In this document: positions 1-64,000 of the stretch, piece by piece
Layout of the letters: every line of letters begins with the position of its first letter
How positions within the stretch are numbered: the stretch's first letter is position 1
Assembly: GCA_964408085.1 (NCBI GenBank)
Contig: CAYOYB010000006.1
Coordinates: 70,444-134,443, forward strand
Reading direction: 5' to 3'
DNA: 64,000 nt
DNA from: an uncultured Muribaculaceae bacterium
GTDB taxonomy: Bacteria; Bacillota_I; Bacilli_A; RF39; UBA660
Notes under the pieces: model-generated
The model's database searches: none
What the model saw: only the letters and a program-made list of their open reading frames with translations
What the model was told of the DNA's origin: nothing
Position numbers and translations under genes: made by a program

Positions 1-969
1 TAATCTTCCAACAAAAGGATCTGTCATAACCTTAAATGCTAAAGCAGCAAATGGTTCATTATCAGATGGATGTCTTTCAATTTCATTACCATCCATATCA
101 ACACCTTTAATAGATGCAATATCAGTTGGAGATGGTAAGTAATCTAAAACTGCATCAAGCAATAATTTAACACCCATATTTCCTAAAGCTGTACCACAAA
201 GTACTGGGAAGAATTCAGCTTGTAATGTTCCTTTTCTGATTGCTTTCTTAATTAAATCAATAGAAACTTCTTCACCCTCTAAATATTTATTCATTAATTC
301 ATCATCAAATTCAGCAACTGCTTCAATTAATTCAGTTCTCTTTTCTTCTACTAAATCAACTAAATCGCTAGGAATATCAATGATAGTAGGATTTTCTTCT
401 GGTTTACCATCATATTGGTAAGCTGTTCTAGTAACTAAATCTATAACACCATTAAATTCACTTTCAGCACCAATTGGCCACTCAATAGGTTTAGCATTAA
501 CACCTAAACGACTATCAATTGTACCTAAGCTATATTCAAAGCTTGCACCCATTTTATCCATCTTGTTACAGAAGATTAAACGAGGAACTTTAAATTCACT
601 AGCTTGACGCCAAACTGTTTCTGTTTGTGGTTCAACACCAGCTTGTGCATCTAATAGAGCTACAGCCCCATCTAAAACACGAAGTGATCTTGAAACTTCA
701 ACTGTAAAATCAACGTGTCCTGGAGTATCAATGATATTAAGTCTATGATTTTTCCAAAAAGCTGTTGTTGCTGCTGAAGTAATAGTTATACCACGTTCTT
801 GTTCTTGAGCCATCCAGTCCATTTGTGAAGCACCATCATGTGTTTCTCCAATTTTGTGAATTTTTCCAGTATGGAATAAGACACGTTCAGTACAAGTTGT
901 TTTTCCTGCATCAATATGAGCCATTATTCCAAAGTTACGAGTTTTCTCTAAACTATATTCACGAGCCAT
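1..969 (-). CDS. fusA: Translation elongation factor G, N-terminal 323 codons (3' end lies beyond the window start)
   Basis: Not in the ORF track because it runs off the edge. Reverse-strand translation from the ATG at 967-969 reads [35 protein letters not shown]...[15 protein letters not shown], with GTPase G1 (AHIDAGKT) and G3 (DTPGH) motifs. It directly follows rpsL-rpsG, as in the str operon. Confidence 0.95.
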
Positions 970-996
970 ATTTTTTTCCTTTCAATATTTAATTTA

Positions 997-1464
997 TTAC
1001 CAACGATAATGTGCGAAAGCTTTATTAGCTTCTGCCATTCTATGAGTATCTTCACGTTTTTTAACAGCTGCACCTACACCATTAGATGCATCAATAATTT
1101 CATTTGCTAAATTTTCAGCCATTGAATGTCCACCTCTACCTTTAGCATATTGGACTAACCAACGAAGAGCTAAAGCACGAGCACGATCTGGACGAACTTC
1201 AATTGGAACTTGGTAATTAGCACCACCAACACGACGAGATTTTACTTCCAAAGCTGGTTGAATATTAGCCATTGCTTTTTCAAATACTTCGTTTGGATCT
1301 TGACCAGTTTTTGTTTTAACAATATCAAATGCGTCATATAAAATTGTTTGAGCTACACCTTTTTTTCCATCTTGCATAATTGTATTGATTAATTTTGTAA
1401 CTAATTTTGAATTATATATGGGATCTGGTAAAACATCTCTTTTAACTGCACGTCTTTTACGCAT
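997..1464 (-). CDS. rpsG: 30S ribosomal protein S7 (uS7)
   Basis: 155-aa [30 protein letters not shown]...AFAHYRW, a full-length uS7 pattern. An AGGAGG RBS is just upstream (reverse complement around 1470-1475). It lies between rpsL and fusA. Confidence 0.97.
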
Positions 1465-1502
1465 AATATCCTCCTTTCATTACTCTGATTTTTTTTAATT
1501 TA

Positions 1503-1922
1503 TTATTTTTTATCTTTTGGTTTTTTAGTTCCATATTTAGAACGACCTTGACGTCTTTTATCAACTCCAGCAGTATCCATAGTACCACGAATAATATGAT
1601 AACGAACACCGATTAAGTCTTTAACACGTCCACCACGAATTAGAACTACACTATGCTCTTGTAAGTTATGTCCTTCTCCAGGAATGTAAGCAGTAACTTC
1701 CATTGTATTAGATAATCTAACACGAGCATATTTACGAAGCGCTGAGTTTGGTTTCTTTGGTGTCATTGTTCCAACACGAGTACATACTCCACGTTTTTGT
1801 GGCGCTGTATTATCAGTTTGTTTTTTCTTACGACTATCGTATCCAACATTTAAAGCAGGAGCTTTAGTTTTTCTCTTTTTGTCAGTTCTTCCTTTTCTAA
1901 TTATTTGATTAATAGTAGGCAT
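1503..1922 (-). CDS. rpsL: 30S ribosomal protein S12 (uS12)
   Basis: The track ORF extends to 1961, but the canonical start [12 protein letters not shown] is the ATG at 1920-1922, with an AGGAGG RBS (reverse complement of 1928-1933). [32 protein letters not shown] is the conserved S12 core. Confidence 0.95.
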
Positions 1923-2051
1923 TGGTATCCTCCTTTCATTACACACATCCAGGTGTTTCATTTTTTCCCTTAATTAAAGATTTACCTAAGTAAACCTTTA
2001 ACGAATGCATTAATAATATATCACTTCTATTATATGTTTGTCAATCTTTTT

Positions 2052-2732
2052 TTATGCAGATTCACTAAATGTATTTATATTAAGATTGTTAGGCTTAAAA
2101 CGATATAAATTTGCAGGTCTACCTGCATACCCTTCGTTTTTATCACCTGTTGATTCAATAAGCTCTGAATTCAATATTTTTTTACGAAAATTTCTACGAT
2201 CAATCTTAATTCTTGTTAATTGCTCATAAACGCTTTGAAGTTCTGGTAAAGTAAAATCACTTGGAAACAAATATTTTAAAAATGAATAATCATCTAATTT
2301 ACCTTTTAATAAATCAATTGCTTTATTTAAAATAATATCATGGTCATAACCCATCTTTGGAATTGAATCAATACTAAACCAATCTGTTTCATAATCTTCT
2401 ACTTCTACTCTTTTTAATTTAACAGTTACATTATCAATTAAGCCAAGAAAACTAAAAGCTATAACTCTTCCTTCTGGATTTCTATCTAAATTACTAAAAG
2501 AATTAGCTTGTTCTAAATACATAGAAGATAATCCTATTTTATCTAATATTGCGTCAGTTATACAGTCTTCTAGTGATTCATCATTTCTAACAAATTCACC
2601 TGGTAAAGTCCAATACCCTTTATATGGTTCTGTTTTTTTTCGAAGCAATAAAACCTTTAGTTCACTATCCTCAACTGTAAATATACTAACTAAGGTTTCA
2701 ATTATATTATTATAATTTTTACCTGGATTCAT
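2052..2732 (-). CDS. Nudix-fold protein with a C-terminal winged-helix-like tail (NrtR-type Nudix-related regulator, tentative)
   Basis: The track ORF (to 2771) begins at a TTG. The internal ATG at 2730-2732 has a GGAAG RBS and gives 226 aa. The Nudix box is degenerate: GYWTLPGEFVRNDESLEDCITDAILDKIGL lacks the REx2EE core. The C-terminal segment TLPELQSVYEQLTRIKIDRRNFRKKIL resembles the wHTH of NrtR-like regulators. Confidence 0.5.
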   Translation of the reverse strand: MNPGKNYNNIIETLVSIFTVEDSELKVLLLRKKTEPYKGYWTLPGEFVRNDESLEDCITDAILDKIGLSSMYLEQANSFSNLDRNPEGRVIAFSFLGLIDNVTVKLKRVEVEDYETDWFSIDSIPKMGYDHDIILNKAIDLLKGKLDDYSFLKYLFPSDFTLPELQSVYEQLTRIKIDRRNFRKKILNSELIESTGDKNEGYAGRPANLYRFKPNNLNINTFSESA

Positions 2733-2832
2733 TTTAACACTTCCTTCGTGTTTTTTAATATATGATTTCAATTGTATAAAATTTTTTTCATTTTGTCAAA
2801 TGTTTTTTATTTAAAGTGGTTAATTTATATTG

Positions 2833-3432
2833 TTAATATTTTTTATAAAATATACTTATAATTCTACAAAAATTATATAAAATTATATTACTTTTATTAA
2901 TCGCATAACTTTTAAATAAAGCTTTACCACCTATTGTTAAAGCTGAAATTATAGCCATTACAATTAATGTAATAAAAAAAGCATTCATATTTAATTTAAT
3001 TGATAAATTAGCCGATACAATAGCGCCAGCTGAACCCGATACAATCCCACAAATATCTCCTATAACATCATTACAAAATGAGCTAACTTTATCAGAATTT
3101 TTTTTAAACTTAATAGCTAATTTGGCCCCTTTAACTTTTCTAGCTCCCATCGAATGAAACGGTACAGGGTCAGCACTAGCAACACTCATACCTATCATAT
3201 CAAAGATAATACCAATAATAATAAATAAAATGACCAATAATATTCCAACAACAATGTCAACATTAGGAATAATAATTTCTGACGCAAATGAAAAGCCAAA
3301 AGAAATAAAGAATGCTAAAATAGATATTTTTATAACCCAACGAATATTAGTCAAACTTTTATTTTTCTTCTCTTTTCTTAAAGTTTGTTTTTTTAAATTA
3401 GTAAATTCACTTTCGATTTTTTTCTTTTTCAT
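2833..3432 (-). CDS. Multi-pass membrane protein, function unknown (possible DUF21/CNNM-like TM module)
   Basis: 199-aa ORF with a basic N-terminus (MKKKKIESEF...) and about 4 hydrophobic helices. The loop FHSMGARKVKGAKLAIKFKKNSDKV vaguely resembles the DUF21 loop. No confident family call. Confidence 0.45.
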   Translation of the reverse strand: MKKKKIESEFTNLKKQTLRKEKKNKSLTNIRWVIKISILAFFISFGFSFASEIIIPNVDIVVGILLVILFIIIGIIFDMIGMSVASADPVPFHSMGARKVKGAKLAIKFKKNSDKVSSFCNDVIGDICGIVSGSAGAIVSANLSIKLNMNAFFITLIVMAIISALTIGGKALFKSYAINKSNIILYNFCRIISIFYKKY

Positions 3433-3498
3433 ATCTAACCTCTACTTTAATGCTTTTCGATAATTATCAATTAAGAACTTATCAGTTGGTTCTTTAGT

Positions 3499-4188
3499 TC
3501 ATAAAACCATTGTATCACAAATATTTTTGTAATCATCATTTAACTCAAAGCATCTATCAAATTCTTCTAAGAATGGCTCATTAACATTTAAACCTTCTAA
3601 TTTAATTATTATTTCAAATGTTAAAAGATTAAATAAAAATATATCCAATTCTTTATTAACACCATATCTATTTATATAACTTGCAGCCTCACGACTACAC
3701 CACTTTTTATTAATTTCAAAATTATTATAAGAACTGTTGTCAAAATCACCTATACTAGGCATAAGAGTTTCTAGATTTACCCATATGTTACCAGTATGAA
3801 TATCTCCATGAATTATTCCATGATTATGTAAATTTATAATATGATTTTTTAAAGTCTTTATAATACCAATCATTATATCCTTATTTTCATTGTTAATAAA
3901 TTCTACATAATATTTTCCTAGAGTATAATGTTCAACCCACCTAGTTAAATATGTAATTGGCTTATGATTATTATCAATTGCTAAATATTCAGGTAAAATA
4001 CTACCACTAATATTTAAATCACCAAGTGCCTTAATTTTTTCTAATATGATATAAAACATATATCCATTATCAAAACTCTTGTAAGCATAAGCTATCCCAC
4101 CCAAAAAACATCTATGTATCTTTGAAAAATGACCATAGTCAACAGAATATTCAAAATTTTGTAACTTTGCAATTTCTATTTCTTTCAT
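3499..4188 (-). CDS. Mini kinase-fold phosphotransferase (APH/ChoK/CotS-like), distal paralog
   Basis: 229 aa. Motifs: lysine motif IAYAYKSF, catalytic loop GIIHGDIHTGNIWVN, metal-binding IGDFDNS. GGTGGTG RBS upstream. Paralogous to 4300-5037. Confidence 0.6.
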   Translation of the reverse strand: MKEIEIAKLQNFEYSVDYGHFSKIHRCFLGGIAYAYKSFDNGYMFYIILEKIKALGDLNISGSILPEYLAIDNNHKPITYLTRWVEHYTLGKYYVEFINNENKDIMIGIIKTLKNHIINLHNHGIIHGDIHTGNIWVNLETLMPSIGDFDNSSYNNFEINKKWCSREAASYINRYGVNKELDIFLFNLLTFEIIIKLEGLNVNEPFLEEFDRCFELNDDYKNICDTMVL

Positions 4189-4261
4189 ACTAGCACCACC
4201 AAACTGATTAACTAATTTCTATTATTACCATCATAAATTAATGCTTCATATAATAAATCAA
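4189..4261 (-). pseudogene. Relic of the RBS plus last ~16 codons of the 149-aa gene (duplication scar)
   Basis: 4189-4261 aligns with 5038-5110 at about 65/73 identities (hand count). In the 5038-5110 copy this stretch is the kinase RBS plus the 3' end of CDS 5061-5510 (...LLYEALIYESNNKN*). The relic reads ...DLLYEALIYDGNNRN*, and similarity is lost beyond that. Confidence 0.8.
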
Positions 4262-4299
4262 ATTTATAAATTACTTTCAATTGTCCTCTTACATAAACT

Positions 4300-5037
4300 T
4301 TATTTTAATACTTTTTGATAGTTATCAATTAAGAATTTATTTGTTGGTTTTTTAGCCTGTAAAAGCATTGTATCACAAATATCTTTGTAATCATCATTCT
4401 CTAAAAAATATTTATTTCTTCCTTTTATAATATTTTCTTTAACCATAGTGTAATTTATCAAATTATTCATTACTTGAAACGTCAAATAATTAAATAAATA
4501 TATATCTAATCCATTATTAATACCATATACACTTATATAAAATTTAGCAAACCAAGTACAATACTCAGGATTCATTTTAAACCTCTTACAAGCACAATTA
4601 TCAAAATCAATAATACTTGCTAAACAAGTAATAGGATTCACTAATATATTTTTGTCATGAATATCACCATGAATTATACCCTTTTTATGCAAAGCCAAAA
4701 TATTATACTTTAAATTATTTAAAATATTAACTATTGTATTTATATTTCCTTCATTAATATATTCCTGTAGAGTATAATCATAACCCCACCAAGATAAATA
4801 CGTAATTGGATTATAATTATTATCAACTACTAAATATTCAGGTAAAATACTGCCTTTGATATTAAAATCTCCTAATTTTATAATTTTTGGACAGATTTCT
4901 AGCATCATACTTGCATTTCTAAAATCCTTATAAGCATAAGTCCTATCGTTATATGAACATTTATATATTCTTGAATAATAACCACTATTATTACAAATTT
5001 CAAAATTTTTTAATTCATCTTTCTTTACAACTTTCAT
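4300..5037 (-). CDS. Mini kinase-fold phosphotransferase (APH/ChoK/CotS-like), proximal paralog
   Basis: 245 aa. Motifs: RTYAYKDF lysine motif, GIIHGDIHDKNILVN catalytic loop, IIDFDNC metal-binding motif. No glycine-rich loop. Confidence 0.6.
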   Translation of the reverse strand: MKVVKKDELKNFEICNNSGYYSRIYKCSYNDRTYAYKDFRNASMMLEICPKIIKLGDFNIKGSILPEYLVVDNNYNPITYLSWWGYDYTLQEYINEGNINTIVNILNNLKYNILALHKKGIIHGDIHDKNILVNPITCLASIIDFDNCACKRFKMNPEYCTWFAKFYISVYGINNGLDIYLFNYLTFQVMNNLINYTMVKENIIKGRNKYFLENDDYKDICDTMLLQAKKPTNKFLIDNYQKVLK

Positions 5038-5060
5038 ATTAGCACCACCAAAATGATTAA

Positions 5061-5510
5061 CTAATTTTTATTATTGCTCTCATAAATTAAAGCTTCATAT
5101 AACAAATCAACAATGTGATTGCTTGGCTCTAATTTATATTTTTCTATAACTTGCTCAATTATATTATCATTATATTCCATGTTTAAATATTTAAAAACTG
5201 ATTCTTTTTTATTATTAAGCTCTCCTAAATAATTTAATGTATATGAATTATCAATAATTAATAAATCATAATTTTTACACCACTTTTTAAAAGCTGACAT
5301 AATTTTTTTCGTTGAATTTTTATAAATAAACTTATCCTTATCATAACTTATCATTTTAACTAAATCACGATATGGTATTTTATTTTCATTAAGGCGATAA
5401 TCAAAACGATCTATTAATTCTAAATCATGAATTTTTAAAGCTGATAGTTGAACAACATCACCATCTTTAGTTGCAGTTGGAATAATTTCTAATATTATAT
5501 ACTTTTCCAT
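5061..5510 (-). CDS. Hypothetical 149-aa protein; weak PolC/DnaQ-like exonuclease-fold resemblance with non-conserved catalytic acids
   Basis: MEKYIILEIIPTATKDGDVVQLSALKIHDLELIDRFDY... parallels the xVVFDIETTG...IIEIGAVKI..GEIIDRF layout of PolC-type exonuclease domains. The first Asp is replaced (ILEI), and the ExoII/III motifs are unclear (LLIIDNSYTLNYL; SNHIVDLL). GAGGTG RBS. Confidence 0.35.
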   Translation of the reverse strand: MEKYIILEIIPTATKDGDVVQLSALKIHDLELIDRFDYRLNENKIPYRDLVKMISYDKDKFIYKNSTKKIMSAFKKWCKNYDLLIIDNSYTLNYLGELNNKKESVFKYLNMEYNDNIIEQVIEKYKLEPSNHIVDLLYEALIYESNNKN

Positions 5511-5536
5511 ATGCTCACCTCATTTTAATATTAACT

Positions 5537-5565
5537 ATTATATCACTAGTACTTAATTTTGTAAA
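5537..5565 (-). promoter_or_regulatory. Predicted sigmaA promoter for the 149-aa/kinase module
   Basis: Minus strand reads TTTACA (5565-5560), a 17-nt spacer, then the extended -10 TGATATAAT (5545-5537). Two 13-bp direct repeats TTTGTAAAATTAA (plus-strand 5558-5570 and 5573-5585) overlap the -35. Confidence 0.5.
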
Positions 5566-5680
5566 ATTAATATTTGTAAAATTAAAAATTTAAACGATAG
5601 TGTAAATTGTTTTGAGGATGGATACAAAAAAAGAAGACTTTTTATTAAAATGTAGTTGTACAAAACATTTCAATTTTCAT

Positions 5681-5706
5681 ATAAAAAAAGTGGCATTACA
5701 CCACTT
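5681..5706 (-). terminator. Rho-independent terminator downstream of 5807-6484
   Basis: Minus strand reads AAGTGG-TGTAATG-CCACTT followed by TTTTTTTAT (stem 5688-5693 / 5701-5706). Confidence 0.7.
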
Positions 5707-5806
5707 GGGAGATGTTTCACTTATAATACTCGAAGATTAGGGAAAAATTGATACACTTAGTCCTAAATGAACAAATAAAAAGTATAACATTAAGCTATAC
5801 TCGATC

Positions 5807-6484
5807 TTATCTTCTACCTTTGAATAATATGTTAACATCACCACTCATAGAACTTACTTCCAATTCATGCTTTTCACTTAACAATGTAGGTGATATCGTT
5901 TCAATTGAGTTTTGAATTGTTTTCCCACTAATTGATTTTAAGTAAGTTCTATAGTTCATAATTGACTCTAATATTTTGGCATCAATATCACCACTCATTG
6001 TTTCAAGTTTACCAAATAATAAGTCAATATCATTTAATGTAATATCACCACTCATTGTTTTAACAACTAACCTTGAAAATACTAAATCTTCAATAGTTAA
6101 ACCACCAGCACTTGTATCAACTCTAAATGTTTGAATTTGTGATTTTTTAAGTACTATAAGTTCAACATTACTGGCTTCACCAAAACTAAAAGATGTTATA
6201 TTATCTACATTTCCAGAAATAATTTTACAATTATTTATTGTAATGCTACTTCTGCCACTAGAAAACATAGTAATACCATTTCCAACACTTATAGAAACAC
6301 CATTATTTCTTGATTGGCACTCTTTAATTACAGCCTCATTATATCTTTCACTAACATCGATTTCACCAGTAGTTCTAACTATTGGAACTTCTATATTATC
6401 TGGATATATTGAGATATCAGCAGTAGCCACATCAATAGTAATTGAATTAACATTTTCACCTAATTTAATTTCATTTTTTGCCAT
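5807..6484 (-). CDS. DUF4097-like putative adhesin / LiaG-YvlB-type beta-rich protein
   Basis: 225 aa with recurring MSGDI(T/D/N) and ISGK strand motifs (KTMSGDITLNDIDL, ETMSGDIDAKI, SSMSGDVNILF), typical of DUF4097 repeats. Downstream of an XRE-TM regulator. Confidence 0.55.
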   Translation of the reverse strand: MAKNEIKLGENVNSITIDVATADISIYPDNIEVPIVRTTGEIDVSERYNEAVIKECQSRNNGVSISVGNGITMFSSGRSSITINNCKIISGNVDNITSFSFGEASNVELIVLKKSQIQTFRVDTSAGGLTIEDLVFSRLVVKTMSGDITLNDIDLLFGKLETMSGDIDAKILESIMNYRTYLKSISGKTIQNSIETISPTLLSEKHELEVSSMSGDVNILFKGRR

Positions 6485-6552
6485 TGTAATTTTCCCCCTT
6501 TTTAAATAAGATAGGAATTATTCTAACATTTTTATATCAAAATGTCAATTTT

Positions 6553-7371
6553 TTAGCCGAATAATCGACTAGACGCTAAAACTTTATAATTAATTTTAAA
6601 TTTTTCTTGAGTAAAATTTTGATTAGAATCAGTATAAGTAATTATAATTGTCATATTACTAGGAAATTTATCACGTTCTAAAATACCATACCAATTATCA
6701 ACATTAGAATCTTGTGTAATAAATTGACTATTACGAAAATTATTAAGCCACTCATAAAATGTTTGATTAAATGTATTATATTTATTAAAACTACTACCAA
6801 ACCTACCTCCCATATTATCAAAAAGTACTGTTATCTCGGCTCTTTCAATTGTATCTATATCTAACTCTGAATCATTTTTAAGATAAAACCAGCCAATATT
6901 AAAAATATTACCATTATTAGAATAAACAACATCTCCCTCAGCAAAGCCAAAATTTTCTGATTCGCCATCAAACTGATAAACAACGATTTTATTATAATTA
7001 TTATAAAAGAATATTCCCAAAATAAATAGTAAAGATGCTAATAAAATTATTGATAAAGTAATAATAATTTTATTTCTTTTCTTCATTCTTTTTTTATCCA
7101 TATTTAAATTATCAATAATAACCCTATCAGCACACTCTAATTTTTCATTATCAATACGTTCTCCATTTATTAATTCTGTCACACTGACATTAAGAATATT
7201 AGAAAGACTCTCCAAAATTGAAACATCAGGAATACTATTGCCAGTTTCCCATTTACTAACTGCTTTATCAGTAATATATAGTTTTTCAGCTAAATCTTTT
7301 TGAGTCATATTTAATTCTAATCTTAAACTTTGAATAAATTTTCCAATTTTTTTATTATTCATCCCCATCAC
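6553..7371 (-). CDS. Membrane-anchored XRE-family HTH transcriptional regulator
   Basis: N-terminal HTH_3 (MTQKDLAEKLYITDKAVSKWETGNSIPDVSILESLSNILNVSVTELI), a single TM helix (IIITLSIILLASLLFILGIFFY), and a ~150-aa extracytoplasmic C-terminal domain. Confidence 0.8.
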   Translation of the reverse strand: MMGMNNKKIGKFIQSLRLELNMTQKDLAEKLYITDKAVSKWETGNSIPDVSILESLSNILNVSVTELINGERIDNEKLECADRVIIDNLNMDKKRMKKRNKIIITLSIILLASLLFILGIFFYNNYNKIVVYQFDGESENFGFAEGDVVYSNNGNIFNIGWFYLKNDSELDIDTIERAEITVLFDNMGGRFGSSFNKYNTFNQTFYEWLNNFRNSQFITQDSNVDNWYGILERDKFPSNMTIIITYTDSNQNFTQEKFKINYKVLASSRLFG

Positions 7372-7430
7372 CCAAAAAAATATATCATTAAGATATACTT
7401 TTGTAAATCGAATATTAGTAGAGTTATAAT

Positions 7431-8267
7431 TTATAGAAACATACTAACTAAATCAATTAAAATACCACTTATAACACCTATTACATAAATAAGTAATAAA
7501 ATAAACATATTTTCTTTTAAATTTTTATTATTCTTAAATAATACTAAAATTCCTACTCCACTACCAGTTAATAAACCAGCCATAGCTGAACCAAATGTTA
7601 TTGTACCATTCAAATATAATTCTGTAATGATAATACTAGATCCACAATTAGGTATTAGACCAACTAAACTAGATATTAATGATGATAATGGATTATTTTT
7701 TAAAAATATTTTAGAAATTAATTCTTCACCCAAATAATGAAAACAAGTATTTAGTATAAAAGAAATTATAAGTAAAAAAACTAAAATATTAATTGTATGT
7801 TTTAAAGAAGATAAGATAATGCTGTTACTACAATCACAATTTTCGTGTTCGCATAATTCTTTTATTTCAGAACTTTGTTTTTTTCTTCTTAAAAATAAAT
7901 CAATAATAATACCAAAAAATATACCTATGATAACTTTAAGTGTAATTATTTTAAAAATTGTAAAACCATCAATCCCCTCTGCTAACATAATTGGTAACAT
8001 TTCATCACTTGTAGATAAATAAACAGCAATTAAAGTTCCTAGGCTTATGACTCTTGTAATATAGAAATTAGTTGCTGAAACACCAAAACCACATTGTGGG
8101 AAAGCTCCTAATAAACCACCAAGTATTGGTCCATACTTTTTAGTTTTTTTTATTATTTTTTCGCTATCTAATTTATGTTCTATATATTCAATAATTAAAA
8201 ATGTCAAAAACAAAAATGGTAATAATTTTAAACCATCTTTTAATGTATCAATTATAACATCTAACAT
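7431..8267 (-). CDS. Multi-pass permease, probably the putative metal (Mn/heavy-metal, ArsP_2-like) transporter family
   Basis: The track ORF starts at a TTG (8288). The ATG at 8265-8267 has an AGGGG RBS. MLDVIIDTLKDGLKLLPFLFLTFLIIEYIEHK resembles the N-terminus of that family. There is a Cys/His-rich cytosolic loop (CEHENCDCS) and about 8-10 TM helices. Confidence 0.45.
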   Translation of the reverse strand: MLDVIIDTLKDGLKLLPFLFLTFLIIEYIEHKLDSEKIIKKTKKYGPILGGLLGAFPQCGFGVSATNFYITRVISLGTLIAVYLSTSDEMLPIMLAEGIDGFTIFKIITLKVIIGIFFGIIIDLFLRRKKQSSEIKELCEHENCDCSNSIILSSLKHTINILVFLLIISFILNTCFHYLGEELISKIFLKNNPLSSLISSLVGLIPNCGSSIIITELYLNGTITFGSAMAGLLTGSGVGILVLFKNNKNLKENMFILLLIYVIGVISGILIDLVSMFL

Positions 8268-8337
8268 ATTTAATTCCCCTTTATACAAAATTCAATGTTT
8301 TAAATTTACCATTTTTTTACTTTTTAGTCAATAATAA

Positions 8338-10029
8338 TTATAAACAAATATTCTTAATCTTTTCTATTACCTCTTGAGCATTCATATCAATTGAAGATTC
8401 ATCTGTTCTTAATTTAAATTCAACTATATTTTCACTTGCTTTTTTACCTACTGTCAAACGAACTGGTATACCAATTAAATCCATATCATTAAATTTAACA
8501 CCAGGTCTTTCATTTCTATTATCATAAATAACTGAAATATTATTGCTAATTAAATCATCATATAATTTATCAGCAAGACATTTTTGGTTTTCATCATTTT
8601 CATTTATTAAGACAATTGCTACTTTATATGGAGCAATACTAATTGGCCAAATAAGTCCAAATTCATCATTATTTTGTTCAGCAACAGCTGCCATAACTCT
8701 TTCAATACCAATACCATAAGAGCCCATTTGAACATATTGTTGTGTATTGTTTTGATCTAAATACTGTAAGCCTAAACTTTTAGAATACTTATCACCTAAT
8801 TTAAAAGTATTACCAACCTCAATACCTTTAGTAAAATATAATTTACCACCACAATTAGGACAAGTATCTCCCTCTTTAACATTTACAATATCAGCAATTA
8901 AATCATAATTAAAATCGCTTAAATTGACATTAATATAGTGATAATCAGTTTTATTTGCGCCAACTAAAAAGTTTTTCATATATTGAACTTCACGATCAAT
9001 AATAATTTTTATTTTTAAGTCAATTGGTCCTGCAAAACCAATTTTGGCTCCTGTTACATCTTTTACTTCTTCTTCACTAGCTAGTACAACTTCAGGAACA
9101 TCTAAAAGCTTAGATAATTTTACCTCATTTAATTCACGATTACCTTTAATAAGACAAGCTACAAGTTCACTACCTGCTTTGTATATCAAAGTTTTAACTG
9201 TTTTTTTACTGTCAATATTTAAACTTTTTTCTAAATCAGCAATTGAACCTATATTAGGTGTATTAATTAATTCTTTTGTTTTTTCTTCTTCCTTAGAATT
9301 ATTAGATAAAGAAACACATTCACTAATTTCAATATTAGATGCATAATCACAAGTATCACATAAAACTAATGTATCTTCACCAATATCAGTTACAGCTTGA
9401 AATTCTTCAGAAAGTAAACCTCCCATTGCACCTGTATCAGCTCTTACAATTTTATAATTAACACCAATGCGAGTAAATATATTTTTATAGGCATTAAACA
9501 TTATTTCATAAGCTTTATCTAAAGCTTCTAAATCAGTATCAAAACTATAAGCATCTTTCATTGTAAATTCACGTGTACGAATAAGACCATATCTAGGACG
9601 TGTTTCATCTCTAAATTTAGTTCGAACTTGATATAAATTAAAAGGCATATCTTTATAAGACTTTATTTGACTTTTAGCCATTTCAACAAATAATTCTTCA
9701 TGAGTTGGTCCTAAAGAATAAGGTCTATTATAGCGATCATTTAAAGTAAACATATTATCGCCAAATATCATTCTACGTCCACTATTAATATATATTTCTT
9801 CTGGTATTAAAGAAGGCATACTAACCTCCATTGCGCCTGATGCGTCCATTTCATCACGAACAATATCTTCAATATTTTTAATAACTCTTCTTCCAAGTGG
9901 TGTATACATATAAATACCATTGCTATTTTTTTTAATCATACCACTTTTTACAAGTAATTTACCACTAACTGATTCCTCATCTTTAATATCTTCTCTAATT
10001 GTATAAAAAAAATTGTTTTTTAATTTCAT
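8338..10029 (-). CDS. proS: Prolyl-tRNA synthetase (bacterial type with editing INS domain)
   Basis: 563 aa. Class II motifs (FRDETRPRYGLIRTREFTMKDAYSF; GSYGIGIERVMAAV), an insertion domain, and a C-terminal anticodon-binding domain. Confidence 0.95.
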   Translation of the reverse strand: MKLKNNFFYTIREDIKDEESVSGKLLVKSGMIKKNSNGIYMYTPLGRRVIKNIEDIVRDEMDASGAMEVSMPSLIPEEIYINSGRRMIFGDNMFTLNDRYNRPYSLGPTHEELFVEMAKSQIKSYKDMPFNLYQVRTKFRDETRPRYGLIRTREFTMKDAYSFDTDLEALDKAYEIMFNAYKNIFTRIGVNYKIVRADTGAMGGLLSEEFQAVTDIGEDTLVLCDTCDYASNIEISECVSLSNNSKEEEKTKELINTPNIGSIADLEKSLNIDSKKTVKTLIYKAGSELVACLIKGNRELNEVKLSKLLDVPEVVLASEEEVKDVTGAKIGFAGPIDLKIKIIIDREVQYMKNFLVGANKTDYHYINVNLSDFNYDLIADIVNVKEGDTCPNCGGKLYFTKGIEVGNTFKLGDKYSKSLGLQYLDQNNTQQYVQMGSYGIGIERVMAAVAEQNNDEFGLIWPISIAPYKVAIVLINENDENQKCLADKLYDDLISNNISVIYDNRNERPGVKFNDMDLIGIPVRLTVGKKASENIVEFKLRTDESSIDMNAQEVIEKIKNICL

Positions 10030-10175
10030 ATTATCATCCCGTCTAATAATTTTTCTTACTTTATTATACTATGTTTTTTTATAAAAATATAGTATTTATT
10101 ATTTTTTTGAATATTATTAAAAATACGATATATATGATTTAGAAAAATGTAAAGAAATAAAAATTAAATTAATAT

Positions 10176-10200
10176 AAAAAAGTCATTATAATGACTTTTT
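10176..10200 (-). terminator. Terminator of small gene 10186-10383 (stem overlaps the stop codon)
   Basis: AAAAAAGTCAT-TATA-ATGACTTTTT is a perfect palindrome flanked by A and T runs. Confidence 0.7.
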
Positions 10201-10383
10201 CTTTGTTTTATCAGATAATCCATATTCTATTGCATTATTTTTATAAAATGGACTAGCCACAGCGTCTTCCTTCGATATTATGCCTAATTCAATCATCTTT
10301 AGCAGATTACTCATCTTTATGGAATCTCTTAAATCACATATAGATTTCTTTAAAAGTCCTAAATCCATAGAATTACTACTCAT
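10186..10383 (-). CDS. Small hypothetical protein (65 aa), paralog-like to 10481-10831
   Basis: The real start MSSNSMDLG... is the ATG at 10381-10383, with a GGAGGTG RBS. The track ORF is extended to a TTG. It ends KKSL*. It has its own TTGACA promoter (10438-10443, minus) and terminator. Confidence 0.55.
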   Translation of the reverse strand: MSSNSMDLGLLKKSICDLRDSIKMSNLLKMIELGIISKEDAVASPFYKNNAIEYGLSDKTKKKSL

Positions 10384-10466
10384 AATCGCACCTCCTTTTT
10401 TGTAAAGTATTTTAAGATAACACAAATAATAATATATTGTCAATAGTAATTTACTTATTAAATACT

Positions 10467-10495
10467 AAAAAAAGTCATTATTACAATGACTTTTT
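10467..10495 (-). terminator. Terminator of small gene 10481-10831
   Basis: AAAAAAAGTCATT-ATTAC-AATGACTTTTT. It shares the GTCATT/AATGAC stem with the neighbouring terminator. Confidence 0.7.
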
Positions 10496-10831
10496 GTATA
10501 TTGCTTCCGATTTTTCTTCAAATGAATCTTCAATTAAACCAAATTTCATAGCATCATCTAGACTTGATTTATATGCTTCTATAGCGCCTTTCACACTTGG
10601 TAATCCTGCACTTGTTAATTCTTTACTAGGTAGACTATTTGTTGTAGTATTATCTATTATTCCACGATACCCCTGCCAAATACCATGTTCAGAAGCTAAA
10701 TTGTTCGATATTAATCCCAAATTAACTAAATTAGCTAAATTATCTCTTTGTGCTTTTAATACTCTCATTTGTGTTGCTCTTGAATTATTATTTAAAGTTG
10801 AAACATCAACTCTTGGTTCTATATTATTCAT
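10481..10831 (-). CDS. Small hypothetical protein (116 aa)
   Basis: The real start MNNIEPRVDV... is the ATG at 10829-10831, with an AGGGGGA RBS. It ends YKKSL*. The promoter TTGACA (10886-10891, minus) is homologous to that of 10186-10383. Confidence 0.55.
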   Translation of the reverse strand: MNNIEPRVDVSTLNNNSRATQMRVLKAQRDNLANLVNLGLISNNLASEHGIWQGYRGIIDNTTTNSLPSKELTSAGLPSVKGAIEAYKSSLDDAMKFGLIEDSFEEKSEAIYKKSL

Positions 10832-11072
10832 AATTATCCCCCTTTTCAAACAGACTTTCCAAGTATAACATATATAATAATATCTTGTCAATAAAAATTA
10901 AAAAAAATAAGCCATATTATAACTTATTAATTTATTATTAATTTATTTAATAAAAACTTTTTTTTCGCTTTCTAATTTTAATTCTTCTTCTGTTTCATAT
11001 AAATCATTTAAACTATTTTGATAAGAGTACCACGATATTCCTAATGCTATCATAATAGCAAACATTAAAATA

Positions 11073-11285
11073 TCAGAATTTGGGTTTTTTTAACCAAAAA
11101 GATTCGGCAGGAGATAAAGTTATACTATTTAAATCTAAAGATTGTATTGTCTTGAATACTTCAATAATTCCAATAAGATGAAATTCACTAACAACAATAT
11201 TTCTGCATATTTTAGTAACCATAATATCTAGTTTTGTATGTTTTAAAAATAATTTTATTTGCTCTAAAGTCATATTTTGATACAT
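11073..11285 (-). CDS. Hypothetical 70-aa protein
   Basis: ATG with an AAGGGAGAA RBS. No recognisable motif. Confidence 0.3.
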   Translation of the reverse strand: MYQNMTLEQIKLFLKHTKLDIMVTKICRNIVVSEFHLIGIIEVFKTIQSLDLNSITLSPAESFWLKKPKF

Positions 11286-11355
11286 AATCTTTTCTCCCTT
11301 AATTTAACAATATGTATCATAACATTTAATTTATAAATGTGTCAATAAAATTATA

Positions 11356-13182
11356 TTAAAATCCACTTCTTTTAAATAGTTTCTCTAAATCATATTTTGA
11401 ATAATAAACCATTGTTGGTCTACCATGTGGACAATTAAATGGATTTTTACATTTTCTTAAATCACTTATTAAATTTTCCATTTCTTCTAATGTTATATTT
11501 TCATTAGCTTTAATAGAAGCTTTACAACTAACAGTTGCGGCTACATGCTCATTAAATTTAGCAAGAGAAAAATCTTTTTCTTTATTAATAACTAAATCGA
11601 GAATCAAACTAATAGCTTTATCTTCATTACCAATTGGAATCCAAGTTGGATGAGCTTTTATAATTATTGAATTAACACCAAATTCATCAATTTCAAATCC
11701 CATATTTTGTAAAATTGGAAAATTTTCTTTTAATATCATATATTCATTATTTGGGAATTCAAATGTAAGTGGTATTAACATAGAAATAGAATCTGGTTTT
11801 GGATTTCCTAATTTTTCGCGATAATATTCATAATTAATTCTTTCTTTAGCTGCATGCTGGTCTATTAAATACATTCCACGCTCATTTTGACAAATTATAT
11901 AGGTTCCATGAACTAATCCAACAGGATATAACTCTGGTAATTTTTCTACACTTTCTTCAATATCAAATAAACGTTGTTCATCATCAATTTTCTCTATTTC
12001 ATTTTCTTTATCATTTTTTTCGCTATTATTCTCTAAGTTAGAATTAGAATATGGGATTTCCTCTTCACCAATTCTTTCTAAATCTAAAGTTATTTCTTCA
12101 TATTTTGGTTTTTCATTTTTTTCCTTTTCTATAAAATCATTATTAACATCAAATCCTACAAAACTATCATTAGTTGTAACTTCAATATGAGGTATTAAAA
12201 GTTGCTTTTTTAAAGCATTTTTAATCATTTTTTCTATTAAAGTTAATAATTCTTCCATCTTACCAAATTTAATATCCATTTTAGTTGGATGAATATTAAC
12301 ATCAACTAAACTTGGATCAACTTCAATATTTAAAACAACAACTGGATAACGATTGTCTGGCTTATATCCATGATAACTGTCATTAATAATTCTATTAATA
12401 TCAGCATTTCTAACAACTCTACCATTTACTAAAGTTATAATGCCATTTCTACTTGATCTCATAATTTCTGGTAATGTTATAAAACCACTAACTAAATAAT
12501 CATTATCTTCACTATTTACTTCTAACATTTTTTTTACAATATTAATTCCAAAAATAGAAGAAATAGTTTTAAGTAAATTACCAGAACCATCAGTATTTAA
12601 AATAGTATTACCATTATTTGTTAAAATAAATTTAACTTCAGGATGTGATAAAGCCATTTTATTAACATACTCAGTAATATTAGCTAACTCTGTATATAAA
12701 CTTTTTAAATGTTTTAATCTAGCTGGCGTATTATAAAATAAATCACTAACAGTTATAATTGTCCCAACTCGTGAATCAGACTCACTAACATTTTCTAATT
12801 TTCCACCATTAATACTAACTAATGTACCAACACCACCAGTAGAAGTTTTTAATTCAATTTTACTAACAGACGCAATTGAGGCTAAAGCTTCACCACGAAA
12901 TCCTAATGTTTCAATTCGATATAAATCTTCTTCTGTTTTTAATTTACTTGTAGCGTGTCTCGAAAAAGCTAATACTGCATCGTCCTTATCCATACCACTA
13001 CCATTATCTGTAATTCTAATTTGTTTTGTACCAGCATCTACAAGTTCTATTTTTATTTCGCTACTTAAAGCATCAATACTATTCTCAACTAATTCTTTAA
13101 CAACTGAAGCACATTTTTCAACAACTTCTCCAGCTGCAATTTTATTAGCTAAAATTTCATCCATAACCATAATCTTCGACAT
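11356..13182 (-). CDS. mutL: DNA mismatch repair protein MutL
   Basis: The start MSKIMVMDEILANKIAAGEVVEKCASVVKELVENSIDA (GHKL ATPase N-terminus) is the ATG at 13180-13182, with a GGTGA RBS. The C-terminal endonuclease region includes YLIDQHAAKERINYE and FNCPHGRPT. Confidence 0.93.
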   Translation of the reverse strand: MSKIMVMDEILANKIAAGEVVEKCASVVKELVENSIDALSSEIKIELVDAGTKQIRITDNGSGMDKDDAVLAFSRHATSKLKTEEDLYRIETLGFRGEALASIASVSKIELKTSTGGVGTLVSINGGKLENVSESDSRVGTIITVSDLFYNTPARLKHLKSLYTELANITEYVNKMALSHPEVKFILTNNGNTILNTDGSGNLLKTISSIFGINIVKKMLEVNSEDNDYLVSGFITLPEIMRSSRNGIITLVNGRVVRNADINRIINDSYHGYKPDNRYPVVVLNIEVDPSLVDVNIHPTKMDIKFGKMEELLTLIEKMIKNALKKQLLIPHIEVTTNDSFVGFDVNNDFIEKEKNEKPKYEEITLDLERIGEEEIPYSNSNLENNSEKNDKENEIEKIDDEQRLFDIEESVEKLPELYPVGLVHGTYIICQNERGMYLIDQHAAKERINYEYYREKLGNPKPDSISMLIPLTFEFPNNEYMILKENFPILQNMGFEIDEFGVNSIIIKAHPTWIPIGNEDKAISLILDLVINKEKDFSLAKFNEHVAATVSCKASIKANENITLEEMENLISDLRKCKNPFNCPHGRPTMVYYSKYDLEKLFKRSGF

Positions 13183-13240
13183 TTTTATCACCATTATTAT
13201 TATAACAAAAAAATATTGAATTTTCTTCAATATTTTATAA

Positions 13241-14590
13241 TTAACTTAAACTTAATCTAAATCCTATTTGCGCATGAGCTCCACCAGTATAACCACTAAA
13301 TGAATAAATACTATTACTTATATCACGGAAAAACCATGGACTATCGCTACTAACAAATTTAGAAAAACTGTCATTCCAACTACTTTGTCCATTATTAAAT
13401 GGCCCAAATTCAGCTGTTGCATCTCCAGATATTCCACGTGTATATTCATTTTCATTACCATCAGTATAATTGTCATAATATTTTTTGTTTTCTGACATCC
13501 ATACACTATCAAATCCAGAATCACCTACGTTACCATTATTATTACCCATAACGTATTCCATAACACTGCCATTCATCGCATAAATACCTGTTATATTTCC
13601 TGTTGTACTAGATGTAATTCCTATATCAGAGCTATAATCAAAATTATATGTACTCATTGCTGTACATTCTTTATTTTTGCAAATACCATACTTTGAATTT
13701 GTTAAATATACAACTGCTCCCCACTCACTATTTTTTATTAATCTTAAATTTGTTGTTTTATCATTTAACCCATAGTAAGAGCCATAGAATCCCTGGATGG
13801 TATTAAACATATTTGAAATGTTTTGATTTACAATTGCTCTTTGATTAGGCAAAACTGTTAAACTATTACCATCACCAGTAACTTCAAACTTGCCTACCCA
13901 TATACCAGCTAATTCTTCACCATTAAAAGTAAAAGCAGGATGTGTTATATAATTTGGTCCAGGTGTTTTGGGAGCTGTTTTTTCTTCAAAAGAAACATCA
14001 ATTTGTTGAAGACCTGTACTAGATACAATTGAATATTTATATCTTGGTATCCAAACATAGAAAGCTAAAATATCTTCATCATTAATAATTGTATCAGGGC
14101 TTGCATTTGCATAAAATTCACGAGATTTTGTACCATTTTCTTTAACTAAAATAGCGTTAGCCCATTCTTTATTAGTATAATTATACCAACTATTTGTAGA
14201 TGGATTATCACTATTTGCTTTTACCCATTTTTTTTCAATATAATTATATCTAACAGGTATCATTCCATCTTTTAATACAGGTGCATTAGCGCCACTTTTG
14301 TCAGCATTAACAATTTCAACCTTATTAGGTTTATTACTATCATCGCCACTATTAACTGGAACATCATTGTTATTTTTAGAAAATAAATTATCCCAAAAAT
14401 TTGACTCTTCCAATTTTTTCATACCTTTAGAAATTAAAGGCATAGAAAAAGCGAAAACAGCAATAACTACTAATAAAATAATGACAAACTTATAATCTTT
14501 AATGCCATTACCATTATCATAACTTTGAACTTGTGGTTCTTCTTTTTTATTTTCAACTAAATTATCAATATTCTTTTGTTCTTTTTTCAT
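13241..14590 (-). CDS. N-terminally anchored extracytoplasmic protein, unknown function
   Basis: The start MKKEQKNIDN is the ATG at 14588-14590, with an AAGGGG RBS. One TM helix (FVIILLVVIAVFAFSMPLI), then a ~380-aa Asn/Gly/Ser-rich domain containing HPAFTFNGEELAGIWVGKFEVTG and NSEWGAVVYLTNSKYG. Confidence 0.5.
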   Translation of the reverse strand: MKKEQKNIDNLVENKKEEPQVQSYDNGNGIKDYKFVIILLVVIAVFAFSMPLISKGMKKLEESNFWDNLFSKNNNDVPVNSGDDSNKPNKVEIVNADKSGANAPVLKDGMIPVRYNYIEKKWVKANSDNPSTNSWYNYTNKEWANAILVKENGTKSREFYANASPDTIINDEDILAFYVWIPRYKYSIVSSTGLQQIDVSFEEKTAPKTPGPNYITHPAFTFNGEELAGIWVGKFEVTGDGNSLTVLPNQRAIVNQNISNMFNTIQGFYGSYYGLNDKTTNLRLIKNSEWGAVVYLTNSKYGICKNKECTAMSTYNFDYSSDIGITSSTTGNITGIYAMNGSVMEYVMGNNNGNVGDSGFDSVWMSENKKYYDNYTDGNENEYTRGISGDATAEFGPFNNGQSSWNDSFSKFVSSDSPWFFRDISNSIYSFSGYTGGAHAQIGFRLSLS

Positions 14591-14658
14591 ATATATTCCC
14601 CTTATCATTATCTTTGATAAAATTATACCATAAAAAAAAATATAGATAAATATATTTT

Positions 14659-15351
14659 TTAAATTTTAGTAATATTTTGAATTCGTCTAATAACTTTCTT
14701 TTCAATTCTTGATATATAAGATTGACTAATCCCTAAAAGAGTTGCTACTTCTTTTTGAGTCAATTCCTCATGATTAAACAAACCATAACGCAAAATCATA
14801 ATTTGTTTATCACGTGGATTTAATTTTTCAATTTCCTCATATAAAATTTTTCGATCTGTTTCATCTTCAATACCTTTTGTTACTACATCATTCTCTGTAC
14901 CCAAAATATCTTCAAGATGAAGTTCATTTCCTTCAGCATCATAACTTAAATTATCTTCAAAACTAACTTCAGTTTTACGTCTTTTATTCTTTCTTAAAAA
15001 CATCAATATTTCATTATCAATACAACGAGAAGCATAAGTAGCTAATTTAATGTTTTTATCTAATTTATATGTATTTACGCCTTTAATTAACCCAATTGTT
15101 CCAATACTAACCAAATCTTCTAAATCTACTCCTGTATTTTCATATTTTTTAGATAAAAAGACAACTAATCTTAGATTATGTTCAATTAATTTTTCACGTG
15201 CTAGTACATCACCATTCATAGACATCTCAACATATTTTATCTCATCTTCCTTAGATAATGGTTCAGGTAACTTGTCAGCACTTCCTATAAAAAATATATT
15301 GTTTTCAACATTGAAAATTCTAATAAAAAAATTTAATATTTTTCTTAACAT
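14659..15351 (-). CDS. sigE: Sporulation sigma factor SigE (pro-sigma-E)
   Basis: The start MLRKILNFFIRIF... is the ATG at 15349-15351, with a GGAGGGA RBS. YFIGSADKLPEPLSKEDE, HNLRLVVFLSKKYENTG and KLATYASRCIDNEILMFLRKN closely follow the B. subtilis SigE layout. It overlaps the spoIIGA stop by 7 nt. Confidence 0.92.
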   Translation of the reverse strand: MLRKILNFFIRIFNVENNIFFIGSADKLPEPLSKEDEIKYVEMSMNGDVLAREKLIEHNLRLVVFLSKKYENTGVDLEDLVSIGTIGLIKGVNTYKLDKNIKLATYASRCIDNEILMFLRKNKRRKTEVSFEDNLSYDAEGNELHLEDILGTENDVVTKGIEDETDRKILYEEIEKLNPRDKQIMILRYGLFNHEELTQKEVATLLGISQSYISRIEKKVIRRIQNITKI

Positions 15352-16136
15352 TTTATTCCCTCCAATAATTTTGTTTGTAAAATACAATCTACTCCATCAA
15401 TTGTTATTTTCTCTTTTATAAAACCTAATAAAACATTTTTTTTAATACCAACATCATCAATATATACTTTTTTTAAAGAAATACATTCTAATAAACCATT
15501 TTCAGTAATAGTGACATAAGGTATAAAAATTTTCTTCATATTTGTTAGTGATAATTTATCCTTATTAATTAAAATTATTGGTCGATTAAAATATGGATCC
15601 TTTAATTTATTTCCTGTATCTAAGAAACCTATAAATTTATATTCCTTATCTTCTAGATTTATTCTAATTTTATAATAGTTAGAATAATTATTTTTTAAAG
15701 AATTAATTTGTTTTATATATAAATAAATAATAATTGGTGAAACAATAATTAAAAATATAATATTAATACTCATACCATTATGAAAAAAAACTAAGCCAAC
15801 TTGTTTATAAGAAAATTGAATATTTAAACAATATAACATCCCTCCTAAAACAATTCCTAGTAAATACAAAGAAATAAAATTCTTAATTATATACTTTATA
15901 TCTTTTAACCCAAAAGCAATAATTACCATCATAATACTAATTAAAAATTTTAGTATAGTAAGTAACAAACTATTTATATTAAAAAACAAAAATAAAGTAG
16001 TCAAACTTCCACAAAAAGCCCCCAAAATAATACGATTAACATTTGAATTTCTTCTTAAAATAATAGAAACACCAAATAATAATAATAAATCAATTATAAA
16101 ATTTAAAAACAAAACAAAGTCAACATATATTTTCAT
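15345..16136 (-). CDS. spoIIGA: Sigma-E processing aspartic peptidase SpoIIGA
   Basis: The start MKIYVDFVLFLNF is the ATG at 16134-16136, with a GGTGA RBS. Five N-terminal TM helices and a C-terminal GFLDTGNKLKDP (DTG aspartic protease motif). Immediately upstream of sigE. Confidence 0.88.
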   Translation of the reverse strand: MKIYVDFVLFLNFIIDLLLLFGVSIILRRNSNVNRIILGAFCGSLTTLFLFFNINSLLLTILKFLISIMMVIIAFGLKDIKYIIKNFISLYLLGIVLGGMLYCLNIQFSYKQVGLVFFHNGMSINIIFLIIVSPIIIYLYIKQINSLKNNYSNYYKIRINLEDKEYKFIGFLDTGNKLKDPYFNRPIILINKDKLSLTNMKKIFIPYVTITENGLLECISLKKVYIDDVGIKKNVLLGFIKEKITIDGVDCILQTKLLEGIKC

Positions 16137-16156
16137 TTTATCACCAAATACATTAT

Positions 16157-16188
16157 AAAAAAACGACATAATAAATTATGTCGTTTTG
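16157..16188 (-). terminator. Terminator between ftsZ and spoIIGA
   Basis: Minus strand reads ACGACATAAT..ATTATGTCGT followed by TTTTTTT. This implies spoIIGA-sigE has its own promoter. Confidence 0.65.
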
Positions 16189-16208
16189 TCGTATTTAAAT
16201 AAAATTTA

Positions 16209-17273
16209 TTAAAATCCTCTTTTTCTTAAAAATGGTGGTAAATCACTATCATCATCGTCATCATCTTCTACTACATTAGTACTAATTGGTTCTTGTTTAA
16301 CAGTAGCTGCTACTTTTGCTTTATCTGAATCTTCAAAACCTGTTGCTATAACAGTAACGATAATTTCGTCATTTAAATTTTCATTAATAACAGCTCCAAA
16401 AATAGTATTAATATCAGTATTGGCTGAAGTTCTAATTACTTCGGCAGCTTCTTCTACTTCAAATAAAGTTAAATTTTCGCCACCAGTTACATTAATAATA
16501 GCGTCAGTTGCTCCACTAATACTTGTTTCAAGTAATGGACTAGAAACAGCTTGTTTTGCTGCCTCAGTTGCACGATTTTCACCAGCACCAATTCCAATAC
16601 CAATTAAAGCATTTCCACGTTTTTCCATAACTGATTTAACATCAGCAAAATCAAGGTTAATTAATCCTGCAACCGCAATTAAATCAGAAATAGATTGAAC
16701 ACCACGCATTAAAATATTGTCAACTTCTTTAAATGAAGCTAAAAGTGGTGTTGATTTATCAATAATTTCTCTTAAACGATCATTTGGTATAACAATTAAT
16801 GTATCAACATGCTTTTTTAATTCATCAAGCCCAACAATAGCTTGGTCCATACGTTTTTTTCCCTCAAAGGAGAATGGTTTAGTAACAATTCCAACTGTAA
16901 GAGCACCTAATTCTTGCGCTATGCTAGCAACAATAGGAGCAGCACCTGTTCCTGTTCCTCCACCCATACCACAAGTAACAAAAACCATATCGGCACCTTC
17001 TAAAGCTGCTTCAATTTCTGATCTTGACTCTAAAGCAGCTTCTCTACCAATATCTGGTTTTGATCCTGCTCCTCTTCCACCAGTCAATTCAGCGCCAATT
17101 TGTATTTTAAGTGGTGCTTTTGATGCGTTTAAAACTTGCAAATCAGTATTTGCAACAATAAAATCAACACCCTTTATTCCTGATTCAATCATACGATTAA
17201 CGGCATTGCCACCACCGCCACCTACACCAATGACTTTTATTTTGGCAATTTGATCTATTTCTAACCCAAACAT
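16209..17273 (-). CDS. ftsZ: Cell division GTPase FtsZ
   Basis: [17 protein letters not shown] and the GGTGTGAAP tubulin signature. Acidic linker and a C-terminal [11 protein letters not shown] peptide. Confidence 0.98.
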
Positions 17274-17285
17274 AAATTTCCTCCC

Positions 17286-18533
17286 TTATTCACCAAAAAA
17301 GTATCCAAAAACCTTACTTAACATTGAGTCGTTTGAATTACTAGTAACACTATTACGATTAGAACTTAATTCTTCTATTTCATTTTTTTTAAACATTGTA
17401 TAACTACTTCCATTTAAATTTAGCTTGCTAACAAAATAAAGAATATTGCCAATTGCAGAAGAATATTTATTATTTCTAACACCAATTAGCTTTATATTAC
17501 CAACTGTAGCATGTTTTCCAAGGACCTCTTCAACAATATAATTAAAATGTGTCATATTACTAGTTCCACCAGTTAATATTATATAATCTAATTTCTTATT
17601 AGTCAAAGTAGATATTTCCTTTTTAACAGAATTTAAAATTTGTTCTAGTCTTGCCATTACAACTTCTGAAGCCTCATATTGATTAACTTTTCGTGTCTTT
17701 CCAGAAGTAGTCGTGACCATACAGATATCATTAGCACTAGCATTTTTTTTATGTGCTAAAGCAAACTTTTCTTTCATTTTGCAAGAATCATCTAAAGGAA
17801 TTTTATAAATATAAGATAAATCATTATCAATATTTTTTCCACCATTCTGCAAAATAGAACCTTTTACAATAACACCCTTATTAAATAGAGAAATTGTTGT
17901 TATTTCTGAACCAACATTAACAATCGAACCAACTTTCATATTCATATCGTCATTTTTTAAGGAATAGTAGTCTCCAATACCATTAATAGATACGTCATCG
18001 ACTTCTATTCCTAAACTATCAAATAAATTCAAAACGGAATATAAATTTTTCTTAGGCGTCGTAACCATAATTCCCCTCATTGATAATATCTCGCCATTTA
18101 AACCCTTAGGATCTAATATTCCCTCTTCATTATCGACAGAAAAATCAATTGGAACTGTCGTAATAATCGATTTACCTGATAAATCATGACTTGTGATTGC
18201 ACTTTCTATAACCTTATCAACATCTTTACCAACTATAATATGATCATCAGCTAAAATATTAATTGAACCTTTAACCATAAAATACTCAGCAAAATATGAT
18301 GGTACAGAAACTAGAGTATGTTCGATTTTAGCACCTAACATATCCTCTATTCTAGACACTGCTAACTTTAAAGAAGATTGAGCTTCTTCAAAATTAGTTA
18401 TTAACCCTTTTTTTATTCCTCTAGATTTAACAGAAGATGCCGCTAGTAAATTCAATTTGTTCTTAATCAACTCGCATACGACTATTTTGATTGTATCAGA
18501 ACCAATATCAACACTAGTGTAAATATGTTTCAC
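17286..18533 (-). CDS. ftsA: Cell division protein FtsA
   Basis: 415 aa with an actin-like ATPase pattern (YTSVDIGSDTIKIVVCE; LTGGTSNM). Directly upstream of ftsZ. Confidence 0.93.
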   Translation of the reverse strand: MKHIYTSVDIGSDTIKIVVCELIKNKLNLLAASSVKSRGIKKGLITNFEEAQSSLKLAVSRIEDMLGAKIEHTLVSVPSYFAEYFMVKGSINILADDHIIVGKDVDKVIESAITSHDLSGKSIITTVPIDFSVDNEEGILDPKGLNGEILSMRGIMVTTPKKNLYSVLNLFDSLGIEVDDVSINGIGDYYSLKNDDMNMKVGSIVNVGSEITTISLFNKGVIVKGSILQNGGKNIDNDLSYIYKIPLDDSCKMKEKFALAHKKNASANDICMVTTTSGKTRKVNQYEASEVVMARLEQILNSVKKEISTLTNKKLDYIILTGGTSNMTHFNYIVEEVLGKHATVGNIKLIGVRNNKYSSAIGNILYFVSKLNLNGSSYTMFKKNEIEELSSNRNSVTSNSNDSMLSKVFGYFFGE

Positions 18534-18619
18534 AATATCATCTCCTATAATCTAAAATCAATTATACTATATATTTTCAAAAAAGTAAAAGAAAAAAATA
18601 AAAAAAGTTCTAAAAAGAA

Positions 18620-19318
18620 CTATTTTTCTATAATTTCAAAATAATTTCCTGAATCCAAATACACGATTCCCTTTTTATTTCCAAAGTTTTTAATAATTTC
18701 AATATACTTATTTAAATTAGAAAATTTATATAAATTAATATATACATAATTTCCATCTTTCATATACAATAAGAATCTTTCATCATCATAATCACTAGGG
18801 TCATATTTAATTTCTGAGATACGCTCTAATATATTATTATCTAATAAACCCATTTTTTCGACAAAATCCTGATATTTTAAATTTGGAATATAATTTATTA
18901 CAGTTGGAACATCAAAAGTTTTGTCGACTTTAGAGCCATCTAATAAAATTGTTTTATTATCAGTTTTATAAAAAAATAATGGATAATTTTCTTCAACAGT
19001 AATATATACTTGTGTTAAATATTTTTTTGTAACTTTAGCACTCTTAATATATATATTATTTTCTAAATTCTTTTTTATTTTAGAACTAGAAAAATTTAAT
19101 GTTTTAGGATAATCAGAAATAGAAGCAATATCAATAATCTCTTGTTCTTTAAGTATATTGTAATCACCATCTACATATATATTTGTTATTTTTAGATTAA
19201 TAAAAAAAACTAATGATAATATAATTACTACTAAAATTAAAAGAAGTATAAACACACGCGTATATTTAATTTTTACTTTCTTTTTAGGTTTTGTTCTTTT
19301 TAATGTCTTTTTTGTCAT
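18620..19318 (-). CDS. divIB: Cell division protein DivIB/FtsQ
   Basis: 232 aa: basic N-terminus, a single TM helix (VFILLLILVVIILSLVFFI), then POTRA-like and FtsQ-like domains. Located between murB and ftsA. Confidence 0.8.
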   Translation of the reverse strand: MTKKTLKRTKPKKKVKIKYTRVFILLLILVVIILSLVFFINLKITNIYVDGDYNILKEQEIIDIASISDYPKTLNFSSSKIKKNLENNIYIKSAKVTKKYLTQVYITVEENYPLFFYKTDNKTILLDGSKVDKTFDVPTVINYIPNLKYQDFVEKMGLLDNNILERISEIKYDPSDYDDERFLLYMKDGNYVYINLYKFSNLNKYIEIIKNFGNKKGIVYLDSGNYFEIIEK

Positions 19319-19491
19319 GATATCACCCCTAATATTCTATAATAAGTTTATCATAAAAATAAATTTTAGGCACTATTTTTATCATATTTACTTAAATTTA
19401 AGTTTAGAATATTCAGTTATTTTACACAAATTTAAAATTTTATATTCAAAAAAAATAATCCATATAAATTCTATGGACTATTTTTACCAAA

Positions 19492-20385
19492 TTATTCAAC
19501 AAATTCTTGCTCTATTTTTAAATCAATACCATATTTTTCATATACTTTCATCTTTGTTTCAACAATTAATTTTTTTATATCATCACCACTAGCATTGTCA
19601 TAATTAACAATAAAATTGGCATGTTTTTCACTTATAATTGCTCCACCTATTTTATACCCTTTTAATCCTAAATCTTCAATTAATTTTCCAGCATAAATAT
19701 CACTACTAGGATTTCTAAATACGCTTCCAGCCGAAGGATATTCTAATGGTTGACTATTAATTCGACGATTTTTTCTATCTTCAATTAAAGCTAAAATTTC
19801 TTCACTATTTCCATAGTCTAACTTAAAAGTAGCATCTAAACAAACAAAATTATTTTTTTCTTGCAAATAAGAGTGACGATATGAAAAATTGAAATCAGAA
19901 TTGTCTAATTTTTTTATTTCTAAATTATCAGTTAAAATTGTAGCATTAACTAAAATTTTACTTATATCGCTATTATAGGCTCCAGCATTCATATAAACTG
20001 CTCCACCAACAGTTGCAGGAATTCCTGTTGCAAATTCCATTCCTGTAAGACCAAGTCTTGATACACGATAAGCTAATTTCATTAAATTAACCCCACTACC
20101 AGCTTTAATTATATTATCATTTATTTCAATATTATTAAGATTTTTTAAATTTATCAAAATCATATCATAATATTTATCAGAAAAAACTAAATTAGAACCA
20201 TTGCCAATAATTTTTATTCTTATGTTATTATCTTTAGCAAAAGCAATAATTCTTTTTAATTCCTCAATATTATTAGGAAGCACTAATGCTAAAGCACTAC
20301 CTCCAACATTATAAGTATTATATTTTTTTAAAGATACATCATAGACAATTTCTCCACAATTTAATTGTTTTAATTGTTCTTTCAT
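19492..20385 (-). CDS. murB: UDP-N-acetylenolpyruvoylglucosamine reductase
   Basis: 297 aa with an FAD-binding domain (YNTYNVGGSALALVLP; IIGNGSNLVF) and C-terminal SAGSVFRNP and GGAIISEKHANFIVN motifs. Confidence 0.93.
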   Translation of the reverse strand: MKEQLKQLNCGEIVYDVSLKKYNTYNVGGSALALVLPNNIEELKRIIAFAKDNNIRIKIIGNGSNLVFSDKYYDMILINLKNLNNIEINDNIIKAGSGVNLMKLAYRVSRLGLTGMEFATGIPATVGGAVYMNAGAYNSDISKILVNATILTDNLEIKKLDNSDFNFSYRHSYLQEKNNFVCLDATFKLDYGNSEEILALIEDRKNRRINSQPLEYPSAGSVFRNPSSDIYAGKLIEDLGLKGYKIGGAIISEKHANFIVNYDNASGDDIKKLIVETKMKVYEKYGIDLKIEQEFVE

Positions 20386-20386
20386 A

Positions 20387-21469
20387 CTATTTCCTATCTA
20401 CCATTTCTTTTAAAATGTTATATATTTTCCCAGCACTATTTGGTATATATAATTCTTTTAAATTATTTTTCATTTCTTGTAATTTTTTAGAATCATTAAT
20501 CAATTCATCGATTTTTCTAACCAATATATCACCTTTTAAATCTTTTTCTTCTAATAAAATAGCTGCATTTCTATTTGTTAAATCTAAAGCATTTTTATAT
20601 TGATGATTATTAGCTACATAAGGACTTGGCACCAAAATTGATGGTATTCCTAAAGCAATAATCTCGCTTAAAGTTGAAGCTCCACATCTACTGACAATTA
20701 AATCAGCTCTTTTTAAAATTCTCGCTTGATTATCTACATAAGGCACAACTTTAACATTTTTAGGGAATTCATTATTTTTAACTAATTCAAAAGATGCTTT
20801 ACCAGTTACAAATAAAACTTCATAAGGTTTATTATTAAACATATATATTGATTTAACTAAAAATTCTGTCATTTTTTCACTACCTAGTGACCCCATAACA
20901 ATATATACTAATTTTTTATCTTCTGTTAAACCAAACTCTGATTTTTTAGCCTCTTCGCTATTTATTGCGCTTTCACTACATGGATTACCTGTAAAAACAG
21001 CTTTACAGCTTGGAAAAGCAGCTAATGTTGATTTAAATGATACACCTATTTTGGTACAACCCTTACTTAAAAATTTATTACATTTTCCTGGAAGACTATT
21101 TTGTTCATGAATAAATGTTTTATAGCCTAATTTTTGAGCAGCATAAACAACAGGACCTGTTACATAACCACCTACACCAATTACAATATCAGGATTAAAT
21201 TTTTTTATTATATCTTTACACTTTTTATAACTATTTAAAAAACTTTTAACAGTTTTAATATTTTTAAATGGATTTTTACCTTGAAAACCATATATTTCAA
21301 TACTTTTAAAAGGTATATTATTAGCTGGAACAATATCTTTTTCCATTCTGTTATGTGTACCAATATATAAAATTGAACTATCAGGTTCCATTTTTTTAAT
21401 ACGATTAATAATAGCTAAAGCAGGATAAATATGTCCCCCTGTTCCTCCAGCACTTACAATTACTTTCAT
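20387..21469 (-). CDS. murG: Undecaprenyldiphospho-muramoylpentapeptide beta-N-acetylglucosaminyltransferase
   Basis: MKVIVSAGGTGGHIYPALAI N-terminal G-loop, and a GT28 C-terminal domain (SRCGASTLSEIIALGIPSILVPSPYVANNHQ). Confidence 0.95.
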   Translation of the reverse strand: MKVIVSAGGTGGHIYPALAIINRIKKMEPDSSILYIGTHNRMEKDIVPANNIPFKSIEIYGFQGKNPFKNIKTVKSFLNSYKKCKDIIKKFNPDIVIGVGGYVTGPVVYAAQKLGYKTFIHEQNSLPGKCNKFLSKGCTKIGVSFKSTLAAFPSCKAVFTGNPCSESAINSEEAKKSEFGLTEDKKLVYIVMGSLGSEKMTEFLVKSIYMFNNKPYEVLFVTGKASFELVKNNEFPKNVKVVPYVDNQARILKRADLIVSRCGASTLSEIIALGIPSILVPSPYVANNHQYKNALDLTNRNAAILLEEKDLKGDILVRKIDELINDSKKLQEMKNNLKELYIPNSAGKIYNILKEMVDRK

Positions 21470-21533
21470 CTAATCACCTACTACTATAAGTATACCACAC
21501 ATCTTATTATTTTAGAATAAACAATGTAATTAT

Positions 21534-21561
21534 TTGACAAAAATTAAATTTATTATATAAT
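21534..21561 (+). promoter_or_regulatory. Near-consensus sigmaA promoter of 21593-22420
   Basis: TTGACA (21534-21539), a 16-nt spacer, TATAAT (21556-21561). The 38-bp block 21527-21564 is repeated at 22561-22598 with 3 mismatches. Confidence 0.65.
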
Positions 21562-21592
21562 AAAGAATATATTAAAAAGGAGGAAAAATAAA

Positions 21593-22420
21593 ATGTCTAA
21601 AACAGAAAATAATATAGAAAACGACTCAGCCTATGCAAAATCACTAAAACGCCTATTAAAATCATCTACAAGCTATCGTAGTGAATTAGGTGACACAATA
21701 AATAATGAAGAACAAGCTAGAGATAATTTTAATAAACTTCCAATTACGACTATAAAGCAAGAAATATTAATTATGATAATATTGCATATAATAAAAATTC
21801 CAATATTAATTTCAATAAAAGCATTCCTAGTACAAAATTTAGCAATACTTTCTACAATAATCGTAGCAGCTCCTATATTAAGTATACCTATTTCTTCAAT
21901 TCTACAAAGGAAATGTACTAAAAAAATTTCTATAATAACCCAACAATTTGATGCTATAAATACAATTTATGAATATTTAAGAAGTGAACTAAAAATTTCA
22001 AAAGAACATGATAACCTTTTATCAAATGATCAAATATTAGAAAAAGAACGAATTCATAATAATGATATAAATTACATTTTACAAAATAGTTATGTTCAAG
22101 ATATAAACAATAAATATTCAGAAGAATATCGCAAAAATAAAATTATAATTGATTCACTAAAAAATTTAGATGATAACCAAAAAAAAGAATACTTAGATAG
22201 AATATATCAACAAATGAGAAATGATTTTACTAAAACAACTATCGATATTAATGAATTAGCATTACCTAATGAAAGTAGTATCAGATTAGAATTACCTAGT
22301 ACAAATACAGACGATGACAAACTACCACTATTTCCTTCTGGCGATGTAGGTATATTTGAAAATATAACATATTTAGATGATAAAAATGATAAAAAGTTTC
22401 AAAAGAGATATCCAAATTAA
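21593..22420 (+). CDS. Hypothetical membrane protein (275 aa)
   Basis: AGGAGG RBS. A soluble N-terminus, a central TM hairpin (ILIMIILHIIKIPILISI...LAILSTIIVAAPILSIPI), and a long Asn/Asp/Lys-rich C-terminus. Architecture is shared with 22624-23229. Confidence 0.5.
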   Translation: MSKTENNIENDSAYAKSLKRLLKSSTSYRSELGDTINNEEQARDNFNKLPITTIKQEILIMIILHIIKIPILISIKAFLVQNLAILSTIIVAAPILSIPISSILQRKCTKKISIITQQFDAINTIYEYLRSELKISKEHDNLLSNDQILEKERIHNNDINYILQNSYVQDINNKYSEEYRKNKIIIDSLKNLDDNQKKEYLDRIYQQMRNDFTKTTIDINELALPNESSIRLELPSTNTDDDKLPLFPSGDVGIFENITYLDDKNDKKFQKRYPN

Positions 22421-22567
22421 GATTTAAATTATAAGAACTATTGAATTTTTAATTTTAAATAGTTCTTTTTCTAGGAAAAAATTGATAATATATCAACTTA
22501 TTTTCTAAGTTTTTAAAAATAAATTTAACTATTCTACTACTAAAAATATACTAAACATTATAATTAT

Positions 22568-22595
22568 TTGACAAAAATAAAATTTGTTGTATAAT
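22568..22595 (+). promoter_or_regulatory. Near-consensus sigmaA promoter of 22624-23229 (copy of the 21534 promoter)
   Basis: TTGACA (22568-22573), a 16-nt spacer, TATAAT (22590-22595). Confidence 0.65.
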
Positions 22596-22623
22596 AAACC
22601 ATGTTAAAAAGGGGGAAATATAA

Positions 22624-23229
22624 ATGAATAATGAGCAAAGGAAAAAAACACCATATTCAGAATCACTATCAGAACTAATAAAAATTAGTAACGATTTTTT
22701 AAAAACGAGCAATAAAAAAATCAAAATGATAAAAATTAGAAATATCATAATTATATGTACTACATTAGTTTTAACATTCACTGTATTAAAAACAATCATA
22801 CCATTATCGCTTATCACTAGTTGTTTAATTGATGGATTTGAAATCTATAAATCAAAAAAACAAGTTAATAATATTCAAAAACGAAAAAAAGCAATTGAAA
22901 AAATTAATGACTTTTTTAATTTAGAAGCAGAATTAATTAAAAATAATTGCGCAAGTAAAAGTATTATGGGAAATTTTTTCAAACGAATGGAATATTCAAA
23001 AGACCTATATACTTGCTTTCAAACAGAAGATTCTATGTTTTTAAAAGATATCACAAAAAAATATACTAAAAACATTGAAAGTGATTTAACTATACTTAAT
23101 AATGGAAATAAACAAACGAATGTTAAACCAATTTCCACAACTACAAATAATTCAGTAAATAATATAGTATATTTACCAAATAATAAGGAACCTATTAATG
23201 GATATTCATATGTCAAAAAAATTGGTTAA
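22624..23229 (+). CDS. Hypothetical membrane protein (201 aa)
   Basis: AGGGGGA RBS. The N-terminal motif YSESLSELIK parallels YAKSLKRLLK of the upstream gene. It also has a central TM hairpin. Confidence 0.5.
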   Translation: MNNEQRKKTPYSESLSELIKISNDFLKTSNKKIKMIKIRNIIIICTTLVLTFTVLKTIIPLSLITSCLIDGFEIYKSKKQVNNIQKRKKAIEKINDFFNLEAELIKNNCASKSIMGNFFKRMEYSKDLYTCFQTEDSMFLKDITKKYTKNIESDLTILNNGNKQTNVKPISTTTNNSVNNIVYLPNNKEPINGYSYVKKIG

Positions 23230-23273
23230 AATAAAAAGAATCATTAGATTATAAAATCTCTAACGATTCTTTT

Positions 23274-24119
23274 TTATTTATCGCCTAATTTATAAGCAAT
23301 ACCAAATCCTAAAATAAATAAAATAATACCAATTATTAAAGAAGGAATAGAAAATACAAAACTAGAATTAATAATCAGATTTTGATAAATAATTGCGATT
23401 ATTGACGCAAATATAAATCCTAACACCCCATAATAAGTTTTAACTTCATAATTTTTAAATAAAAACTCTAATAACTTAGCTATTAATAAAATACCGATTA
23501 TTACCCCTATTCCAAATGGAATTAAAATCATTAAATTATTAGTTAAATTTGAAAAATCAGTAATATCTTTAATAACATCTAAAATTGGTTTATAATAACC
23601 AATTGTCATTAAAACCGCTGAACCACTAACACCAGGTATAACCATAGTTGCAGAAGCTACAATTCCAACAACAAAAAGCAATAAATAATCAACAATACTC
23701 ATATTTTCAAAACTAACGACATTTTCACCATTTAGAAATAATAATAAAATTATAAGACTAAATGTTATAAGAAAAATAATTATATTAGAAATTTTTAATC
23801 TATTACCACTTACCTTATTTACAAGCATTGGAATACCACCTAATATAGCTCCTATAAAAAATAAAATTGTTGGCAAAACGTAATTTTCCAATGAAAAACT
23901 AATTGCGTGACTTAATGTTATGATTGAAAGTACCGCTCCTATAACAATAGGAATTAAAAATTTAATATTTTCCTTTAAATTCTTAAAAATATGACTAATA
24001 CAACCAATTAACTGTTCATAAATTCCTAAAGTAATTGCTAATGTACCACCACTAACACCTGGTATTATATTTGCGAGTCCAATAAAAAATCCTTTAATAA
24101 CCAAAATTATACTCTTCAT
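23274..24119 (-). CDS. DUF368-family membrane protein (PopT-type candidate undecaprenyl-phosphate translocase)
   Basis: Two internal halves each carry IPGVSG(G/S) (ANIIPGVSGGTLAITLGIY; TMVIPGVSGSAVLMTIGYY), the hallmark of DUF368. Confidence 0.7.
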   Translation of the reverse strand: MKSIILVIKGFFIGLANIIPGVSGGTLAITLGIYEQLIGCISHIFKNLKENIKFLIPIVIGAVLSIITLSHAISFSLENYVLPTILFFIGAILGGIPMLVNKVSGNRLKISNIIIFLITFSLIILLLFLNGENVVSFENMSIVDYLLLFVVGIVASATMVIPGVSGSAVLMTIGYYKPILDVIKDITDFSNLTNNLMILIPFGIGVIIGILLIAKLLEFLFKNYEVKTYYGVLGFIFASIIAIIYQNLIINSSFVFSIPSLIIGIILFILGFGIAYKLGDK

Positions 24120-24279
24120 AAAAAACCTCTTTCTAACCTAATACAAATTATAACAAAATATAATACTAATGTAAATATTAACATAAATTACTAAAACTGG
24201 ATATAAAAATGTTATTTATGGCTAGCAAAATAGATTGGCAATATATTTGTAATCCATAATTAGAATAAATATAATAATT

Positions 24280-24510
24280 CTAAAGCTTAATTGTGACTAA
24301 AATTACATCTTCACCTATTTTTTCAATTTGTTCCCATTTAATAGTTAGCTCATTCTTATTAGAAAACATTGATACAAAAAATTTAGATTTTTCAACAATT
24401 AAACCAGTCATTTTTCCACTGCTTTCAATTTCTATATCAATAATATTTCCAACTTTTTTTCCATCAATCATATTAATAACATCTTTATTTTGCAATTCTG
24501 ATAAGCGCAT
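24280..24510 (-). CDS. YlmC/YmxH-family PRC-barrel sporulation protein
   Basis: The start MRLSELQNKDVINMIDGKKVGNIIDIEI... is the ATG at 24508-24510, with a GGTGG RBS. 76 aa, the typical YlmC/YmxH pattern. Confidence 0.8.
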   Translation of the reverse strand: MRLSELQNKDVINMIDGKKVGNIIDIEIESSGKMTGLIVEKSKFFVSMFSNKNELTIKWEQIEKIGEDVILVTIKL

Positions 24511-24570
24511 AATACCACCTAAATTATTATATTTTATAATATCAATCAATATGAAAAAAGAAATCAAATT

Positions 24571-25536
24571 CTATTTTGATTTCTTTTTTTTATCTTCTAA
24601 ATAATCTTCGATGATATATCTTGGTCTAGCTTTAGTTTCTAAATAAATTTTTCCAATATATTCCCCTATTATTCCTATAGATAAAAGTTGTAAACCACCA
24701 ATTGCCCAAACTGAAGTCATAACTGATGACCAACCAATAATTGTTTGACCTGAAAAATGTCTAACTAAAGTATATATAAGCATAATAAGACTAATAAGAA
24801 AAATTATAAAACCTAATAATACTATAAATCTAATTGGTTTTATCGTAAAGGATGTAATTCCATCCAGAGCAAAACTAATCATCTTTTTTAAAGAATACTT
24901 TGTTTTACCAGCAAACCTATTTTGTCTATCATAATAGACAATTGAATATTTATAGCCAATTAATGGTACAATACCTCTTAAAAATAAATTAACTTCTTTA
25001 AATTTTTCAAGTTCTAAAATAGCTCTTTTACTCATAAGTCGATAATCAGCATGATTATAAATAATTTCTATACCTAATAAACGCATTAATTTATATAACA
25101 TAAGAGCACTATTACGTTTAAAAAAAGTATCTTTTTTTCTAGAACTTCTAACTCCATAAACAATATCATTACCTTTTTTATATTCTTCTATAAATTTATC
25201 TATAACATTAATATCATCTTGCAAATCACAATCCATAGTTATAACAAAATCAGCATCATTTTTAACTGTCATTAAACCTGCTAATAAAGCATTCTGGTGT
25301 CCTCTATTTCGTGATAAATTAATACCTGTAAACAATTTATCGTTTTTATGAAAATCTAAAATTAAATTCCATGTATTATCTATAGAACCATCATTTACAA
25401 ATACTACTTTAGAGTGTGTTGAAATAATTCTTTTTTTGATTAAATCAGACATTTTTGCCTTTAATCTATTTTTAGTTTCAACTAATACTTCTTCTTCATT
25501 ATAACAAGGAATAACTAAATACAATTTTTCCATCAT
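24571..25536 (-). CDS. GT2 polyprenyl-phosphate glycosyltransferase (GtrB/CsbB-like)
   Basis: LVIPCYNEEEVL, VFVNDGSIDNT and the DCDLQD (DxD) motif, plus two C-terminal TM helices. This matches the GtrB/CsbB architecture. Confidence 0.8.
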   Translation of the reverse strand: MMEKLYLVIPCYNEEEVLVETKNRLKAKMSDLIKKRIISTHSKVVFVNDGSIDNTWNLILDFHKNDKLFTGINLSRNRGHQNALLAGLMTVKNDADFVITMDCDLQDDINVIDKFIEEYKKGNDIVYGVRSSRKKDTFFKRNSALMLYKLMRLLGIEIIYNHADYRLMSKRAILELEKFKEVNLFLRGIVPLIGYKYSIVYYDRQNRFAGKTKYSLKKMISFALDGITSFTIKPIRFIVLLGFIIFLISLIMLIYTLVRHFSGQTIIGWSSVMTSVWAIGGLQLLSIGIIGEYIGKIYLETKARPRYIIEDYLEDKKKKSK

Positions 25537-25591
25537 AATCGCCCACTAACTCTACATAGATTATAACATTTAAAGACTAAAAAGTAAATTT

Positions 25592-26368
25592 TTAAGAAAT
25601 CATTCTTTTTAAATTACTTAGACCACTTTTTTCTAAACGCGATATTTGGGCTTGTGATATTCCTAATTCATCAGATAACTCCATTTGTGTTTTACCAATA
25701 ATATATCTTTGCGTTAAAATATATTTTTCTTTATCTTTCAAACTTTTAATAGCTGAATTTAAAGATATTTTAATATCTTTATCATAGTATTCATCAGTTT
25801 TATCTGATAACTGATCAGCTAAATAAATCGTATCACCACCATCATTATAAATAGGTTCAAACATACTTATTGTATCTTTCATAGAATCAAGAGCATTACT
25901 AACATCAAAAAGAGGTAAATTAAGTCTTTTGGCAATCAAATCTACTGTTGGTTCTCGACCTAATTCATTTGTTAATTGTTCTTTTTCTTTTAAGGCTTTA
26001 TAAGCTATATCTTTAATACTACGCGCAATTCTAACACTATTATTATCACGTAAATAACGTTTTACTTCACCTAAAATCATTGGTACTGCATAGGTTGAAA
26101 ATTTTACTTCATGGGATAAATCAAAATTATCAATTGCTTTAATTAAACCCACACAACCAACTTGAAATAAATCATCCATATTATCAGTTCGATTATTATA
26201 CTTTTTTAGAATTGATAATACTAATTTTAAATTACCATTAATTAATTCTTCTTTAGCTAATAAATCACCATTCTGATATTTTTTAAATAATTCAACCATT
26301 TCTTGATTACTTAAAACTTTAATATTTGCAGTATTCACGCCACATATTTCTACTTTATGACGTGCCAT
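25592..26368 (-). CDS. sigG: Sporulation sigma factor SigG
   Basis: MARHKVEICGVNTANIKVL..., DDLFQVGCVGLIKAIDNFDLSHEVKFSTYAVPMILGEVKRYLRDN and GISQAQISRLEK are near-collinear with B. subtilis SigG. Confidence 0.9.
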   Translation of the reverse strand: MARHKVEICGVNTANIKVLSNQEMVELFKKYQNGDLLAKEELINGNLKLVLSILKKYNNRTDNMDDLFQVGCVGLIKAIDNFDLSHEVKFSTYAVPMILGEVKRYLRDNNSVRIARSIKDIAYKALKEKEQLTNELGREPTVDLIAKRLNLPLFDVSNALDSMKDTISMFEPIYNDGGDTIYLADQLSDKTDEYYDKDIKISLNSAIKSLKDKEKYILTQRYIIGKTQMELSDELGISQAQISRLEKSGLSNLKRMIS

Positions 26369-26459
26369 AAATTTCTCCTTTCAAATTTATGTTGACTAGA
26401 TATACAGATTTTTAAACAAAAAAACTAAGAATTTTTCTTAGTTTTAACTATATTTAAAT

Positions 26460-27524
26460 TTATTTTTGATTAACACATTCTTTTTTACTCATTACCCAGT
26501 CATTTGAACCATTTAATATAACTGCATTACAATAAGGACATCTTGGATTATTCTCATCAATAACTTTTGCGCCACAATTTGGACAATAATCTTTACCCTT
26601 ACTTAATGATTTTTCAAAAGTAATTTCGTAACTGATATCAATTGGTCTATTCTTACTACCTCTTACAACATTACCAATATTATCAACTATATAATCATAC
26701 ATAGCTACATTTAAAAATAATTTTACAGTAAGCACATCATTTTCTTGTCTAATATCAAATAATTTTGAATTAATATATTTGAAATCCTTCATAATATTTC
26801 GTTGACCTTTGGCTCTTAAAGTTTCAAGCTGTCCTAAATACATATTATATAATTCATCAGTTAATAATAATCTTAAACTATGTTCATCAAAATTCATCCA
26901 TGCATTTTGAATAGCAAGATAATTTTCGAATAATTTTTGTTTTAAATCTTCTTTATCATTAATACCATATTTTGATAGAATATCATCGTTAAGATCATTA
27001 TAATTTAATTTTAAATTCTTAACACTACTATTTTTAGTATTTGATTTAAATAAAACTGAAAAAATTGGTACAATCATAAAAGCACAAAGAAATAATAAAA
27101 CAAAATCTATAAGACTGTACATAGGACCAACTAATATATCAGCAATTACTAAAATTAATGCTCTAATTCCAAACAATATTAAAGCAATTATCATTGACTT
27201 TTTAGAGTCACCATGTCCAAATACTCTACCTATTGGTTGAAAAGCAAACACAAAATAATGAATTGAACAAAATAACTCCATAAAAATGGCTACACCCATT
27301 GGAAAACTAGTACTTGAATAAGTTCCACCACTACTACTAGAACTATACGAACTATCAAAGCTAGATGAGCTTGAATAATTTGATGAACTGTCCCAGCTAG
27401 ACCCACTATCATAACTACTATCAAAACCAGAATCAGCTTTAATAAATTGAATATTTTGAGAAAATAATAATAGTGTAAATAAACATATTAATGGTATAAA
27501 TATAATTTTCTTATTACGCAGCAT
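26460..27524 (-). CDS. Membrane protein with an extracellular Ser-rich tract, a Tim44-like domain and a C-terminal zinc ribbon
   Basis: Signal/TM N-terminus, then low complexity (DSGFDSSYDSGSSWDSSSNYSSSSSFDSSYSSSSSGG) and 3-4 TM helices. A Tim44-like region follows (NYLAIQNAWMNFDEHSLRLLLTDELYNMYLGQLETLRAKG), then CPNCGAKV...CPYCNA. Confidence 0.6.
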   Translation of the reverse strand: MLRNKKIIFIPLICLFTLLLFSQNIQFIKADSGFDSSYDSGSSWDSSSNYSSSSSFDSSYSSSSSGGTYSSTSFPMGVAIFMELFCSIHYFVFAFQPIGRVFGHGDSKKSMIIALILFGIRALILVIADILVGPMYSLIDFVLLFLCAFMIVPIFSVLFKSNTKNSSVKNLKLNYNDLNDDILSKYGINDKEDLKQKLFENYLAIQNAWMNFDEHSLRLLLTDELYNMYLGQLETLRAKGQRNIMKDFKYINSKLFDIRQENDVLTVKLFLNVAMYDYIVDNIGNVVRGSKNRPIDISYEITFEKSLSKGKDYCPNCGAKVIDENNPRCPYCNAVILNGSNDWVMSKKECVNQK

Positions 27525-27726
27525 CTTTATTTTTACCTTTCTTAGTACTTTTTTCTGTTACATAAGAAATACCAGTACCTGGGATACCAACAGAAGTTCT
27601 AATATTTCCTTTTGCTGTTCTACCAACACGTGCTCCCTTTGTACCTACACTAAAACCTATACCACTTTTACTAAAATTAATATTTAGTGGTCCTAACTTA
27701 ATTGTCTTATGAAATCTTAAACCCAT
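27514..27726 (-). CDS. DUF4236 domain protein (70 aa)
   Basis: MGLRFHKTIKLGPLNINFSKSGIGFSVGTKGARVGRTAKG matches the DUF4236 pattern. It overlaps the downstream gene by 11 nt. Confidence 0.65.
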   Translation of the reverse strand: MGLRFHKTIKLGPLNINFSKSGIGFSVGTKGARVGRTAKGNIRTSVGIPGTGISYVTEKSTKKGKNKDAA

Positions 27727-27755
27727 ATAATTTTAACTCCTTAATTCTTATTTTT

Positions 27756-29309
27756 TTATAATAATGGCGCAATTGTAACTAATATTGCCTCAAATATTTT
27801 TTTAAATATTGAACGTTTCTTCCAAGTTTCATATTTAATTTGAATAGATTTATCTAAAGTATCTAAAAAATCGTCAGCCATTTTCTTTTCAGTACCTGTA
27901 TTATATAACCAAACACCACATTCATAATGTAGATATAAACTTCTAAAATCAAAATTAATTGTACCAATTAAAGCAACTTCTCCATCTACAATACAAGTCT
28001 TACCATGAATAAAACCTATCTCATATTCATAAATTTTAACACCAGCACTCAACAACTTATCATAAAATGACCTTGATAATGTAAACACAATTTTTTTATC
28101 TGGAATATGTGGAATAATTATTCTAACATCAATTCCACTATAAGCTGCATTAGTTAAAGCTGTCAATAATTCATTATCTAATATTAAATATGGCGTTGTG
28201 ATATAAATACTTTTTTTAGCATTATTAATCATATTAATATAAGTATTTTCAGCAGGATTATCATGATTATTTGGACCATCACTAAATGGCAAAATAAAGC
28301 CATTATCATCATTTGGATAATCAGGTTCTTCTAAAATAAAATCATCATAATTTAAAAAATTATCCTTATTACCAATATTCCACATTCTTAAAAACATAAT
28401 TGCAAAATTAGTAACAGCTTTGCCAGTAACACGAACGCCAAAATCTTTCCAATGACCCAAACTTTTTGTTTTATTAATATATTCGTCACCTATATTAATA
28501 CCACCTGTATAAGCTATTTTACCATCAATAACTGTAATTTTTCTGTGATCTCGATAATTCATATGTATGGAAAGAAAAGGTATAATCGGATTAAATGTTT
28601 TGGTCGTAATATTATCTAAATTAAAATGTTCTTTAAAACCTTCTGGTAAACGCAAATTACTTCCAATTTGATCTGTTAAAATATATATTTTTACTCCATG
28701 TTCACTTCTATCTTTTAAAACTTCATAAAGCCTATCCCACATACTACTTTTAGCAATAATAAAGTATTCTAGAAAAATATATTTCTCAGCTTTTTTTAAA
28801 TCAGTTAACATTTTTTCAAAATAAGCTTCACCAATATTTAAATACTCAATCTTATTACTACGATAAATTGGAAATTCAGATATATTTGTTAAAAAACAAG
28901 CTTGCTTATATTTATGAATATCCATCTCTTTTAAAATCATGTAATCTTCTTTTTTAAAATTTAAAAACTTTTGTGATAACTTCCTATTTTTATCAATATT
29001 CTTTTTTAATCTTTTTGGTACACCAACATTTCCTAAAAGTAAAAATAACAAAACCCCTAAAACAGGAAAAATTGTAATTAAGACAATCCATGTAATTTTA
29101 TAAGAAGGATTAATTGGTTTAGCCACAATATAAATAACTGAACATATTTTAATTACATCAAAAATAATCTCTGAATATAAATTTAAATTATTAGTTCCCT
29201 TATATAACAAAATCAAAACAACTATTTGTAACGCTAAAACAATAAAAAATAAAGCACTATTAATAATTGTTTGAATTATATTTTGTTCACCCTTATGTTT
29301 ATCCATCAT
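27756..29309 (-). CDS. cls: Cardiolipin synthase
   Basis: Two N-terminal TM helices and two HKD motifs (HRKITVIDGKIAYTGGINIGDEY; HGKTCIVDGEVALIGTINFDFRS). Confidence 0.92.
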   Translation of the reverse strand: MMDKHKGEQNIIQTIINSALFFIVLALQIVVLILLYKGTNNLNLYSEIIFDVIKICSVIYIVAKPINPSYKITWIVLITIFPVLGVLLFLLLGNVGVPKRLKKNIDKNRKLSQKFLNFKKEDYMILKEMDIHKYKQACFLTNISEFPIYRSNKIEYLNIGEAYFEKMLTDLKKAEKYIFLEYFIIAKSSMWDRLYEVLKDRSEHGVKIYILTDQIGSNLRLPEGFKEHFNLDNITTKTFNPIIPFLSIHMNYRDHRKITVIDGKIAYTGGINIGDEYINKTKSLGHWKDFGVRVTGKAVTNFAIMFLRMWNIGNKDNFLNYDDFILEEPDYPNDDNGFILPFSDGPNNHDNPAENTYINMINNAKKSIYITTPYLILDNELLTALTNAAYSGIDVRIIIPHIPDKKIVFTLSRSFYDKLLSAGVKIYEYEIGFIHGKTCIVDGEVALIGTINFDFRSLYLHYECGVWLYNTGTEKKMADDFLDTLDKSIQIKYETWKKRSIFKKIFEAILVTIAPLL

Positions 29310-29400
29310 ATCACCTTCATACTATAAACATTTTAACATTATTTTTTAAATTTTTTAATACTTTTTGTTTATTTTTAATAGAAATATTGAAATTTAAAAG

Positions 29401-29429
29401 AAAAAATAGGAATTTAATCCTATTTTTTT
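29401..29429 (-). terminator. Terminator of the pentapeptide-repeat gene
   Basis: Minus strand reads ATAGGA-TTAAAT-TCCTAT followed by TTTTTT. The stem includes the TAG stop. Confidence 0.65.
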
Positions 29430-29950
29430 ACCATTTGAAAGGCTCTATCAATTGCGTCACTAACTTCTCCATAACCATCAACAACCTGGATATCTGTTAA
29501 ATTATTGGTTTCTTTTAATTGGGAATATTGATTTTTAGACATAATTCCTCCAATACTACCTGTAAAATCAGTATTTGAACAATCACAGTTATTTAATGAA
29601 CCGTTAATTTTGACACCATTTAATTTACAATCTATTATTTTTTGTTTATACAATGTTTCCGGATTTAGTACAACACCATGAAAATCCGTAAAATCAATGT
29701 TTTCTGCTTTAAAGTTATCAAAAGAAATTCCCGTAAAATCTATTTTTTTCATAAGCTCTATATCAAAAGCAAATTCATAATAGTGATCAACATAATCTGG
29801 AAAACAATCATGATTAAAACAACTTTTGAAAAATATTTCACGAATTTCATTTAAATCATATGTTATTTTAATTTTTTCTTCTCCATTATAATTTTTCAAT
29901 AATTCTTCTAATTTAGTGCGTAATTTAAGTATATTACCTATATCTAACAT
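29420..29950 (-). CDS. Pentapeptide-repeat-like protein
   Basis: The start MLDIGNILKL is the ATG at 29948-29950, with an AAGAGGTG RBS. The C-terminal half has runs such as FTGISFDNFKAENIDFTDFHGVVL and CKLNGVKINGSLNNCDCSNTDFTGS. Confidence 0.5.
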   Translation of the reverse strand: MLDIGNILKLRTKLEELLKNYNGEEKIKITYDLNEIREIFFKSCFNHDCFPDYVDHYYEFAFDIELMKKIDFTGISFDNFKAENIDFTDFHGVVLNPETLYKQKIIDCKLNGVKINGSLNNCDCSNTDFTGSIGGIMSKNQYSQLKETNNLTDIQVVDGYGEVSDAIDRAFQMVKK

Positions 29951-30087
29951 ACAAACACCTCTTTCATTTCCAACTATTTTAACATTATAGTTTTTAAAAG
30001 TAAACACTTTTTGTCTTTTATTGTCTACTGATAAACTACATAGAAAAATAGATAATGGATAAAATAAATTATAAGGAGTGTATTTTA

Positions 30088-31365
30088 ATGATTATACTAA
30101 CAAATAAATTATTATGGGCAGTAGCATCCTCTCTCATTATTATATCTAGTATTTATTTTTCTTTAAAATTTAAGTTTATACAGTTAAATATTAAAAAAAT
30201 TTTAAAGAGTACTTTTATTAGTGATAAAAAAGAAAAAGGGTTAAGTCCCCTTTCAACTTTAATGTTAACCTTAGCTGGTAAAATTGGTGTTGGTAGTATT
30301 GCAGGTGTTGCTCTTGCTATTTATATAGGTGGTCCTGGAACAATTTTTTGGATGTGGATAATGGCCTTAATATCAGCATCTAACACTTTTGCCGAAACTT
30401 ATATTGGTATTCTCTATAAGGAAAAAGATGAAGATAATATTTATAAAGGTGGTCCCAGCTATTATATAAAAAATGGTTTAAATAAAAAAAATCTCGCTAT
30501 TTTTTGTGCTATCCTAATAATTATTTGTTATTTAGTTGGTTTTATTCCAATTCAAGCTAACACAATAACCAAATCAATCAACGAAATTATAATAATTAAC
30601 CCTATTATTATTGGTTTAATTTTATGTAGTTTTTCTGCCCTTATCATTTTTGGTGGCATAAAAAAAATAAGTAATGTTTCTAACAAAATAGTACCTGCTA
30701 TGACGCTTTTATATTTACTAGTTGCAGGTATAATTGTTATAAAAAACATTACTATGATTCCTAATATTTTGTTAACTATCTTAAAAGATGCTTTTAATTT
30801 TAAACCTTTTTTTACAGGTTTTATGTCTACATTAATAATTGGTATTCAAAGAGGAATATTTGCTAATGAATCAGGTTTAGGAACAGGTAGTATTGCTTCA
30901 TCAACTACCTCTGATAATGACCCAATAAAAACTGGTTATGTTCAAATGTTAGGGATTTATATTACCACTCTACTCATTTGTACATCAACAGCTTTAATTA
31001 TTATGACATCTAATTATAATATGATAAATTTTACAGATATTAATGGTATTGAAATAACGCAATATGCTTTTACTTATCATCTAGGTAATATTGGTAATAT
31101 TATAATTTTTATTTCTATTTTATTTTTTGCTTTTTCAACTATTTTAACAGGTTATTATTATATAGAGTCAAACCTTAAATTTTTCAAATCAAAAATTAGT
31201 CATAAACAATTAATAATTATAAAAGCTATCACTATAATATTTTTATTTATTGGTTGTATTATTTCATCAGAACAACTTTGGGATATAGTTGACTGTCTTG
31301 TAGCAATGCTTGCTATTATAAATATTTATGCTTTAGTAAAATTACGCCATAAAATTAAAATTTAA
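30088..31365 (+). CDS. Alanine/glycine:cation symporter (AGCS family)
   Basis: The ATG at 30088 has an AAGGAG RBS. GKIGVGSIAGVALAIYIGGPGTIFWMWIMALISASNTFAE is the AGCS signature region. About 11 TM helices. Confidence 0.85.
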   Translation: MIILTNKLLWAVASSLIIISSIYFSLKFKFIQLNIKKILKSTFISDKKEKGLSPLSTLMLTLAGKIGVGSIAGVALAIYIGGPGTIFWMWIMALISASNTFAETYIGILYKEKDEDNIYKGGPSYYIKNGLNKKNLAIFCAILIIICYLVGFIPIQANTITKSINEIIIINPIIIGLILCSFSALIIFGGIKKISNVSNKIVPAMTLLYLLVAGIIVIKNITMIPNILLTILKDAFNFKPFFTGFMSTLIIGIQRGIFANESGLGTGSIASSTTSDNDPIKTGYVQMLGIYITTLLICTSTALIIMTSNYNMINFTDINGIEITQYAFTYHLGNIGNIIIFISILFFAFSTILTGYYYIESNLKFFKSKISHKQLIIIKAITIIFLFIGCIISSEQLWDIVDCLVAMLAIINIYALVKLRHKIKI

Positions 31366-32461
31366 TCTTCTCTATTTTTTGAAAATAAATTATTTTTAAA
31401 ATCATTAGTACAATATTTTATTAAAAATTTAAATAAATCCATAATCATTGATTTTGTTTCTTTGTCTAAATTTTTAGTTTCTTTAATAATTTTAATCGTA
31501 TTATTAAATTTATCTAATTTATAATCTAACAAATTATTAATTCCTGCTCGATTACATATATCAAATAAAGCATCTACAAAGTGTTTTCTATCTATATCGT
31601 TATATTTATCTAGCCATTTAATAATACCATTATCTAATTCTTTACTCAAAAAACTTAATTTAGCAGGTACTAAGCAAGTTCCTTCTATTTTCCAGTTAGA
31701 TAAATCATGCGCAATTAAGCCCCTTTCATAAGAATAAACCACTTTGTAATTATCACTGTGTCTAAGTAATAATCCTACAAAACTATAATTAGGGATAATA
31801 TGCATTAACCTATTGTTTATTAATTTATATTGTTTTGATTCGATTTGTTCTTTTCTAAGTCCTGGTCCATCATTATTATAAATTTTGATGATTTTTTTTC
31901 GTTTCCAAAATTTACAATACATACTAGCTACAAGAGCTAAATTACCACCTTTAGAATGTCCACCAACAATAATATTTTTGCTTGATAACTTTATATTTTT
32001 ATTTAAATATTGGATTGCCAATTCTTGGGCTTTAACAGGAAATTTATAACAAAGTTCAAAATCTTCTTTCCAACCACTAATTAAATGATCTGTTCCTTCA
32101 AAAGAAATATAATTAGTATTTTCATTTATTTTAATGTTCATAGCGCAAAATTGCGTAACATCAGAAAAAATATACTCATAATTAGTAATAATTAAATCTT
32201 TATATCTAACTGTATCTTTTATTAAATTTAAAATTTTAACAGCTGTTTTTACAGCTATAATATTTTTTATTATTTGTGAGTTAGTGTGATTTTTAAAATA
32301 AATATCAGCAATTTCTTTTATAGTCAAGTTATTAACATCAGTATCAGCCCCAAAATCAACATATGATAATGCTGAAAAAATTAAATTATCAGCATCATTA
32401 AATGGTACTTCTGAAAAAGATAGATTACCATAATTGCTTATATAATTAAAAATATTTTTCA

Positions 32462-32462
<1 letters not shown>
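31362..32462 (-). CDS. DUF2974 (Mbeg1-like) alpha/beta-hydrolase-fold protein
   Basis: The N-terminus NYISNYGNLSFSEVPFNDADNLIFSALSY and the nucleophile elbow VGGHSKGGNLA match the layout typical of DUF2974. Confidence 0.6.
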
Positions 32463-33589
<1,127 letters not shown>

Positions 33590-33716
33590 TCACCTTCATA
33601 ATGAAAATTATATATTATTTTTCCTTAAATAGCAAATTTTAACAAAGATAAATTTTAATGTTGACTTTTTTATTATTTATATTATAATATTACAAGTAAA
33701 AAAAGGGGAAAAGAAA

Positions 33717-34349
33717 ATGGAAAATAAATTATTTGGTGCTAGTGAATTAAGTACAATTAACACTGAAAGATTAGTAGAAATAAAAAATTATGCCTTAATT
33801 GAATATAATAGATATATATATAGAACTAAGCCTCATAATCATACATTTCATCACATGATAAATTATAATTCAAAGTCGCAAATATTTTTAAATTTAAATA
33901 GTGGAATTACTCTAACATTAGAAAATTATATGGAATATAAAGCAAATACTAAAGACTTTCCACTTAATAATGATATTGAAAAAATCTTTTTTATGTGTAA
34001 TGGTGTCTTTCCAAATGATGAAAAATTCTTAAATATATTAAAACAATATGATTACTTAAACATGTTTGATGAATTTATTAGAGTGTATATTGATATAGAC
34101 GAAAAATACCGAGGCAATGAAAAACGCGCTAATATGCATAAATCTATGCAATATATAAATTTTATAAAATCTCATAAGAAAGAACTTATTGAGATTACAG
34201 AATATTTTTCTAGATTCCATTGTATAACTGATATACATTTAGTTATAAATAAGTTATTGCAAATATGTTATTTTAATCCTGAATTATATAATTCTTATGT
34301 AGAAACAGATGAAGACAAAAAAACTAACCAAAAAGTAAAAATGAGTTAG
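33717..34349 (+). CDS. Hypothetical protein (210 aa), copy 1 of a tandem paralog pair
   Basis: AAGGGGAA RBS and a TTGACT/TATAAT promoter. The first 16 aa and last ~125 aa are nearly identical to 34797-35453. The middle ~70 aa are unrelated. Confidence 0.55.
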   Translation: MENKLFGASELSTINTERLVEIKNYALIEYNRYIYRTKPHNHTFHHMINYNSKSQIFLNLNSGITLTLENYMEYKANTKDFPLNNDIEKIFFMCNGVFPNDEKFLNILKQYDYLNMFDEFIRVYIDIDEKYRGNEKRANMHKSMQYINFIKSHKKELIEITEYFSRFHCITDIHLVINKLLQICYFNPELYNSYVETDEDKKTNQKVKMS

Positions 34350-34440
34350 TTTTTTTAGTACAAGTATCTATAAAATATTTAAAAATTTTTTTACTAAAAT
34401 CTTGTATAGTTTCTATTACTCTATTGTCACTTCTAACCTA
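34346..34440 (-). pseudogene. Relic of the 3' end of the GATase gene (duplication junction)
   Basis: 34345-34440 aligns with 35449-35497 plus 35553-35608 (the 3' end of CDS 35450-36070), with a ~55-bp internal deletion. Confidence 0.8.
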
Positions 34441-34441
34441 T

Positions 34442-34672
34442 ATTGATAACTCTGGAGTAAAAAATAAAAATTTACCATCTATATCACTTTTAAATTTAAC
34501 GCCCTCTTCTACAAGTCTTTACTTATTAATGTGTAATAGTATTAATAGTTGCAAGTATCCAAATTAGCATAAACATTGGTGTTTCAAAACTCCCATGGTT
34601 AGTATATAAAATGCCATATTTTGCATTACACAATTTTTTAATAACTGATATTTTATCTCCATAGTTAGCCAC
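34442..34672 (-). pseudogene. Relic of the 5' end of tgt (duplication junction)
   Basis: 34442-34513 aligns with 33189-33261, and 34514-34672 aligns with about 33434-33583. Roughly 170 bp is deleted, and a 1-nt deletion frameshifts the ORF after codon 9 (MEIKYQLLKNCVMQ...C*). Confidence 0.85.
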
Positions 34673-34796
34673 CTTCATAATGAAAACTATATATTAATTT
34701 TCCTTAAATAGCAAATTTTAATAAAGATAAATTTTAATGTTGACTTTTTTATTATTTATATTATAATATTACAAGAAAAAAAGGGGCGAAAATAGT

Positions 34797-35453
34797 ATGG
34801 AAAATAAATTATTTGGAGCTAGTGAATTAAGTACAATTAACATAGAAAGATTAAATAAGATAAAACAATATGCACTATATGAATATCAAACCTATATGAA
34901 TCCAAGTATCAATTTACCACTTAGCTTTACCAAAGTAACTAAAACTGCTTCAGCACATAAAATCGCTGGAAATAAACCTGCTGTTCCAAATATTAAGCCT
35001 CATGTAAACATTTTACCATTAGAAAAATATTTATTAGATAAATCATCATCTAAAAGATTTCAACTTAATAACGATGTAGAAAAATGTTTCTTTATCTGTA
35101 GTGGTGTCTTTCTAGATGATGAAAAATTCTTAAACATATTAAAACAATATGATTACTTAAACGTGTTTGATGAATTTATTAGGGTGTATATTGATATAGA
35201 CGAAAAATACCAAGGCAATGAAAAACGCGCTAATATGCATAAATCTATGCAATATGCAAAATTTATAAAATCCAATAATGATAAGCTTATTAAACTTATG
35301 GCATATTTTTATAAATTTCATAAGATAAGTAAAATCAGTATAATTATAAATAAATTATTGCAAATATGTTATTTTAATCCTGAATTATATAATTCTTATG
35401 TAGAAACAGATGAAGATATAAAAACTAACCAAAAAACAAATAAAATTGGTTAG
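34797..35453 (+). CDS. Hypothetical protein (218 aa), copy 2 of the tandem paralog pair
   Basis: It has the same duplicated promoter/RBS block as copy 1 (34690-34796 aligns with 33600-33716). The C-terminal half is FLNILKQYDYLN(V/M)FDEFIRVYIDIDEKY...ICYFNPELYNSYVETDED. Confidence 0.55.
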   Translation: MENKLFGASELSTINIERLNKIKQYALYEYQTYMNPSINLPLSFTKVTKTASAHKIAGNKPAVPNIKPHVNILPLEKYLLDKSSSKRFQLNNDVEKCFFICSGVFLDDEKFLNILKQYDYLNVFDEFIRVYIDIDEKYQGNEKRANMHKSMQYAKFIKSNNDKLIKLMAYFYKFHKISKISIIINKLLQICYFNPELYNSYVETDEDIKTNQKTNKIG

Positions 35454-36070
35454 TCTTTTTTAGTACAAGTATCTATAAAGTATTTAAAAATTTTCTTACT
35501 ATAATCATCAAAATTAACCATATCTTCAGGATGCCATTCTACTCCTAAAAAAAATTTTTTACTAGAATCTTCTATAGCTTCTATTACTCCATCGTCACTT
35601 CTAGCCGATACAGTTAAATTAGGACCCTTAATTTCATAATTGTGGCGACTATTAATACTAATATTATACTCTCCTATTATATCAAAAAGTTTAGTATTTT
35701 TATAAATTGTAACATTATGTAATTTTAATTTATCTAAAGAATTATGAATATTAATTGTTGTTTCCTTTAAATTACCACCAAAAACCTCACCTATTGTTTG
35801 CATTCCTAAACAGATACCAAGTAATGGAATATCTAAATCATGACATTTTTTAATTAATTCATAATCAAAATCAGTTGCATTATTTCCACCTTGCAAAACA
35901 AAACCATCACATAAATTTAATAACTCTAAACTCAAACTATCGTTTATAATTCCTATTGTATGAGCGCCATACTGATTTAAAACTTTATAAACATTATTAT
36001 AAATAATTTGAACATTCTTTTCCATTATATTTTTATCTGGTCTTAAAACAACACCAATAATTGGTTTCAT
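35450..36070 (-). CDS. Class I glutamine amidotransferase-like / peptidase C26 (gamma-glutamyl hydrolase family)
   Basis: The start MKPIIGVV is the ATG at 36068-36070, with an AAGGAGAA RBS. Nucleophile motif LLGICLGMQ and LGVEWHPE. Confidence 0.8.
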   Translation of the reverse strand: MKPIIGVVLRPDKNIMEKNVQIIYNNVYKVLNQYGAHTIGIINDSLSLELLNLCDGFVLQGGNNATDFDYELIKKCHDLDIPLLGICLGMQTIGEVFGGNLKETTINIHNSLDKLKLHNVTIYKNTKLFDIIGEYNISINSRHNYEIKGPNLTVSARSDDGVIEAIEDSSKKFFLGVEWHPEDMVNFDDYSKKIFKYFIDTCTKKD

Positions 36071-36093
36071 AATTTCTCCTTTCAAAAAAATGA

Positions 36094-36321
36094 CTAGTCC
36101 ATATACTTAGTCATTGATTTCATCATTTGATTAACTTGTTTTTGGCTTGGTGTTCTACCCATCTGCGTCATCATCGCCTTAATCATTTGTTCATTTATAG
36201 GTGGATTCTTTTTCATGTATTTTTTCATATAATGACGTGCTACAAAAAATCCTATAACACCACCAGCTATTAAGCCAATTACAAATTTAAGTAAATCTAG
36301 AAAAAATTGTCCCCAATTCAT
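36094..36321 (-). CDS. yneF: UPF0154 family membrane protein YneF
   Basis: 75 aa. TM helix [18 protein letters not shown] followed by [32 protein letters not shown], the YneF signature. Confidence 0.85.
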
Positions 36322-36397
36322 TTTATCATATCCTTCCTATAAACATTTTACTAAAATTAACCATTTTTTACAAGACCTATTTAATTATATTTAAAAC

Positions 36398-36838
36398 TTA
36401 AAGACAATATTCGTAATTAGGCTTACTAGTAGTATAATCACTTAACCAAAAATAATCATTATTAACAAAATCACAAACAAATATATTATTACTATACCAA
36501 CTAAAAATGCGTAAAGCATATGGAATATTACTATTTGTCTTAATAACAATGCAAGAGTGATTTACTTGAATACATGTTTTTTCTCTAGCATATACATCAT
36601 TAATAAAAAATTTATTATGATATTTTTTAATATATTTTTTACTTTTATTACTTAAATAATTGTCGATAATATCAGCATCAAAAACTTGACACAATTGATT
36701 ATATATAGAAATACCATAAATGAAATTTGTATTTTTCAATTTATAAATATTATCTAAAGTTACATATAATGTATGAGCATTATTTTTATAAACATTAGAA
36801 AAATCTTTTTTTATTATAAATAAATAATATTTACGCAT
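36398..36838 (-). CDS. sirA: SirA (YneE)-like sporulation inhibitor of replication
   Basis: The start MRKYYLFIIKKDFSNVYKNN is the ATG at 36836-36838, with a GGTGA RBS. Compare B. subtilis SirA MERHYYTYLIKEEFANHYFG. The position between tkt and yneF matches B. subtilis tkt-sirA-yneF. Confidence 0.6.
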   Translation of the reverse strand: MRKYYLFIIKKDFSNVYKNNAHTLYVTLDNIYKLKNTNFIYGISIYNQLCQVFDADIIDNYLSNKSKKYIKKYHNKFFINDVYAREKTCIQVNHSCIVIKTNSNIPYALRIFSWYSNNIFVCDFVNNDYFWLSDYTTSKPNYEYCL

Positions 36839-36895
36839 TTTATCACCATTTATATTATAATTAAACAATAATAAAAAAAATGTAGAAAAAAACAC

Positions 36896-38887
36896 TTATA
36901 AAAGTGTTTCCATTCTTTGTTTAATAACTGCATAATCAAAACCACAATATTTATGAACTTCATCACGTGTACCACTTACACCAAAAGTATTAACTGAAAA
37001 TATATAATCATGAGAAGTAGCAAATCTATCCCAACCTAAACTACTTCCTGCTTCAATAGTAAACGTTTTAATACCATTAGGTAAAATTTCTTCTTGATAA
37101 TCTTTAGATTGTTCCAAAAATAATGATACTTCTGGCATACTAACAATTCTAAGATCAAGTTGTTTATTAACAAAAAAATCTCTAGCTAAATTAATAGCTG
37201 TAAATAAATCAGAACCTGTTGCAATTATAATACCATCTAACTTATCTTTTTCTTTTCTAACAACATAAGCACCACGACTAACTAATTGAGGGTTTGTCGT
37301 TGGAAGTAATAAGACATCTTGCTTTGATAAAATTAAAGCACTAGGATGTTTACTGTCATTTAAAATTGAATGCCATGATCCAACTAATTCATGGGCATCA
37401 GCTGGGCGATATACTCGTAAATTAGGAATTGAACGAAGCATCGCTAATTGCTCTACTGGTTGATGAGTAGGACCATCTTGACCTATACCAATTGAATCAT
37501 GAGAAAAAATATAAGTTATAGGTAAATTCATTAAAGCAGACATTCTAATAGATGGTTTTAAATAATCAGAAAAAGCTAGCATTGTTGAACAAAATGGACG
37601 AAAGCCACATAAAGACATACCATTAATAATTCCACCCATCGCATGTTCACGAACACCAAAGGCAATATTCTTTCCATCATAATTCTCAAATGTAACAGCT
37701 GATTGAGAAGCTAAATATGTTTTAGTAGAATTTGCTAAATCGGCACTACCTCCAACAAAATTTGGTAACATCTTAGAAATTTCATCCATTATCTTCTGAT
37801 TAGTTACACGAGTAGATTCCTTTAAGTCTTTCTCAAAACGCCAATCAACATTAACTAAATTCAAATCTAAATTATGACTAAATAAATAATTTAAAGGAGC
37901 ACTTTCTCCACCTAAAAATTTATCAATATAAATTCGATAATTATTTGACCATAAAGTATATTTTTGACTTCCTCTGTCAGAAACCATTTTCATAAATTCT
38001 TTTCGAGCAGCTTCTGAATAATAGAATTCTTCCCTCTCAGATGTTCCCAAAGTCCTTTTTAAATTAAAAATAGCGTCATTTTTTGGAACATTACCATGAA
38101 CTTCAGATGTTCCTTGCCCTACTAAACCATTACCTATAATTGTTCTAATTTCAATCAATGTTGGTTTTGAAGAATTCTTAGCCTTTTTTATCGCACGATC
38201 TATATCTACTACACTATCACCATTTTTTACAAATTCATAATTCCAACCAATTGCTTTAAAACGATCAGCCATATTATCCATAAAAACACCATTAGTCTTT
38301 CCATCTAAACTAATGCCATTAGAATCATAAAGTACAATTAGATTATCTAAATGATAAGCGCCTGCAAAAGAAGCTGCTTCATAACTAATTCCTTCCATTA
38401 AATCTCCATCACCACATAATGCATAAACATTATAATCTAATAAAGCTGTTTCTACTTCAATAACGCTTTTTTTAGGAAAATAATATCTTTTCTTTAACAT
38501 CTTTTGTGATAATGCCATACCAACAGCAGCTGCTAAACCTTGTCCTAAAGGTCCAGTTGACATATCAACACCTGGTGTAGTTTTAAATTCTGGATGACCT
38601 GGTGTTTTAGAATTAGCGCGTCTAAAGTTTTTTAAATCATTAATTGTTAAATCAAGCCCTGCCATAAAAAGAGTTGCATACAAAAGTGCCGAACCATGAC
38701 CAGCTGATAATACAAAACGATCTCGACTAATCCAATTAGTGTCATTAATGCTAATATTCATATGACGAGAATATAAAGTATAAATAATAGGAGCAGCTCC
38801 TAAGGCAATTCCTGGATGGCCACTTCCAGCATGATTAATCATATCTATTGATAGCGACTTAATATTATTGATAATTTCTCTATCCAT
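36896..38887 (-). CDS. tkt: Transketolase
   Basis: 663 aa. SGHPGIALGAAPI and GDGDLMEGISYEA (TPP-binding), plus HDSIGIGQDGPTHQPVEQL. Confidence 0.97.
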   Translation of the reverse strand: MDREIINNIKSLSIDMINHAGSGHPGIALGAAPIIYTLYSRHMNISINDTNWISRDRFVLSAGHGSALLYATLFMAGLDLTINDLKNFRRANSKTPGHPEFKTTPGVDMSTGPLGQGLAAAVGMALSQKMLKKRYYFPKKSVIEVETALLDYNVYALCGDGDLMEGISYEAASFAGAYHLDNLIVLYDSNGISLDGKTNGVFMDNMADRFKAIGWNYEFVKNGDSVVDIDRAIKKAKNSSKPTLIEIRTIIGNGLVGQGTSEVHGNVPKNDAIFNLKRTLGTSEREEFYYSEAARKEFMKMVSDRGSQKYTLWSNNYRIYIDKFLGGESAPLNYLFSHNLDLNLVNVDWRFEKDLKESTRVTNQKIMDEISKMLPNFVGGSADLANSTKTYLASQSAVTFENYDGKNIAFGVREHAMGGIINGMSLCGFRPFCSTMLAFSDYLKPSIRMSALMNLPITYIFSHDSIGIGQDGPTHQPVEQLAMLRSIPNLRVYRPADAHELVGSWHSILNDSKHPSALILSKQDVLLLPTTNPQLVSRGAYVVRKEKDKLDGIIIATGSDLFTAINLARDFFVNKQLDLRIVSMPEVSLFLEQSKDYQEEILPNGIKTFTIEAGSSLGWDRFATSHDYIFSVNTFGVSGTRDEVHKYCGFDYAVIKQRMETLL

Positions 38888-38984
38888 ATATACCCCTCTA
38901 TTCTATATGATAAATATATTATAACAAAATTATCTAAAATATTAAATAGGAAATCAAAAAAATATAATCTTTAAATAAATAATA

Positions 38985-39131
38985 CTATTTTATGGTTTCA
39001 GCCATTATCAAAATATTATCAATATCATTATCACTTTCCATAGAATTTAAACTATTAGATGAAAGAACACCCATTACTATAATAAATAGAAAAAAACAAA
39101 TAATTCCTTTACTTTTTAATATTTCCATCAT
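38985..39131 (-). CDS. 48-aa single-pass membrane peptide divergent from lexA (candidate SOS-induced cell-division inhibitor, YneA/SosA analog)
   Basis: Not in the ORF track. GGAGG RBS (39139-43), 7 nt, then the ATG at 39129-39131. Hand translation: MMEILKSKGIICFFLFIIVMGVLSSNSLNSMESDNDIDNILIMAETIK*, with TAG at 38985-38987. The promoter overlaps a LexA box. Confidence 0.5.
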   Translation of the reverse strand: MMEILKSKGIICFFLFIIVMGVLSSNSLNSMESDNDIDNILIMAETIK

Positions 39132-39157
39132 TGTTATACCTCCTAATCACTATAACA

Positions 39158-39186
39158 ATGATAACACAAACATTAGTTCGTGTCAA
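39158..39186 (-). promoter_or_regulatory. Predicted promoter of the 48-aa peptide gene
   Basis: Minus strand reads TTGACA (39186-39181), a 17-nt spacer, TATCAT (39163-39158). The spacer contains LexA box 39167-39180. Confidence 0.5.
39167..39180. promoter_or_regulatory. LexA (Cheo-type) box 1
   Basis: CAAACATTAGTTCG is the reverse complement of CGAACTAATGTTTG. It fits the Gram-positive CGAAC-N4-GTTCG operator with one half-site change. Confidence 0.7.
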
Positions 39187-39205
39187 CGTTTTTTAACAAT
39201 ATTTA

Positions 39206-39219
39206 CGAACAATTGTTTG
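39206..39219. promoter_or_regulatory. LexA (Cheo-type) box 2, overlapping the lexA -35
   Basis: CGAACAATTGTTTG has the same CGAAC-N4-GTTTG architecture as box 1. It overlaps TTGACA at 39217-39222. Confidence 0.7.
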
Positions 39220-39245
39220 ACATTTTACAAAACATATGTTATTAT
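39217..39245 (+). promoter_or_regulatory. Predicted lexA promoter
   Basis: TTGACA (39217-39222), a 17-nt spacer, TATTAT (39240-39245). GGAGG RBS at 39261. Confidence 0.55.
39229..39242. promoter_or_regulatory. Possible weak third LexA box over the lexA -10
   Basis: AAAACATATGTTAT is a degenerate palindrome (AAAC-ATAT-GTTA). It overlaps the TATTAT -10 at 39240-39245. Confidence 0.3.
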
Positions 39246-39271
39246 TAAATTAGTAATAAAGGAGGTTTATT

Positions 39272-39889
39272 ATGATAGAGCTAACCAAAAGGCAAGAAGA
39301 AATTCTTGATTTCATAAAAACATTTATGGTAAAACATGGTTTTCCACCAACTATTAGAGAAATTGGCGAAGCATTAGGAATATCTTCACCAGCCACTATC
39401 CATGCACATTTAAAAAATCTTGAAACTAGAGGTGTAATTAGAAGAAATGATACCAAAAATCGTGCGATTGAACTTTTAGTAAAAAATGAATATGAACCAC
39501 AAAATGAATTAGTCATTGATGTCCCATTATTAGGTAAAATAACAGCTGGTAATCCAATTGAAGCTATTGAAAGACCTGATGAATTCTTTTCTTTACCTTC
39601 TTATTTAATACCAAATAATAAAGAAGTTTTTACTTTATTAGTAAATGGTACAAGTATGATTAATGCTGGAATTCTTGATGGTGATATTGTAATCGTTGAA
39701 AGAAAAAATACAGCTAGAAATGGTGAAATAGTAGTAGCAATGACTGATGAAAATGAAGTAACATTAAAAACTTTCTATAAAGAACAAAACCATTTTCGCT
39801 TACAACCAGAAAATGATACTATGGATCCAATAATTTTAGACAATGTAACTATTTTAGGTAAAGCTATTGGTTTATATAGAAAAATATAA
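39272..39889 (+). CDS. lexA: SOS repressor LexA
   Basis: MIELTKRQEEILDFIKTFMVKHGFPPTIREIGEALGISSPATIHAHLKNLE (wHTH), the cleavage region GKITAGNPIEAIE, and the S24 peptidase Ser/Lys (VNGTSMINAGI...LKTF). Confidence 0.96.
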   Translation: MIELTKRQEEILDFIKTFMVKHGFPPTIREIGEALGISSPATIHAHLKNLETRGVIRRNDTKNRAIELLVKNEYEPQNELVIDVPLLGKITAGNPIEAIERPDEFFSLPSYLIPNNKEVFTLLVNGTSMINAGILDGDIVIVERKNTARNGEIVVAMTDENEVTLKTFYKEQNHFRLQPENDTMDPIILDNVTILGKAIGLYRKI

Positions 39890-39926
39890 AAAAGAATGAA
39901 ATTTTTCATTCTTTTTTGCTATTATC

Positions 39927-41573
39927 TTAAACTTCTTGTAAAACAATTAAAATCATTGGCTTACATTCTGTTTCTTGATATAAGTATTTACCTAATTTAT
40001 CTCTAACACCATTTTTAATCTTATTAAATTCAACATGATTAGGTGTAATATTTTCATTGATTACTTCTAACGCTATTTTTTCAGCCTCTTTAATTAAATC
40101 AACATTATCTTTAACGTATATAAAACCTCTAGTTAAAATTTCAGGTCCAGCTAATACCTTCTTAGTAGCCCTATCTAAACTAGCACTAACAATTACAATA
40201 CCATTATCACATAAAGCTTCTCTATCTTTTAGAACTAATTCCCCTATATCACCAACTGTTTTACCATCTATTAAAATATCATCTACTTTTACTGTTTCAT
40301 TAGTATCAACTAAATTTCCATCAACAAATGTTGCAACTTGTCCATTTAATTTCAATAATATATTCTCAGGTTTTAAACCTAATTTTTTAGCATTATTAGC
40401 ATTCTCTACTTGATGACGATATTCACCAATTACTGGAAAATAGTATTTAGGTTTAATTAAATCTAACATTAACATCAAATCTTCAGCTGACGCATGATGA
40501 CCTAAATATTTTTTATTTGACAAGATTACTAAAGAAGCACCAATTTTAGCAATACCATTAAATAATTTGGTAGCTCTTATTTCCATTCCATCATAAACAG
40601 GCGAAATAAAGACAACTGTATCATTATCATTAATTTTAATAAATTTATCATATCCTTTAACAATTCTTGTTAAATTTGAAAAAGGTTTTTCTCGTTCATC
40701 AGAAACAATTACAATAATATTCTCATCATTAATATGATGAATATTGCTAATACGAGACTTATCAAAATCAATATATTTTTTATCAATTGATTCTATAACA
40801 ATTTCTTCTAAACGCTTACCCATAATAACTACTTTTCGTTCAGTTAAACGAATTTCATTAAATAATTCCTGCAATCGATATATTTGCGTATCAAATACGT
40901 TAAATAAAATGCGACCACTATGTTTGCTAAGTGTCTCCTTAAGAATTGATGATGCACGATGATTTGGAGAAGTAAATCCTGATTTATCGGCATATAATGA
41001 TTCACTCATTAAACATAAAACACCTTGTTTTCCAACATAAGCAAGTTTTCCAATATCCGTTTTATAATTACCCATCATCGTTGGGTCAAAAACAAAGTTT
41101 CCTGTATAGAAAATAGCTCCATCTGGTGTATACAAAACATATCCAACTGTATCAGGAACTGAGTGTGTCAAACTTACAGGGAAAATACTATTAATACCAA
41201 AATTAAGTTTTTTATGAGGAGTAATTTCAATTAAATTAGCTGATTTAATACCCTCATTAACTAATTGTTTTTTTAATATGTCAATTGTAAAAGCACAACC
41301 ATATATTTTTAAATCTGGTAAATCTGCTAGAATATCAGCAATAGCTCCTAATTGTTGATCATGACCATGTGTAATAAATACTCCCTTTATTCTTTTACTA
41401 TTTTCTTTTAAATAATCATAATTAGGTATAATATAATCAACACCAAGCATTTTATCATCAGCAAATTTTAAGCCCGCATCAAATACAAAAATATCTTTAT
41501 CAACTTCAACAATATACATATTTTTTCCAATTTCATTTAATCCACCAAGACTAAATATTCTTATTTTACTCAT
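39927..41573 (-). CDS. RNase J family protein with degenerate catalytic motifs (RNase J2-like paralog)
   Basis: 548 aa with metallo-beta-lactamase/beta-CASP architecture (IRIFSLGGLNEIGKNMY...). HxHxDH is HGHDQQ, TGDFKFD is TGNFVFD, and VHGEYR is VIGEYR. Confidence 0.8.
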   Translation of the reverse strand: MSKIRIFSLGGLNEIGKNMYIVEVDKDIFVFDAGLKFADDKMLGVDYIIPNYDYLKENSKRIKGVFITHGHDQQLGAIADILADLPDLKIYGCAFTIDILKKQLVNEGIKSANLIEITPHKKLNFGINSIFPVSLTHSVPDTVGYVLYTPDGAIFYTGNFVFDPTMMGNYKTDIGKLAYVGKQGVLCLMSESLYADKSGFTSPNHRASSILKETLSKHSGRILFNVFDTQIYRLQELFNEIRLTERKVVIMGKRLEEIVIESIDKKYIDFDKSRISNIHHINDENIIVIVSDEREKPFSNLTRIVKGYDKFIKINDNDTVVFISPVYDGMEIRATKLFNGIAKIGASLVILSNKKYLGHHASAEDLMLMLDLIKPKYYFPVIGEYRHQVENANNAKKLGLKPENILLKLNGQVATFVDGNLVDTNETVKVDDILIDGKTVGDIGELVLKDREALCDNGIVIVSASLDRATKKVLAGPEILTRGFIYVKDNVDLIKEAEKIALEVINENITPNHVEFNKIKNGVRDKLGKYLYQETECKPMILIVLQEV

Positions 41574-41722
41574 ATAATCTCCTTTCTTTATAATAGTTAA
41601 AAACTATTAATTTATAATTTAATTTATATTTTCTAAAATACATTATAAATAACTAGATATTTAATAATAAAAAGACTAATTAATTATATCAAAAATTAAT
41701 TAATTAGTCCATACTTAAAAAA

Positions 41723-42919
41723 TTATAAAATAATCTCATTCTTCAAATTAGGATTACTTAAAACTTCTACTAAACGATCAATTTCATCTTTTGTATTATA
41801 AAAATATAAACTAATACGACAAGTATTTTTAATTTTTAATTCATCTTTTAAAATTTTAGCACAGTGATTACCTGCTCTAACACAAATATTATATTTATCT
41901 AAGTAAATAGCTAAATCTTGAGCAAAAATATCCTTCATATTAAAAGTAATAATACCACTTTCAGCATACTTATTGTAAATTATAATATCATCTATTTTTT
42001 CTAACTTTTCTATAGCGTATTTTTTTAATTCACATTCATAATCATGTATTTTATCTAAACCAATTGTGTTTAGATAATTAATAGTTTCAGAAAAAGCTAC
42101 GATATCCGCAATATTTTGTGTTCCAGCTTCTAATAAATATGGAAGATTACTATATTGCCTAACTCCATCATAAGAAAACATCGCATTCATACCACCACCA
42201 AATTCAATTGGTTTAATATTATTTAAAAACTCTTCCTTAGCATATAAAACACCAACGCCAGTTGGACCACACATTTTATGAGCTGAAAATGCTAAAAAAT
42301 CAATATCTAAGTCTTGAACATCAACTTTAACATGTGGAACACTTTGAGCACCATCAATAATTACTAAAATATTTTTACTATGAGCTAGTTCAATAATTTT
42401 TTTTATATCGCGAATATCTCCAACTACATTAGTAACATGAGCAATACTAATAACTCTTGTTTTATTTGTAATACTATTTTTTAAATCCTCCAAATCAAAA
42501 GTAAAATTTTCATTTAAAGGAATATAGTTGATATTAATATCTTTTTCCTCTGCTAATTCAAACCATGGCAAAACATTTGAGGCATGCTCAGCTTTTGTTA
42601 ATAAAACTTCATCACCTGGTAATAAATAATTTTTAAAATAACCGAAAATAATTTTATTTAATGCATCAGTTGCCCCACTTGTAAAAATTATTTCTTTATT
42701 ACTTTTCGCATTAATAAAATTTTTAACTAAAGTTCGTGTTTTTTCAAATTCTTCATCAACTTTTAAACTAAGTTTATAATCACCACGATGCGCATTACAA
42801 CTATAATTAGTATAGTAATCACATAATTTTTGAATAACACTATATGGTTTAAAAGTTGTAGCACCATTATCAAAATATATGATATCTTGCTTTAACATTG
42901 GAAAATCATCACGATTCAT
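41723..42919 (-). CDS. sufS: Cysteine desulfurase, SufS type
   Basis: 398 aa. PLP lysine FSAHKMCGPTGVGVLY and catalytic Cys RAGNHCA. Downstream of sufC and sufD-like. Confidence 0.88.
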   Translation of the reverse strand: MNRDDFPMLKQDIIYFDNGATTFKPYSVIQKLCDYYTNYSCNAHRGDYKLSLKVDEEFEKTRTLVKNFINAKSNKEIIFTSGATDALNKIIFGYFKNYLLPGDEVLLTKAEHASNVLPWFELAEEKDININYIPLNENFTFDLEDLKNSITNKTRVISIAHVTNVVGDIRDIKKIIELAHSKNILVIIDGAQSVPHVKVDVQDLDIDFLAFSAHKMCGPTGVGVLYAKEEFLNNIKPIEFGGGMNAMFSYDGVRQYSNLPYLLEAGTQNIADIVAFSETINYLNTIGLDKIHDYECELKKYAIEKLEKIDDIIIYNKYAESGIITFNMKDIFAQDLAIYLDKYNICVRAGNHCAKILKDELKIKNTCRISLYFYNTKDEIDRLVEVLSNPNLKNEIIL

Positions 42920-42923
42920 TTAC

Positions 42924-43727
42924 TCACCCCCAGTACTTTTTAATTATTAATTCTAACATATCATTAATCTCATCATTAAGAACTAAATTGCTAAATAAAA
43001 AACCTTTTATTAATAATTTTAAAGCGTCATTATATTTTATTCCCCTACTTTGTAAATAAAATAATTCATCGTAATTAAATTTACCAACAAAGGCTGAATG
43101 ATTAGCACTTACATCATTTTCATCAATCAATAAATTAGGATTAATCTGACATTTATTTTGATTAAAAGTTACAATTCGATTATTCTGATTAAGAACACAA
43201 CCAAATTTACCTTTTGGAACCACTCCATTAACATCAAAAATAACCTCGCCATCATTTATATTAACCGCATTATTAATAATATTACTAAATGTATTAGTAG
43301 CATTATGATTGATTAATAAATTGTATTTTTCACATCCTGTACTAATAGTTTTTAAAACATAATCTATATTGGCATTTTCTCCATTCATATTAATAACATC
43401 AAACTGATTTATTTCTTTAACATCATAAAATTTTTGCACATGTAAATTACTCGATTTATCTAAGTTATATGTATTTCTTATTTTTAATATATTATTACTA
43501 TAATTTTCAAAAATATTGACATTAACATTTTCTAAACAATTTACGATTACATTAATTTTTATATCACTATTATTCAAATAAGATATGTAAAGATTAGTAT
43601 CTTTTAGACACTCTATTTCTAAATTATTAACAGCTAAAAAAGTATCATTAATAGAATAATTAATCCTAATTGTATCATCAATTACTTTTTCTTTTATTAC
43701 ACTATTTTCAATAATTATTTTATTCAT
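42924..43727 (-). CDS. Short SufB/SufD-family Fe-S assembly protein
   Basis: 267 aa with a beta-helix-like repeat character. The C-terminal DENDVSANHSAFVGKFNYDELFYLQSRGIKYNDALKLLIKGF is typical of the SufB/D C-terminus. Located between sufC and sufS. Confidence 0.65.
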   Translation of the reverse strand: MNKIIIENSVIKEKVIDDTIRINYSINDTFLAVNNLEIECLKDTNLYISYLNNSDIKINVIVNCLENVNVNIFENYSNNILKIRNTYNLDKSSNLHVQKFYDVKEINQFDVINMNGENANIDYVLKTISTGCEKYNLLINHNATNTFSNIINNAVNINDGEVIFDVNGVVPKGKFGCVLNQNNRIVTFNQNKCQINPNLLIDENDVSANHSAFVGKFNYDELFYLQSRGIKYNDALKLLIKGFLFSNLVLNDEINDMLELIIKKYWG

Positions 43728-43731
43728 ATTT

Positions 43732-44496
43732 CTAATTATCCTCTATAACATTTTCCCCAGTATTTAGAAAAAAATCATAACCATTTTGTTCAACTAAATC
43801 TACTAAGCTAAAATCTCCACTTTTAACAATATGACCATTTTTCATAATATGAACATAATCTGGTTTAATATAATCTAATAATCTCTGATAATGTGTAATT
43901 AATAAAATAGCTGGTTTAAATTCATTATAATACTCCATAACTTTTTCTCCAACCACTTTTAAACTATCGACATCAAGACCAGAATCTATCTCATCTAATA
44001 ATACTATTTTTGGTTCTAACATATACATCTGAAGTATTTCATTTTTCTTTCTTTCACCACCAGAAAAACCTTTATTTATTCCTCTATGGATCATTTCTTT
44101 ATTCATTTTTAAATTCTCAACTGTTTTATCCATTTTTTTAATAAAACTGTATAATTTAAAGTTTTCTCCTTCTTTAGCATGCAAAGCTGCTCGTAGAAAA
44201 TCAGCATTTGTAACACCATCAATTTCTAAAGGCATCTGCATACCTAAAAATAATCCTAATCGAGCACGCTCATCAACTGTTAAATCATTAATCAATTTAT
44301 CATCAAAAAATATTTCACCATTTAATACTTTATAATGATTATCCCCCATAATAACTTTAGATAAAGTTGATTTACCTGTACCATTTGGTCCCATAATTAC
44401 ATGTATTTCACCACTATTAATAGTCAATGAAAAATTATCAAGAATTTTTTTATTTTCAACTTCAACTGTTAAATTAGTAATTTTAAGTGTATGCAT
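43732..44496 (-). CDS. sufC: Fe-S cluster assembly ATPase SufC
   Basis: The start MHTLKITNLTV is the ATG at 44494-44496, with an AAGGAGA RBS. Walker A GPNGTGKST, ABC signature FSGGERKK, Walker B LLDEIDSGLD. Confidence 0.93.
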   Translation of the reverse strand: MHTLKITNLTVEVENKKILDNFSLTINSGEIHVIMGPNGTGKSTLSKVIMGDNHYKVLNGEIFFDDKLINDLTVDERARLGLFLGMQMPLEIDGVTNADFLRAALHAKEGENFKLYSFIKKMDKTVENLKMNKEMIHRGINKGFSGGERKKNEILQMYMLEPKIVLLDEIDSGLDVDSLKVVGEKVMEYYNEFKPAILLITHYQRLLDYIKPDYVHIMKNGHIVKSGDFSLVDLVEQNGYDFFLNTGENVIEDN

Positions 44497-44567
44497 AAAA
44501 CCATCTCCTTTATAATTATACATTAATACTAAAAAAAAGTCGATAACTTCGACTTTTTAAAACATTT

Positions 44568-45197
44568 TTAGAAAATCTTTTTATAAACTTTTTGAAAAGA
44601 ATCATGACTTAATATGTCACTATTAATAGATGCGACTTCATCTTTTCCAGCCATAATATATTCCATATAATTACGTTTTAATTTTACTTTTTGAATATCA
44701 AATAAATCAAAAAATTGGAATACTAAATTTTCAAAATCATTTATTGACATAGCTTTTTCGCCAATTGTTAAATTTTTAGAAATTTGGTATAATTCTATTT
44801 CATAAATTATATTACTTATTTCCTCCTTATTAGTTAGATTAATATCTTTAAAAATAGTTTCATCATTTTTTAATTGCAATAAAATACTATCTTTATCATT
44901 TTCTGTATAATTATTAGGCATTTTTTCTTTAAAATTTACACCCATATATACTCCAAGAAAACGTAAATCTAAAACCTCAGATTGTATCATATCAAATAAA
45001 ACAGTATATAATAATGGATTTTTATTATATTCTTTCAAATTATTTGTTAAATCTCCATATATATATTTATCTTGATAAGAAACCTTTACATAATCTAAAA
45101 ATTCATTTAAAACATCTTTATTATACTTCATATCATAAATTTTAGGTTTATTATTTTTAAAATTGTCACTTGAAATTGGCAAATACAAACTGCTCAT
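44568..45197 (-). CDS. Hypothetical protein (209 aa)
   Basis: Long ORF with a GAGGTGGAA RBS. No recognisable motif. Confidence 0.4.
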   Translation of the reverse strand: MSSLYLPISSDNFKNNKPKIYDMKYNKDVLNEFLDYVKVSYQDKYIYGDLTNNLKEYNKNPLLYTVLFDMIQSEVLDLRFLGVYMGVNFKEKMPNNYTENDKDSILLQLKNDETIFKDINLTNKEEISNIIYEIELYQISKNLTIGEKAMSINDFENLVFQFFDLFDIQKVKLKRNYMEYIMAGKDEVASINSDILSHDSFQKVYKKIF

Positions 45198-45380
45198 AAT
45201 TCCACCTCAATACAATATATATTAACATATAATAATAATTAAAACAAGTTAGAATTGTATACTTTTTCTAATTATGACCATAATATAAATGAATATTTGC
45301 AGTATTCACTAAAAAGAGTAATACTCTTTTTTATTTTAATTTATTTATGATATAATAATCTATATAAGGAGGCAGAAATA

Positions 45381-45746
45381 ATGGAATGCATTTTTTGTAA
45401 AATAATTAATAAAGAAATTCCCTCATATACCATTTATGAGGATGATATTGTTAAAGTTTTTTTAGATATTAATCCTGATGCTAATGGACATTTATTAATC
45501 ATACCTAAAAAACATTATTTAGGATTAAAAGAAATTGATGATGAAACACTTATGAGAATTATGAAAATAGCTAGGGAAATGGAAGAAAAATTAATAGCTA
45601 AATTACATATTGATGGATTAACACTTATCCAAAATAATGGTTCTGTTCAAGAAGTTAAACATTATCACTTACATCTAAAACCACATTATAATGAAAAGCA
45701 AGAATTAAAACCTGTTGAAGAAATATATAATCTATTAATGAGTTAA
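45381..45746 (+). CDS. HIT-family nucleotide hydrolase (Hint-like)
   Basis: CIFCKIINKEIPSYTIYEDD and the histidine triad HYHLHLKP. AAGGAGG RBS and a TGATATAAT promoter. Confidence 0.9.
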   Translation: MECIFCKIINKEIPSYTIYEDDIVKVFLDINPDANGHLLIIPKKHYLGLKEIDDETLMRIMKIAREMEEKLIAKLHIDGLTLIQNNGSVQEVKHYHLHLKPHYNEKQELKPVEEIYNLLMS

Positions 45747-45802
45747 CATTTTAACAAAAAGAATAATCCCTTGTCAATAATTAACAACTCATTTACAAAA
45801 AC

Positions 45803-45827
45803 AAAAACTGTCAATAGACAGTTTTTT
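45803..45827. terminator. Bidirectional terminator between hit and the coiled-coil gene
   Basis: AAAAACTGTC-AATA-GACAGTTTTTT. Confidence 0.7.
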
Positions 45828-46533
45828 AATTTTCATCACTAAATTTTTCAATTCCAACTGTGAATTCACCAACTAATTCATTAAACTTAATTAAATTATT
45901 AGCAAGCTCGCTTTTATCACTCTCACATTGAATACGATCTAATTTAAGTTGTTCTTTTGCTTCATTTAAACTTTCTCTTTCAGCCTTTAATTCATGTTCT
46001 AAAGCCTCTAATTGTTGTTTCTTTTCCTTCATGAATAAAATATTTTTCTGTTTTTCTTCTTTTATTTTTTCAAGTTCTTGTTTACGTTTTTCTTGGAATG
46101 CAACCTTATCAGCATTTAATTTTTCTTGTTGTTGTTTAAGTTCATCAATACTCTTTTCAATAACCAACTTTTTCTGTTTTAATTTTTCATATGCTGCCTT
46201 TTTATATTCTTTTATTTTTTCATACTCAAGTTCTTTATTTTTTTCAAAGTTACTCTTATCTATATTGAATTTCTTTATTTTTTCTTCTAATTGTTGTTTT
46301 AAAAGTAAATTTTTTTGAAAAATATTTGTAGCTTCTTTAACATTATTATTTGCGCGTTCAAAAATATTCTCAATATTTACAGAATTTTTTGGAGCATCAC
46401 TAACAGTTTCACTTGCGCTAATATCATCAACATCAGAATTATCATTTAAACTACTATCATCCATAACAAAATCTTTATCTAAATCGATTTCATTATCATT
46501 AGATACATTTTCTTGAACATCACCTAAAGACAT
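45826..46533 (-). CDS. Acidic N-terminus + coiled-coil protein (235 aa)
   Basis: N-terminal D/S/N-rich segment, then a continuous K/E/Q heptad-like sequence. The C-terminal tail LIKFNELVGEFTVGIEKFSDEN resembles that of the upstream gene. Confidence 0.55.
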   Translation of the reverse strand: MSLGDVQENVSNDNEIDLDKDFVMDDSSLNDNSDVDDISASETVSDAPKNSVNIENIFERANNNVKEATNIFQKNLLLKQQLEEKIKKFNIDKSNFEKNKELEYEKIKEYKKAAYEKLKQKKLVIEKSIDELKQQQEKLNADKVAFQEKRKQELEKIKEEKQKNILFMKEKKQQLEALEHELKAERESLNEAKEQLKLDRIQCESDKSELANNLIKFNELVGEFTVGIEKFSDEN

Positions 46534-46537
46534 CTAA

Positions 46538-47698
46538 CTATTCCTTATCATTAGGTAATTGTGAAAAACTTGTATTAAATTGAGAAACTAAAGTCTTAAA
46601 TCTTGCACAGCTTTGAGCCAAATTCTTATTTTCTAATTCTAATTTCTTCTCTTCTATTTCTTTATATTTTGCAAATTGTTCTTGTTTGAAATCTAATTCT
46701 TTTCTAGAATTTTCTAAACCTTGACGAGTTAATCCCATTTCTTTATCAAATTGTTCTTTTTCTGAATCTAATTTAGATTGTTCTAAATCTTTAAATTTAG
46801 CAAATTCTTGTTCTTTTGTAGCTAATTCATCTTGTCTTTCTTTCAAACTCTTTTGAGTCATTTCTCTTTCTTTTTCAAATTGACTCTTTTCAGTGTCTAA
46901 TTTATTTTTATCACTTCTAATTTTCTCTTCTTCAACCTTTTTGTAATCTTCAAATTGTTCTTTTTCTGTTTCTAATTGTTCTCTCGTAATATTTAAAGAT
47001 TGTTCTAATAAATCAAGTTCTGTATTTTTAGCCAAAACATCTTCATTAAATTTAGCTTCTTCACTTTCGATTCTTTGACGTTGTGTAGCAACATATTCAT
47101 CACATTGTTGTTTTTCTTTTTCAATTGATTTCCTTTGTTCTGCAACATAACGATCAAATTCAATCTTTTCTTTCTCAAATTTTTCTTTTATTTCTTCTAA
47201 AGATTTTTCATTCTTATTTAAAGAAGATTTTTTTTCTATTAAATTTGAAATGAAATTATTGGCTCCAACTACATCACTATATAAATTATTAAATAGAGAA
47301 TCAAAATCTGAAAGAACATCATTGTTTTCAGCACCTACAATAGAAGTATCATTAGATTCACTTTTTTCTTTTGACTGAACACTTTTATCAGAATTTTCAC
47401 TCATCAAGACTTTATTATTACTTCCATTACTTTCATCATCATTATCACTAGCTGCTAGTACAGGTTGCTCAAATTCTGCTGGCTTTAAATCTTCATCTTT
47501 ATCTGAATTAATAAAAGTTGAGAAATTATCATTATTTAATTCTTCGCCAATTGAATCAAAATCATCATCTAATAAATTAGCTCCATCATCAATTTCCATT
47601 ATTTCTTTGTCATAGAAATCATTTTCTTTTAATACATCATTTTCACTTTCTTTTACGTTATTATCTTTAGTATCCATAAATTCTAATCCTTTATCCAT
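46538..47698 (-). CDS. Acidic N-terminus + repetitive coiled-coil protein (386 aa)
   Basis: The ~170-aa acidic N-terminus looks disordered. The C-terminal half has a recurring unit around (E/K)xEQF(E/A/D)K/Y (ETEKEQFEDYKK, DTEKSQFEKERE, ATKEQEFAKFKD, DSEKEQFDKEMG, DFKQEQFAKYKE). Tail: FKTLVSQFNTSFSQL. Confidence 0.55.
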   Translation of the reverse strand: MDKGLEFMDTKDNNVKESENDVLKENDFYDKEIMEIDDGANLLDDDFDSIGEELNNDNFSTFINSDKDEDLKPAEFEQPVLAASDNDDESNGSNNKVLMSENSDKSVQSKEKSESNDTSIVGAENNDVLSDFDSLFNNLYSDVVGANNFISNLIEKKSSLNKNEKSLEEIKEKFEKEKIEFDRYVAEQRKSIEKEKQQCDEYVATQRQRIESEEAKFNEDVLAKNTELDLLEQSLNITREQLETEKEQFEDYKKVEEEKIRSDKNKLDTEKSQFEKEREMTQKSLKERQDELATKEQEFAKFKDLEQSKLDSEKEQFDKEMGLTRQGLENSRKELDFKQEQFAKYKEIEEKKLELENKNLAQSCARFKTLVSQFNTSFSQLPNDKE

Positions 47699-47816
47699 AT
47701 TCTTCCCCTCTTTACTATCCTTAGAGCAACAACGTACTCTAGTTTAAAATATCATATACAGTATATCATAAAAATTTAAAAAGTAAAACAATTTTTTGTT
47801 TTTTTTTAATTTTTAT

Positions 47817-50339
47817 CTATATTTTAAAATCATCTAAAAAATCATCTATTGTCATTATCTTACTATCAATACTATCTAAAGAAGTTTTTTCATTATCTTC
47901 TAATACTTTATCAATAGTAGCATTATCATTTGAAATTGGTTTAAAAACTTTAAATATATCAACTATATCACCCTTACAAACGGTAGCACCTGTTGAATAT
48001 CTATCTAAAATTGGTAATTCTGTTACTTTTATACTAACAATTTCATCTCTTTTCTTTACTCCTAAAGAATCTTTATTATTTGTAATATATGTTTTTAAAA
48101 TATTATAAGGATTTGTCTTAACCTCTCTAATAATTTGTACACCTTTTTTAGCTCTACTAATACATTCAAATTGATCTAAATGAATTCTTTTAGCTGTATT
48201 TTTATTTGTTACTAGTGTTAAATATTCAGAAGTACCTTGATCAAATACTTCACCATTAACAACATAATCATTCTTTAAATTAATAGCTTTTACCCCACTT
48301 GCCTTTAAACCAACAATAGGAACTTCTTCTAATTTATAACGTAAACCATAGCCATTAAATGTTGAAATAAATATATCACTAGCATTACTAATACAAACAG
48401 AAATAACTTTATCCATATCTTTTAATTTCATACAAGCAATTGGCTTAGAATACCTTTGAACTTTAAAATCACTTAATTTAGTTCGTTTTACCATACCATC
48501 ACGTGTAAAAATAGTAATAAAACTATCAGCATTAAAATCATAAACTGGATAAGCACTTATAATGTTTTCTCCTTCGTCTAATTTAATGATATTGCTTATG
48601 TGTTTACCTAATTCTTTCCATTTTAAATCAGGTAGTTCATGAACTGGTACATATAGAAAATTTCCTAAATCTGTAAAAACTAAAATTGTATCCATTGTAT
48701 TTACTTCAAATTGTCCAAGGACATAGTCACCATCTTTTAGAGTTATGTTACTATCATCACTTGAATTATAACTTCTTAAAGATGTTCTTTTTGCATAACC
48801 ATCACGAGTTACAACAACAACACAATCCTCTTTTGGTATAAGATTAGTAGCATCAATCTTAATTTCAGTAATTTCATCTTTAATTTCTGTCTTTCTTGGT
48901 GTACCATACTCTTCTTTAATACGAATTAACTCTGCTCTTATAACATCCATTAACTTTTTATTATCAGCTAAAATACTTTCTAAAGCTTTAATCAATTTTT
49001 TCAAATTTTTTTGTTCTTCAATTAATTCGTTAACATCTGTATTACTTAAACGATATAATTGTAAATCAACAATAGCTGTAGCTTGTTTTTCTGTAAATTC
49101 AAATCTTTCTACTAAATTTTTAATCGAATCACTTTTATTTTTACTAGCTCTAATTAAAGCAATTATTTCATCTAAAATAGATAAAGCTTTTATAAGTCCT
49201 TCAACAATATGCATTCTAGTTCTAGCATGTTCTAAATCAAATTGCGTCCTCTTAGTAACAACATCTTTTTGATGGTTAACATAAGCTTTTAAGATTTCAA
49301 CTATGCCAAGTGTCATAGGACGATTATTTACTATTGAAACCATATTATAACTATACGCTATTTGCATTTCAGTATTTTTTAACAAATAGTTTATAATTAA
49401 ATCACTATTAGCATCCTTTTTTAAATCGATAACAATTGTTTCAGGATTATCCAAATTAGATTCGTCTCTAACCTCAACAATGCCATCTATCTTTTTATCA
49501 ATTCTAATATCATCAATTTTCTTTACTAAATTTGCCTTATTAACATCAAAAGGAATTTCTGTGATAATAATTTGTTTTTTACCTTTATTTTGTTCAATAG
49601 TATATTTAGACTTAACTATAACTTTACCACGTCCTGTTTTGAAAGAATCTGTAATTCCATTTATGCCTTCAACAATTCCTCCTGTTGGAAAATCAGGACC
49701 TTTTACAATCTGCATAACATCTTCTAAGGTGGATTCTGGTTTATCCATTAAAAGAATTGTTGCATCGATAATTTCAATTAAATTGTGAGGTGGTATATTA
49801 GTAGCATATCCTGCACTGATACCAGTCGAACCATTTACTAATAAATTAGGAAACTTAGCTGGTAATACGGTTGGCTCAAGCAAAGTATCATCATAATTCC
49901 AGGTCCATAAAATTGTATCTTTATCAATATCTTTTAATAATTCATTACTAATTTTAGAAAGTCGTGCTTCTGTATAACGCATAGCAGCAGCACTGTCACC
50001 ATCCATTGAACCATTATTTCCATGCATATCAATTGTTATCGCATTTTGTTTCCACCACTGGCTCATTCTAACCATAGCTTCATAAATACTAGAATCTCCA
50101 TGTGGATGATATTGACCCATAACATTTCCAACTGTTTTGGCTGATTTTTTATAAGCCTTATCATAAGTATTCTTATCACGATACATACCATATAAAATTC
50201 GTCTTTGAACAGGTTTTAGTCCATCACGAACATCAGGTAAAGCACGTTCTTGAATAATTGATTTAGCATATTCGCCAAACCTAACTCCCATGATTTCTTC
50301 TAGTGAATAATTGTAAATTCGCTTTAATGCATCTTGCAT
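47817..50339 (-). CDS. parC: DNA topoisomerase IV subunit A
   Basis: LEEIMGVRFGEYAKSIIQERALPDVRDGLKPVQRRILYGM and GQYHPHGDSSIYEAMVRMSQWW follow the Gram-positive ParC pattern, not GyrA. Catalytic AAMRYTEARL. Confidence 0.85.
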   Translation of the reverse strand: MQDALKRIYNYSLEEIMGVRFGEYAKSIIQERALPDVRDGLKPVQRRILYGMYRDKNTYDKAYKKSAKTVGNVMGQYHPHGDSSIYEAMVRMSQWWKQNAITIDMHGNNGSMDGDSAAAMRYTEARLSKISNELLKDIDKDTILWTWNYDDTLLEPTVLPAKFPNLLVNGSTGISAGYATNIPPHNLIEIIDATILLMDKPESTLEDVMQIVKGPDFPTGGIVEGINGITDSFKTGRGKVIVKSKYTIEQNKGKKQIIITEIPFDVNKANLVKKIDDIRIDKKIDGIVEVRDESNLDNPETIVIDLKKDANSDLIINYLLKNTEMQIAYSYNMVSIVNNRPMTLGIVEILKAYVNHQKDVVTKRTQFDLEHARTRMHIVEGLIKALSILDEIIALIRASKNKSDSIKNLVERFEFTEKQATAIVDLQLYRLSNTDVNELIEEQKNLKKLIKALESILADNKKLMDVIRAELIRIKEEYGTPRKTEIKDEITEIKIDATNLIPKEDCVVVVTRDGYAKRTSLRSYNSSDDSNITLKDGDYVLGQFEVNTMDTILVFTDLGNFLYVPVHELPDLKWKELGKHISNIIKLDEGENIISAYPVYDFNADSFITIFTRDGMVKRTKLSDFKVQRYSKPIACMKLKDMDKVISVCISNASDIFISTFNGYGLRYKLEEVPIVGLKASGVKAINLKNDYVVNGEVFDQGTSEYLTLVTNKNTAKRIHLDQFECISRAKKGVQIIREVKTNPYNILKTYITNNKDSLGVKKRDEIVSIKVTELPILDRYSTGATVCKGDIVDIFKVFKPISNDNATIDKVLEDNEKTSLDSIDSKIMTIDDFLDDFKI

Positions 50340-50411
50340 AACATCACCTTACCTAATTATAAACAAAAAAAAAGAAAAAATCAAATTCCTTTTTTTATAA
50401 ACTAAATTTAT

Positions 50412-52193
50412 CTATTCATTATCTTCTTTTTTATCATCAGAATTTTCTAAATCTTTATTTTTATCATCATCAGGTTCAGTTGGATTATTATTTTCCTCAT
50501 TATTTGGTTTATCTTCATTATTATTATCATCTTGATTAGAACCTGTGTTAGAATCTTCTTTTTTATTATCTAAATCTTCATCTTTCTTATCTTCAACTTT
50601 GGTAGTTGTGGTAGTCGTCTTAGTTGTAGTAGATATTTTTGTAGTTGTTGTTGTAGAAGAAGTTGTAGTTGTATTTTTTGTTGTTACCTGATTATTACTA
50701 GATACAGGTGCTGTTGGTATATTAGTAACATCTATTGCTTCACCCTTCATAACTTTGTTAATTGTTTCATGGGCATAATCAATAGTTGAAACATCTGGTT
50801 GCATTACATATAATTTTTGATCACCATAACTATAAGTATAATTCTCTGAGTCACTACCATTTAAACTAATTGAAGCAATATTCCATTTAGGCATTTTATC
50901 TATTTGAAATTTAGCTAATTGTTGAATATCTGACATTCCCATATTAGTTTGGAAAGAATCTTTTAGAGCCTCTAAAATACTTGTATATTTATTTAAAATA
51001 GCTGGACTCATAGCTTTATTAACAATAGCCATAATAACTGCTTGTTGATTTTTAACACGTTGTCTATCACCATCAATAAAATTATATCGAGCACGAGAGA
51101 ATGCTAAAGCATATTCACCATCTACATAATTATAACCTTTATTAAACTGATAACCATAGGTATTAAATGTATAATCCGAATATACATCTACACCACCTAA
51201 AACATCTACAAGATTTATTACTGATGAAAAATTAACACGTACATAATAATTTATTTCTATATCAAGTAAATTTTCAATTGTTCCAATTGAACAATCAATA
51301 CCATACATTCCTGCATGAGTAAGTTTATCTTTTTCATTATAGCAAGAAAGTTCTACATAATAATCTCTTGGTATTGATGTTAATAATACTTGTTTGGTTA
51401 CAGGATTAACTGTTATTATCATATTAACATCACTACGAGCTATTGAATCAATTTCACCATAAGTATCAATACCACTTAAGAATATATTAAATGAATCTTT
51501 TGTTACATTAACCGAATTAGATTCAACTTTAGATTCTTTTTTTATAGAGAATTGATAAATAATTTTTACCTTATCATCAAAATCTTCAATTTGTTCATCT
51601 AAAATTGCTTTATGATAATCAGCTAATAAAATAGCGTCATCTTTCTTTTCCAATAAAGAATTTCCTAAATCAAAAATACTCTTGTTATTAACACTTTCAA
51701 ATACAACTTTAGTTTTTAATTCTTCTAAAGCTTTATCGTTATTACCTAACTTTCCAACATAACCAACTTTTTTATCTAATAAATCCTTTTCATTTGAAAG
51801 TTCGCTTTCTTTTAAAGCTAATACATAATAATTCTCAACTTCATAATTATTATCAGTTATGGATTGAAAGAAAGCTATTGTCCTATCAATATAATGATTA
51901 GCAAAAAATAATACTAATGACAAAATTAAAACCATAACATCGCTGATTATTTTAATTTTCCATTTTATTTTTTTATGAAGACATAACAATCCAAAAACAG
52001 AAATACAAATAATTTCAAATGCAAAAATCAAAAATGTAAACTTAAAAGGAAGCATATTTAATTTGAAAATATTAATTGTAAGTAATAAAGATATAAAACA
52101 AAAGATAGAATATAATACTATACTTGTAATACTAATTATTTTCTTTTTTTTAGGACTAATTTTTGAAACTTTTTTTTCTTTTTTCTTTGCCAT
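50412..52193 (-). CDS. LytR-CpsA-Psr (LCP) family cell-wall glycopolymer ligase with a Thr-rich/acidic C-terminal tail
   Basis: N-terminal TM helices and an LCP core (NIFLSGIDTYGE...RSDVNMIITVNPVTKQVLLTSIPRDYYV...GGVDV). The tail is TTKNTTTTSSTTTTTKISTTTKTTTTTTK followed by a D/E/N/K-rich segment. Confidence 0.85.
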   Translation of the reverse strand: MAKKKEKKVSKISPKKKKIISITSIVLYSIFCFISLLLTINIFKLNMLPFKFTFLIFAFEIICISVFGLLCLHKKIKWKIKIISDVMVLILSLVLFFANHYIDRTIAFFQSITDNNYEVENYYVLALKESELSNEKDLLDKKVGYVGKLGNNDKALEELKTKVVFESVNNKSIFDLGNSLLEKKDDAILLADYHKAILDEQIEDFDDKVKIIYQFSIKKESKVESNSVNVTKDSFNIFLSGIDTYGEIDSIARSDVNMIITVNPVTKQVLLTSIPRDYYVELSCYNEKDKLTHAGMYGIDCSIGTIENLLDIEINYYVRVNFSSVINLVDVLGGVDVYSDYTFNTYGYQFNKGYNYVDGEYALAFSRARYNFIDGDRQRVKNQQAVIMAIVNKAMSPAILNKYTSILEALKDSFQTNMGMSDIQQLAKFQIDKMPKWNIASISLNGSDSENYTYSYGDQKLYVMQPDVSTIDYAHETINKVMKGEAIDVTNIPTAPVSSNNQVTTKNTTTTSSTTTTTKISTTTKTTTTTTKVEDKKDEDLDNKKEDSNTGSNQDDNNNEDKPNNEENNNPTEPDDDKNKDLENSDDKKEDNE

Positions 52194-52355
52194 TTTATTA
52201 CCTCTAATCTATAATTAATTATTATTTAATATACTAAAAAATTATAACACTTTTTTTCAATATTAGCAAATTATAAAAATTTATTATTTTTTCATCATTA
52301 GTATATTTAAATTATTTAATTTTTAAGTATTAAAAAAATATGGCATTTAACCATA

Positions 52356-53108
52356 CTAACTTAATATTTTTGTTTTATTATCCTCAAGCACAATTGGTGT
52401 ACCAAATGATGCATAACAACCCTTTTCACCTTCATAATAAGAAATCTCGCATCTTACTGGTTCAGTATTAACATACAAAATAGCACCACCACCATACCAA
52501 TTAGATAAAACATCAGATTTACCATATGAAGAAATAGCAATACCAACTGCTTCATATCCATCATAGCCAATATGTTGAATAGTGTAATTTCTTGGATCTT
52601 TTATTGGAACTGATATAATATGTTCTCCTATTCCAAAATCCTTAGTACCATCATTATCTACATTATTATCTTTTTTTTCGTATCCTAGTGGTGTTCCAAA
52701 TTCATTATAGATATGCTCAGTCCCTTCGTCAAAGAAAGAATAACATTCTACAGGATATTCATTTGTATATAAAATGCAAGCACCACCAAAGTCTTTAAAA
52801 TGCTCGCCATAAGATGATGTTGCTATACCTACACATTTATATCCATCATAATAATCATATTGTCTATTTCCTATTGTAGGATCCTTAATTGGAACTGATA
52901 TAATATGTTCCCCAACATCAAAAACTTTTTTTATCCCTTCATAATCATTATGCGTTTGTTCAATTTGCGTTTCATCCAAAACATCTATATCTACATCACT
53001 TGAAGAACAACCTGCTAATGATGTAGTCATTGCAATAGCTAAAGATAGAGCCTTCAATCTAGTTTTAACACTAGGAGCACTAACACTTTTGAAATTATTA
53101 ATATTCAT
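52356..53108 (-). CDS. Lipoprotein with an internally duplicated domain
   Basis: Lipobox LSLAIAMTTSLAGCSS. Two ~85-aa repeats each begin F(D/G)(V/I)GEHIISVPIKDP and end FGTP(L/I). Confidence 0.7.
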   Translation of the reverse strand: MNINNFKSVSAPSVKTRLKALSLAIAMTTSLAGCSSSDVDIDVLDETQIEQTHNDYEGIKKVFDVGEHIISVPIKDPTIGNRQYDYYDGYKCVGIATSSYGEHFKDFGGACILYTNEYPVECYSFFDEGTEHIYNEFGTPLGYEKKDNNVDNDGTKDFGIGEHIISVPIKDPRNYTIQHIGYDGYEAVGIAISSYGKSDVLSNWYGGGAILYVNTEPVRCEISYYEGEKGCYASFGTPIVLEDNKTKILS

Positions 53109-53228
53109 AATACCCCCCTTTTCAATGTATATAGGTCGTATTTTAGCATTATTTTAGAAAAAAATCAATATTCTCAATTATAATATTTTAATTAAAAATA
53201 TATAAAGAAAATTTTTTTAACAAATCAT

Positions 53229-53287
53229 AAAAAAAGAATTCATTATAACTTCATTATTAACCTAATGCGACATCTAATACCATCATT
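53229..53287. repeat. Direct repeat DR-A: displaced copy of the ZIP-transporter 3' end plus terminator
   Basis: 57/59 identical (hand alignment) to 56248-56306. The mismatches are at 53239 and 53269. Confidence 0.9.
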
Positions 53288-53353
53288 TTTTAATGTTAAA
53301 TAAGCACAATTATCATCATATACTAAATAATATTTTTTTAACATAATAACAAT

Positions 53354-54349
53354 CTACTTAACAAACATTTTAGCACTGACTGCTTTTTCCAATCCATAAT
53401 TATTTTCGAAATTTTTTAAATATTGTCTTAAAAAATAAATCTTATCCAAATTATTATCAAAAACTAAATCGACAAATTCTAATGCATTTTTTAAATCAAC
53501 ATTATTATATAAATGCTCACGTCCATAATACCCATAGTCTTCTTTTCCTAATTTATAATCTAAAAATTCTTCATTCATTACTTTATCTTTGGAAGCAACA
53601 AGCATCTTAGCAAATGTATTAATATTATTCTGCCATATTACTGCATTAGTTGTAGCATTTGGGCTTCTAAATTCTATAGTATTCATATAATGACATTCAG
53701 TTAAATTATCAAATTCAACATTATCTAAATTTAAGGCATCATATTTATCTGTTATTATTGCAGAACTAATATTACTTATAGTTTTTGCGTTATTAATTTC
53801 ATCCAATATTTTGGATAATTTATATGCTACTGGGTAAGCAAACTTAAGCAGGCTTTCTCTTCCACTTATCTTATCACCATAAGCAAATCTAAATAATACA
53901 TTTTCATAAATGATATATAATTTAAGGAAATGTTTCCATGCTTCAACATCATTACCTAATACGCAAGCACCTATATGTATATGTCCACCTGCTTTATGTA
54001 ATGTATCAGCCTTTTCTTTAGTAAGTTGATTACAAATCATTTGTAATTCTTCCCAGTATTCTTGTTTATCTGTCATTATTGGTGAGCTAATCTCTCCACC
54101 AGAATCTAAAGAAAGATCGACTTTAGATTCCCAACGAGTAAAATTATTTTCAATATATTCATCCATGCATATCGTTTTAATTTCTTCATACTCTATTTCA
54201 ACACCAAATGTAACATTTTCTGGTAGATTTAAATTATCCCTATACTCTAAAAAATAACTTTCAGTTTCAACCAGCAATTCTTGTAAATCTAGCCCTCTTA
54301 AAAAAGCAAAATTGTCATTTTTATTTAAACTTAAAAATTTTTCAGTCAT
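53354..54349 (-). CDS. Amidoligase_2-type (glutamine synthetase/GCS2-like fold) putative ATP-dependent amidoligase
   Basis: 331 aa. FGVEIEYEE, SGGEISSPIM, HKAGGHIHIGA and MNTIEFRSPNATTN follow the order of conserved blocks in the Amidoligase_2 family (GVEiE ... E.vSP ... GlHvHvg ... tiEFR). No TM helix. Confidence 0.6.
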   Translation of the reverse strand: MTEKFLSLNKNDNFAFLRGLDLQELLVETESYFLEYRDNLNLPENVTFGVEIEYEEIKTICMDEYIENNFTRWESKVDLSLDSGGEISSPIMTDKQEYWEELQMICNQLTKEKADTLHKAGGHIHIGACVLGNDVEAWKHFLKLYIIYENVLFRFAYGDKISGRESLLKFAYPVAYKLSKILDEINNAKTISNISSAIITDKYDALNLDNVEFDNLTECHYMNTIEFRSPNATTNAVIWQNNINTFAKMLVASKDKVMNEEFLDYKLGKEDYGYYGREHLYNNVDLKNALEFVDLVFDNNLDKIYFLRQYLKNFENNYGLEKAVSAKMFVK

Positions 54350-54362
54350 TTTTAAATACCTT

Positions 54363-55223
54363 CTATATTTTTCTTAATCTATAAGGATAACCTTTATTTT
54401 CATCAATATTTTCTAATGTTTCATCCAACATTGCCAAATTTTGCTTTTTTAACATAAGAATTTTTTTCATTTTCTCTAAATTTTCTTTATCAATCATTTC
54501 AAGAGAAAATTCATATTTTCTTAGTCGATTTTTAATTCGATTTTTAATCAAAAGTTTTTCTATAACTTTAATACCTAGCCCACAGAGTAAAGATTGGACA
54601 ATATACCACATAGAATGTTTTATATTTTCCCCTGCTGTTTCTGGTCTAACAACAAATTCTTCTTTCGATTCAGTATGATTAATAACAATAAGTGCATCTG
54701 AATCATATATTTTGTCTTCTGGTGTTAGTGAATTTTTGCAAATTGTTTTAATATTAGTAACAACTAATATGTTTTCAATTTCTGCCTTTGACATAGATAA
54801 TATTTTTTGTGTATCAGCAAGATCAATATCATTGCTTATTCTATAAGAGGTAACAGTTCTCTCATATAATCCTAGGTTATTAGTAATCCAACCTGTTGAA
54901 TACTCTATTAACTCAGTATCATAATCTAAATCATAAGATATATTTTCTAAATGAATCCCACTAGAAGTATCAATTGTTTCAATACAAGCTTTATCAATTA
55001 CATTATCAATATTAAATGGTGCATTTCCATTTAAAGATTGTAAATTAGCAATAATAATTGATGAAAATATGAATGGTAATAAATAGTCAATAGCTATACC
55101 ACTTTTAACTAATGATTTCATTATAAAAATACGTGTGCTAGACATGTCTTTTTGTTTTATTTCATTTTCTAATTCTTTCATGTCACTATAAAGATTATTA
55201 ACTAAAGAATTGCGACTATTCAT
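54363..55223 (-). CDS. Bitopic/hairpin membrane protein with N- and C-terminal coiled coils (286 aa)
   Basis: TM1 GIAIDYLLPFIFSSIIIANL, a ~140-aa intervening domain, TM2 MWYIVQSLLCGLGIKVI, then a basic/coiled-coil tail. The start overlaps the upstream stop by 1 nt (TAATG at 55221-55225). Confidence 0.5.
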   Translation of the reverse strand: MNSRNSLVNNLYSDMKELENEIKQKDMSSTRIFIMKSLVKSGIAIDYLLPFIFSSIIIANLQSLNGNAPFNIDNVIDKACIETIDTSSGIHLENISYDLDYDTELIEYSTGWITNNLGLYERTVTSYRISNDIDLADTQKILSMSKAEIENILVVTNIKTICKNSLTPEDKIYDSDALIVINHTESKEEFVVRPETAGENIKHSMWYIVQSLLCGLGIKVIEKLLIKNRIKNRLRKYEFSLEMIDKENLEKMKKILMLKKQNLAMLDETLENIDENKGYPYRLRKI

Positions 55224-56110
55224 TAGATTTTACCTCCATTATTTATTGTTAGAGATAAAATCTTTTCTTTAGTATCCTCTAGTTCTTTTTGAAGAGATTT
55301 TATTAAAGTAATGTTTTCTCTATAATGACAATTTATATTTTCTAATTCCTCTAAAAATTTAGATTTCTTAGCATATGCCACTAAACCACCAATACCTAAC
55401 CCAAGAACTAACTCAATAATAGTAACGACTGTATTTTTTAAATCAGTTTCTTGATACTTTAAAACATCATTTTTATCTAACACATGTAAATTTGCATCAA
55501 AAAAATAGTCGTTTTTTTCTTCTAGGTATATTTCATTTACAACTTGTTTTTCTTCCTTATAAGTATTTAAATTTTCAAAAATATAATTATAGTCTCCATT
55601 CGCAATGGCATTATATAAATCCAATGTTGCTAATTTAGCAATATCATAATTTCTTTTAAATCTGACATACTGTCCATCTTTGAACTCCCATGGTGTATAG
55701 ACAACTAAACTATTTGAAGGTAATGGATCATCAAACCATCTTCGCTGCGTATATTCATTATCCATAGTTACATAACCATTTTTTTGATATTCCATATTAT
55801 ACAATTTATATTTAGTTATTTCATCTAAATGAAATGGTAATCCGCCATAAAAAAGCCAAAAAGTACCTATTGTAATTCCTGTAGAAATTACAAATGGCGT
55901 AAGGAATTTACAAGTATTAGCAAATACTTTTAAGTTTCTTATATTAAACTGTTTAAAATTTTCTTTCTTTTGAAGTTTAATTTTTGATTCGAATTCAAGA
56001 ACTTTTGACTTTAATGCTTCTAATTCTTTAATTTTTGCTTCGCGAATTTCACTTTTTCTCTTTTCAGCAAGAATTTTTTGTTTACGTGTCTTTCTCTTTC
56101 TATTACTCAT
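55223..56110 (-). CDS. Bitopic/hairpin membrane protein with N- and C-terminal coiled coils (295 aa)
   Basis: Very basic N-terminus MSNRKRKTRKQKILAEKRKSEIREAKIKELEALKSK. TM1 FLTPFVISTGITIGTFWLFYGG, a ~135-aa domain, TM2 VVTIIELVLGLGIGGLVAYA, then a coiled-coil tail. The plan matches 54363-55223. Confidence 0.5.
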   Translation of the reverse strand: MSNRKRKTRKQKILAEKRKSEIREAKIKELEALKSKVLEFESKIKLQKKENFKQFNIRNLKVFANTCKFLTPFVISTGITIGTFWLFYGGLPFHLDEITKYKLYNMEYQKNGYVTMDNEYTQRRWFDDPLPSNSLVVYTPWEFKDGQYVRFKRNYDIAKLATLDLYNAIANGDYNYIFENLNTYKEEKQVVNEIYLEEKNDYFFDANLHVLDKNDVLKYQETDLKNTVVTIIELVLGLGIGGLVAYAKKSKFLEELENINCHYRENITLIKSLQKELEDTKEKILSLTINNGGKI

Positions 56111-56177
56111 TTTATAACCCTCGTTATATTTCTAAAGTGATTTACTTTATAATTTTTCCCTTAATTAATTAGAAGAT

Positions 56178-56206
56178 ATATTAACATTAAATCTATACAT
56201 TGTCAA
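56178..56206 (-). promoter_or_regulatory. Predicted sigmaA promoter of the three-gene cassette
   Basis: Minus strand reads TTGACA (56206-56201), a 17-nt spacer, TAATAT (56183-56178). It lies inside the insertion, just after DR-B. Confidence 0.6.
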
Positions 56207-56247
56207 TATACAAAAGATAACGATATTTTGTTTTAGAAAAGAAAAAC

Positions 56248-56306
56248 AAAAAAAGAAGTCATTATAACTTCATTATTAACCTAATGCAACATCTAATACC
56301 ATCATT
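56248..56306. repeat. Direct repeat DR-B: authentic 3' end (last 28 nt of CDS) and terminator of the ZIP transporter gene
   Basis: Pairs with 53229-53287. Contains the TAA stop (56276-56278) and the hairpin GAAGT-TATAATG-ACTTC followed by a T-run on the minus strand. Confidence 0.9.
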
Positions 56307-57073
56307 ATCGTAAAGCCACATATTAATCCTAATGTTGATAAATTTTTATTTTCTTTAACAGATTCTGGTAGTAATTCTCTTGCTGCTACTGTAATCATTG
56401 CACCTGCTGCAAAAGCTAATAAAAATGGAAGAATACCTCTTATAGTTAAAACTAGTACTACACCAATTACTGCTGAGATAGGTTCAACCAAGGCTGATGC
56501 CTGACCAAACATAAAACTTTTAGTTCTAGAAAACCCTTCATTTCTAAGTGGTAAAGAAACAGCAGCACCTTCTGGAAAATTTTGAATACCAATACCAACA
56601 GCAAGCATAATTGCGCCTATTAAAGTCATTCCTGAAACATTACTTGCGATACCACCAAAAGCAACACCTACTGCCATACCTTCTGGTATATTATGAATAG
56701 TAATAGCAGAAATTAAAAGGATACTTCTTTTTAATGAAGCTGAATTTTTTAGATTACTTTTATTTTTTAATACTTTATCTAAAAAGCGATCTGATAATAA
56801 AACAAATAATCCACCAACTATAAAGCCAGTCATTGGTAATAACCATGCAATATAATCTAGTTCTATAGATAAATCAATGGCAGGCGCTAATAAAGACCAA
56901 AAAGAAGCAGCAATCATTATTCCAGCACTAAACCCTAAAATTGTATTTAATATCTTTTTATTAACATTCTTAAAAAAACAGACTACAAGTGCACCTAATG
57001 CTGTAACACCCCAAGTAAATGTAGTAGCTATTAGCGCTTGAATTACTGGATTTAAATTTTCAAACCAATTCAA
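56276..57073 (-). CDS. zupT: ZIP-family divalent metal transporter (ZupT-like)
   Basis: 265 aa. TTG start with a GAGGTG RBS. The HNIPEGMAVGVAF and QNFPEGAAVSLPL motifs are typical of ZIP/ZupT. Confidence 0.85.
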   Translation of the reverse strand: MNWFENLNPVIQALIATTFTWGVTALGALVVCFFKNVNKKILNTILGFSAGIMIAASFWSLLAPAIDLSIELDYIAWLLPMTGFIVGGLFVLLSDRFLDKVLKNKSNLKNSASLKRSILLISAITIHNIPEGMAVGVAFGGIASNVSGMTLIGAIMLAVGIGIQNFPEGAAVSLPLRNEGFSRTKSFMFGQASALVEPISAVIGVVLVLTIRGILPFLLAFAAGAMITVAARELLPESVKENKNLSTLGLICGFTIMMVLDVALG

Positions 57074-57264
57074 TCTTATTCACCTCATACTACATAATAT
57101 GTTTTTTTTTAATAGGTGCTACAAAACAATTTATTTAATCAAATATTTTGAAATACTTAATCTAATTCACAACTTGTAATTATGGTTATGATAACTTAAA
57201 AGACAGATAATTTAAATTACCTGCCCTTTATTTTATCTTTTCAATATTAACTTAAAACTTTTTC

Positions 57265-59094
57265 TTAATTATCACTTAAATATTTTGATAATACCTTAAC
57301 TAATTCATTCTTCTCTATTGGTTTAGATAAATAATCATTAAATCCAACATCCTTATATTTTTTTTCTTTACCTTGTATTGCATCTGCTGTAAGTGCGATT
57401 ACTGGAGTATTAAAATCTGGTATTTGTTTTAATTTTGTTAAGGTTTCTACTCCACCCATCTTTGGCATCATTATATCCATAAGAATTATATCGTATACAA
57501 GCTTATTTTCTATTTTTTCTATACATTCAAAACCACTTGTACAACATGTAATATCTAAATTATAAATTTGAAGTAATTTAGTAGCTACTTTAAGGTTTAA
57601 TAAATTATCATCTACTAAAAGAACTTTTTTATTTTTTAAATCCAAATTTATATTTTCAATTATTTTTTCTTGAGTATATAAACTGTTTCTTATTTCTTGG
57701 CTTAAATAAACAGTAAATGTTGAACCTTTTCCATATTCACTTTGGACAACTATTTTTCCACCCATCATTTCAACTAGACTTTTAGTTATAGAAAGTCCAA
57801 GCCCAGTTCCTTCAATATTCGTATTTTTTTCTTCATCAAATCTTTCAAATTTATTAAATAATTTGTTAACTTGTTCAGTTGTCATTCCTCGTCCTGTATC
57901 TGATATAGATATCATTAATTTACATTCATTTTGCTCATTAATACAATTTACTTTAAAATTAATTTCACCTTTTTCTGAATATTTGACAGAATTAGTAAGT
58001 ATATTTGTCATTATCTGTTTTAATTTACCACAATCTCCATAAAGTACATCTGGTATATCACTTGCAAATTGTGTTTTAAGTTCTATAGGCTTTTCTCCTA
58101 TTCTAGCTATAATTAATTTAGTTAAATTTTCAAGTATTCCTTTTAAATTATATTCTGTATTAATAATCTCCATTTTATTTGCTTCTATTTTACTTATATC
58201 TAGAATTCCATTTACTATTTCAAGTAAGTTTTGTGAGGCCATTACAATATCTCTTGCATCTTCCTTAGCTTCATCAAGATTATCTGCGTTTTCTATATAT
58301 TGACTAAATCCTACGATAGCATTTAATGGTGTTCTTATCTCATGGCTCATACTACTTAAAAAGTCAGTTTTAGCATTATTTGCTTTTTCTGCTTGACCTT
58401 TAGCAAGTTCTAATTGTTTTATTAACTTAACATCTGGGTTTTCAACTGCAAAATACATAAGGAATGTTACAAAAGTTTGCATAGACGCTAATAACAATAA
58501 ACCAGGCATTAAACTTTGAATAATAGTCACAATTACAACTAATAGTATACATACAATAATTGGTAAATATTTTTGTTTTTTTATGTTTTTATGAGCAAAT
58601 AATATTCTTAAGAAAAATGTTAAAGTAATTATAGGTATCACTGTATATGCAAGATCAACGGCTGGACCATAAGCATAAACTATAGTCTCTGTTTCATAAT
58701 TATATACAGGTAATACTATAATACACGCTACTACAATTAAAAAAACTAAACCATACGCAATTATAATATTTCTTAAACCTTTATGTTTTTTGATATCTAA
58801 ATCTTCGTCCTCCAGTGATATAGAAAAAACATAGATAGCAAAAATAACAGACCAAGTTATATAGTAAATAAGTAGTCCATTTGCAACAATTATATTAAAT
58901 ATATTTGTTTCATCTAAATAAAAAATAGTTAATTGAGCTACTATAGCAAGTATAATTCCAACAAAATTAATAATAATTAACAATCCATATATCTTATTTT
59001 CGAAAGTTTTAATTCTTTCTTTTGAGAAAAACAATGCAGTTAATGAAGCTATATAACACAAACTACAAAGTGAAAACATAAAACCTATACTCAT
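57265..59094 (-). CDS. Hybrid sensor histidine kinase (multi-TM sensor, HisKA, HATPase_c, receiver)
   Basis: About 7 N-terminal TM helices. H-box SHEIRTPLNAIVGF, N/G boxes (NSVKYS; DTGRGM; GTGLGLSITKSLV). C-terminal REC domain (VLLVDDNLLN...DIILMDIMMPKMGG...ALTADA). Confidence 0.9.
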   Translation of the reverse strand: MSIGFMFSLCSLCYIASLTALFFSKERIKTFENKIYGLLIIINFVGIILAIVAQLTIFYLDETNIFNIIVANGLLIYYITWSVIFAIYVFSISLEDEDLDIKKHKGLRNIIIAYGLVFLIVVACIIVLPVYNYETETIVYAYGPAVDLAYTVIPIITLTFFLRILFAHKNIKKQKYLPIIVCILLVVIVTIIQSLMPGLLLLASMQTFVTFLMYFAVENPDVKLIKQLELAKGQAEKANNAKTDFLSSMSHEIRTPLNAIVGFSQYIENADNLDEAKEDARDIVMASQNLLEIVNGILDISKIEANKMEIINTEYNLKGILENLTKLIIARIGEKPIELKTQFASDIPDVLYGDCGKLKQIMTNILTNSVKYSEKGEINFKVNCINEQNECKLMISISDTGRGMTTEQVNKLFNKFERFDEEKNTNIEGTGLGLSITKSLVEMMGGKIVVQSEYGKGSTFTVYLSQEIRNSLYTQEKIIENINLDLKNKKVLLVDDNLLNLKVATKLLQIYNLDITCCTSGFECIEKIENKLVYDIILMDIMMPKMGGVETLTKLKQIPDFNTPVIALTADAIQGKEKKYKDVGFNDYLSKPIEKNELVKVLSKYLSDN

Positions 59095-59267
59095 ATCTTA
59101 ACACCTTCTATTGTATATTAAGTATAACATAAAGAATTAAAAAGTTAAATACTAAAGTTACAACTTTTCAATTTGGAAAATGTTGCGCTACTTAAATGTT
59201 TTCAAAACTTTTGGAATATTAAATGATTGGTGTTGCTCTTAATAATTGGTTGCAACATAAAAATTTT

Positions 59268-59900
59268 TTATAAGTTCGTTTTAATCAAATTATTATGAAA
59301 TTTATCTATATTAGACTCAATTGATAAAAGATAAGGAATATCACTTGTTATTTGTACACCATCAAGTTCTTTTATTAAACTAGATAATGGTAATATTTTT
59401 TGATCATATAATTTTTGATTTAATAAACAACTAATGTCTTCAACACTATCTGCTACATAATTTTCAAAATAATATAAGGTCCAAACATTTTTTGACTTAG
59501 AAAATTTTAATTCAAAAATGGGTAATAATTCATCACCTATATGAACACTATTCAAATTAAAAGTTTTTTTATACTCATCAATCAAAGTATTTATTCTTAC
59601 TTTTTTTGTATTACCTTTTTCCTTTTCATAAAATTTTTCATATACTGTTTTATATTCCTCAATCATTTCTCTATATGTCATATTTTTATTTTTAAATTTA
59701 TAATTATCTATTGTAAATTTATGATTTAATTCGTAAAAGGAATAAAGACAATTCCAAGTTTCTGGATTTGTATTATATACAATAATTCCTTTTTTTCCTT
59801 TATACTCTACATTAGTATATAAATTCATCGCACTATCAAGCCTAGTAGGAAACATATATTCAGGTACTTGCTCATCTAAAATATCCTTTGTAATAATCAT
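59268..59900 (-). CDS. Hypothetical protein (210 aa), last gene of the GME/GNAT-NDT operon
   Basis: The GAGGTG RBS sits inside the end of the upstream gene, with a 2-nt gap. No recognisable motif. Confidence 0.45.
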   Translation of the reverse strand: MIITKDILDEQVPEYMFPTRLDSAMNLYTNVEYKGKKGIIVYNTNPETWNCLYSFYELNHKFTIDNYKFKNKNMTYREMIEEYKTVYEKFYEKEKGNTKKVRINTLIDEYKKTFNLNSVHIGDELLPIFELKFSKSKNVWTLYYFENYVADSVEDISCLLNQKLYDQKILPLSSLIKELDGVQITSDIPYLLSIESNIDKFHNNLIKTNL

Positions 59901-59902
59901 TA

Positions 59903-60850
59903 TTACACCTCACTAACAAAATTTAATATATCAGTTTTTATATCTTCTATCTTTTCATAATAAATTATTTTCTTTATATTCCTACAACCTTTTACTAATC
60001 CAGAAATTTTGCTATCTTTATGTGCAATAACCAATATAGGAATACCTAAATTTACAGCCTCTTGCAATTCCATGCCTTGACCAGTTGATATATTACTCAT
60101 CTCTGCAATCATTAATTTGGTATTTCGTAACAATTGCATTGCTCTATCATACCTTTCAAAATCATTTCCTTTAAAATTGATAGTATCGATTGGACTTAGT
60201 ACTTCATATTTGTTACTATCAATTAATGATATTATTTTATTATATATTTCTACTAAATTACTATTAGTAGCTAATACTGCACCTGTTATCAAAATTGTAT
60301 TTTTAACATTTAATTTTTTTGTATAACATTTTATTTCTTTTTTACTAACTTCAGAAATTATACTGTTTCTAAATTGAAAATTTAGTTTTTTAATAATTTT
60401 TGGACTAATATTATTTTCAGAATAATGGCAAAGAACAGCTTCTTCAATACCATCCTCTTTTAATTTTTCAAGCATATATTCAGTTGACTTTAACGCATAA
60501 CCTTTTCCTCTTTTGGATGGTCTAATACCACAAGCAATATGACCAATTGTCTTAATTCCTAATGGTTTTAAATTATGTCTAATTTCACCCATTCCAATTA
60601 ATTCTTCCTCATCAAAAATAAAGTAAAAATCAGAACTTTCAAAATAATCTATATCATAATCAAACACATTGCCTTTACTATAGTCATCTACAACTTTTAA
60701 AACAGCAGCATAATCTAATTCTTCAATAGGATTATTACAATCATAATCAATTATACAAGGTACATATGGTCCACCATATTGTTGCCATTCTTTTATCATT
60801 TCTTTATACTTGTCTTTATGCTTAATTGTTGGTTTTACTAGTTTTATCAT
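59903..60850 (-). CDS. Fusion protein: N-terminal GNAT acetyltransferase + C-terminal nucleoside 2-deoxyribosyltransferase-like domain
   Basis: The first ~175 aa are GNAT-like (IGMGEIRHNL...GIRPSKRGKGYALKSTEYMLEKLKEDGIEEAVLCHYSENNISPKIIKKLNF). The last ~135 aa are NDT-like (NTILITGAV...LMIAEMSNISTGQGMELQEAVNLGIPILVIA). Confidence 0.55.
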   Translation of the reverse strand: MIKLVKPTIKHKDKYKEMIKEWQQYGGPYVPCIIDYDCNNPIEELDYAAVLKVVDDYSKGNVFDYDIDYFESSDFYFIFDEEELIGMGEIRHNLKPLGIKTIGHIACGIRPSKRGKGYALKSTEYMLEKLKEDGIEEAVLCHYSENNISPKIIKKLNFQFRNSIISEVSKKEIKCYTKKLNVKNTILITGAVLATNSNLVEIYNKIISLIDSNKYEVLSPIDTINFKGNDFERYDRAMQLLRNTKLMIAEMSNISTGQGMELQEAVNLGIPILVIAHKDSKISGLVKGCRNIKKIIYYEKIEDIKTDILNFVSEV

Positions 60851-60894
60851 TAAAATGTTCCTTTCTTTTAATATTTACATAATTATATAATTCT

Positions 60895-61743
60895 TTATTC
60901 TCTTTCAATAGGACAAGTAGTACACCTAAAGGCTCCACCATCTTTAGCAGTTTGTGTTAAATTGATTGGTATTATATTTAAATTAAATTTTCTTAATTCA
61001 CTTTCAATTCTTTTATGGTTTGAATTCATTATGATTGTGTTAGAATCTATAACAAAAACATTCGTAGCCAACTCAAATTGCTCTTGTTCAGTTACTTCAA
61101 TCTTGTTAAATTTATCAAGCAATTCATAGGATTCTTTTTCTAGACCATCTTTGTATATTAGAGCTAAATTAGGATTTATAATTGTAAATACTACATCTAA
61201 ATGTAAAAATTTTGGTTTTAATTTTAGTGGTACAATTGAATAATCTTCTCCTAGAACATTATTTAAAAATCTAACTCCTTCCATAGTAGTTCTCTCACTA
61301 ATTCCTACATAAATAGTTTTATTATCAACTATTATATCTCCACCTTCTAAATAAATATTAGATGGTACTTTAATTATCTTAGTTGATTCTACTTGATCAA
61401 TTATTTTATTCCAACCATTTATTGCTAATTTTCTATTTTCTTTTTTCATATTAGATATAAAAAATTTATCTCCAATTACAAAAGCTAAATCTCTAGTAAA
61501 CATTTGTCCTTTTGCACCATCAACTTGTTCTGCTACCAATAAATTAATTTCATGTTTTTTTAATTCATCCCAAAAATTTTTTTGCTCTTCTAATATTTCT
61601 TCTTTAGTTGGAACCCCACCATTTTCAGCATAATATTTAATTGTTTCATTATTAAGAGCTAAATTAGAAGAATCAAAATAGTTAGCACTTGATACTACAA
61701 CAGTTTTCAATTTACTATACTCATTATTTATATTTATTCTCAT
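60895..61743 (-). CDS. Guanidino-group modifying enzyme superfamily protein (DDAH / amidinotransferase / arginine deiminase-like)
   Basis: 282 aa. MFTRDLAFVI, YLEGGDIIV, FLHLDVVF and the C-terminal nucleophile motif DGGAFRCTTCPI. It has its own TTGAAT...TGATATAAT promoter and a GGAGGT RBS. Confidence 0.7.
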   Translation of the reverse strand: MRININNEYSKLKTVVVSSANYFDSSNLALNNETIKYYAENGGVPTKEEILEEQKNFWDELKKHEINLLVAEQVDGAKGQMFTRDLAFVIGDKFFISNMKKENRKLAINGWNKIIDQVESTKIIKVPSNIYLEGGDIIVDNKTIYVGISERTTMEGVRFLNNVLGEDYSIVPLKLKPKFLHLDVVFTIINPNLALIYKDGLEKESYELLDKFNKIEVTEQEQFELATNVFVIDSNTIIMNSNHKRIESELRKFNLNIIPINLTQTAKDGGAFRCTTCPIERE

Positions 61744-61846
61744 AATTATATACCTCCAAAATTTATATATATTATATCATAGGAAAATAAAAAGCATTCA
61801 ATATGATGTTAATTTTTGATATTTTTTAATTAATACTTATACAAGA

Positions 61847-61879
61847 ATAGATGAGAAATTAAAAGCTATTCTCACCTAT
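61847..61879 (-). terminator. Probable (weak) terminator after the reverse transcriptase gene
   Basis: Minus-strand RNA reads AUAGGUGAGAA-(11 nt)-UUCUCAUCUAU, an 11-bp stem with one G.U pair. The interrupted U tract UUCUUGU follows. Confidence 0.45.
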
Positions 61880-61942
61880 TTACAAAATAATTTATTTTAC
61901 AAAATCTAATATGATTATTCCATATAAAAATTTCCAAATCAT

Positions 61943-63538
61943 TTAATTACCATTATTTTTTTTGTTATATTCCTTTATAATATGTTCAACAAACAAATCA
62001 TTACAATTAATTTTCAAATCCTTTATAAATGGTCTATTTTCAGATTCACTCAGCCCATTAAGTACAATTCTTATAATTTGTCTTTTCTCCCAATTATCTG
62101 CTCTTAAATAATAATCCTTTATTTCTAAAATTTCTCCTCTAGTAAAATTAAATCCAATTTGTTCTAATATTGTACGTCCTATATAAATACCTGAGTTCCT
62201 TTTTAAACTTCTAAAAAAATCAAATAGAATTTTCTTTTCTTCATTATTACTGCAATCAAATAGATTAACTATACTAATCAATATATATTCAGGTACATTA
62301 AAATCATTTAACCAATATTCAAACTTAGATAATATAGAGGCATAATCTTTTTTATCTATATACTCTTTGTGTTTTAATATTACATCAGAATAATATGGAA
62401 TAAATTGTGGATATTTTTTTAAAATATCTGGAAATTGAACTAAATATTTAAATTTACTTTTAGCAACTATTATTTTTATCGTTCTTGTAACATCCAATGG
62501 ATCAATAATCATTTCTTTATTTAGTTTATCTAATAATATATTCTCATCCTCATTCTTTAACCTATTAACCTCACTTTGACTAAGTTTTCTAAATTTTGTT
62601 GGAACTACGCCAGAATACCCTCTTATTATTTCAAATAAACCTTCTTTATCACTTGATTTATTTTTACTTATTTTATCATAATAGTTTGAAATATCTCTGA
62701 ATTTTGTTTTACTTAAATTTATCGATAATCCATGCTTATTTAATATTTTAACAAACATTGTAATAATTCTATTAGCTTCATTTGAATCTGCAGCAAAAAA
62801 TCTGTAATCATCTACAAATCTACAAAATTTAACATTGTTTGATATCAAAAAGTTATCAATTTCTATTAAAAAGGCTTCTGCTAATATTCTAGATGCATTG
62901 GACCCAACAGGTAAACCATAAGAATCTCTATTAGCCCAAAACAATAACAACTGATCAATAGTATCTATTATTCTTTTATCAATTGTAGATATAGATAATA
63001 AAGTTGAATTTAATCTATGTATATTTAGTCTATCATAAAAATTTGAAATATCACACTCTATTATTATTTTATATTTTTTTCTAGAAGACAAATCTCGATA
63101 ATGTTTTTTAAAGGAAGAATAATTATATTTTTTATTAAATAACACACCTTTTTCATTAGGACAATATCTATATGAAAAAGCAATAGTTTTACCCACTCTT
63201 TCTCTTTCTACATTTGGTGCAATCAAACATACTAATGATAAATATTTTACTTCATCAATGATATCAATTAAAGCACATTTTCTAAAATCAAAATTATTTT
63301 TTTTAGGTACAAGCATATGAGAAATTTTATTTATTTTTAATTGTTCAAAATTACCATTATGATTGATTATATTATCTAAAATTGAAACAACTACATTAAT
63401 TACTTGATTCTGAAATTCTTTATCCTTTAAAAAATTTATTTCAAAGGGTTTTCTAAATAAAGAGACATCAGTACACCCTTCTAAAATTATATTAGCAATA
63501 GCTATTTTTACACATTTTCTTATTTCATTTCTTTTCAT
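61943..63538 (-). CDS. Reverse transcriptase, stand-alone, with a ~250-aa all-helical C-terminal extension (UG/Abi-like, class unassigned)
   Basis: 531 aa. RT motifs in order: HMLVPKKNNFDFRKCALI (1/2), IIIECDISNFYDRLN (A, Asp163), GLPVGSNASRILAEAFL (B), FCRFVDDYRFFA (C, VDD at nt 62807-62815), GLSINLSKTKF (D/E). AGGAGA RBS. Confidence 0.85.
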   Translation of the reverse strand: MKRNEIRKCVKIAIANIILEGCTDVSLFRKPFEINFLKDKEFQNQVINVVVSILDNIINHNGNFEQLKINKISHMLVPKKNNFDFRKCALIDIIDEVKYLSLVCLIAPNVERERVGKTIAFSYRYCPNEKGVLFNKKYNYSSFKKHYRDLSSRKKYKIIIECDISNFYDRLNIHRLNSTLLSISTIDKRIIDTIDQLLLFWANRDSYGLPVGSNASRILAEAFLIEIDNFLISNNVKFCRFVDDYRFFAADSNEANRIITMFVKILNKHGLSINLSKTKFRDISNYYDKISKNKSSDKEGLFEIIRGYSGVVPTKFRKLSQSEVNRLKNEDENILLDKLNKEMIIDPLDVTRTIKIIVAKSKFKYLVQFPDILKKYPQFIPYYSDVILKHKEYIDKKDYASILSKFEYWLNDFNVPEYILISIVNLFDCSNNEEKKILFDFFRSLKRNSGIYIGRTILEQIGFNFTRGEILEIKDYYLRADNWEKRQIIRIVLNGLSESENRPFIKDLKINCNDLFVEHIIKEYNKKNNGN

Positions 63539-63555
63539 TTTTATCTCCTACTACT

Positions 63556-63610
63556 AAAAAACGCCAGTACAAAAAATTATAAAATATAAGCCTGTACTAG
63601 CGTTTTTTTT
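63556..63610 (-). other. Large hairpin in the RT 5' leader (terminator/attenuator-like or RT-bound RNA element)
   Basis: Minus-strand RNA reads AAAAAACGCUAGUAC-(21-nt loop)-GUACUGGCGUUUUUU. The 10-bp GC-containing core includes one G.U pair. On the plus strand that position is a C-A mismatch, so the element is minus-sense. It ends 12 nt before the RBS. Confidence 0.55.
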
Positions 63611-63622
63611 CTTTTTGGCTAT

Positions 63623-63631
63623 ATTATAACA
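63623..63631 (-). promoter_or_regulatory. Extended -10 promoter element upstream of the RT leader
   Basis: Minus strand reads TGTTATAAT (reverse complement of 63623-63631). No good -35. Confidence 0.4.
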
Positions 63632-63782
63632 CTATTTTTCAAAATTTGATATATTTTTTTATATAATTTTTAAATTTGTTATATTTTTTATAAAATAGGA
63701 TTATATATCACGTTAATATATTTTTTATCATCATTTTTTATATAATTACTATATAATTTTATACTACTAATATTTAGCTAAT

Positions 63783-63812
63783 AAAAAAATATCCCAGTCT
63801 TTCGACTGGGAT
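63783..63812 (-). terminator. Strong rho-independent terminator ~250 nt upstream of the RT
   Basis: Minus strand reads AUCCCAGUC-GAAA-GACUGGGAU (9-bp stem, GNRA loop) followed by AUUUUUUUAU. Confidence 0.8.
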
Positions 63813-63900
63813 TTCAGGGGGCGGTTAGAGTTCACGCACTTCAAAGTTTAATTAAGTACTTTTACCTTTATTTTAATAAGATTTAAAATACTTAAATTTA
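63783..63900 (-). ncRNA. Candidate small/non-coding RNA 3' portion (C-rich single-stranded segment plus terminator)
   Basis: No ORF in any frame between 63813 and 64000. A GC-rich island GAAGUGCGUGAACUCUAACCGCCCCCUGAA sits immediately 5' of the terminator, within otherwise >85% AT sequence. The 5' end is undefined and may lie beyond the window. Confidence 0.3.
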
Positions 63901-64000
63901 ACAAGTATTATATGGATTTTAAAATTTTGGTAGTTGAAAAAACAATATAGCAATTTATAAATTGCATTAAAAACAAATGTATGGTATTATTTTGTTAGCT

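Follow-up and report, generated by a model that had tools for sequence, protein, structure and literature searches.

The DNA analysed here, a single stretch of 64,000 nucleotides referred to below as the window, comes from the genome of an uncultured, Bacilli-like organism with a GC content of 25% and carries a complete reverse transcriptase (RT) gene together with its own promoter and a structured leader (Table 1). A preliminary description made by eye had proposed that this open reading frame encodes a stand-alone and apparently active RT, and this view holds. The frame is real and begins with an ATG, and the two palm motifs on which the proposal was built, CDISNFYD with Asp163 and FVDD, are both present. 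Asp163 is conserved in at least 90% of the sequences of the partner-less clade to which the RT belongs (see below) and in at least 85% of those of the nuclease-associated clade, as is each of the four residues of FVDD. Tyr123 and Tyr308 are found in 100% of the members of both UG7 clades. Of 90 columns that are conserved at 94% or more in the partner-less clade, a single one differs in the RT of the window; the gene and its catalytic residues are intact.

Table 1. Features of the RT locus, in window coordinates, listed in the direction of transcription.
Feature	Position	Strand	Basis
Extended -10 promoter element TGTTATAAT	63623..63631	-	read from sequence
5' leader hairpin shaped like an intrinsic terminator, flanked by an A-tract (5') and a U-tract (3')	63556..63608	-	-22.1 kcal/mol, z -3.4
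AGGAG ribosome-binding site, spaced 6 nt from the ATG	63545..63549	-	read from sequence
RT gene, complete, 531 aa	61943..63538	-	ORF with ATG start; PADLOC Drt8; hhalign
FSYR motif, residues 121-124, with invariant Tyr123, a candidate for the priming tyrosine, within the palm	63167..63178	-	
RT palm/fingers core, residues 145-281	62696..63106	-	Pfam RVT_1 1.4e-16
Motif A catalytic Asp163, in CDISNFYD (residues 162-169)	63050..63052	-	sequence motif; clade conservation
Motif C FVDD, residues 241-244, with catalytic Asp243 and Asp244	62807..62818	-	sequence motif; clade conservation
Flexible linker, residues 291-310, with invariant Tyr308 as the second candidate for priming	62609..62668	-	
C-terminal alpha-helical repeat (alphaRep-like) domain, residues 321-529	61952..62578	-	13 helices (predicted structure)
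Weak hairpin 3' of the stop codon, stem of 8 bp, lacking a T-run	61850..61876	-	z -1.5, computed on the entire folded segment

The promoter and the structured leader had both been described correctly. A TGnTATAAT box occurs at the same position in three related loci (L003, L004 and L018), and the strong leader hairpin, which separates the promoter from the ribosome-binding site, has a sequence homologue in a fourth (L083). A hairpin followed by a U-tract was observed in the leader of 7 to 9 of the 13 loci of the close sub-clade. In a crude scan, terminator-like hairpins were detected upstream of the RT in only 7 of 53 loci, a scan which overlooked the hairpin of the window itself because its U-tract pairs with its A-tract. 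The hairpin was considered as a family-wide feature and discarded, since it is confined to the closest sub-clade. Also noticed, 250 nt upstream of the RT on the same strand, was a GC-rich segment that carries a strong terminator; this element is absent from the relatives that were examined. The hairpin terminator that had been assigned to the gene stands in part: a hairpin does exist 3' of the gene, but it is weak and lacks a T-run.

The RT gene is surrounded by a DDAH/ADI-like gene, a GNAT fusion, a gene without known function and a hybrid kinase, which agrees with the accessory-looking neighbourhood next to a hybrid kinase that had been reported. A homologue (88%) of one gene neighbouring the RT is carried by a MAG labelled 'Bacilli bacterium'. 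Except for a NUDIX protein that fits a candidate model, no PADLOC match was obtained for the neighbours in the window, and the immediate ones are not defence genes; related RTs lie in defence-island neighbourhoods, with R-M, OLD/GajA-like, AbiL, AriA and LmuB genes beside them. In the related loci L097 and L098, the RT is missing upstream of the DDAH-like orthologue, and mobile-element and defence-type genes are found there instead. The gene is thus located in a strain-variable stretch of the chromosome, two related genomes lacking it at this site. No close homologue of the RT was found in phage and plasmid collections, where the best match (29.5%) is located on a Caballeronia megaplasmid and where Abi-P2-type palm matches occur in P2 phages, and a JGI metagenome scan for close relatives returned one irrelevant match.

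Profile comparisons identify the gene product as a class 1 UG/Abi RT of the UG7 group, the Drt8 profile of PADLOC corresponding to the group named UG7, or DRT type 8, by Mestre et al. 2022 (PMC9226505), whose reference tree comprises 42 UG/Abi groups. Drt8 is the best-scoring profile (E 7.2e-118, 393 bits) and matches end to end, RT residues 7-524 aligning with profile positions 4-489 of 493; it exceeds the next-best profile, UG21 (4e-36, 123 bits), by 270 bits. The Drt4 and Drt6 profiles reach 69-79 bits. RTs having an RTasPDDEXK neighbour score 525-558 bits on the Drt8 profile, and hhalign aligned the clade of the window with these nuclease-associated UG7 RTs over 500 columns (probability 100%, E 1.7e-62). 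Relatives are abundant, with more than 120 clusters at 90% identity scoring above 500 bits and 137 clusters at 50% identity at E<=1e-30. The gene is an ordinary new member of an already named anti-phage family and does not define a class of its own. The preliminary description had recognised a defence-associated UG/Abi type, as is borne out by the Drt8 profile and by the class 1 structural matches given below; its further statements, that the class could not be assigned and that the RT may represent a new or poorly sampled group, are contradicted by the margin of the Drt8 match and by the number of relatives. That description had itself named an outcome that would speak against it, namely a confident assignment to a characterised class whose partners are known; this was obtained for the family, but the branch of this particular copy is without a partner.

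The AlphaFold2 model of the protein (pLDDT 85.1, pTM 0.83) comprises an RT domain, a linker predicted to be disordered (residues 291-310, pLDDT <50) and an all-helical domain of about 210 aa (residues 321-529), which when modelled alone has a pLDDT of 90. The helical-repeat-like sequence proposed earlier (ca. 250 residues) corresponds to this last domain, and the structure prediction that had been recommended for it points to an alpha-helical repeat fold (AlphaFold2, Foldseek). With the full-length model, the top Foldseek matches were DRT6, DRT4/UG15, Abi-P2, AbiA and AbiK (E 1e-11 to 1e-10, TM 0.41-0.51), and these matches cover both the RT and the helical domains. With the C-terminal domain alone, the search retrieved generic PUF/HEAT/ARM solenoids (TM 0.4-0.54, weak E of 0.05-0.4) and did not recover the Abi/DRT helical domains specifically. 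As modelled, the RT of the window displays the two-domain architecture of class 1 UG/Abi enzymes, namely an RT followed by helical repeats.

Two phylogeny-congruent variants have been described within UG7, one associated with a nuclease and the other not (Mestre et al. 2022, PMC9226505). In our tree, the 51 RTs without partner and the 19 associated with a nuclease separate into two groups, each monophyletic, and the RT of the window falls within the first; it belongs to the UG7 clade without nuclease partner, that is 'variant 2' of these authors. In the distant clade, a PD-(D/E)XK gene matching the RTasPDDEXK profile of PADLOC at 1e-60 to 1e-66 occupies the +1 position in 19 of 22 loci. A profile of this partner, applied to all frames, gave no match at E<=10 in the 64-kb window, nor within 6 kb of the RT in 54 loci of the window's clade. 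The +1 gene of the window's RT is the DDAH/ADI-like gene and not a PD-(D/E)XK nuclease, and it is the lack of such a partner gene downstream that files this RT under variant 2 and not variant 1; the preliminary description was right in reporting no adjacent partner. Across the 55 loci of the partner-less clade, including that of the window, no conserved neighbour gene was found. Other tightly spaced +1 genes of this clade were considered as hidden partners and rejected, as they proved unrelated (PEP carboxylase, type I R subunit, ADH, RhuM and methyltransferase). As a whole, the locus is very probably best explained as an intact, partner-less UG7/DRT8 RT, a candidate for single-gene anti-phage defence whose mechanism would, by analogy, be that of class 1.

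In the closest sub-clade (64-74% identity), 6 of 13 distinct RTs are followed, 4-5 nt after their stop codon, by an ATPase gene. Its product of 421-429 aa (AAA_15/AAA_21) has in its N-terminus a Walker-A ABC-ATPase region (AAA_15, AAA_21, DUF2813), a trait in common with the OLD, Gabija GajA, PARIS AriA and AbiL-type ABC ATPases, although the matches to these are only partial and no TOPRIM domain was detected. The RT-ATPase pairs are found in differing genomic contexts, and the identities of the two proteins correlate (r = 0.55). Mestre et al. 2022 (PMC9226505) do not mention this pairing with a UG7 RT, which may represent an undescribed subtype.

The gene of the window could then be the crippled leftover of a two-gene RT and ABC-ATPase cassette, having lost an ATPase that it needs and heading towards decay. 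The close spacing of the pair in varied contexts and the correlated identities are consistent with such a history, and ATPase loss events do occur, as indicated by the decayed ATPase 5' end in the related locus L096, which served as positive control (local alignment z = 19). We nevertheless consider this explanation unlikely. The RT has a single deviating position among its 90 highly conserved columns, the 7 of 13 sub-clade members without ATPase are scattered over the tree and all have full-length ORFs, and the ATPase is absent as a rule from the wider partner-less clade of 51 RTs. Moreover, no ATPase remnant was detected in the window by tblastn or by local alignment (z -1.6 to 0.9). The 'TAAATGATT' junction, which resembled the RT-ATPase junction of relatives, was considered as a scar of ATPase deletion and rejected, the alignment of the 202-nt spacer with six ATPase loci (the z values just given) being no better than that of shuffled sequences. 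A broader proposal is possible and is put forward tentatively: partner-less UG7 RTs would form an autonomous single-gene defence whose DNA product and trigger are unlike those of the nuclease-dependent DRT8, and the gut-associated sub-clade to which this gene belongs would be a new, facultative RT and ABC-type ATPase subtype with a leaky leader terminator, in which the ATPase has been repeatedly lost and the RT kept.

The validated DRT8 belongs to variant 1; its activity in E. coli against T5 requires the catalytic aspartates of the RT and depended on the PD-(D/E)XK active site of the nuclease (PMC9226505), and the autonomy of the partner-less clade is therefore an assumption. For variant 2, the same authors mention a nuclease acting in trans as one of several options, in which case this or another effector would be encoded elsewhere and DNA synthesis alone would not be the effector step. 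Such an arrangement appears quite improbable here: the search described above, which covered 64 kb of this genome and the 6 kb around 54 related RTs, revealed no RTasPDDEXK-like ORF, and DRT4 and DRT6, which are single-gene class 1 systems, work alone (PMC12783706).

For the partner-less, single-gene RT, the most likely mechanism would be a protein-primed, untemplated DNA synthesis that results in abortive infection, as inferred from the analogy with all class 1 enzymes that have been investigated (AbiK, Abi-P2, AbiA, DRT4, DRT6, DRT1 and DRT3b). Class 1 systems studied to date make DNA without a template and are often protein-primed (PMC13174585; PMC9508834; PMC12783706). Transcription would start from the extended -10 promoter and read through the terminator-like leader hairpin, which probably holds basal expression low. 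The protein may then oligomerise via its helical domain, trimers or hexamers being typical of class 1 enzymes, and one of its own tyrosines, either palm residue Tyr123 or Tyr308 of the flexible linker, may serve as primer for DNA synthesis; DNA would be polymerised without a nucleic-acid template, the helical domain holding the nascent strand. Upon infection, a phage factor would let this DNA accumulate or act, and growth of the infected cell would stop. Both candidate tyrosines have counterparts in characterised enzymes. The priming Tyr125 of DRT4 belongs to the palm subdomain (PMC12783706), and its position resembles that of the invariant Tyr123, the HMMER alignment to DRT4 covering the motif B-D region only and not pairing these two residues one by one. 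For priming, AbiA uses Tyr298 or Tyr303 of the linker equivalent to residues 291-310 (PMC12783706), a situation which parallels Tyr308. The DNA product is not predictable, since those of class 1 enzymes vary and are either random, semirandom or, for DRT3b, poly-dCdA. A 2026 review places DRT8, with DRT1 and DRT5, among the DRT types of 'mechanism not yet established'.

It is very unlikely that the RT is instead RNA-templated in the manner of class 2 (DRT2, DRT9 and DRT10), with the leader or a small upstream transcript as non-coding RNA. The strong leader hairpin, homologous in the window and L083, and the GC-rich segment with its terminator would suit such a role, but fold and profile are those of class 1, whose enzymes are untemplated wherever they have been studied, the leader is not conserved beyond the closest sub-clade, and the upstream element is missing from the relatives examined. 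Rfam gave no match at gathering or permissive thresholds, and only 26-90 nt lie upstream of the RT in some relatives; on these two grounds, a conserved upstream non-coding RNA was also rejected as a feature of the family. An identity as a retron, group II intron or DGR RT, or as a fragment of one, is already refuted, as the preliminary description had maintained: the matches to group II and retron models are weak, partial and confined to the palm region (64 bits against a cut-off of 300 for NCBIfam TIGR04416, and 33 against 235 for the NCBIfam retron model), RVT_1 is the sole Pfam domain with no maturase or endonuclease domain, the NAxxH, VTG and IGNxxSQ motifs are all absent, no intron or retron RNA was found in Rfam, and no template/variable-region repeats were found.

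Among known systems, DRT8/UG7 variant 1 shares with the RT of the window the Drt8 profile, a full-length homology that includes the helical domain, and the residues D163, FVDD, FSYR, Y308 and W483/E484/R486; it differs in showing only 21-25% identity, in forming a separate monophyletic clade and in having the nuclease gene that is absent here. DRT4 (UG15) and DRT6 (UG12) are, like the present gene, single genes combining RT and alphaRep and provide the best structural matches (9wy8, 9vdo, 9vdv and 9l9s), yet they belong to different UG groups with about 15% identity. AbiK, Abi-P2 and AbiA have the same bilobal organisation of an RT-like and a helical domain, and of all solved structures that of Abi-P2 gives the best match in sequence (E 3e-12); these proteins are, however, distant in sequence, their priming residues occur at differing positions, and AbiA has an additional HEPN domain.

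In the annotation of the source genome, the gene is to be labelled as a DRT8/UG7-family defence reverse transcriptase, which is a routine result. Beyond annotation, the locus and its relatives are compact candidates, with native promoters, for testing partner-less DRT8, and Tyr123 and Tyr308 are two specific candidate priming tyrosines to mutate. For the family, the existence of a large partner-less clade raises the question of whether DNA synthesis alone may be the effector, as in DRT4 and DRT6.

As judged from its sequence, the reverse transcriptase (RT) of the window is a member of a known, named and well-sampled family, UG7 (DRT type 8). A search of PADLOC-DB matched it end to end with Drt8 (E 7.2e-118, 393 bits; RT residues 7-524 aligned to positions 4-489 of the 493-position profile), the second-best model being UG21 with 123 bits. 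More than 120 clusters at 90% identity were found above 500 bits, and 137 clusters at 50% identity had E<=1e-30. The preliminary description, which had itself called for a PADLOC classification, considered the gene unassignable by eye and perhaps representative of a new or poorly sampled UG/Abi group; neither view is upheld by the full-length Drt8 match and the number of clusters. Its account of the gene itself proved correct, both for the ORF (see table) and for the motifs, with CDISNFYD spanning residues 162-169 (Asp163) and FVDD residues 241-244. The reported lack of retron, DGR and group II features was likewise confirmed: a motif search detected neither the retron NAxxH and VTG nor the DGR IGNxxSQ signatures in the RT, and Pfam detected no maturase or endonuclease domain, its sole match being RVT_1 (residues 145-281, 1.4e-16). 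The NCBIfam models for group II and retron RTs scored 64 against a cut-off of 300 and 33 against a cut-off of 235, respectively, both far under threshold. Of 90 columns conserved to at least 94% within its own clade, the RT deviates at only one; it therefore displays no sign of decay. An identical protein is on record in one 135-kb NCBI contig and in two Logan assemblies.

Coordinates of the RT gene, its upstream elements and the ATPase genes of related loci
Feature	Location	Strand	Remarks
RT ORF	window 63538 to 61943	minus	531 aa, ATG start
Extended -10 box	window 63623-63631	minus	TGTTATAAT, read from sequence
Leader hairpin	window 63556-63608	minus	-22.1 kcal/mol, z -3.4
ATPase gene	L003:7601-8881		outside window
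ATPase gene	L004:7592-8881		outside window
ATPase gene	L083:3377-4642		outside window
ATPase gene	L087:6601-7890		outside window
ATPase gene	L089:6602-7885		outside window
ATPase gene	L092:5601-6875		outside window

Mestre et al. described two phylogeny-congruent variants of UG7: 150 of 385 members have a PD-(D/E)XK nuclease gene while the other variant, with 165 members, has no associated gene; the validated system, directed against phage T5, requires the active sites of both RT and nuclease (PMC9226505). Scanning one genome per species returned 80 loci, in which two groups were recognized. The first comprises 55 loci, matched over the full length at 40-67% identity, with no neighbour gene conserved across them; their surroundings contain mixed defence genes (type I, IIG and ISP restriction-modification, OLD/GajA-like ATPases, AbiL, AriA and LmuB), and the genes that abut the RT in single loci are mutually unrelated. 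The second comprises 22 loci at ca. 32% identity, 19 of which carry a 229-287-aa gene overlapping or directly following the RT stop and matching the PADLOC model RTasPDDEXK (1e-60 to 1e-66); the RTs of these loci reach 525-558 bits on Drt8. Searched in all reading frames, neither the window nor the extra upstream DNA (L001) nor 54 loci from the window's group gave a match to the partner profile at E<=10. In a joint alignment both RT groups were monophyletic, the window's RT sharing 37-66% identity with its own group and 21-25% with the nuclease-associated one, and a profile-profile comparison of the two aligned 500 columns with a probability of 100%. The gene is therefore assigned to the partner-less variant of UG7, homologous to the first variant over 500 columns but forming a separate clade without a nuclease gene. 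The earlier general placement, a UG/Abi RT of DRT type without partner, holds.

The closest sub-clade contains 13 distinct RTs (61-74% identity), of which six are followed 4-5 nt past their stop by a gene encoding an ABC-type ATPase of 421-429 aa; this ATPase has Pfam matches to AAA_15, AAA_21 and DUF2813 and resembles AriA, GajA, Old and AbiLi only in part, at the N-terminus. Genes around these pairs differ from locus to locus. The ATPase is absent in the seven others, including the window's RT. Since its presence is scattered across the sub-clade tree and a decayed 5' end survives in locus L096 (about 5593-5720, z = 19), the ATPase looks like a facultative companion of the RT that has been repeatedly lost; no such remnant was found in the window. 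The pairing is not mentioned by Mestre et al. and may represent an undescribed two-gene DRT8 subtype.

Upstream of the RT, the extended -10 promoter and structured leader proposed earlier were both recovered. The proposed hairpin terminator on the 3' side amounts to no more than a weak hairpin lacking a T-run. The leader hairpin is terminator-shaped (A-tract, 16-18-bp stem, U-tract) and lies between the -10 box and the ribosome-binding site AGGAG. Its sequence is homologous to the leader hairpin of L083, the closest relative, in which the upstream gene is divergent, and the hairpin is therefore part of the RT transcript. A hairpin with U-tract occurs at this position in 7-9 of the 13 sub-clade loci and is not family-wide; the leader has no space for an alternative antiterminator structure. 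We infer a leaky leader terminator, or a 5' stabiliser, setting low basal expression; as a leaky attenuator it may limit RT expression. About 250 nt upstream of the RT and on its strand (window 63791-63850, minus; L001 1160-1215), a GC-rich segment precedes a strong intrinsic terminator, ATCCCAGTC-GAAA-GACTGGGAT followed by a T-run. This segment has no ORF of 30 aa or more and no Rfam match, is absent in the relatives examined, and may mark where an unannotated small RNA ends. The long intergenic region also contains a 19-nt inverted repeat, 89% complementary, TTAGCTAGAAAAT...ATTTTCTAGCTAA, enclosing a smaller hairpin (L001 950-1017; window 63989 onward, mostly past the window end). Rfam gave nothing at gathering score on either strand of window 1-64000, including tRNA, riboswitch or leader.

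The window is ordinary chromosome, with genes for a ParC/GyrA-like protein, transketolase, RNase J, MutL, ProRS and others, and a GC content of 25.4% versus 22.4% for the RT gene. Upstream of the RT are a divergent DUF3892 gene and a NUDIX gene, the product of the latter matching only the candidate PADLOC model PDC-S07; downstream are a DDAH/ADI-like gene, a GNAT fusion, an unmatched gene, a hybrid kinase and a ZIP transporter, none with a PADLOC match. In two related genomes, orthologues of the DDAH-like gene (88% and 81% identical) have no RT upstream and are surrounded instead by TnpV, integrase, KAP NTPase and methyltransferase genes; the site is therefore strain-variable. The GNAT fusion (59903-60850, minus) is a 315-aa protein with an N-terminal acetyltransferase domain and a C-terminal region weakly resembling nucleoside 2-deoxyribosyltransferase (PF05014, E 0.0016); a 210-aa protein without family match follows it. 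An accessory-looking block at 52356-56110 (minus) consists of four genes: one encodes an Amidoligase_2 protein (53354-54349), and the products of the other three, 250-295 aa long, matched nothing in Pfam or PADLOC. In related uncultured genomes (L087, L088, L089 and L098), a variable hotspot downstream of recG contains either the RT-ATPase pair accompanied by further defence genes (a HamA-family gene, methyltransferases, MazE) or the DDAH-like gene together with genes for a KAP NTPase and a methyltransferase.

The PDB holds no DRT8 structure, the nearest entries by sequence being Abi-P2 (3e-12), DRT4/UG15 (2e-11) and AbiK. An AlphaFold2 model built from a 27-sequence alignment (pLDDT 85.1, pTM 0.83) comprises the RT domain and, after a disordered linker (291-310), a domain made up entirely of helices (321-529), in line with the helical C-terminus anticipated previously. 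Foldseek ranked DRT6, DRT4/UG15, Abi-P2, AbiA and AbiK first in the PDB (E 1e-11 to 1e-10, TM 0.41-0.51), with alignments covering both domains. Modelled alone (pLDDT 90), the C-terminal domain resembles PUF, HEAT, ARM and HAT solenoids (TM 0.4-0.54, weak E-values), matches which fit a predicted HEAT-like repeat domain but are not specific for it.

The mechanism of DRT8 was listed as "not yet established" in a 2026 review (PMC13213688). All class 1 enzymes studied so far synthesise DNA without a nucleic-acid template, mostly primed by a tyrosine of the enzyme itself, and their helical domain grips the nascent strand and mediates trimers or hexamers (PMC9508834; PMC12783706; PMC13174585). The product of DRT4 is stabilised by a DNA-binding protein of the phage, and the DNA that builds up kills the cell (PMC12783706). 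Tyr123 (in FSYR), Tyr168 and Tyr308 are invariant in all 70 UG7 RTs of both clades, and Tyr207 (98% and 95% in the two clades) and Tyr245 (88% and 100%) are nearly so. By approximate location rather than residue-by-residue alignment, palm Tyr123 falls near the position of the priming Tyr125 of DRT4, and Tyr308 occupies the flexible linker like the priming tyrosines of AbiA (PMC12783706). By analogy, we infer that the window's RT follows the general class 1 scheme: it would synthesise DNA without template from one of its own tyrosines, its helical domain would hold the nascent strand and drive oligomer formation, and accumulation of DNA would, as in DRT4, lead to the death of the infected cell.

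Follow-up and report, generated by a model that had tools for sequence, protein, structure and literature searches.

The non-coding sequence upstream of the DRT8-type reverse transcriptase (RT) gene at the end of the window (the whole 64,000-nucleotide stretch of DNA that was analysed) contains two RNA-like structures, which are genuine, conserved features of the RT strand, and neither of them is RT-specific. The structure nearest to the RT gene belongs to a leader unit that is specific for the family of the RT host and recurs ahead of unrelated defence genes. The second structure is part of a region, 63783 to 63937, which is read from sequence comparisons as an attachment-site junction, being the scar of a mobile island at the end of a small-RNA gene. 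As a whole, the region is probably best explained as an island-hot-spot junction combined with a shared cargo expression unit, and not as an RNA locus dedicated to the RT.

The RT (531 aa, 61943 to 63538, minus strand) is the cargo gene downstream of the leader. It matches the PADLOC Drt8 model over its full length (E = 7e-118) and Pfam RVT_1 with E = 1.4e-16, the next PADLOC models being UG21, UG19, UG9 and Drt4; the gene that follows it in the window is DDAH-like. The initial annotation described positions 63539 to 64000 as free of ORFs, and indeed no ORF of 30 aa or more is found there. When the 884 nt of contig past the window are included, the non-coding gap upstream of the RT is 686 nt, bordered on its far side by a divergent gene (DUF3892, 70 aa). 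The two RNA structures that had been proposed on the RT strand are both present, at 63556 to 63610 and at 63783 to 63812, and both fold better than shuffled sequence.

The leader hairpin (63556 to 63610, minus strand) consists of an A-tract, CGCTAGTACAGG, CTTAT...ATAAT, TTTTTGTACTGGCG and U6, and it is shaped like an intrinsic terminator, with a stem of about 18 bp followed by the U-run. Its core stem spans 63562 to 63602 and is lengthened by A/U runs to the outer coordinates. On the RT strand, the folding energy is -22.1 kcal/mol (z = -5.2, with none of 200 shuffled sequences folding as well), as compared with -16.0 kcal/mol on the other strand. The position given in the initial annotation is correct, but the 21-nt loop is not, as an inner 5-bp stem was overlooked and the loop is about 3 to 7 nt. 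The G.U asymmetry, taken there as the mark of an RNA of the RT strand, is real and recurs across 28 copies of the hairpin, in which five positions have G.U or U.G as their most frequent pair, invariantly or nearly so at three of them. In these 28 copies, 88.9% of the cells are paired, against 41 to 54% when the partners are slid, as counted with a hand-supplied structure, register shifts having defeated RNAalifold on the raw hairpin alignment. The covariation is thin, because most pairs are invariant and 2 of the 18 pairs vary on both sides.

The hairpin is embedded in a sequence-conserved unit, made up of a TGnTATAAT promoter, the U-run hairpin and a strong ribosome-binding site, and the alignment of 28 to 30 copies gives the block consensus GTAGTAAGGAAGTGA. 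The Shine-Dalgarno sequence AGGAG (63545 to 63549, minus strand), located 6 nt 5' of the ATG, is the end part of this block. The extended -10 promoter TGTTATAAT is located at 63623 to 63631 (minus strand), with its first T 28 nt ahead of the point at which the hairpin core motif begins; from this spacing, transcription would be predicted to start roughly 10 nt before the hairpin. In 19 of 30 copies, a TGnTAnnnT motif starts 21 to 29 nt (mostly 26 to 27 nt) ahead of the hairpin core, and the other 11 mostly have a reading frame closing 6 to 18 nt before the hairpin. The hairpin is indeed the leader of the RT, as the initial annotation has it.

The distribution of the leader was determined with the covariance model R1, which scores 82 bits at the window hairpin. 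It matches 76 of 401 genomes of the family, in 66 of 214 genera, with one to four copies each. In a class-wide sample of 300 genomes, all R1 matches fall within the family of the RT host, and the hairpin is found in none of the sampled genomes from other families. In all 30 loci that were read, a gene follows the hairpin on the same strand, and in 24 of them it starts 54 to 70 nt after the hairpin start. Among these genes are those for a ResIII helicase, DUF3644, KAP NTPases, Shedu SduA, PHP plus AAA, AAA_13 and Cas9; apart from the window itself, none of the 30 loci has an RT behind the hairpin. The genome of the window has a second copy (C4:152604-152666), in which the stem base carries a compensatory GGGC/GCCC change, and in three other genomes (G181, G148 and G173) two to three copies on a single contig mark off consecutive sets of genes. 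A viral origin of the hairpin was also considered and dropped, since its exact pattern has no match among the IMG/VR viral contigs.

The second conserved element is a module of 124 nt, TCAACTACC...TAACCGCCCCCTGA, at 63813 to 63937 of the minus strand. About 15 of 251 family genomes, belonging to different genera, carry it next to differing neighbours, at 76 to 95% identity and with sharp edges. The length is 124 nt without gaps in 11 of the 12 full-length copies, the remaining one being one base short, and, as a repeat would, several copies fall where contigs end. Conservation stops exactly at the 9-mer CCCCCTGAA (63813 to 63821, minus strand), the proposed crossover core. It is followed by a variable terminator (63783 to 63812, minus strand), a GC hairpin of the form ATCCCAGTC-GAAA-GACTGGGAT plus a T-run. 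A terminator scan confirms the 9-bp GNRA-capped terminator of the initial annotation: the site 63791-63812, with a 9-bp stem, a GAAA loop and T7, is the only terminator-like site in 61500-64000 (shuffle mean 0.2). A different hairpin follows the core in every genome compared. An AT-rich spacer (63632 to 63782, minus strand) separates this terminator from the cargo promoter, and the distance of about 200 nt between core and leader hairpin is also seen in G148 and G173.

Several other origins of the C-rich piece were examined. ARAGORN detects no tRNA or tmRNA fragment. A tracrRNA, suggested by the motif UUAAAAUAAAGG, was rejected, as Cas9 is missing from 13 of the 15 carrier genomes and is encoded on other contigs in the remaining two. 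On both strands of the module, small ORFs have neither a conserved frame nor a ribosome-binding site, and BLAST searches for repeats of the whole region elsewhere in the genome return AT-rich noise only. The Rfam search that the initial annotation suggested was carried out permissively, with E up to 10 for the window end and locus L003 and up to 1 for the other loci; it covered the ends of both the window and the contig, together with the recG small-RNA locus and three related loci, and gives nothing relevant. The perfect 16-bp palindrome GCAATTTATAAATTGC (63950 to 63965), proposed in the initial annotation as a candidate operator or stem, is outside every conserved element and is missing from all other module copies; such palindromes occur at chance frequency (153 genome-wide, and 10 in contig C6 against 6 to 13 in shuffles).

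The core is identical to the 3' tail of a conserved, unannotated small RNA of about 95 nt, encoded downstream of recG. At least eight genomes from several genera have this small RNA, and its AAACCCCCTGAA tail is invariant among them; at occupied sites it retains its promoter, body, core and a terminator. The last 35 nt or so of the module resemble the 3' part of this small RNA, including TAACCG and CCCCCTGAA. Direct-repeat cores flank islands in G002 and G001, where 0.07 would be expected per locus. In G002, a relative of the same genus, the cores (L106 1194 and 14543) enclose a 13-kb mobilisable element with integrase, relaxase and defence cargo. The order of features is recG, the small RNA and core 1, followed by the integrase, the Mob_Pre relaxase, the AAA_25 ATPase, a zeta toxin, the leader hairpin ahead of a helicase, and ToxN, and then by core 2 and a DDAH-like gene of 282 aa, which is the gene that follows the RT in the window. 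In G001, the cores (L107 1042 and 4017) enclose an island of 3 kb. This architecture recurs in part in other relatives. A small-RNA match (weak in G254) with an adjoining integrase on the opposite strand precedes the module by 8 to 9 kb in G175 and G254, so that in these two genomes, as in G002, the integrase adjoins the small-RNA end. In G069 and G085, the integrase is 4 to 10 kb before the module and the small RNA is not detected, and in G271 the small RNA precedes the module by 2.4 kb, an interval that contains no integrase. All sites read in the relatives are occupied, and no unoccupied target site was found among them.

In the genome of the window, three cores followed by hairpins are located on three different contigs. 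Contig C19 begins at a core, and contig C11 stops about 50 nt past the core that closes the recG small RNA. An integrase of the type seen in these elements was not found in this assembly, which is 90% complete (best tblastn identity 26%). As the island is split over contigs and its integrase is not found, the reading of the window copy as an attachment site draws on the relatives.

From the island architecture of the relatives, we infer recombination and the history of the window copy as follows. Integrative mobilisable elements, encoding a tyrosine integrase, a MobV-type relaxase and an AAA_25 ATPase, would insert into the 3' end of the small RNA gene downstream of recG, by crossover within the 9-mer CCCCCTGAA. 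The 124-nt module would then be the arm at the element end far from the integrase, and the GC hairpin after the core would be a flank from the target gene or from the next element in a tandem array. The window junction would abut a decayed neighbouring unit, here the RT, that retains only its cargo. Besides the missing integrase and the lack of an unoccupied site in the relatives read, three features count against this reading: the RT is preceded by the core and followed by the DDAH-like gene, but a second core does not come behind it, the core of 9 bp is short, and the module, having a -10-like TATAAT and a terminator, may still be transcribed.

It is conceivable, if rather improbable, that the region 63783 to 63937 instead encodes a separate small RNA that travels with the element and acts in trans; as a paralogue or mimic of the RNA encoded near recG, it would pair through the same C-rich tail with G-rich ribosome-binding sites. 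The -10-like TATAAT is at a conserved place, three of the four first copies compared have a terminator, the fixed 124-nt length points to constraint, and the similarity to the 3' part of the genuine small RNA would fit a paralogue. The CCGCCCCC tract, for which the initial annotation found no G-rich partner, is also unpaired in the folds. However, the -35 box and the TG extension are both missing, the module has no consensus fold (-1.9 kcal/mol, zero compensatory pairs) and no covariation, conservation stops exactly at the core, and the terminators are mutually unrelated. In addition, the module is always at the island end far from the integrase, and it has no Rfam match, RsaE included. Of the features of C-rich-seed small RNAs (RsaE/RoxS-like), it has the terminator, and it lacks the -35 box, the TG extension, the consensus fold, covariation and an Rfam match. 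The idea of a C-rich seed fits the recG-linked small RNA better than the window copy, and the fallback of the initial annotation, that the C-rich piece could be unrelated to the RT, is right.

Concerning the function of the leader, we infer that positions 63539 to 63631 would act as a cargo expression unit, in which an extended -10 promoter is followed by a long G.U-rich U-run hairpin, starting about 10 nt into the transcript, and a near-perfect ribosome-binding site. The best guess is that the hairpin would be a leaky intrinsic terminator, which would shield the gene from upstream transcription and keep the expression of defence genes low where these are costly or toxic, the strong ribosome-binding site serving the read-through transcripts. 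A promoter directly ahead of an efficient terminator is an odd arrangement, unless read-through is regulated.

A regulated switch in place of a passive terminator seems unlikely. In that case, the invariant CUAGUACAGGC / UUUUGUA part would be the binding site of a family-specific protein or small molecule, which would govern either read-through into whichever defence gene comes next or the stability of its mRNA. The primary sequence of the mid-stem is invariant over 66 genera, which is more than a terminator requires, and the hairpin is confined to one family and is on the strand of the gene in all loci read. As 19 of 30 copies have the promoter close by, at a constant distance, most transcripts must cross the hairpin. 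On the other hand, inspection by eye showed no alternative (antiterminator) pairing, a candidate gene for the partner was not found, the copies could be alike simply because a single cassette platform has recently spread with mobile elements, and the 11 promoterless copies mostly sit just past a stop codon, like plain terminators. Equally doubtful is the wider proposal that the hairpin is a common riboregulator under trans control, through which dozens of defence systems with no relation to each other (DRT8, Cas9, Shedu, KAP NTPases, AAA ATPases and others) would be gated, for instance by antitermination in response to infection. If this were true, the mobile elements would exchange cargo behind a universal 'socket', the hairpin switch.

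It is very unlikely that one or both structures are the dedicated ncRNA of DRT8, serving as template, primer or scaffold as in DRT2, DRT3, DRT9 and retrons, which was the reading favoured in the initial annotation. Both structures are directly upstream on the RT strand, as are the structured non-coding sequences of those systems (PMC13213688). DRT8 has no known RNA partner, and its mechanism is not established, such that an RNA partner is conceivable in principle (PMC13213688). The closest homologue with comparable context (L080, 74% identity) also has the hairpin and a CCCCCTG terminator upstream. It is, however, the only one of five homologues (64 to 74% identity) to have kept them; the other four have neither hairpin nor module, and other genes are found 30 to 120 nt upstream instead. 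This comparison is based on five loci, a single-protein scan of genome contigs having added only one. Across 76 genomes, the hairpin is found ahead of genes of many unrelated kinds, and the module occurs without the RT: no close RT homologue is present in any of 60 relatives, the one further match being a distant RT (32% identity), and the three module carriers among the 61 relatives searched for the RT (G004, G029 and G031) lack it. It is this distribution, with the structures absent near four of the five RT homologues and present without an RT, that makes a dedicated ncRNA unlikely; a lack of conservation next to homologous RTs had been named in the initial annotation itself as grounds for rejection. 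Unlike the ncRNAs of DRT2, DRT3, DRT9 and retrons, the window structures do not covary with the RT, are common to non-RT genes and have no template-like motif, nor do they match Rfam. Drt4 is among the nearest PADLOC relatives of the RT, and DRT4 operates without template RNA (PMC13213688).

That the leader hairpin is a DNA-level recombination site for swapping defence cassettes, of the attC, transposon-end or oriT kind, is just as hard to credit: one sequence of about 75 nt is joined to many unrelated genes, the conserved block stops a few bases short of the start codon, two to three copies delimit the successive gene sets mentioned above and the elements encode a relaxase, but the conserved G.U pairs become C-A mismatches on the opposite strand, the block holds expression signals (promoter and ribosome-binding site), no recombinase is consistently adjacent, and a different repeat, CCCCCTGAA, marks the island ends.

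DRT8 is a defence RT without a known mechanism, and ruling out the upstream structure as its RNA partner spares a wrong start. The reading as a hot spot implies that, in a family with small, AT-rich genomes, mobilisable elements accumulate together with their defence cargo beside recG, where a previously undescribed small RNA ends. In the same family, a conserved promoter-hairpin-RBS unit serves many different defence genes; should this unit prove to be regulated, a whole defence repertoire would have one common point of control. The R1 model and the CCCCCTGAA core are also cheap markers for defence cargo in genomes of this family.

The proposed elements can be compared with the integrative mobilisable elements (IMEs) of Firmicutes, which insert into the 3' ends of tRNA, tmRNA and other genes (PMC5704250, PMC5357655). 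The shared features, as read in the relatives, are a tyrosine integrase at one end, a MobV/Mob_Pre relaxase, short direct repeats at both ends, restoration of the 3' end of the target gene by the element, tandem accretion with decayed remnants, and defence and toxin-antitoxin cargo. Here, in contrast, the proposed target is an unannotated small RNA of about 95 nt downstream of recG and not a tRNA or protein gene, and the window copy has no integrase in the assembly. A conserved small-RNA gene is also the landing site for varied horizontally acquired islands at the ryeA/ryeB (SdsR) locus of Salmonella, which is an insertion hot spot according to the account of Balbontin et al. (2008) given in PMC3333887. 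As far as that account goes, the phylum, the RNA and the elements are different, and the proposed crossover core in the present case coincides with the C-rich single-stranded tail of the recG-linked RNA.

The leader resembles integron attC sites and cassette arrays in being a conserved, hairpin-forming element 5' of successive unrelated, often defence, cassettes. In contrast to attC, most leader copies have their own promoter, R/L box symmetry of the attC kind is absent, and the G.U pairs point to RNA. In type III toxin-antitoxin/abortive-infection loci, the toxI-toxN terminator is located between the antitoxin RNA and the toxic gene, and in Bacillus aprE and ermC a 5' stem-loop with a strong RBS acts as an mRNA stabiliser. 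In common with these systems, the leader combines a stable promoter-proximal hairpin (whether or not a U-run is present) with a strong ribosome-binding site behind it, and it is placed ahead of defence or toxic genes. It differs from them in having no repeat RNA or antitoxin, and in that one sequence-conserved hairpin precedes dozens of unrelated genes across 66 genera.

The C-rich DNA upstream of the DRT8-type reverse transcriptase (RT; 61943-63538, minus strand, 531 aa, Pfam RVT_1, full-length PADLOC Drt8 match with E = 7e-118) is probably an attachment-site junction, and the hairpin close to the RT start is a generic leader of defence cargo in this bacterial family. The matches of the RT-upstream region in relatives form two separate pieces, a 124-nt module (63813-63937) and the leader hairpin (63556-63610) with its RBS, and parts of the region are also found in genomes without a close RT homologue, as seen in a DNA search of 60 relatives.

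When read past the end of the window (70444-134443 of contig C6 of the source genome), beyond which the contig extends for 884 nt, the non-coding gap upstream of the RT measures 686 nt, up to a divergent 70-aa DUF3892 gene, which is followed by the 3'-terminal part of a Nudix gene; the RT strand has no ORF of at least 30 aa ahead of the RT. The downstream genes are ordinary-looking, encoding a 282-aa DDAH/amidinotransferase-like protein, a GNAT fusion, a hybrid histidine kinase and a ZIP transporter. In the closest RT homologues (comparison of loci L080-L083), an AAA_15 ATPase of ~420 aa begins 4 nt after the RT, and in other homologues a 536-aa protein comes next. The RT of the window stands alone, with 200 nt to the next gene, and may therefore be an incomplete system. 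In a 2026 review, DRT8 is listed with a "dedicated mechanism not yet established", and no RNA partner is named (PMC13213688).

The module, running from TCAACTACC to ...TAACCGCCCCCTGA(A) (63937-63813), is present with 76-95% identity in ~15 of 251 family genomes, all of different genera and with varying flanking genes. It is 124 nt long and gap-free in 11 of the 12 full-length copies, with one base missing in the twelfth, and its conservation stops exactly after the 9-mer CCCCCTGAA (63813-63821), which is followed by a GC hairpin and T-run that are different in each genome. No consensus RNA fold was found for the module (-1.9 kcal/mol, zero compensatory pairs). Its first nine nucleotides are TCAACTACC, and most other copies have a second TCAACTACC 3 nt upstream, where it forms the 3' side of the terminator hairpin ahead of the module; the repeats may serve as arm-type binding sites. 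In our reading the element arm spans 63813-63937, crossover would take place in the 9-mer, and 63783-63812 is flank. The terminator hairpin (GGTAGTTGA...TCAACTACC-TTTT) precedes the module in all other full-length copies aligned, and in the source genome it is replaced by a ~540-nt piece with the opposite-strand DUF3892 gene (locus L003, 3385-3925, on the contig beyond the window).

The structures described in the initial annotation are largely genuine. The leader hairpin has a folding energy of -22.1 kcal/mol (z = -5.2) when read on the RT strand, compared with -16.0 kcal/mol on the opposite strand, the proposed terminator is the sole terminator-like site within 61500-64000 (63791-63812), and the C tract, predicted to be single-stranded, is without pairing in the computed folds. 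The 16-bp palindrome put forward as a candidate operator or stem has only chance frequency (153 in the genome; 10 on contig C6 versus 6-13 in shuffles) and does not accompany any other copy of the module.

The last ~35 nt of the module are similar to the 3' part of a previously undescribed small RNA, the apparent landing site of the islands. The scan of the source genome for CCCCCTGAA finds one further copy with a hairpin after it (C11:73256), at the 3' end of an ORF-less unit of ~95 nt directly downstream of recG (C11:~73200-73295; L085 1901-1995), having a TTGACT-17-TATAAT promoter, a 5' hairpin and a terminator; contig C11 stops ~50 nt past this core. The small RNA has no Rfam family, and it is kept in at least eight genomes of several genera. 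Its single-stranded tail (AAACCCCCUGAA; ...AAACCCCCTGAA) is invariant, the terminators after the tail vary, and the stem shows a compensatory change (GCUCU/AGAGC versus ACUCU/AGAGU). A third CCCCCTGAA copy, followed by a hairpin, is the exact start of contig C19. This 2.7-kb contig (C19:1-2749) continues with a TGATATAAT promoter, a Nudix-box gene, two further ORFs and a fourth that is cut off by the contig end, and it probably belongs to the same island array.

In G002, a relative of the same genus, recG, the small RNA and core 1 are followed by a tyrosine integrase (opposite strand), a Mob_Pre relaxase, an AAA_25 ATPase, a zeta toxin, an inverted repeat with promoter and hairpin before a ResIII helicase, and ToxN; then come core 2 with its hairpin, a 96-aa ORF and the 282-aa DDAH-like gene. 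The latter is the gene after the RT in the window, and the promoter regions of both align. In G001, two cores enclose a 3-kb island (methylase/specificity fusion). The second-core hairpin, GAGTCAGC-NAAA-GCTGGCTC, is shared by G001, G002 and G004, as expected for the displaced original terminator of the target. G175 and G254 have the small RNA (a weak match in G254) adjoining an opposite-strand integrase, and the module 8-9 kb further on; in G069 and G085 an integrase precedes the module by 4-10 kb, and no small RNA was detected in these loci. In G271 the small RNA is 2.4 kb before the module, without an integrase in between. The several cores and the integrase fragments or pseudogenes in G181, G148 and G173 suggest tandem decayed elements. 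No empty attachment site was found in the relatives read.

The hairpin after the core in the window (ATCCCAGTC...) resembles the terminators after core 1 in G002, G003 and G012, which are seen as element-supplied. The cargo promoter and leader hairpin lie ~200 nt past the core hairpin, as in G148 and G173, and similarly in L080, where core, terminator and hairpin precede the RT in that order and an AAA_15 ATPase and then an integrase follow it. From this matching layout and the element-type terminator, the window's arrangement looks like two elements joined at the core, the right arm of one meeting the left end of another that carries DRT8 and would have lost its ATPase, integrase and distal core. 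This two-element history remains a model, since no IME-type integrase was found in the assembly (90% complete) and the island is divided among contigs C11, C19 and C6.

The leader hairpin with its RBS is found by BLAST in 35 of 251 genomes. The block common to 30 copies is (A-rich) GCGCTAGTACAGG-CTTAT...ATAAG-TTTTTGTATTGGCG-T(5-8)-GTAGTAAGGAAGTGA-N(3-8)-ATG. With an 18-pair structure supplied by hand, 88.9% of the cells are paired; shifting the partners by 1-3 columns lowers this to 41-54%. At five positions the pair seen most often is G.U or U.G, which is (nearly) invariant at three (13:50, 20:43 and 21:42), so the gene strand is the folding strand. Covariation is thin, both sides having changed in only 2 of the 18 pairs, both in the inner stem; stem-base variants that retain pairing are GCGC/GGCG, GCGC/GCGC with a bulge, GTGC/GCAC and GGGC/GCCC. 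The last is found in a second, divergent promoter-hairpin-RBS copy of the source genome (C4:152604-152666, minus), the gene behind which encodes a 319-aa protein of unknown family. The covariance model of the hairpin (R1) matches 76 of 401 family genomes in 66 of 214 genera, with 1-4 copies per genome, and a sample of 300 genomes from the whole class gave nine with a match, every one of them from the same family. The exact hairpin pattern has no match in IMG/VR viral contigs.

A same-strand gene follows the hairpin in all 30 loci, starting 54-70 nt from the hairpin beginning in 24 of them. These genes are of defence type and mutually unrelated, hence the assignment as a generic leader: ResIII/DEAD helicase, DUF3644, two KAP NTPases, Shedu SduA, PHP plus AAA proteins, AAA_13, further P-loop proteins, Cas9 (G193) and, in the window, DRT8. 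In the Cas9 locus (L071, G193:C39), a likely tracrRNA (...GUUAAAAUAAAGCCUUUGGCC...GACCGUUAGAUGGUC-U7) lies on the strand opposite cas9, in the interval from the leader hairpin to the start of cas9. Many leader copies also have an imperfect palindrome of ~55 nt upstream, ATGACAnnATGACA...TGTCATnnTGTCAT (for example L073 6171-6231; also L003 3925-3975, on the contig beyond the window). It recurs some 30 nt ahead of the cargo promoter and also, in reversed orientation, in the stretch separating cargo genes from the 124-nt module, and it may act as an operator or as an accessory site for recombination.

An extended -10 (TGnTATAAT) is present in 19 of the 30 copies, its first base being 21-29 nt (mostly 26-27 nt) upstream of the hairpin core, and this spacing predicts a transcript start ~10 nt before the hairpin. 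It is missing in 11 copies, and in most of these the hairpin sits 6-18 nt behind the end of a reading frame, like a plain terminator. We tentatively favour a putative role as a leaky intrinsic terminator or insulator, combined with a strong RBS, holding the defence cargo low. A trans-controlled attenuator, to which the invariant primary sequence, the constant distance of the promoter and the restriction to one family point, seems rather unlikely, a 5' mRNA stabiliser is unlikely, and a DNA-level recombination site is improbable. An RT-specific ncRNA is most improbable: the initial annotation had considered an RNA dedicated to the RT, and among five RT homologues (64-74% identity) only L080 is preceded by the hairpin and a CCCCCTG terminator, and in the remaining four unrelated genes end 30-120 nt before the RT, which argues against it.
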